In this document: positions 1 through 64,000 of the stretch, in pieces | How positions within the stretch are numbered: the stretch's first letter is position 1 | Layout: the number at the start of each line of letters is the position of its first letter | NCBI GenBank assembly: GCA_964016885.1 | Contig: OZ024742.1 | Span: 54,498,001 to 54,562,000, forward strand | Source of the DNA: Eledone cirrhosa | Lineage: Eukaryota | DNA length: 64,000 bases | Reading direction: 5' to 3' | Program-made: the position numbers and the translations under genes | The notes under the pieces: generated by a model | What the model was told of the DNA's origin: nothing | What the model saw: only the letters and a program-made list of their open reading frames with translations | The model's database searches: none

Positions 1-17258: not shown

Positions 17259-17581
17259 CATATCCAGTGCTTTTATCGAGCAATGACACAGCTAGAGACT
17301 TATAGAATACTTAGCTGTGTACAGGAACTGGTTTGAAAGAGCGGTTGCCGGTCCGGCAGAAATTAGAAATTGGAATAAATGCTCTGAAATAGCGATATAT
17401 ATGAATGAAACGCGTAGATTACTTCCCTTGCTTTTATCGAGAATCTAATTGTAATACGTGACGTATTCTATTCTATAGCGATTAGGTCTTCAAAATGTTT
17501 ATTATAAACATACAGAATATTTTCGAATATTCTATGTCTATATTCACATATATATCGCTATTTCAGAGCATTTATTCCAAT
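17259..17581. mobile_element. Truncated head-to-head insertion of family E (310-bp element)
   Basis: 17259-17400 and 17403-17581 match opposite strands of the 33191-34131 unit; the second piece starts inside the HHR. Confidence 0.85.
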
Positions 17582-17658
17582 ATATATATGTATATATATT
17601 TATATATATGTATATATATATATATATTTATATATGTATATATATATATATATATGTT

Positions 17659-17735
<77 letters not shown>

Positions 17736-17752
17736 ATATATATTTATATATG

Positions 17753-17871
<119 letters not shown>

Positions 17872-17888
17872 GTATATTTATATATATG

Positions 17889-18012
<124 letters not shown>

Positions 18013-18022
18013 GATATATATG

Positions 18023-18056
<34 letters not shown>

Positions 18057-18112
18057 TGTACATATATTTATATATATGTATATATATATATATATTTATA
18101 TATGTATATATA

Positions 18113-19767
18113 TTTCGTTTCTGAATTTGTTTAGCAAGATTCTTTATCTGAAATCGTGTGTTGAAACCGATATTGTTATACTTTGGGAGGGTCATGTTGC
18201 CAATAAGAAACACACGCACCAGTTGCTTTCACTTCAATTTAATTTAATATATATTTATAAATTTACAAATTTATAAATTTCTGGTTGGTTGGTTGGTTCC
18301 ACAACCAGATAGTTGTTTATATATATATAGTCATAGTTCTTTCGTCACACACTCTGTGACCTCTTCAGTGACTGGGGATTTCTTTCTTCGTTTCTGTGCC
18401 TTTCCTTTCTTCTATCCTACGCCATTTTGTTTGTGTGTGGGTTGCGTGCTCAGTTTGCGCATGCGCCACATCCGGGTGTCTGTGTGTGTTTGTGTTCATT
18501 TTTCTATTTTTCTATTTATATTTGTTTGTTTATTTATTTATTGTTGGTTGGTTGTTTGTTCTATGTGTGTGTGTGTTTTCATTTTGTCTTGTGTGTGTTT
18601 TCATTTTGTGTGTGTTTTCAATTGTAAGTTGTTTGTTCTATGTGTGTGTGTGTTTTCATTTTGTCCTTAATTGTAAGTTGTGATGTTGCTGTTCCACTCA
18701 TATTTTCTATTTAATTTTGGTTTTAATTCTTTTATGCTTACTGCCTCTGTAATTTGCCTAAACATTGCGTCTTTCTTGTGTGTGGATTCTATTTTTATTT
18801 CTATGCTCTCTAATTTACCCCTGTGTTCTATCTTAGCATGTTGGTAGAGCACAGATGATTCTTTACTATCTTGGAGGTCTCGCCAGTGTTCATTTATTCG
18901 TTCCCCTATACTACGAGCTGTCTCACCTATGTACACTATATTTTTGTTTCTACATTGTCCTTCAGTACATCTTATGCTATATACTACATTTCTAGTTTTA
19001 CAGTTAATATGGGGGCTTATTTTACAGGTTATACATTTCTTATCTATACATGAGGGTCTTTGGAACGGGTATGTCTTGCTAATAAGTGTTTTTACGGAGG
19101 TACCAGGTCTTTCTACTATCTTAATATTGAGATTATGTTTCTTTAGGGCCCTTCTAAATTTGTAGGCTAGTTCGCCTCTAGGGGTTGTATTGATGAACAT
19201 TACACTCTGGTATTTATTGCTATCATACCATGAGTTTATTCTATTGGCCTTGTTCTTAGTTCTTTCTATTCTATTCCAAAATTTGCTCCTATACAAGGGG
19301 CAGGTCCCATTTATGTCATTATTTACCATTTTTTCCCATTTGGTTCTGGCTCCTTTATACACTCTGATTCTATCTCTCTGATTGTAGCCAGAGAACTGCA
19401 TACGGTGGATGAAGTGTTGTATGTGTCTCTCTAGTTCTTCGGGGTTGCACATGCGGGACACATTTCTCATCACCCGTACCAAATCCGCAATCAGTATGTT
19501 GATTTTGGTATGGTCCGAAATGGCCGAGTTTCGGTGGATCAGATGTTTGGAAGTCATGGGTTTGGCATAATGGGAATGGAGGATTTGTTTTTGGTTGTTA
19601 ATAGTATCTAACCAGAGCTCTGTGTCTAGTACAGGTAATCGATGGTTGGGGTGTCTACTTGGGTAGTCTATAGTAACTCTAATGCTCTGGTGGATGGAGT
19701 TTGCTATTTGCTGGATGCTTTCCATTGTGTTTTTCTCTGGTTCCTGACTGTTCTTTAGTGGGGGTGT
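18113..19767 (-). mobile_element. Inverted 5'-truncated copy (RT thumb, GIY-YIG, pLTR) of the adjacent Nematis-like PLE
   Basis: Reverse complement of ~22735-24329 plus tail; ORF 18667-19833 matches the C-terminus from TPPLKN onward; HHR 18329-18373. Confidence 0.95.
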
Positions 19768-19855
19768 GGCGCAAACTGAGCACGCAACCCACACACAAAC
19801 AAAATGGCGTAGGATAGAAGAAAGGAAAGGCACAGAAACGAAGAAAGAAATCCCC

Positions 19856-19900
19856 AGTCACTGAAGAGGTCACAGAGTGTGTGACGAAAGAACTATGACT
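19856..19900 (+). ncRNA. HHR in the Nematis-like pLTR (copies 24128-24172 plus; 18329-18373, 56573-56617 and 60655-60699 minus)
   Basis: AGTCA-CTGAAGA-G-GTCAC agagtgt GTGAC-GAAA-G aa C-TA-TGACT. Confidence 0.85.
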
Positions 19901-20009
19901 ATATATATATAAACAACTATCTGGTTGTGGAACCAACCAACCAACCAGAAATTTATAAATTTGTAAATTTATAAATATATATTAAATTAAATTGAAGTGA
20001 AAGCAACTG

Positions 20010-23000
20010 GTGCGTGTGTTTCTTATTGGCAACATGACCCTCCCAAAGTATAACAATATCGGTTTCAACACACGATTTCAGATAAAGAATCTTGCTAAAC
20101 AAATTCAGAAACGAAATATCGTAAGCCTTAGCCAGGCTAACAAGATACTGAAAACCACCATGTTCTGTTGTCTACGAAAAACCATAACATCTCGACAACT
20201 ACACTTCATAAAACTGTGCACCACTTCTAGAATCTACACCAACACCATCAATACCGACGTTAGAAGATTACAACTCACCAAAAAACAAGCAGATAGGTTA
20301 AAACGAACTTTAATTCTAAACATAAAAAAGAAGATCTATAGAGAATTAAGTCATCAAGAAAAACTAAAGCGTAATCTAATAGATGAAATATCTAAAATCA
20401 CCACACCAGCAGAAAAACTAACATTTATAAGCCTTATACGACCCGAAGAACAGTACATTACTCAAGAATGTAATAAGCACTTTAACAGAAAATTAAAGTG
20501 GCTTAAACAGGCAAAGCTAAATCGGGATACTATAGAGTATACCAATAGATATCCCGACAAAATTGACGGTATCAACATGGCCGACACCTCATTATCTGAA
20601 GAGTTCAACAATGAAAATACCAACATTTATGGAAACACGGAAATAGATAATAATGAAATGTCTGTGTTACGTCTGCCACCCAAATTTGCGACATTCAAGA
20701 AGGTAAATATGATTAGTTGTCTGTCAGAAATAGAAAAATCATTTACGAAACTACGCTGGAGCATCAAAAACAAAAACAAAAGCAACAATATACGCACACA
20801 CATATACAACACACATCCCAACAACAACAGACACACAGACACAAACAACAATAACAACAACAATAGCAACATACCCAGATACAACACCAACAATAGCAAC
20901 ATACCCAGATACAACAGACACGCAGACACAAACAACAATAACAACACACACGGAGACAACAATAACAACAACACACACATCAACAACAACAGCAACATAC
21001 CCAGATACAACAACAACAGACACGCAAACACAAACAACAATAACAACACACACAACAACGATAACACACACACACACGGAGACAACAACACACATCAACA
21101 ACAACACACATCAACAACAACAACACACACACATTCAATGCCTCTCACCACCACTACAATCTTAACAAACACACAGACACAGAAAACAAGTAATGACAGT
21201 AGCACAGAAATCAGAGAAATAAGAGAAAGTAATAGGATTAAAAGGAGAAGGGAGACTAAGGACAAAGAGAATAACCAAGACGAACACACAGACACACAAA
21301 ATAGGGTAGATAACAACATTGAGCCAGTGGAAAGAGACAGGAGTAATTATGAGAGACATAGAAACAACCATGAAGCTGAGGCTGCTGCTGTTGGTGGAAA
21401 TAGAAACAACACAACTAACAATAGCACTAGTACACATAAAGCAGCAGCCTGGAACTCTCCGTTTTATAACCCCTCCGATAAATCATTCGACCTACGACGA
21501 GTCCACGCCACGACTTTGCCATTTAACAAACGCACGCAGTTGCCGTCGCAGGTCGATGAACAAACAGAAGCACAATTTAGTATAGCTAAATCCGAACTTA
21601 GAAATATTATAGAACAGTATAGCAAGAAGCATAATAGAATAGAGGCCCAGCAACTGGGAGAAGAATCTGCAAATGGCTTGCGTAAGCTCATGCAGCGCTC
21701 ACGTAATGGAGAGATAGCATGCTTTCCAACAGACAAGTCTGGCAGAATGTCGGTTGACAGCCTGCCAAACTACATCCAGGCAATGCAACCCCACATCACT
21801 AACACAAGAGAGGTAACACCACAGGAGCATGAGGATAGAGAAAAAACCCTCAATGCCCATATGGTGATGTGGACAAATATAATGCAGCCCAACAAAAGGA
21901 CTGCCAACAACTTCCAGGCCTGGAACAATGACGTGCCGGCGTTGTATGGGCTTCGAAAAGACCATAAAACGGGCTGGGACCCTGTCGCGGGACCACCAAC
22001 ACGGCCAGTCTGTGGGGCTAACATTGCTAGTAACTACAGACTGTCCTACTTCCTCTCCCTGATCATACGCCCCATCATTGAGATGTCCCCAGATGTGTGT
22101 GACAGCACGGAGGACCTCCTCAGCAGAATCGGCGCGGGTAACCGATCTGGGGACCTAACAAACTGCATAATAGGCAGTATGGATGTTGTGTCCCTGTATC
22201 CATCTATTGACGTGGATTTTGCTGTGGAGAAATGCGTCGAAATGATCAGCGAGAGCAAGGTTGAGTTCCGTGGGATTGATACCAGTGAGCTGGGACTTCT
22301 ACTTAAGCTTACCCATAGTAATAGTTACCTAGACACTTATGACCTTAGCAACCTGTGCCCTACAAGACCAGCAAGAGGCAGACCACCTACCATTACCTCA
22401 ATGGCCAAGAAAACCCACACATATAGATGGAACGGGTGGACCAGAGCCATACGGACACCCGAAAACCACGATGAACTGAAGAAAATGATTGCACATGCGG
22501 TAGGGGCCAGCATAAAATTAACCCTTAAGGAACATATGTTCAAATTTAATGGTAAAACATATGCCCAAGAGGAAGGAGCAGCCATTGGTGTTAGCATTGC
22601 AGGCGACATAGCTAACTTGTTCATGGTATGGTGGGACAGTAGACTTAAACAAAAACTTAATGAACAATTAGAAGACAGCTTAACCCTGATAATGTACTCC
22701 CGCTACGTAGATGATATAAACATCGTAGTTAAGACACCCCCACTAAAGAACAGTCAGGAACCAGAGAAAAACACAATGGAAAGCATCCAGCAAATAGCAA
22801 ACTCCATCCACCAGAGCATTAGAGTTACTATAGACTACCCAAGTAGACACCCCAACCATCGATTACCTGTACTAGACACAGAGCTCTGGTTAGATACTAT
22901 TAACAACCAAAAACAAATCCTCCATTCCCATTATGCCAAACCCATGACTTCCAAACATCTGATCCACCGAAACTCGGCCATTTCGGACCATACCAAAATC

Positions 23001-23834
23001 AACATACTGATTGCGGATTTGGTACGGGTGATGAGAAATGTGTCCCGCATGTGCAACCCCGAAGAACTAGAGAGACACATACAACACTTCATCCACCGTA
23101 TGCAGTTCTCTGGCTACAATCAGAGAGATAGAATCAGAGTGTATAAAGGAGCCAGAACCAAATGGGAAAAAATGGTAAATAATGACATAAATGGGACCTG
23201 CCCCTTGTATAGGAGCAAATTTTGGAATAGAATAGAAAGAACTAAGAACAAGGCCAATAGAATAAACTCATGGTATGATAGCAATAAATACCAGAGTGTA
23301 ATGTTCATCAATACAACCCCTAGAGGCGAACTAGCCTACAAATTTAGAAGGGCCCTAAAGAAACATAATCTCAATATTAAGATAGTAGAAAGACCTGGTA
23401 CCTCCGTAAAAACACTTATTAGCAAGACATACCCGTTCCAAAGACCCTCATGTATAGATAAGAAATGTATAACCTGTAAAATAAGCCCCCATATTAACTG
23501 TAAAACTAGAAATGTAGTATATAGCATAAGATGTACTGAAGGACAATGTAGAAACAAAAATATAGTGTACATAGGTGAGACAGCTCGTAGTATAGGGGAA
23601 CGAATAAATGAACACTGGCGAGACCTCCAAGATAGTAAAGAATCATCTGTGCTCTACCAACATGCTAAGATAGAACACAGGGGTAAATTAGAGAGCATAG
23701 AAATAAAAATAGAATCCACACACAAGAAAGACGCAATGTTTAGGCAAATTACAGAGGCAGTAAGCATAAAAGAATTAAAACCAAAATTAAATAGAAAATA
23801 TGAGTGGAACAGCAACATCACAACTTACAATTAA
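20010..23834 (+). CDS. Intact PLE polyprotein (RT + GIY-YIG), first ATG at 20034
   Basis: TDKSG, LYGLRKDHK, TRPV, MDVVSLYP, GAAIG, RYVDD, LPVLD, CIDKKCITC, VVYSIRC...YIGET...ER..EH; clade assignment is from recalled motifs. Confidence 0.96.
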   Translation: MRVFLIGNMTLPKYNNIGFNTRFQIKNLAKQIQKRNIVSLSQANKILKTTMFCCLRKTITSRQLHFIKLCTTSRIYTNTINTDVRRLQLTKKQADRLKRTLILNIKKKIYRELSHQEKLKRNLIDEISKITTPAEKLTFISLIRPEEQYITQECNKHFNRKLKWLKQAKLNRDTIEYTNRYPDKIDGINMADTSLSEEFNNENTNIYGNTEIDNNEMSVLRLPPKFATFKKVNMISCLSEIEKSFTKLRWSIKNKNKSNNIRTHIYNTHPNNNRHTDTNNNNNNNSNIPRYNTNNSNIPRYNRHADTNNNNNTHGDNNNNNTHINNNSNIPRYNNNRHANTNNNNNTHNNDNTHTHGDNNTHQQQHTSTTTTHTHSMPLTTTTILTNTQTQKTSNDSSTEIREIRESNRIKRRRETKDKENNQDEHTDTQNRVDNNIEPVERDRSNYERHRNNHEAEAAAVGGNRNNTTNNSTSTHKAAAWNSPFYNPSDKSFDLRRVHATTLPFNKRTQLPSQVDEQTEAQFSIAKSELRNIIEQYSKKHNRIEAQQLGEESANGLRKLMQRSRNGEIACFPTDKSGRMSVDSLPNYIQAMQPHITNTREVTPQEHEDREKTLNAHMVMWTNIMQPNKRTANNFQAWNNDVPALYGLRKDHKTGWDPVAGPPTRPVCGANIASNYRLSYFLSLIIRPIIEMSPDVCDSTEDLLSRIGAGNRSGDLTNCIIGSMDVVSLYPSIDVDFAVEKCVEMISESKVEFRGIDTSELGLLLKLTHSNSYLDTYDLSNLCPTRPARGRPPTITSMAKKTHTYRWNGWTRAIRTPENHDELKKMIAHAVGASIKLTLKEHMFKFNGKTYAQEEGAAIGVSIAGDIANLFMVWWDSRLKQKLNEQLEDSLTLIMYSRYVDDINIVVKTPPLKNSQEPEKNTMESIQQIANSIHQSIRVTIDYPSRHPNHRLPVLDTELWLDTINNQKQILHSHYAKPMTSKHLIHRNSAISDHTKINILIADLVRVMRNVSRMCNPEELERHIQHFIHRMQFSGYNQRDRIRVYKGARTKWEKMVNNDINGTCPLYRSKFWNRIERTKNKANRINSWYDSNKYQSVMFINTTPRGELAYKFRRALKKHNLNIKIVERPGTSVKTLISKTYPFQRPSCIDKKCITCKISPHINCKTRNVVYSIRCTEGQCRNKNIVYIGETARSIGERINEHWRDLQDSKESSVLYQHAKIEHRGKLESIEIKIESTHKKDAMFRQITEAVSIKELKPKLNRKYEWNSNITTYN

Positions 23835-24341
23835 GGACAAAATGAAAACACACACACACATAGAACAAACAACTTACAATTGAAAACACACACAAAATGA
23901 AAACACACACAAGACAAAATGAAAACACACACACACATAGAACAAACAACCAACCAACAATAAATAAATAAACAAACAAATATAAATAGAAAAATAGAAA
24001 AATGAACACAAACACACACAGACACCCGGATGTGGCGCATGCGCAAACTGAGCACGCAACCCACACACAAACAAAATGGCGTAGGATAGAAGAAAGGAAA
24101 GGCACAGAAACGAAGAAAGAAATCCCCAGTCACTGAAGAGGTCACAGAGTGTGTGACGAAAGAACTATGACTATATATATATAAACAACTATCTGGTTGT
24201 GGAACCAACCAACCAACCAGAAATTTATAAATTTGTAAATTTATAAATATATATTAAATTAAATTGAAGTGAAAGCAACTGGTGCGTGTGTTTCTTATTG
24301 GCAACATGACCCTCCCAAAGTATAACAATATGTATATATAT

Positions 24342-24405
<64 letters not shown>

Positions 24406-24420
24406 ATGTATATATATATG

Positions 24421-24453
<33 letters not shown>

Positions 24454-24480
24454 ATGCATGTATATATATATTTATATATG

Positions 24481-24632
<152 letters not shown>

Positions 24633-24651
24633 ATTATATACATATATACAA

Positions 24652-24978
<327 letters not shown>

Positions 24979-24996
24979 TATATGTATATATATATG

Positions 24997-25259
<263 letters not shown>

Positions 25260-25260
25260 G

Positions 25261-25339
<79 letters not shown>

Positions 25340-25537
25340 ATATATATGTATATATATGTATATATATATGTATATACATATGTATATATATATGTATATA
25401 TATGTATATATATATGTATATATGTATATGTATATATATATGTATAACTTTAACTTTGAATAACTTTGAAATGTTTTGGCCAGTATTGGCCCAGGCCATG
25501 TCTAACATAATAGCACCACCTGGCGAAGTCTTTCAAT

Positions 25538-28500
25538 TCAGGATTTGGGCACCATGGCCCATTCGAGAAGAGAATTACTGTTTGCGGAGACATATCCGTG
25601 TGTGGGTGGTTTGTCCGGGATTACTTGGAGGAATTTGTCCAAAGACTTCTTGAATTTTGTGTGGTCAGTTTCTGTTTAGACGTGTCCTGGTGTGATGTTG
25701 AAGAGAGCAGGGCCGATTGAGGTGAAATAATTGTGCCGTATTGTTGTTATGAGTTGCGATTTAGATTTTTGAATGGGACGGATTGCACGGGGCCCAAGCC
25801 TTGGGTGTATCTTGAAGGCGATGCCAACATCATTTGGGCAGTGATGATGGAACATTTTCCACATCATGCAGATAATATAACGCTCACGGCGACGTTGGAG
25901 TGAGTAAAGTTTCAGGTTTTCTAATCGACCCCAGTAGTCAAAGTCTGACATGCCATCTATATTTTTCGTGATTGCCCTTTGAGGAGCTTCAAGTTTCATG
26001 ATACTTTGTTTCGTGTGGGGAGACCACAGTGGACAACAGTATTCAAGGTGTGGTCGGGCAAAAGTAGAGAAGAGAAGGATAATGGTGCGGGAATCTCTCG
26101 ACTGGAAGGTTCTGAGGATCCAGGAACACATTCTGCGGGCCATGTCAACTTTGCTGCTTATATGAGTGGTCCAGCTAATGTTGCTGTCCACGGTTACTCC
26201 CAAGTCTCTGATGTTGTTAGATGCCACGAGAGTTTCCCCGGAGGGAAGGGAGTACGGGAGTTTCAGAGCATCCTCTTTTCCAAAGTGGATTAGTTCGAAT
26301 TTGTCTTCGTTCAGTAACATGTTGTTCTTTTCTGCCCATTGGGTAACAGCCAGTAGGTCTGACTGAAGGCTTATCCGGTCATCCACGCCATTGATGACCT
26401 TTTGGAGCTTGGAATCATCAGCGAAAATTTTAATGTTGCTGTGTTTGATGATGTCAGTGATGTCATTAATATAGATGATGAAGAGAAGTGGGCCCAACAC
26501 AGTGCCTTGTGGGACCCCACTACTGACTTTGGCTGGGCTTGATTTGACTCCCTCAACTACAACATGTTGGGTTCTGTTTGACAGGAAGCTCTTGATCCAC
26601 TGCAGCAGCTTTCCAGTGACACCAATATTGGACAGCTTTCTCAGTAGAATGTTATGATCAACCCTGTCAAAGGCCTTGCTGAAATCAAGGTAGATAACAT
26701 CAGTGTTGGAACCCTCTCCCAAGGCTCTCAAAATGTCATCAAAGTGATGCAGTAGCTGCGTCAGGCAATCCCTTCCATTACGGAATCCATGCTGGTTGGA
26801 GTTCAGCATATTGTTACTCTCAAGGAAGTGGGTCATTCGCGATCTCACCACTCTCTCAAATACCTTAATGATATGAGAGGTGAGTGAGATTGGACGGTAA
26901 TTCACGGCAAGGGATTTGTTTCCCTTTTTGAAAATTGGGACAACAGACTGGGATAGAAGGTTTTCAGGCACATATCCAGCATCCAGTGAGTTCCGCCACA
27001 GATTGGCAAGAGGAGATGCAAGTTGGTGTTGACACGCCTTCAAGACACAAGCAGGGAACCTATCGGGACCTACTGCTCAATTATGCTTGATTTCTTTTAT
27101 TGCCGCCAAGACATCAGGGGCGCCAAACGTTATGTCCGATAAGGTGTAATGGGGAGTAACATCGCCGATACAGCCCAGATCGGCCATATCAGGATTGCTG
27201 AAAACAGAGCAGTATTGTTTCTGCAGTATCTCACCCATGGTTTTAGCATTGTCTTGAAGAGTGCCATTTTCATCAATTAGAGGGCCAACAGTAGAGCCAG
27301 TGATTTTGTGTTTTTTTGCAAATGAAAAGAACACTTTGGGATTGAGTTTGATCTTCTCAATGGCCCAGGCCTCTTCAGCTCTTCTCTGATTGTTGATGAG
27401 GGACATTATGTTGTTTTGGAGGTTATGCTTTTTAATCTCTAGTGATGAAATGGCAGTCAAGTTGATGTGTTGCTGCTGACAGTATTTCAGCTTGTTGATT
27501 TTTTTTGTTCGTTCTCTTAATTTTTCTGATGAGCGTTTTTCTATTTCTAGGGATTCTGCTCTTAGATTTGTTTATAGTTCTTAATGGTGTGTGTTTAGCA
27601 CATATGTTTGTAACAGTGTCCACAAATGTCTGCCAGGACTTTTTGATGTTAGTGGGTGTATGAGTGTGCGTGAAGGACCAGTCGACATGTGCAAGATCAT
27701 GACTGATCGCTTCCCAGTTTGCATTGTGGAAATCCATAGCGTCAAACGGATGGACAGGAGAGATGACATTGGGTTTGTATATTGGACGGTGGAATCTCAG
27801 ATCACAGAGAACCATGTCATGATCAGAGAGTAGAGTTTTCTCCACTGCAATATTGTGGATATTGTCAGTGTGATTGCTGAAAATTAAGTCTAGGACGTTT
27901 TTGTGGCACCTCGTTGGTTCGAGCACCAGTTGGGATAGGAAGAAATCATCCATGAAGTCAAGAAGCGATTCCACAGCTTCCCTGTCAGAGGTTGAGGCAG
28001 AAGAACCTGGTGGCAGGCTGTTTGTGGACCAGTCAACTCCGGGGAGGTTGAAGTCCCCCATCATTAAGATGTTGTCAGGGTGACACTCTTGGATGAAACA
28101 CTTTATGCTGCTGAGGCATTCCTTGAAGCATGGTACAGGCGTTTGGGGTGGCCTATAGAGCCCAACTACTAATAGGTTGTTGGTTTGACTGAATACAGTG
28201 ACTGCTTCACAGTATCCATTAGAGAATATGTTCATAGCCTCTGTTGAGAAAGAATTATGGACATAAATGGCAGTTCCGCCCTTTCTTCTGCCAGCGCGAT
28301 CAGCACGGATGGCTTTGAAATTTTTCACTTTCACCTCGGCTTCCAAGTGGAGGTTACTGAGATGGGTTTCAGTGAGGACGAAGAAAGGGATGTGGTTTGG
28401 ATGGACATCAATCCAGTCCTCCAGGAATTTGATCTTCCATTTTTGAGTATTGGTGGAAGGGCTGATGCCTTGGGCGTTAAGCAAAAATGTAGAGGCGAGA

Positions 28501-28658
28501 GTGGATGGTTTTAATTGTTTTGGTGTGTTGTTAATTTGTTTGTTTGTTAATGGCAGCAATGGGAGTTTGTGCAGTGGGGAGATAGTGGAGGGTGGTGCTG
28601 GGTGATAGCTCGAATGTTTTTTTCCAGTTCTTTTGCCAGATTCATTATGGCTAAAAAA
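25538..28658 (-). pseudogene. LINE ORF2 (AP endonuclease + RT); frameshift near 27490 and stops at 27077 and 25676
   Basis: LNAQG, LTETHL, YRPP, GDFN, LDLIF, SDH; [36 protein letters not shown]. Confidence 0.93.
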
Positions 28659-29310
28659 GAGGAAGAAGTTTCCTGTTTAGAAGACTGTTGGTGACTGTGG
28701 TAGTGGTTATTTTTATGTAGGTTATGGTTTTTGTTTTTGCTTTTATTTTTAATTTTATTTTCATTTGTCCGACGGGTCCCCGGGAGATGGGTAAAGGGAC
28801 AATCCCGGTCTAAACACAATCTGTCTCGCAGGGAAAAGCGGCAGATTTGTGGATTCCTTGTTTGAGTTATTGGTGGTTGTGTTGGTGTTAAATTAGAGTA
28901 TGTATTATGGTGGTGGCTGTTTGTGGGGATAGATCGTTTTGTCCTAGGTAAATGGGTGAATTTGCAGCCACTATCCGTACATATTCTATAGCGTAGAGAG
29001 TAGCGGCAAATGATGGGGTTTCGAGTGGGTGGGTATGTGGGTGTGTGTGTTGTGAGAGGTGTAGATGATGGTTTGGGTAGGATTTGACGAATTTGTGGAC
29101 TGTGGGAGGGAGAGTTCTTGTTTTGGCATTAGAAGGTAAATTCCTTGACATAGCAGTAGACAAAAATGTTGTAGTAGTAGTAGTAGTAGTAGGCAGAGAT
29201 GTTGGCAGTGGTGATGATTGGACTGCTGGGCCAGAGAAAGGATATGGCGTTTCATGCTGTGAGACAGAGGCTACTGGGGGGTCAATAGTTTCATTTAGTA
29301 GATCGGCCAT
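28547..29310 (-). pseudogene. LINE ORF1 with two CCCH zinc fingers; one frameshift, probably near the (CA)n at ~29040
   Basis: Manual translation gives CRYSLRYRICTDSGCKFTH and CRFSLRDRLCLDRDCPFTH (C-x8-C-x4-C-x3-H). Confidence 0.7.
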
Positions 29311-29393
29311 TGTTGATGAATCAAGGAGTGGTTCACACTGTTGTTGTCGTTGTTGTTGTTGTTGATGTTGTTGATGTTGTTGTTGTAGCTGTT

Positions 29394-31747
<2,354 letters not shown>

Positions 31748-33118
31748 TATAAGATCAAAAGATGGTTAAAGGAGTTCCATATATTTTATTATGCGCATTT
31801 CAAAAACAAACATCATCAAGCAATAATATTTGTGTTTTCATCAGATAAAACAGGAGAACATGATATGAAGGTTAAAAAACACTTGTTGATAGTGCAGTTT
31901 TAAATCAACATATGAAAAGTGGTTTTAGATTGATGTGTGATATTGGGAAAAATATTTTATTTAGAGAGGGGGGGGAAAGGATGAGAAGGGAAGGAGATGA
32001 GAGGGAGAGATGGGTGATAGAGAGAAAGAGATAGTTTTTATAACTGAGAGGAGATATATTTTTTATATAGAGGGGTTGAAAACCGTTGGAAGATACTGTA
32101 TAAATTAAAAATTTTGAAAATTAACGAAGGGGGGATATGTGCGAGGAAAAAATATTTTATTTAGGGAGGGGGGGTGGAAAGGAAGAAAAAAAAGGGGGAG
32201 GAGATGAGAGTGAAGGTGGAGAGGGAGAGATGGGTGATAGAGAGAAAGAGATAGTTTTTATAACTGAGAAAAAGATATATTGTTTTAATATAGAGAGGTT
32301 GGGAACCGTTGGAAGATAATGTATAAATTAAAGGAATTTAAAAATTAACGAAGGGAAATTATGTATGAAGATAGAGAGAAAAAAATAATAATTGTGGGTG
32401 AATATTCTAACGTCAAAAGAAGAAATGTATGTATTGTGGCAATTTCAAAATTAGCAAAGAGAGGAATGTTAAGGTTTATGTGTAGAAGGATTTGAGAAAA
32501 ATAATGTGAAGTTAAAGTTTGTATATTGAATTCATATGTATTAATAATGAGTTCGTTTTTTTTTTTTTGTTTTTTTTTTGTTTTCATCCTTCCCCCCCCC
32601 CCCCTCCCTAAATAAAATATTTTTTCATCGCACATATCCCCCCTTCGTTAATTTTCAAAATTTTAAATTTATACAGTATCTTCCAACGGTTTTCAACCCC
32701 TCTATATAAAAAATATATCTCCTCTCAGTTATTAAAACTATCTCTTTCTCTCTATCACCCATCTCTCCCTCTCATCTCCTTGCCTTCTCATCCTTTCCCC
32801 CCCCCCTCTCTAAATAAAATATTTTTCCCAATATCACACATCAATCTAAAACCACTTTTCATATGTTGATTTAAAACTGCACTATCAACGAGTGTTTTTT
32901 AGCCTTCATATCATGTTCTCCTGTTTTATCTGATGAAAACACAAATATTATTGCTTGATGATGTTTGTTTTTGAAATGCGCATAATAAAATATATGGAAC
33001 TCCTTTAACCATCTTTTTGATCTTATATTATGCATACTCCAGTCCCACAAACTGTAGAGTGCTTCTTATCCGATATCTGCATTGCTTTATTGTACTACAA
33101 TAAAACTCACCTCCTACA
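31748..33118. mobile_element. Head-to-head pair of Hydra-like 1 3' UTR/pLTR fragments around a T-rich spacer
   Basis: 31748-32555 (minus) and ~32580-33118 (plus) match 54830-55572; HHRs at 31784-31850 and 32924-32990. Confidence 0.88.
32924..32990 (+). ncRNA. HHR of the Hydra-like 1 pLTR (copy 55473-55539 has U16.1>C)
   Basis: TTTTAT-CTGATGA-long AT-rich stem II-GAAA-TGCGCA-TA-ATAAAA. Confidence 0.8.
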
Positions 33119-33148
33119 TATATGTATGTATATATATATTTATATATG

Positions 33149-33188
<40 letters not shown>

Positions 33189-33190
33189 TA

Positions 33191-34131
33191 TTGGAATAAA
33201 TGCTCTGAAATAGCGATATATATGTGAATATAGACATAGAATATTCGAAAATATTCTGTATGTTTATAATAAACATTTTGAAGACCTAATCGCTATATAA
33301 TAGAATACGTCACGTATTACAATTAGATTCTCGATAAAAGCAAGGGAAGTAATCTACGCGTTTCATTCTTATTAGAAATCTTCAGGATTACATATCCAGT
33401 GCTTTTATCGAGAATGACACAGCTAGAGACTTATAGAATACTTAGCTGTGTACAGGAACTGGTTTGAAAGAGCGGTTGCCGGTCCGGCAGAAATTAGAAA
33501 TTGGAATAAATGCTCTGAAATAGCGATATATATGTGAATATAGACATAGAATATTCGAAAATATTCTGTATGTTTATAATAAACAGTTCCTGTACACAGC
33601 TAAGTATTCTATAAGTCTCTAGCTGTGTCATTCTCGATAAAAGCACTGGATATGTAATCCTGAAGATTTCTAATAAGAATGAAAAGCGTAGATTACTTCC
33701 CTTGCTTTTATCGAGAATCTAATTGTAATACGTGACGTATTCTATTATATAGCGATTAGGTCTTCAAAATGTTTATTATAAACATACAGAATATTTTCGA
33801 ATATTCTATGTCTATATTCACATATATATCGCTATTTCAGAGCATTTATTCCAATTTCTAATTTCTGCCGGACCGGCAACCGCTCTTTCAAACCAGTTCC
33901 TGTACACAGCTAAGTATTCTATAAGTCTCTAGCTGTGTCATTCTCGATAAAAGCACTGGATATGTAATCCTGAAGATTTCTAATAAGAATGAAACGCGTA
34001 GATTACTTCCCTTGCTTTTATCGAGAATCTAATTGTAATACGTGACGTATTCTATTATATAGCGATTAGGTCTTCAAAATGTTTATTATAAACATACAGA
34101 ATATTTTCTAATATTCTATGTCTATATTCAC
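33191..34131. mobile_element. Retrozyme-like family E: 310-bp monomer, tandem plus inverted array
   Basis: Period 310 (33191/33501; 33654/33964); orientation switches at ~33585. Confidence 0.9.
33964..34006 (+). ncRNA. HHR of family E (copies 33654-33696 plus, 33349-33391 minus)
   Basis: GTAATC-CTGAAGA-TTTCT aata AGAAT-GAAA-CGCG-TA-GATTAC. Confidence 0.88.
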
Positions 34132-34200
<69 letters not shown>

Positions 34201-34205
34201 TATAA

Positions 34206-34329
<124 letters not shown>

Positions 34330-34414
34330 GTATATATATATTAATAAGAGGAATTCCAACTTTGTCTGAATTACTCGTTTTATTTACAATCCTTTAAAAC
34401 ATATATAATGGTAT

Positions 34415-35160
34415 TTCGTTTCTGAATTTGTTTAGCAAGATTCTTTATCTGAAATCGTGTGTAGAAACCGATATTGTTATACTTTGGGAGGGTCATGTTG
34501 CCAATAAGAAACACACGCACCAGTTGCTTTCACTTCAATTTAATTTATTATACATCCATAAATTTACAAATTTATAAATTTCTGGTTGGCTGGTTGGCTC
34601 CACAACCAGACAGCTGTTTATATATATATAGCCACAGTTCCCTCGTCACACACTCTGCGACCTCCCCAGCGACTGGGGATTTCTCTCTCCGTTCCCGCGC
34701 CCCTCCTCTCCTCTATCCCACGCCATCCTGTTTGTGTGTGGGTTGCGCGCTCAGTCCGCGCATGCGCTACATCCGGGCGACTGTGTGCGCCTGTGTTCAT
34801 CCCTCTATAAAAAAAAAAAAAAAAAAATAGAGGGATGAACACAGGCGCACACAGACGCCCGGATGTGGCGCATGCGCGGACTGAGCGCGCAACCCACACA
34901 CAAACAGGATGGCGTGGGATAGAGGAGAGGAGGGGCGCGGGAACGGAGAGAGAAATCCGCAGTCGCTGGGGAGGTCGCAGAGTGTGTGACGAGGGAACTG
35001 TGGCTATATATATATAAACAGCTGTCTGGTTGTGGAGCCAACCAGCCAACCAGAAATTTATAAATTTGTAAATTTATGGATGTATAATAAATTAAATTGA
35101 AGTGAAAGCAACTGGTGCGTGTGTTTATTATTGGCAACATGACCCTCCCAAAGTATAACA
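34415..35160. mobile_element. Head-to-head pair of A>G-hypermutated Nematis-like pLTRs with an A19 spacer and a 14-bp target-site duplication
   Basis: ATATATAATGGTAT at 34401-34414 and 35161-35174; arms match 23995-24329 apart from A>G changes. Confidence 0.93.
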
Positions 35161-35338
35161 ATATATAATGGTATTATAATGAAATAGTATGATAGAATAT
35201 TAAATTCTAAGTGTTAATGGAACAAGTACTTTTATGCTTTCGCAATCTTCAGGTTCATGATATGTGGCGACAGTCGAGTTTGCAATTTTCAACTGTAATG
35301 AGATGATTTTCAACTGTAAATATATGTATATATATATG

Positions 35339-35399
<61 letters not shown>

Positions 35400-35416
35400 A
35401 TATATATATATGTATA

Positions 35417-35599
<183 letters not shown>

Positions 35600-35688
35600 G
35601 AATATATATATATATGTATATATATATGTATATATATATGTATATATATATATGTATATATATATGTATGTATATATATATGTATATA

Positions 35689-35797
<109 letters not shown>

Positions 35798-35846
35798 GTA
35801 TATATATATGTATATATATATGTATATATATATATATATGTATATA

Positions 35847-35891
<45 letters not shown>

Positions 35892-36210
35892 GTATATATT
35901 TATGTATATATATATGTATATATATGTATATATATATATATATATGTTTATATATATGTATATATATATAGAGAGAGAGAAAGGATAAAAAGGAAGATTG
36001 ATTATTCCTTCATTGCATTTATTGATAGGTGACGCGCGTTTCGCCACTGATCAGCTCAAGGTTCGATCTATATCGATCCTACCCGACTCAATAAACGGCA
36101 GCTGGACGGACCCTCGTAAAATGCTATAAGAAAATGAAATACATGCTACGTAGTAAAGTCAGAGTTTCAAGAGTTTGACAAAATGAGTTGTTTTGATTGG
36201 TGGGGTGGAT

Positions 36211-36399
<189 letters not shown>

Positions 36400-36400
36400 G

Positions 36401-36452
<52 letters not shown>

Positions 36453-36486
36453 TTACAGTAATCAAAGTTCAGTTTAAGTCATTTAT

Positions 36487-36535
36487 TTGCTTACAATTGT
36501 TTCCTCCAAACCGAGGTTTGTATTCTTCGGAGCAA
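36487..36535 (-). ncRNA. Degenerate HHR (U4>C)
   Basis: TTGCT-CCGAAGA-ata CAAACC tc GGTTTG gag-GAAA-CAATTG-TA-AGCAA. Confidence 0.6.
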
Positions 36536-38069
36536 CTATTTATAACATACTTGACCTCCTTTTCAACCCAAGAGACACATAAAACATATGCGCATATTGA
36601 TCAACAGTGGGGTGACATTCATCAAATGATATAGCATGGCAATTTACATGTAAAGGTTACAGGATAAAAATAAAATAAAAACAAGAGTGAAAATAAGAGT
36701 GAAAATAAAGATAAACATGAAGCGTTGGCAGTCTATGAAGATAAAGCAAGAGGAAAGCTTAGAGTAGTCAGTGTATGAAACAATCTCCCGTGTAGCATAC
36801 ACGCGTGTCTTATCTATACATGATTAGAGTGCGTCAGAACGATATTTGCAGGGTCAGGCAGTTGAAGCAGGCAATCGATCTTATTATGTAGGCTGAATTA
36901 TTAAGTCATTTATTCTCATACATCTGTATGATATACAGTCTCGGATGCGGGGAAACACCAAAATATCTAAAACTTCAACATACTATAAACCTTATTGTAT
37001 CGTAGGCAAGGCCGTACCACTGTCCTTGCTCACACCACCACTCACATAATCCATGAGACGCAATATATATATAGAGAACACGCGTCTATCGTATAATTCG
37101 CGGTGGTTCAGCATATAGTCAAGCTATAAACCGTATCCAGTCGGTTCTTAATTAATATATCATGCTGTCCAGATTCCGGAAGTGCCTGAATGACTAAGGG
37201 GAATTAATGCGTAAGGGGAGGTAACTAGCTAGTTATCTTAGTTACATTACTATCCTAAACCATATTAATGGTGATTCAAATACGTGCCTATCATGTGAAG
37301 TTATAACTAATATCTAGAGTATGTTACCCATTTATAGGTTAGAGAGTTGTCCATTAAGAAGTACAAGGGTGTATATATTAGGATGATTACCATCCATTAA
37401 TTAAAGGGTGTCATATCTGAACGTTCTATAAGAGGAGTCAGACTCTCAAGTCACTGCTCCATGCAAATGTAATATAACAGTAGGACCTGGTATGGTCCCA
37501 CTATTATATATGCCACCCGGTAGGCTCCGGGTCATTGCATGCCTGCATCTCCAGTAAATCTTCGGTATGGTCCGGAGATCCAATCTCTCATATAAATGCA
37601 CTAGTCTGGCCATCAAGCAATAGACAACCCCCGTCTCAAATATAAATCAATTATGTATCACATCTACAAGCTAGAGTGGAGTCTATTAATAGGTACTAAA
37701 GGAGTTCACATCAGGATGATTACGTGCATAATTCATTGAACTGATCGCTTACAGTATATATTCACTTAACAATACGATTATCTATCTAATCATCAATCTA
37801 TCTCTTGGTGGTAATCCATGCACAGGACTATGCTATCGCAACCAGTACCGTGTCCCCAATTTATACTAATCTTATATTTGTGCAATGCAGAATAAGTAGT
37901 CCACGGTCGAGATATCAGTATTAGAGGTACAAGGGGTATTCCCAGGGTAGGTGGTACTAAAATGCTGTCAGTATTATCTTTAGAGTATAGAAATGGGTGT
38001 GGATGTGAGGTGTAAGGTGTGCTACTGATGTTAATTGCTAGGGGTGGTGCCGGTTCCAGTCTGACATTA

Positions 38070-39119
38070 TTATATATAGGGTTTAAAGTTTTGGAACGAG
38101 TGTCGGAAGCGGTGGTGGCAATTTGCGAACACTTCTGATTTTTTATTAAGGAGATTATGTTTAGAGAAGATGATAGTATGGGTCTCTAGTAGACAGATGT
38201 TACAAAATTTATCAGGTGGTTTGTACGATGTTGCACTACCTACCACTTCCCACTTAAGTGTATATATTTTATTTTTAGTTTTTAGATAGTGTATGTAGCT
38301 AGATAGTGAAGTGGAGTTGGCTAGACTGTGTTTTTTGAAAGAGTGGAGGTGCGAATTGTATCTAGTTTTGAAGCAGTTAGAAGTGGAGCCTATGTAGGTT
38401 TCAGAAGAGCTGTTAGTTGTGACTGTACATGAGTATATGATATCCTTGGTTAAGCATCTTTTATCTAAAGGGCAGGTTCTACTTGATCTACAGTTACAAT
38501 TACTCTGGGTGCTAGTCTGCCGGTTACTATGCTGTGTAGAAGTTTGGATGTTAGCTATAGGGTTATGGTTATGCGGGTTGTGGTACGCAGCGTTAATGTT
38601 TACACTAGTGCTATTACTATTATTTCCATTGATATTACGGTTATTTGTTATAATGTTACTTTGACTGTTATTTTGAATGTTATTTTGAAGGTTTATCGAC
38701 CGTTGTGATTTAGTTTGTTGGAAGTAAGAATTAATTTTTCTTTTATTTGTACTAGCTATGTGGTATGCTAAGTTAGGCGTAGTAGAGTATGAGATCTTAA
38801 TAGTGTTTTTGTTTAAAAGGCCGTGGTACCTGTGGCCGGATGGGAAGTGTTTATCTAGTAGTGAGAAGAAAGCCCTAGGAAGGTTGGTAGAGACGTTTAA
38901 ATTGAAAGGAGGGTTGAAAAATGTATTATTTCTTCTTCTATTTCTGTTTTACATGTCTGGTGATTTGTTTCCTTTAATGTTCCTAAGGTCATTTCTGTGG
39001 TGCGGGTTACTCTTGTTGTTACAATCCCTATTAGTGTGTGTGCAGTTGCTATTCCTATTATTAAATTTTCCCATGGACATGTTGTGTGAAATGATGTTGT
39101 AGCTATGTGTTTTTGTAGG
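38070..39119 (-). pseudogene. PLE linker + GIY-YIG C-terminus (missed by the ORF track; stop at 38949)
   Basis: Manual translation: FNPPF...NKNTIKISYSTTPNL...NCNCRSSRTCPLDKRCL..DIIYSCTV...TYIGSTSNCFKTRYNSH...CNICLLE...LLNKKSE..CHH. Confidence 0.88.
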
Positions 39120-45269
<6,150 letters not shown>

Positions 45270-45378
45270 ATATATATTTATATATGTATATATATATGTA
45301 TATATATGTATATATATATGTATATATAACGAGTAAATAAAACGAGTAAATGAGACAAAGTTGGAATTCCTCTTATTA

Positions 45379-45604
<226 letters not shown>

Positions 45605-45835
45605 TAATAAGAGGAATTCCAACTTTGTCTCATTTACTCGTTTTATTTACAATTCTTTAAAATATATATAATGGTATTATAATGAAATAGTATGATAGAA
45701 TATTAAATTCTAAGTGTTAATTGAACAAGTACTTTCATGCTTTCGCAATCTTCAGGTTCATGATATGTGGTGACAGTCGAGTTTGCAATTTTCAACTGTA
45801 ATGATAATGAGATGATTTTCAACTGTAAATATATG

Positions 45836-45910
<75 letters not shown>

Positions 45911-45933
45911 GTATATGTATATATATATATATG

Positions 45934-46032
<99 letters not shown>

Positions 46033-46080
46033 ATATGTATACATATATATATGTATATATATATATGTATATATATATGA

Positions 46081-46112
<32 letters not shown>

Positions 46113-46167
46113 GTATATATATATATGTATATATATATGTATGTATATATATATGTATATATATATG

Positions 46168-46235
<68 letters not shown>

Positions 46236-46247
46236 TATATATATATG

Positions 46248-46346
<99 letters not shown>

Positions 46347-46395
46347 GTATATATATATGTATATATATATGTATATATATATATATATGTATATA

Positions 46396-46440
<45 letters not shown>

Positions 46441-46755
46441 GTATATATTTATGTATATATATATGTATATATATGTATATATATATATATATGTATATAT
46501 ATATGTATATATATATAGAGAGAGAAAGGATAAAAAGGAAGATTGATTATTCCTTCATTGCATTTATTGATAGGCGACGCGCGTTTCGCCACTGATCAGC
46601 TCAAGGTTCGATCTATATCGATCCTACCCGACTCAATAATCGGCAGCTGGACGGACCCTCTTAAAATGCTATAAGAAAATGAAATACATGCTATGTAGTA
46701 AAGTCAGAGTTTCAAGAGTTTGACAAAATGAGTTGTTTTGATTGGTGGGGTGGAT

Positions 46756-46832
<77 letters not shown>

Positions 46833-46837
<5 letters not shown>

Positions 46838-48335
46838 CGAAAAAACGAAGATAATTAGTCATATGTGGAGCGTGGAGAACAAAACCACGTAAATGGTATA
46901 GCAGAAATCGTAGACTAAAATTCTAACTAGGAGACCAAATGAATCTCCGCTACAGAGTTAAGAACAAAGTAAATAAATACAATACAGAAGTAATAGGAAC
47001 AAATAAATACATACACGCAAACAGATACGTACATACACAAGCATACGCAAAACCTTACCATGGGTATACAAAACCACGCACATATAAATATGTGTGTGTG
47101 TGTGTATGCTTGTGTACAAATAAATAAATAATTATATAAACGTATATAAGTAAATAAATACGTATATAACAAGCGCACACGAATACCTACATATAAATAC
47201 ACGAATGTTCGGAGACGTAACTCAACTAAAACAAGAAGTACACATATACACACGCCCACCATACGTACGAACCTGCACACTCACGCGGACGCAAAACTCC
47301 CGTATACACATAGCCAAACCCTAAATACCAGAATATGTAAAAATTATACGCTATAACAGTCAAATATACGTACGAGAAGGTATACATACCTTCACAAAAC
47401 ATACGGGTAATATATACTTACCTATGCAAATAGGTAAAGGAATAAACAAAACATATACTTAGCTCCCACATCAAGACGTAAAATATCCACGTATAGATCG
47501 TGCTATCCGTTAGGGTATAACGTGGGGCTGTAATACAGGAAGGTTTTGTGCAATTTATGTTTACAAGCCGAAATTGCCTCAGATTTTTTGTTTAAGATGT
47601 GGTCTGTAGCGTAGAATATTTCCAGGGCTTCAGCGGCGTAGAAGTCACATGGTTTTTTATTTCCGTTATACGATCTAGCCCTAACTAGGATCTCCCTGTG
47701 TAACTTATATTGGGTGTGGTTGTCTTTTAGACTCCAGATATAAGCTGAAAGTGACGTCATATTCCTTCTTAGAGGGTAACGAAAAGAATGGGTATGCATG
47801 TAAAGACGCTGCTTGAAACTATTGGCGGTTAACCCTATGTAGGCCCTACGGGACGTGGGTGTTACAACCTTACATTTGTAGACAATGTTACTAGAGAGGC
47901 ATATCCCGGATAGGGGGCAATCAGCCCGATTCCTACAATTACAGTTAGTACTAACTACAGGGTTGCACGTGTTCCTACGGCTAGGTAGTTTAGCTAAATT
48001 TGAAGCTGTGATGTTATGTGCAAGGTTCGGAGTCGTAGAGTAAGAAATTTTAATAGTATTTCTATTAAAAAATTTACCATATTTATGTGTAGGGGGAAAA
48101 TGCTTCGTAATAAGGGAAAGAAAGATCTTAGCTAATGGTGTGGCCACCTCCATATTATATGGTGGGTTAAACCAACAAATGCGACGGGATCTATTTCTTC
48201 TAGGTCTATTTTAGTACACTGTATATGCTACCTTATCGACAAATCCACTTCGAGCAAGAGCTTCATTGTAATAAGTGGAATGGTCGTTGAAAATGCGCTC
48301 GTTGGTGGAAATACGGGAAAGCCTCAACGAAAATA
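46833..48335 (-). mobile_element. Truncated Hydra-like PLE family 3 (thumb, linker, GIY-YIG, 3' UTR)
   Basis: RLSRISTNERIF..YYNEALARSGF, WFNPPY, NCNCRNRADCPLSGIC, IVYKCKV..AYIGLT; coding part 47503-48335. Confidence 0.87.
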
Positions 48336-48726
48336 CCATAAACGTGGTTTTGTCTTTGCGCGTAATTGTTTTTCACCGCTCCTATTAATGACGTATTATT
48401 CGTTTTTTCCCGTTCTTTGCCAGCGAACGTTACCACGAACCAAAGTATCGTCTTCCTGTCTTCCTCCGGTTGCAACGTTTTTTGAAATATCTAGTTCTGC
48501 GTTTACAGATTGACTTTGTTAGTTTCAGAAGATCCCGTTAAGGGTGAAAGCAGCGATTCTTTGCTTAAACTTTAATCTGTTATTTTAATAAATATTTGCT
48601 CAACGGTTCTTATATGTTTGATATATATTTTCCTTATCGAGCCCTCTTTGGATTTTAGTCTTCAATTTTATTATTATTACTATATATATACATATATATG
48701 TATATATTTATATGTATATATATATG

Positions 48727-48783
<57 letters not shown>

Positions 48784-49345
48784 TATAATGAAATGACAGG
48801 AGGCTGGATTTGTGTAAATCCTTGAAAGGTTTATTATACTATGATCATTTCAATGACCGGGTTCCGTATGAATCCGGTGATATCATCAGGTATTCGAAAT
48901 ATAATACGTGAATGTAATAGGTAAAATCCATGGGGCTGAAAATCGAGACCCGAGGGCGACCGCTATTCTGTTCCTTCAACCTCAGCCGGTCGCCCTGGAG
49001 TGACGTGGCTAAATTTTATAGTATGCTACTACCGGTCAGATGAACGAAAACAGAAAGAGATGGGAGCATAGGTTAGCGTCGATCCCATGACACAAGGTAA
49101 AAGAAAGAAAGAAAGGAAGGAGAAGAAGGGGGAAGAAAGAAGAAGAGAAGTCAGGGTTAATGTCAGCTAAAAGAGGAAGGTAACTACTACTGGTCAGATA
49201 TAGGCAAGCAAGAGGGGGAAGGAAGATAAGTCTGCAGGGAGGAGGAGAGGAGAGAACTGCTTTACGTTGAGTACTCTCTATATTATTGCATTACGATTGA
49301 CCATACGGAATAGACCAGCTCTATACAGTGGTGAACCTCAAACCT
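48784..49345 (-). mobile_element. Non-coding PLE-type 3' end or non-autonomous element (family H)
   Basis: Unique insert in (TA)n that ends in an HHR plus AATAAA. Confidence 0.7.
48836..48893 (-). ncRNA. Hammerhead ribozyme (family H)
   Basis: ATAC-CTGATGA-TATCACCGG...CCGGTCATT-GAAA-TGATCA-TA-GTAT. Confidence 0.82.
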
Positions 49346-49386
49346 GAATAAATATATATGTATATATATGTATATATATCTATATA

Positions 49387-49455
<69 letters not shown>

Positions 49456-49492
49456 GTATATATATGTATATATATATATATGTATATATATG

Positions 49493-49547
<55 letters not shown>

Positions 49548-49560
49548 GTATATATATATG

Positions 49561-49713
<153 letters not shown>

Positions 49714-49715
49714 GC

Positions 49716-49752
<37 letters not shown>

Positions 49753-49776
49753 TATGTATGTAAATATATATATATT

Positions 49777-49857
<81 letters not shown>

Positions 49858-49974
49858 GTATATATATGTATATATATATGTATATACATATATATATATA
49901 TATATGTATATACATATGTATATATATATGTATATATTTGTATATATATATGTATATACATATATATATATATG

Positions 49975-50023
<49 letters not shown>

Positions 50024-50072
50024 GTATATATATATGTATATACATATATATATATATATGTATATATATATG

Positions 50073-50143
<71 letters not shown>

Positions 50144-50165
50144 GTATATATATATGTATATATAT

Positions 50166-50227
<62 letters not shown>

Positions 50228-50228
<1 letters not shown>

Positions 50229-51659
50229 ACTTTGAATAACTTTGAAATGTTTTGGCCAGTATTGGCCCAGGCCATGTCTAACTTAATAGCACCACCTGGC
50301 GAAGTCTTTCAATTCAGGATTTGGGCACCATGGCCCACTCGAGAAGAGAATTACTGTTTGCGGAGACATATCCGGGTGTGGGTGGTTTGTCCGGGATTAC
50401 TTGGAGGAATTTGTCCAAAGACTTCTTGAATTTTGTGTGGTCAGTTTCTGTTTTGACGTGTCCTGGTGTGATGTTGAAGAGAGCAGGGCCGATTGAGGTG
50501 AAATAATTGTGCCGTATTGTTGTTACGAGTTGCAATTTAGATTTTTGAATGGGAAGGATAGCACGGGGCCCAAGCCTTGGGTGTATCTTGAAGGCGATGC
50601 CAACATCATTTGGGCAGTGATGATGGAACATTTTCCACATCATGCAGATAATATAACGCTCACGGCGACGTTGGAGTGAGTAAAGTTTCAGGTTTTCTAG
50701 TCGACCCCAGTAGTCAAGGTCTGACATGCCATCTATATTTTTCGTGATTGCCCTTTGAGGAGCTTCAAGTTTCATGATACTTTGTTTCGTGTGGGGAGAC
50801 CACAGTGGACAACAGTATTCAAGGTGTGGTCGGGCAAAAGTAGAGAAGAGAAGGATAATGGTGTGGGAATCTCTCGACTGGAAGGTTCTGAGGATCCAGG
50901 AACACATTCTGCGGGCCATGTCAACTTTGCTGCTTATATGAGTGGTCCAGCTTATGTTGCTGTCCACGGTTACTCCCAAGTCTCTGATGTTGTTAGATGC
51001 CACGAGAGTTTCCCCGGAGGGAAGGGAGTACGGGAGTTTCAGAGCATCCTCTTTTCCAAAGTGGATCAGTTCGAATTTGTCTTCGTTCAGTAACATGTTG
51101 TTCTTTTCCGCCCATTGGGTAACAGCCAGTAGGTCTGACTGAAGGCTTATCCGGTCATCCACGCCATTGATGACCTTTTGGAGCTTGGAATCATCAGCGA
51201 AAATTTTAATGTTGCTGTGTTTGATGATGTCAGTGATGTCATTAATATAGATGATGAAGAGAAGTGGGCCCAACACAGTGCCTTGTGGGACCCCACTACT
51301 GACTTTGGCTGGGCTGGATTTGACTCCTTCAACTACAACATGTTGGGTTCTATTTGACAGGAAGCTCTTGATCCACTGCAGCAGCTTTCCAGTGACCCCA
51401 ATATTGGACAGCTTTCTCAGTAGAATGTTATGATCAACCCTGTCAAAGGCCTTGCTGAAATCAAGGTAGATAACATCAGTGTTGGAACCTTCTCCCAAGG
51501 CTCTCAAAATGTCATCAAAGTGATGCAGTAGCTGCGTCAGGCAATCCCTTCCATTACGGAATCCATGCTGGTTGGAGTTCAGCATATTGTTACTCTCAAG
51601 GAAGTGGGTCATTCGCGATCTCACCACTCTCTCAAATACCTTAATGATATGAGAGGTGA
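50228..51659 (-). mobile_element. 5'-truncated copy of the CR1/L2-group LINE (open RT frame to 50314)
   Basis: Near-identical to 25446-26883; lacks the 25676 stop; same tail. Confidence 0.93.
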
Positions 51660-51685
51660 TATGTATATATATGTATATATATATA

Positions 51686-51805
<120 letters not shown>

Positions 51806-51822
51806 TGTATATATATAAATGT

Positions 51823-51934
<112 letters not shown>

Positions 51935-51935
51935 T

Positions 51936-51967
<32 letters not shown>

Positions 51968-52056
51968 CATATATATGTATGTATATATATATATGTATGT
52001 ATATATATATATATATATGTATGTATATATATATATATGTATATATATGTATGTAT

Positions 52057-55572
<3,516 letters not shown>

Positions 55573-55693
55573 ATATATATATATATATGTATATATATAT
55601 GTATATATATGTATATATATATGTATATACATATGTATATATATATGTATATACATATGTATATATATATGTATATATATGTATATATATATG

Positions 55694-55805
<112 letters not shown>

Positions 55806-55861
55806 TGTGTATGTATATATATATTTATATATGTATATATATGTATGTATATATATATATA

Positions 55862-56146
55862 TTTACGGTAGTGTCCAATCCTTATGAAGAACTCAATGTA
55901 ATCCGGATATCATGGAAAGAAGAGATGCATTCAAAAATCACTTTCGGTGAAAGATAAACGGAATACAGAGTCAAGATAAAATATTAAAAAAATAATGAAT
56001 AAAACAAAGAAACAGTTCCTTATATTAAACAAAAAAAGTTCATTATTTAACGATCGTTCTAGAAACGATCGTTAAATAATGAACTTTTTTGTTTAATATA
56101 AGGAACTGTTTCTTTGTTTTATTCATTATTTTTTAAATATTTTATT
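55862..56146. mobile_element. Short head-to-head insertion (palindrome ~55975-56145)
   Basis: ~85-bp arms centred on AACGATCGTTctagaAACGATCGTT. Confidence 0.65.
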
Positions 56147-56201
56147 GTATATATATATATATATAAATGTATATATATGTATATATATCTATATATATAT
56201 G

Positions 56202-56349
<148 letters not shown>

Positions 56350-56351
56350 CT

Positions 56352-64000: not shown

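Follow-up and report, generated by a model that had tools for sequence, protein, structure and literature searches.

A 310-nt hammerhead repeat in the Eledone cirrhosa genome, probably a non-autonomous retrozyme with Penelope-like insertion ends

The 310-nt repeat (family E) at 33190-34139 of the window, that is, of the whole 64-kb stretch of DNA analysed here, is probably a non-autonomous non-LTR retrozyme mobilised by a Penelope-like element (PLE). In those features that can be tested in sequence it agrees with the retrozymes and not with the viroids. The anatomy of the insertion ends is the strongest evidence here and points to a PLE protein as the maker of the insertions. Formation of RNA circles from family E in vivo appears slightly favoured.

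The original prediction described a non-coding 310-bp monomer in tandem and inverted arrangement, and this description holds. The monomer, measured from cleavage site to cleavage site, is exactly 310 nt long with 33% GC, and in a concatemer of it no ATG-started frame exceeds 30 aa and no stop-free stretch 59 aa. It is laid out in two head-to-head arms of 1.28 and 1.79 units, and a second insertion lies at about 17076-17581 of the same window. The parts of the two insertions are as follows.

33190..33585, minus strand: left arm; unit positions 80 to 310 and on to 165, 1.28 units, 0 differences; 3' end joins (TA)n
33584..34139, plus strand: right arm; unit positions 204 to 310, a further pass to 310, and on to 139, 1.79 units, 2 differences
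33584..33585, no strand: head-to-head inversion junction; 2 bases common to both arms
33691..34000, plus strand: full 310-nt monomer (predicted circle), cleavage site to cleavage site
33327..33415, minus strand: hammerhead 1 with the 16-bp closing stem; core 33385 to 33355, predicted cleavage after GUA at 33355; intact
33630..33718, plus strand: hammerhead 2; core 33660-33690; helix III palindrome disrupted by a substitution at 33685
33940..34028, plus strand: hammerhead 3; core 33970-34000, helix III palindrome ACGCGU, GUA triplet; intact
33190..33215, minus strand: PLE-type tail; unit positions 140-165, 26 nt, at one insertion end only
33118..33190, no strand: left (TA)n target tract
34132..34341, no strand: right (TA)n target tract
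17403..17581, plus strand: second insertion, right arm; unit positions 297 to 310 and on to 165, tail present, 1 difference
17076..17403, minus strand: second insertion, left arm; unit positions 131 to 310 and on to about 130-139, end approximate

The period of 310 nt is seamless and in the same phase in all four arms of the two insertions, with no ORF attached, and the arms jointly cover the whole period without leaving it. Left-arm and right-arm monomers of the locus show 0 differences, and the clean copies of family E differ at 3 sites over about 1,260 nt. The two right-arm substitutions are at 33685, in helix III of the first right-arm ribozyme, and at 34109. Two consecutive ribozymes are found within the right arm only, and the first of them carries the 33685 change. 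The unit itself contains a short TA run, and it is there (34131-34139) that the 3' end of the right arm passes into (TA)n. Both ends of this insertion are in (TA)n and therefore no target-site duplication can be read. The locus is probably a recent insertion product, rather than a source of circles.

High self-complementarity of the unit, with a hammerhead enclosed by a perfect 15-bp stem, had also been predicted. The linear sense monomer folds at -73.5 kcal/mol (z -4.8, 100 shuffles). Folding as a circle, the check named with the prediction, gave -68.8 kcal/mol (z -5.4, 100 shuffles). Of the nucleotides of the sense monomer 61% are paired, and the fold is branched and not rod-like. The antisense strand folds equally well or better (z -5.5 linear and -6.7 circular, 100 shuffles each). 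All five of the named stem and hairpin pairs are present, each as an exact reverse complement; the significance (z about -5) applies to the fold of the whole monomer and not to single hairpins of 6-9 bp. The closing stem round the hammerhead is indeed perfect, its length being 16 bp instead of 15. A perfect stem of 16 bp was seen in none of 300 shuffles of the monomer, the shuffle maximum being 14. When this stem and the ribozyme are removed, the remaining 221 nt reach only z -2.6. In a comparison with 60 shuffles each, family E gave z -6.1 and -5.75 as against -2.2 for the ORF-less family F, and six ribozyme contexts of other families (C twice, G, D, H and I) gave -0.1 to -2.5.

A relaxed motif scan detected 22 type I hammerhead motifs in the 64-kb window. 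Three of these are in the family E locus, one per unit as had been claimed, and all three share the polarity of the unit. The core is kept at all three complete ribozyme positions of the locus, one of which has the helix III substitution. No antisense ribozyme motif was found in family E by the motif scan or by Rfam. Type I motifs with a helix I of at least 5 bp, on either strand, arose in 4 of 5000 dinucleotide shuffles of the monomer. Rfam reported no hammerhead or other ribozyme at the gathering threshold in the whole window, and at E up to 10 its 24 weak matches in 32800-34200 included no ribozyme and none at gathering score. The ribozyme call thus rests on the motif scan. The elements recognised are a helix I of 6 bp, CUGAAGA, a helix II of 4 bp over a U.U mismatch, GAAA, the palindromic ACGCGU helix III and the GUA triplet. 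This is the canonical metazoan type I geometry, with a palindromic helix III of 1-2 bp, as defined in PMC4209133. The motifs of the ORF-linked families C and G have a long helix II, unlike family E.

At canonical metazoan type I hammerheads, the weak helix III blocks cleavage of the monomer and a double hammerhead is needed (PMC4209133). In models, the family E ribozyme likewise looks dependent on dimers. In the circular monomer the pair probability of helix III is 0.00 and that of the active helix II 0.15-0.18; the UUUC that follows the core is predicted to pair with the catalytic GAAA as a decoy (probability 0.73-0.82). The decoy and the active helix II are 0.5 kcal/mol apart. An idealised dimer of 415 nt folds without constraint into a double hammerhead, with an inter-ribozyme helix III of 0.87-0.97, and two fragments in trans reach -69.9 kcal/mol against -63.8 when apart, a gain of about 6 kcal/mol. 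When the flanks of the idealised dimer are extended (556 nt), its double-hammerhead probability falls to 0.00. The natural right arm, with the palindrome interrupted at 33685, gives the inter-ribozyme helix III a probability of at most 0.15. Thus a design that is off in the monomer and on in the dimer is plausible, but it depends on context and is not robustly predicted. A read-through transcript of the whole locus folds as one long duplex, 90% paired, in which ribozymes 1 and 3 are buried. Given this double-stranded fold and the mutated ribozyme 2, the locus at 33190-34139 is an unlikely source of circles, and we would regard their formation there as improbable.

The ends of the insertions do not coincide with the cleavage site. 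Both insertions consist of head-to-head arms in a (TA)n target. The end positions differ between the arms, being unit position 165 for one and about 131-139 for its partner, and a tail of 26-34 nt is present on one arm only. The 3' ends are thus 131-165 nt downstream of the cleavage site. The tail measures up to 34 nt if the opposite end is taken at unit position 131; it rests on one clean and one approximate insertion, the second no-tail end being in degraded sequence. Among the hallmarks of PLEs are an inverted 5' copy and, at one of the ends, a tail of 30-40 bp (PMC8557442). In vitro, the PLE tail corresponds to the distance between two internal starts of reverse transcription, and insertion proceeds by nicking and extension of both target strands, for which ribozyme cleavage is unnecessary (PMC11167929). 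The two-end pattern is also seen at ORF-linked families of the window, at +164 and +224/231 in family C and at +41 and +135 in family G. Both arms of the ORF-less family F end at +84.

The left arm of the second insertion is nearly identical to the unit as far as unit position 270, beyond which identity is 30-90% per 20-nt bin. On the sense strand G replaces A at 15 positions, T at 14 and C at 7, and there are 19 inserted G. The adjoining TA tract has 20% C, against 0-2% in four other tracts. The C-rich degraded sequence (17048-17240 and 16949-17100) takes in the arm and the TA tract complementary to the opposite arm, and the onset of degradation is near the point from which the arm and its partner are complementary. 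Read errors occur at inverted duplications (PMC7229812), and the degraded zone is probably a read or consensus error at a hairpin. A-to-I editing by ADAR was rejected as the cause, since A, T and C alike are changed to G.

Neighbouring PLEs had been proposed as the partner of the repeat. The (TA)n target, the inversion, the tail on one arm and the internal 3' ends speak for mobilisation by a PLE; the choice of a neighbour as partner is not borne out. The unit showed no significant similarity to 15 segments of the window's other families; the best of these comparisons, with family F, was reached by 3 of 200 shuffles and is not significant over 15 tests. The tail length of family E matches none of the other families of the window, C and G included. 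As neither sequence kinship nor a matching tail was found, no partner PLE is named. An end shared by families E and C (164-165 nt past cleavage, with the same last four bases) was put down to chance, as the stretches cannot be aligned. A 24-nt pattern of family E gave no match in bacterial and archaeal genomes, as expected for an animal repeat.

About 16 kb of the window consist of (TA)n tracts lying between retroelement fragments. Repeats were mapped by masked self-BLAST; a generic repeat finder was swamped by (TA)n. The following PLE-type ORFs are present.

20001..23834, plus strand: PLE-type ORF, 1277 aa without a stop
56822..60547, minus strand: PLE-type ORF, a relative of the former (about 93% protein identity)
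7035..10592, plus strand: PLE-type ORF in pieces, Pfam GIY-YIG
42115..45035, minus strand: PLE-type ORF
52232..54496, plus strand: PLE-type ORF

RT, linker-cysteine and GIY-YIG-type motifs are found in the PLE-type proteins of the window, and one frame, of 1277 aa, is uninterrupted. An inverted arm at 18170-19767 (1598 bp) is 100% identical to the 3' end of the PLE at 20001-23834, which indicates that this insertion is very recent. With its apparently intact frame, this PLE might supply active enzyme. Four of the 12 ORF pieces of the window had a Pfam match at E 0.001 (GIY-YIG, two RT, AP endonuclease), so that the PLE label given to families C and G is based on motifs together with mutual BLAST. 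The only PDB match of the RT-EN part of family C was a GIY-YIG intron endonuclease, and a weak one (E 0.18). A second group of PLE-type ORFs (52232-54496 on the plus strand, 47503-48210 and 38070-38948 on the minus strand) agrees at about 40% in the C-terminal domain and has no Pfam recognition at E 0.001; we take it to resemble the Hydra clade. In its pLTR copies (11463-11741, 31745-33119, 55173-55574) the tail is about 94 nt long and exceeds the 30-40 nt that is usual. Among the 120 matches listed for the ORF at 52232-54496 a single one bears a species name, that of Argonauta hians (38%).

Other elements of the window include a LINE at 25676-29391 (minus strand) with an AP endonuclease and RT (25676-28676) and an upstream cysteine-rich frame. 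Its RT is closest to one from Argonauta hians (64% identity, the best of 8000 scored candidates), and a second copy at 50227-51659 is cut off at a (TA)n tract. Together, these likenesses to an octopod make an octopod host likely. Family F (61537-63441), a tandem-plus-inverted repeat of 457-459 bp in (TA)n, has no ORF and no tail and carries four intact-looking type I hammerheads with a very long helix II, two per arm. On account of the two ribozymes in each arm, an active retrozyme locus is more plausible here than in family E. Family B (3937-4600 and 12060-13017) has no ORF and consists of a partial tandem repeat, about 594 bp in size, that contains an inversion, and family A (251 bp; 3619-3869, 35965-36215 and 46512-46760) occurs in three copies 96-98% identical; both lie between TA tracts, and the motif scan found no hammerhead in either. 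An isolated, canonical-looking type I hammerhead at 5478-5606 (plus strand; core 5521-5552, GUC triplet) forms a 129-bp island between TA tracts and is present once in the window. A near-perfect palindrome (96.5%) of 170 bp at 55976-56145, also between TA tracts, has no ribozyme motif. A short interspersed repeat in three copies (725-826, 1804-1905, 2424-2475) presumably resembles an octopus SINE.

For family E as a non-autonomous retrozyme the following route can be envisaged. A tandem master locus would be transcribed into a multimer, in which two hammerheads would pair via the palindromic ACGCGU helix III and, as a double hammerhead, cut after GUA. In the freed 310-nt monomer the two ends would be kept in contact by the 16-bp stem and helix I; the motifs and stems of this step are present in the sequence, and the dimer fold is predicted in some contexts only. 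A host ligase, by analogy with other retrozymes, would close the 310-nt circle. Folding predicts that the circle would stay uncut, having a single ribozyme, no helix III and the competing UUUC/GAAA pairing. A PLE RT/GIY-YIG protein would then nick both strands of a (TA)n tract, and reverse transcription would begin twice within the unit, about 131-139 nt downstream of the cleavage site and 165 nt downstream of it. Copying would continue past unit length and the two cDNAs would be joined head to head by a microhomology of 1-2 nt. The end positions, the inversion and the target of this last step are observed, the enzyme being putative. The sequence fits either of two templates for this step, the circle and a linear multimer left uncut.

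If the template were the uncut multimer, the ribozyme may be a weak or protein-dependent leftover and the circle irrelevant to insertion, a variant that we hold to be a serious possibility, somewhat short of even. The cleavage sites are intact in all arms that span one, the decoy fold prevails in most of the modelled contexts, and PAc, a PLE, uses unprocessed RNA and has a ribozyme that needs protein (PMC11167929). Only one of nine Xenopus retrozyme dimers was cleaved in vitro, eight remaining without cleavage (bioRxiv 10.64898/2026.07.22.740005). The 16-bp stem, however, joins the two would-be ends of the monomer, and retrozymes of coral, mussel and axolotl all yielded circles (PMC7229834).

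A reading of the unit as the pLTR, duplicated in tandem, of an autonomous PLE is unlikely; the ORF would lie elsewhere in the genome and the arms would be 5'-truncated copies. Every hallmark of the insertions is a PLE hallmark, most arms belonging to the window's ORF-linked families are likewise truncated ends without an ORF, and type I hammerheads are present in PLE pLTRs, where they often form pairs on opposite strands at a spacing of 100-700 bp (PMC4209133). This possibility had been raised with the original prediction and was checked within the window: none of the four arms reaches an ORF, and tblastn with 120 listed homologues and 11 ORF pieces of the window found no ORF remnant in family E (best E 0.16). 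Moreover, three of the four arms, from two insertions, cross unit positions 165/166 at the same seamless junction, which would hardly result from independent truncations; the fold is far stronger than that of the ORF-linked pLTRs of the window, and the ribozyme geometry is canonical, not minimal. The shared junction, the lack of an ORF remnant and the strong fold together favour an ORF-less master of period 310. The pLTR reading keeps some weight since the longest arm has 1.79 units and the search covered one window.

Fold-back during amplification or assembly as the origin of the inversion, or a passive satellite as the nature of the repeat, is very improbable: both flanks are self-complementary (TA)n and the left arm of the second insertion has degradation resembling read error, but the two arms differ in the unit positions at which they begin and stop, the sequence beyond the TA tracts is not mirrored, and the same anatomy is found in the second insertion and in the ORF-linked families. 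Least credible is a DNA copy, captured in the genome, of a viroid-like replicon propagated by RNA-to-RNA rolling circle, which would agree with the size, the hammerhead and the strong fold on both strands, and not with the one-strand ribozyme, the three differing sites (not a quasispecies) or the PLE-type ends.

These observations bear on how animal retrozymes return to DNA. The retrozyme class and its link to PLEs are already published, papers on animal retrozymes having named PLEs as the probable mobiliser on grounds of co-occurrence and pLTR homology. Taken by itself the repeat is unremarkable, and its value lies in the junctions: a hammerhead repeat without an ORF has, at its insertion ends, the tail from two start sites that was reproduced in vitro with purified PLE protein. 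The enzyme and the template (circle or linear multimer) of animal retrozymes thus become testable with a 310-nt substrate and the PLE frame at 20001-23834. Tentatively, a PLE RT may copy the 310-nt circle by rolling-circle synthesis from two fixed internal starts, with a ribozyme switch that opens only in dimers; we consider this doubtful. If true, the junctions would be direct genomic evidence for the still-hypothetical re-entry of circles into DNA, and the unit would be a minimal 310-nt template for a PLE enzyme with which it has no detectable sequence kinship. The predicted monomer-off, dimer-on behaviour, weak and context-dependent as it is, offers an answer to the self-cutting of circles, a question left open in PMC7229834. 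Family E would also be the first cephalopod retrozyme as far as the literature searched goes: neither a cephalopod retrozyme nor the use of tail junctions for retrozymes was found there, most subscription papers and supplements being outside the reach of the search.

Hammerhead viroids have ribozymes in both polarities. Family E shares with them, and with other viroid-like circular RNAs, the size class, the hammerhead and the branched fold. It differs from them in being genome-encoded, with two insertions in the window, and in having its type I ribozyme on one strand only. The label "viroid-like" given in the original prediction is therefore apt for size, hammerhead and strong fold; it does not extend to a genome-encoded unit with no antisense ribozyme and no sign of RNA-to-RNA copying.

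Closer likenesses are found among PLEs. Family E has in common with the pLTR insertions of Neptune/Hydra-type elements (PMC8557442) and of Poseidon PAc (PMC11167929) the (TA)n target, the inverted 5' copy, the partial tandems, the one-sided tail and the internal 3' ends downstream of the ribozyme; unlike these it has no RT/GIY-YIG ORF, and it has a fixed 310-nt period and a far stronger fold. MRC1 and other non-autonomous elements of Chlamys are similarly ORF-less and PLE-moved, with pLTRs and head-to-tail copies, but in the description of PMC8557442 they as a rule have 3' sequence in common with a partner family and are mostly without canonical hammerheads.

Non-LTR retrozymes of 150-450 bp with type I hammerheads occur across metazoans, with units of 220-245 nt in Acropora millepora, 350-390 nt in Mytilus galloprovincialis and 330/350 nt in Ambystoma mexicanum (PMC7229834). 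Family E agrees with them in its short non-coding tandem unit with GC below 50%, one type I hammerhead per unit, strong self-pairing and co-occurrence with PLEs, and the ribozyme, unit length, non-coding character, GC content and fold uphold its original assignment to the animal non-LTR retrozymes. Most invertebrate retrozyme hammerheads are said to cleave as monomers (PMC7761336). The family E ribozyme joins both of the weak features described for the two axolotl types, the one-pair palindromic helix III and the U.U at the base of helix II. A recent preprint (bioRxiv 10.64898/2026.07.22.740005) holds that retrozymes depend on and derive from PLE pLTRs, with family lengths of 51-972 bp, and grades a retrozyme as active when two consecutive units have complete ribozymes. 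The words "tail", "junction", "target site" and "initiation" are absent from its main text, where the evidence is co-occurrence and pLTR homology; for family E the evidence is instead a junction signature, with no pLTR homologue found in the window. Compared with the known animal retrozymes, family E is distinguished by its short head-to-head insertions in (TA)n that carry a PLE tail.

What the first reader, a model, noticed from the sequence alone, without database searches (positions are those of the whole stretch)
34415..35160. Genomically fixed A>G hyper-edited pLTR hairpin: ADAR footprint reverse-transcribed into DNA, ribozyme destroyed
Seen: aligning 34828-35095 to the intact pLTR at 23995-24262 by hand gives about 37 A>G changes on the element's sense strand in ~270 nt, against only 2-3 other changes (e.g. 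AGAAGAAAGGAAAGGCACAGAAAC > AGAGGAGAGGAGGGGCGCGGGAAC). Both arms carry the same A>G set, so the changes predate the duplication. The HHR core at 34961-35005 is changed from CTGAAGA to CTGGGGA and from GAAA to GAGG. A 14-bp TSD and an A19 junction indicate retro-insertion. Known: ADAR makes clustered A-to-I edits in dsRNA, RT reads I as G, and coleoid cephalopods edit heavily. Inference: an edited PLE RNA was retrotransposed, suggesting ADAR acts as an anti-ribozyme/anti-PLE defence or as a heritable mutator.
Basis: partly seen in the sequence, partly recalled or inferred. Interest (0 to 1): 0.9.

Follow-up and report, generated by a model that had tools for sequence, protein, structure and literature searches.

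The report
ADAR-edited Penelope RNAs written into DNA
This octopus-type genome holds about twenty copies of a Penelope-like retrotransposon that carry dense A-to-G changes with the sequence preference of the RNA-editing enzyme ADAR, most likely because edited RNA was reverse-transcribed into heritable DNA, and the shared changes act as a barcode for how these elements likely copy themselves.

Summary
Observation confirmed. Both arms of the 753-bp palindrome carry the same 37 A>G changes (37 of 110 A in the tract); against the nearest natural copy each arm has only 2 other changes. The 14-bp TSD matches an empty site, and reads of a second individual carry the edited allele. It is not a one-off: 21 loci of this family (8,841 ribozyme-core matches) were flagged. 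Across 19 of them there are 809 A>G against 79 other changes, with ADAR's neighbour order (5' U≈A>C>G, 3' G highest). Three loci are whole hairpins with A>G on one strand of both arms, confined to the paired part (90/291 against 8/271), which shows the double-stranded substrate. The host encodes an octopus-like ADAR2. The edits indicate a sense-RNA template and one RNA molecule behind both arms; at one locus three pLTRs share them. 'Anti-ribozyme defence' is weak: edited RNAs still inserted and the core is not always hit. The A19 run is not a poly(A) tail. Precedent exists for exogenous retroviruses; nine literature searches found no report for germline retrotransposon copies. This scan noted similar cases in an L1 and an ERV of other genomes (unchecked).

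The parts
34401..34414 (+). left target-site duplication ATATATAATGGTAT (last 3 nt overlap the left arm end)
34412..34808 (-). left arm: pLTR plus 59-nt tail (34412-34470, 0 of 26 A edited); 37 element-sense A>G between 34553 and 34803
34630..34674 (-). edited minimal hammerhead motif, left arm
34809..34827 (+). A19 central junction, at the position of an A5 run in the parent; likely polymerase stutter or untemplated addition
34828..35164 (+). right arm: tail-less pLTR with the same 37 A>G (34832-35082)
34961..35005 (+). edited minimal hammerhead motif; A>G at 34965, 34969, 34970, 34977, 34993, 34994, 35000, 35003
35161..35174 (+). right target-site duplication (first 4 nt overlap the right arm end)
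18110..24331 (.). unedited family member: inverted tail-bearing arm 18110-19767, partial pLTR from 19769, ORF, 3' pLTR
20001..23834 (+). 1277-aa open frame (stop to stop) with RT (RVT_1 E 9e-5, below Pfam cut-off) and C-terminal GIY-YIG (E 6e-5, above cut-off)
24128..24172 (+). unedited minimal type I hammerhead motif (5-bp stem I, CUGAAGA, unpaired G, 6-bp stem II, GAAA, minimal stem III, cut predicted after 24167)
   Evidence: architecture as in PMC4209133; no Rfam hit
24819..24832 (+). empty-site counterpart of the TSD in another copy of the host repeat
56341..60902 (-). second unedited family member (other subtype), ORF 56822-60547

Best explanation
The insertion is a 5'-truncated copy of a Penelope-like retrotransposon whose RNA was most likely hyper-edited by ADAR (A to inosine) while base-paired and then likely reverse-transcribed into germline DNA, inosine being read as G. 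Shown: strand-specific A>G tracts, ADAR-type neighbour preference across loci, confinement of edits to paired segments at three hairpin loci, TSD, recurrence at about twenty loci. Inferred: most family insertions are head-to-head palindromes, so read-through transcripts fold into long hairpins that ADAR edits; the element's RT then starts at the unpaired, unedited tail region of the sense arm. If RT runs through the whole hairpin, both arms show A>G on one strand (class II, 3 loci). If it copies only the sense arm and the inverted arm is made anew at insertion, both arms share one edit set (class I, this locus). The second arm most likely comes from a second priming on the same RNA from the other target end (about 0.5) or from fold-back on the cDNA (about 0.35). 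Loss of the ribozyme is likely a by-product.
For: 37/37 shared A>G with only 2 other changes per arm. 19 loci: 809 A>G of 888 changes inside tracts; A>T 11, A>C 8, T>C 7, G>A 22. Edited/total A by 5' base: T 190/422, A 405/934, C 127/508, G 87/433 (G against rest p=5e-14); by 3' base: G 201/426, C 171/511, A 306/930, T 131/430 (p=2e-8). Published hADAR1 order is 5' U>A>C>G, 3' G>C~A>U (PMC3113232). Class II loci C15:40.04M, C3:222.2M, C19:14.49M: 90/291 editable sites changed in paired parts, 8/271 in unpaired parts, p=2e-20; at C15 the arms differ from natural copies by 19 A>G and 13 T>C and nothing else. Tail: 1 of 520 A changed over 20 tail-bearing arms. Each locus has its own edit set (16/37 and 13/37 shared with this one). 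ADAR deaminase domains at 4 loci, one 94% identical to Octopus vulgaris ADAR2. Contigs of runs X1 and X2 and 5-8 raw reads of another sample (X5) carry the edited allele. In 31 of 38 head-to-head pairs exactly one arm matched the tail, in 0 both.
Against: No RNA data were examined, so editing of these transcripts in this species is not observed. The context test on this locus alone is not significant (p=0.13), nor on the three antisense arms (5'-G 1/9, p=0.27). Pooled counts reuse the same positions in different copies, and loci were found with edited queries or forced-G patterns, so p-values overstate independence. The donor palindrome for C15 was not found in the assembly (1 match, itself) and no donor was identified for this locus. 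The last 82 nt of the right arm are unedited although a donor hairpin would normally pair there. C13:17.07M and C1:309.9M are weak (about 8 and 4-5 A>G) and were left out of pooled counts. X1 and X2 are one sample and may be the assembly's source; X5 rests on 2-3 read starts; X4 had no cover of 34898-34951.
Confidence: 0.92

Rival explanations
1. The element's RT, or a nucleotide-pool imbalance, misincorporates dC opposite A in bursts; no ADAR is involved.
For: Would also give sense-strand A>G shared by both arms; A in runs is often changed (AAA 132/302).
Against: Edits track pairing (90/291 against 8/271), spare the tail (1/520) and follow ADAR's 5' and 3' order. At C1:2.08M a 150-nt patch is edited while about 4 kb of the same insertion is not. 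A>T and A>C are rare, unlike the A-to-N pattern of diversity-generating retroelements (recalled).
Confidence: 0.04
2. A deaminase acted on DNA after insertion (cruciform or R-loop).
For: Class II loci, taken alone, show A>G on one DNA strand within a palindrome.
Against: In class I the same sites are changed on opposite strands of the two arms (37/37 here, 107/107 at C22), which needs the change to precede arm formation; three pLTRs at C3:328.6M share the set.
Confidence: 0.02
3. The G-rich form is a separate subfamily or the ancestral state, or an assembly or sequencing artefact.
For: Palindromes and systematic sequencing errors can produce mismatch clusters (PMC2873906).
Against: Only the two arms match at 99-100%; 95 of the first 100 listed core matches are A-rich; the arms differ at 4 sites and are flanked by a TSD; independent reads carry the allele.
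Confidence: 0.02
4. ADAR editing is a dedicated defence that disables the ribozyme and so stops Penelope-like elements.
For: Core residues are changed at most loci; edited copies are rare (16 of 8,841 core matches carry both forced G); the C3:328.6M copy keeps a 1191-aa frame yet its signature occurs nowhere else; human ADAR1 restricts L1, apparently without editing (PMC12925331).
Against: All these RNAs were edited and still inserted; tracts are not centred on the ribozyme; the core is intact at three edited loci; many loci were selected by core edits; HHR mutants insert normally in vitro (PMC11167929). Rarity may reflect rare read-through templates rather than restriction.
Confidence: 0.15
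5. Sub-rival on arm formation: the inverted arm is made by fold-back self-priming on the new cDNA, not by a second priming on the RNA.
For: Perfect central palindrome at C22; here, at C22 and at C1:42.8M the tail-bearing arm contains the tail-less arm; self-priming on an antisense template was proposed in PMC3846280; arm-discordant A/G sites are not clearly enriched (0/4, 0/0, 3/12, 3/6, 3/3).
Against: At C4:202.8M (tail arm 626 nt, tail-less arm 1348 nt), C4:126.5M and C3:328.6M neither arm contains the other, which needs an extra central deletion; the anole enzyme cuts and extends both target strands and starts at two sites flanking the tail (PMC11167929).
Confidence: 0.35

Closest known systems
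[quoted passage not shown]
   Same: Clustered A>G in repeat regions of a reverse-transcribing element, recorded in DNA through RT.
   Different: Those are exogenous retroviruses in infected cells; here an endogenous non-viral retrotransposon at about twenty chromosomal loci, including whole hairpins.
ADAR hyper-editing of repeat RNAs (PMC5625713, passages)
   Same: Same chemistry and substrate; octopus has the strongest hyper-editing signal, and lizard Penelope RNA has over 40,000 edited sites.
   Different: Reported at RNA level only; here the edits are in genomic DNA.
APOBEC DNA editing of LTR retrotransposons (PMC2873906, PMC4866542, passages)
   Same: Strand-biased deaminase tracts preserved in genomic copies of retroelements.
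   Different: G>A from cytosine deamination of cDNA; those screens selected for G>A and against A>G. Here A>G, dependent on RNA pairing.
Endonuclease-bearing Penelope-like elements with inverted pLTRs, tail and minimal hammerhead (PMC3846280, PMC8557442, PMC4209133, PMC11167929)
   Same: RT plus C-terminal GIY-YIG, partial tandems, head-to-head inverted arm, tail on one arm, AT-rich targets.
   Different: No edited genomic copies appeared in what I read; PMC3846280 left sense versus antisense template open, and the edits here point to sense RNA.

Membership tests
EN+ Penelope-like element | single ORF with RT and C-terminal GIY-YIG endonuclease | tested here: met
   20001-23834; RVT_1 E 9e-5 (22.7 bits, under the 29.6 cut-off), GIY-YIG E 6e-5 (over cut-off) on sub-regions; whole-ORF scan at 1e-3 gave nothing
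EN+ Penelope-like element | pLTR partial tandems, inverted 5' arm, tail on one end | tested here: met
EN+ Penelope-like element | clade placement (Neptune or Nematis versus Penelope/Poseidon) by RT phylogeny | not tested
   a CX4CxxC linker before GIY-YIG is visible, which PMC8557442 ties to Neptune and Nematis; no tree built
Minimal type I hammerhead ribozyme | conserved core with stems I and II | tested here: met
   motif and fold of 24128-24172 match the architecture in PMC4209133; no Rfam model reached E 10
Minimal type I hammerhead ribozyme | self-cleavage | not testable with these tools
   needs an assay; loss of activity in the edited copy is inferred from recalled core requirements (A6, A14, A15.1, non-G at 17)
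ADAR hyper-editing | clustered A>G on one RNA strand | tested here: met
   809 of 888 changes in tracts of 19 loci
ADAR hyper-editing | 5'-G depletion, 3'-G preference | tested here: met
   pooled p=5e-14 and 2e-8; not significant for this locus alone
ADAR hyper-editing | dependence on double-stranded RNA | tested here: met
   three hairpin loci, 90/291 against 8/271; partner not identified for this locus
ADAR hyper-editing | inosine in the transcripts, lost without ADAR | not testable with these tools
   no RNA run was laid
APOBEC-type DNA editing | G>A on the sense strand | tested here: not met
   22 G>A against 809 A>G; the A-rich form is the common one

The most novel reading that the evidence does not exclude
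ADAR output is routinely written into the octopod germline by Penelope-like RT (a few per thousand copies, still ongoing), and the edit barcodes reveal the unsolved insertion mechanism: one sense RNA molecule is read from both target ends to build the head-to-head palindrome, and is read round more than once (circular template or re-entry) to build tandem pLTRs, as at C3:328.6M where three pLTRs share a signature found nowhere else in the genome.
Probability: 0.5. Interest if true: 0.9.

Novelty: new variant of a known kind. Interest (0 to 1): 0.82.

Why it matters
It is a genomic record of RNA editing in the germline or early embryo, in the animal group best known for editing, and a route from RNA editing to inherited DNA change. 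It gives an A>G counterpart to APOBEC-scarred retroelements that G>A-directed screens would have discarded. The private edit sets are natural barcodes for an open question, how Penelope-like elements make inverted and tandem repeats and from which strand, and they can be mined in any genome with young copies. The three whole-hairpin copies show that palindromic insertions make their own ADAR substrate and that the RT can copy through an edited duplex.

Tried and rejected
Rfam: no hammerhead among the 150 best listed of 360 matches on the whole window, nor on the unedited or edited pLTR at E up to 10. Pfam on whole ORFs at 1e-3: nothing. A genome search with the unedited pLTR returned nothing because common words are skipped. 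Repeat finder output was swamped by (AT)n. No RNA holder listed. Idea that the 3' 80-140 nt are protected from editing: rejected, 3 matches with edits there. Idea that antisense-strand edits never occur: rejected, 1 match to the mirror pattern and two more; they proved to be hairpin copies. Test of whether both pLTRs of a tandem share edits: yes at C3:328.6M (15 shared, 0 discordant A/G for middle versus end; the inverted arm rests, since its comparisons stopped short of the pLTR and were misaligned), no at C1:2.08M, whose terminal pLTR is of another type and unedited. Arm-discordance test of dual priming: inconclusive. Donor search for C15: only itself. Literature searches without a report of edited germline retrotransposon copies; the library lacks most subscription papers and no supplements were read. 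Earlier notes on this genome: none.

Full report
1. Observation. The insertion spans 34412-35164: a left arm (34412-34808, minus), an A19 run (34809-34827) and a right arm (34828-35164, plus). Both arms differ from the window's three identical pLTR copies by one set of 37 A>G on the element's sense strand; within the 251-nt tract 37 of 110 A, 0 of 42 T and at most 1 C or G are changed. The nearest natural copy among fetched loci (L133) leaves 37 A>G plus two arm-specific changes per arm. In 25 distinct near-identical copies with fewer than 8 A>G the maximum is 2, and A>G is 12 of 73 changes. The 14-bp TSD is real: the flanks align to 24755-24832 and 24819-24978 of an uninterrupted copy of the host repeat. 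Assembled contigs from runs X1 and X2 (one sample, possibly the source) carry 34868-35074 and 34868-34992 with 1 and 0 other letters; 5-8 raw reads from another sample and study (X5, 2-3 starts) cover 34880-34969 and differ only at 34936 and 34959, so none of the 15 edited sites there reads A; X4 had no cover of 34898-34951.

2. The element. The parent type at 18110-24331 has a 1277-aa frame with RT and C-terminal GIY-YIG, pLTRs, an inverted arm and a tail on one arm, as described for Penelope-like elements (PMC3846280 passages; PMC8557442 passages). A degenerate ribozyme-core pattern has 8,841 matches in the 3.0-Gb genome; 95 of the first 100 listed are unedited. Among 38 head-to-head pairs in fetched loci, 31 matched the tail on exactly one arm, 0 on both and 7 on neither by a strict match. 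The motif at 24128-24172 has the minimal type I hammerhead layout of PMC4209133 (part 1 of 4 read; fold); Rfam has no hit. In the finding eight of its A are G, among them A6, A14, A15.1 and the cleavage base (numbering and requirements recalled). The host has ADAR deaminase domains at four loci; the C6 exon keeps HAE and the Cys motifs and is 94% identical to Octopus vulgaris ADAR2.

3. Recurrence. DNA searches with edited queries (40 candidates scored each, 30 loci fetched each) gave 11 edited loci, with 12 to 157 A>G. A pattern with two forced G gave 16 matches at 12 loci, 6 already known, which suggests about 22 loci edited across the core. Two more patterns gave 4 loci. Of 21 flagged, 19 were pooled; C13:17.07M and C1:309.9M were dropped as weak. 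Inside tracts 809 of 888 changes are A>G. Edited share by 5' base: T 0.45, A 0.43, C 0.25, G 0.20; by 3' base: G 0.47, C 0.34, A 0.33, T 0.31. This is close to the order measured for human ADAR1, 5' U>A>C>G and 3' G>C~A>U (PMC3113232 passages). The two longest tracts, mostly ORF and so little affected by how loci were found, show it alone (5'-G 10/62 and 10/93 against 5'-T 52/87 and 44/101). The finding alone does not (p=0.13), and pooled positions are not independent. Edit sets are private (16/37 and 13/37 shared with the finding). Some are very young: C22 has 107 shared edits and no difference between its 1014-nt arms.

4. The substrate. Three loci (C15:40.04M, C3:222.2M, C19:14.49M) are palindromes whose two arms both show A>G on the same physical strand, with different sites in each arm. 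Changes fall in the part where the arms can pair: 90 of 291 editable sites against 8 of 271 outside (p=2e-20), and the unpaired tail has 1 change in 520 A over 20 arms. These are best read as copies of whole edited hairpin transcripts. That fits the report that editing depends on intramolecular structure rather than antisense pairing (PMC13445718 abstract), and that octopus and lizard Penelope RNAs are heavily hyper-edited (PMC5625713 passages). The donor of C15 was not found. For the finding the partner strand is inferred, not seen, and its unedited last 82 nt are unexplained.

5. What the barcodes say about insertion. In class I loci both arms share the element-sense edits (37/37, 107/107, 31, 31, 115 and 51 shared at six loci). 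So the inverted arm is made at insertion from one edited molecule, and the template is sense RNA: T>C tracts appear only as hairpin partners. PMC3846280 left sense versus antisense template open. Fold-back on the cDNA explains this locus, C22 and C1:42.8M. It needs an extra deletion at C4:202.8M, C4:126.5M and C3:328.6M, where neither arm contains the other. A second priming on the same RNA from the other target end explains all of them and matches the anole enzyme, which cuts and extends both strands and starts at two sites flanking the tail (PMC11167929, parts 1-2 of 4 read). The arm-discordance test did not decide. At C3:328.6M the inverted, middle and terminal pLTRs share one signature found only at those three places, which suggests one RNA pLTR read more than once (circular RNA is proposed for related retrozymes in bioRxiv 10.64898/2026.07.22.740005, part 1 of 5 read); a lost edited master or later conversion is not excluded. 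Against generality, at C1:2.08M the terminal pLTR is unedited and of another type. The A19 sits where the parent has A5 and is more likely stutter or untemplated addition than a poly(A) tail (inference).

6. Function. Edited RNAs inserted, tracts extend up to about 1.1 kb into the ORF, the core is intact at three edited loci, and HHR mutants insert normally in vitro. A targeted anti-ribozyme defence is therefore unlikely (0.15); general restriction by ADAR cannot be judged from survivors. No host gene effect was examined.

7. Known and new. A>G hypermutation recorded through RT is known for avian retroviruses (PMC12925331 passages). Genomic screens of retroelements targeted APOBEC G>A (PMC2873906, PMC4866542 passages). 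Nine searches found no report of ADAR-edited retrotransposon copies in a germline genome; the library omits most subscription papers and I read no supplements. Two unchecked notes of this scan describe similar scars in an L1 and an ERV of other genomes. Verdict: real, new variant of a known kind; ADAR-then-RT 0.92; interest 0.82.

Noticed in passing
L065:4506-4750 and 8536-8782 (G000:C3:328.62M): After editing, the ribozyme core became a G-run that is longer (12-14 G) in the middle and terminal pLTRs than in the inverted arm (6 G); the element keeps a 1191-aa open frame.
   Followed up: partly
L066:5294-6114 and L067 (G000:C2:324.750M and 324.760M): Two tail-less edited arms lie 10 kb apart facing each other; they share 31 edits and differ by exactly 3 A>G and nothing else over 815 columns. 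Unexplained.
   Followed up: partly
L032/L034 (G000:C1:2.083-2.090M): Full-length insertion whose 5' part matches one subtype and whose 3' end and terminal pLTR match another, suggesting a switch between two RNAs or later recombination.
   Followed up: partly
window 20600-21250: Asn/His/Thr-rich low-complexity insert in the ORF, recalling the N-rich inserts reported in Adineta Penelope ORFs.
   Followed up: no
window 8466-10592, 38070-38948, 42115-45035, 47503-48210, 52250-54496: Further RT/GIY-YIG-like frames of other Penelope-like families (judged by motifs); not checked for editing.
   Followed up: no
window 25676-28676 and 50314-52245 (minus): LINE-like endonuclease and RT frames, two similar copies; not checked for editing.
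   Followed up: no
window 61005-63973 and 33115-34228: Other long inverted repeats (94% and 88% self-complementary), potential hairpin sources.
   Followed up: no
G000:C6:13.64M, C1:146.45M, C25:17.35M, C1:320.7M (L137-L144): Four loci with adenosine-deaminase (editase) domains; only C6 was identified (ADAR2-like).
   Followed up: partly
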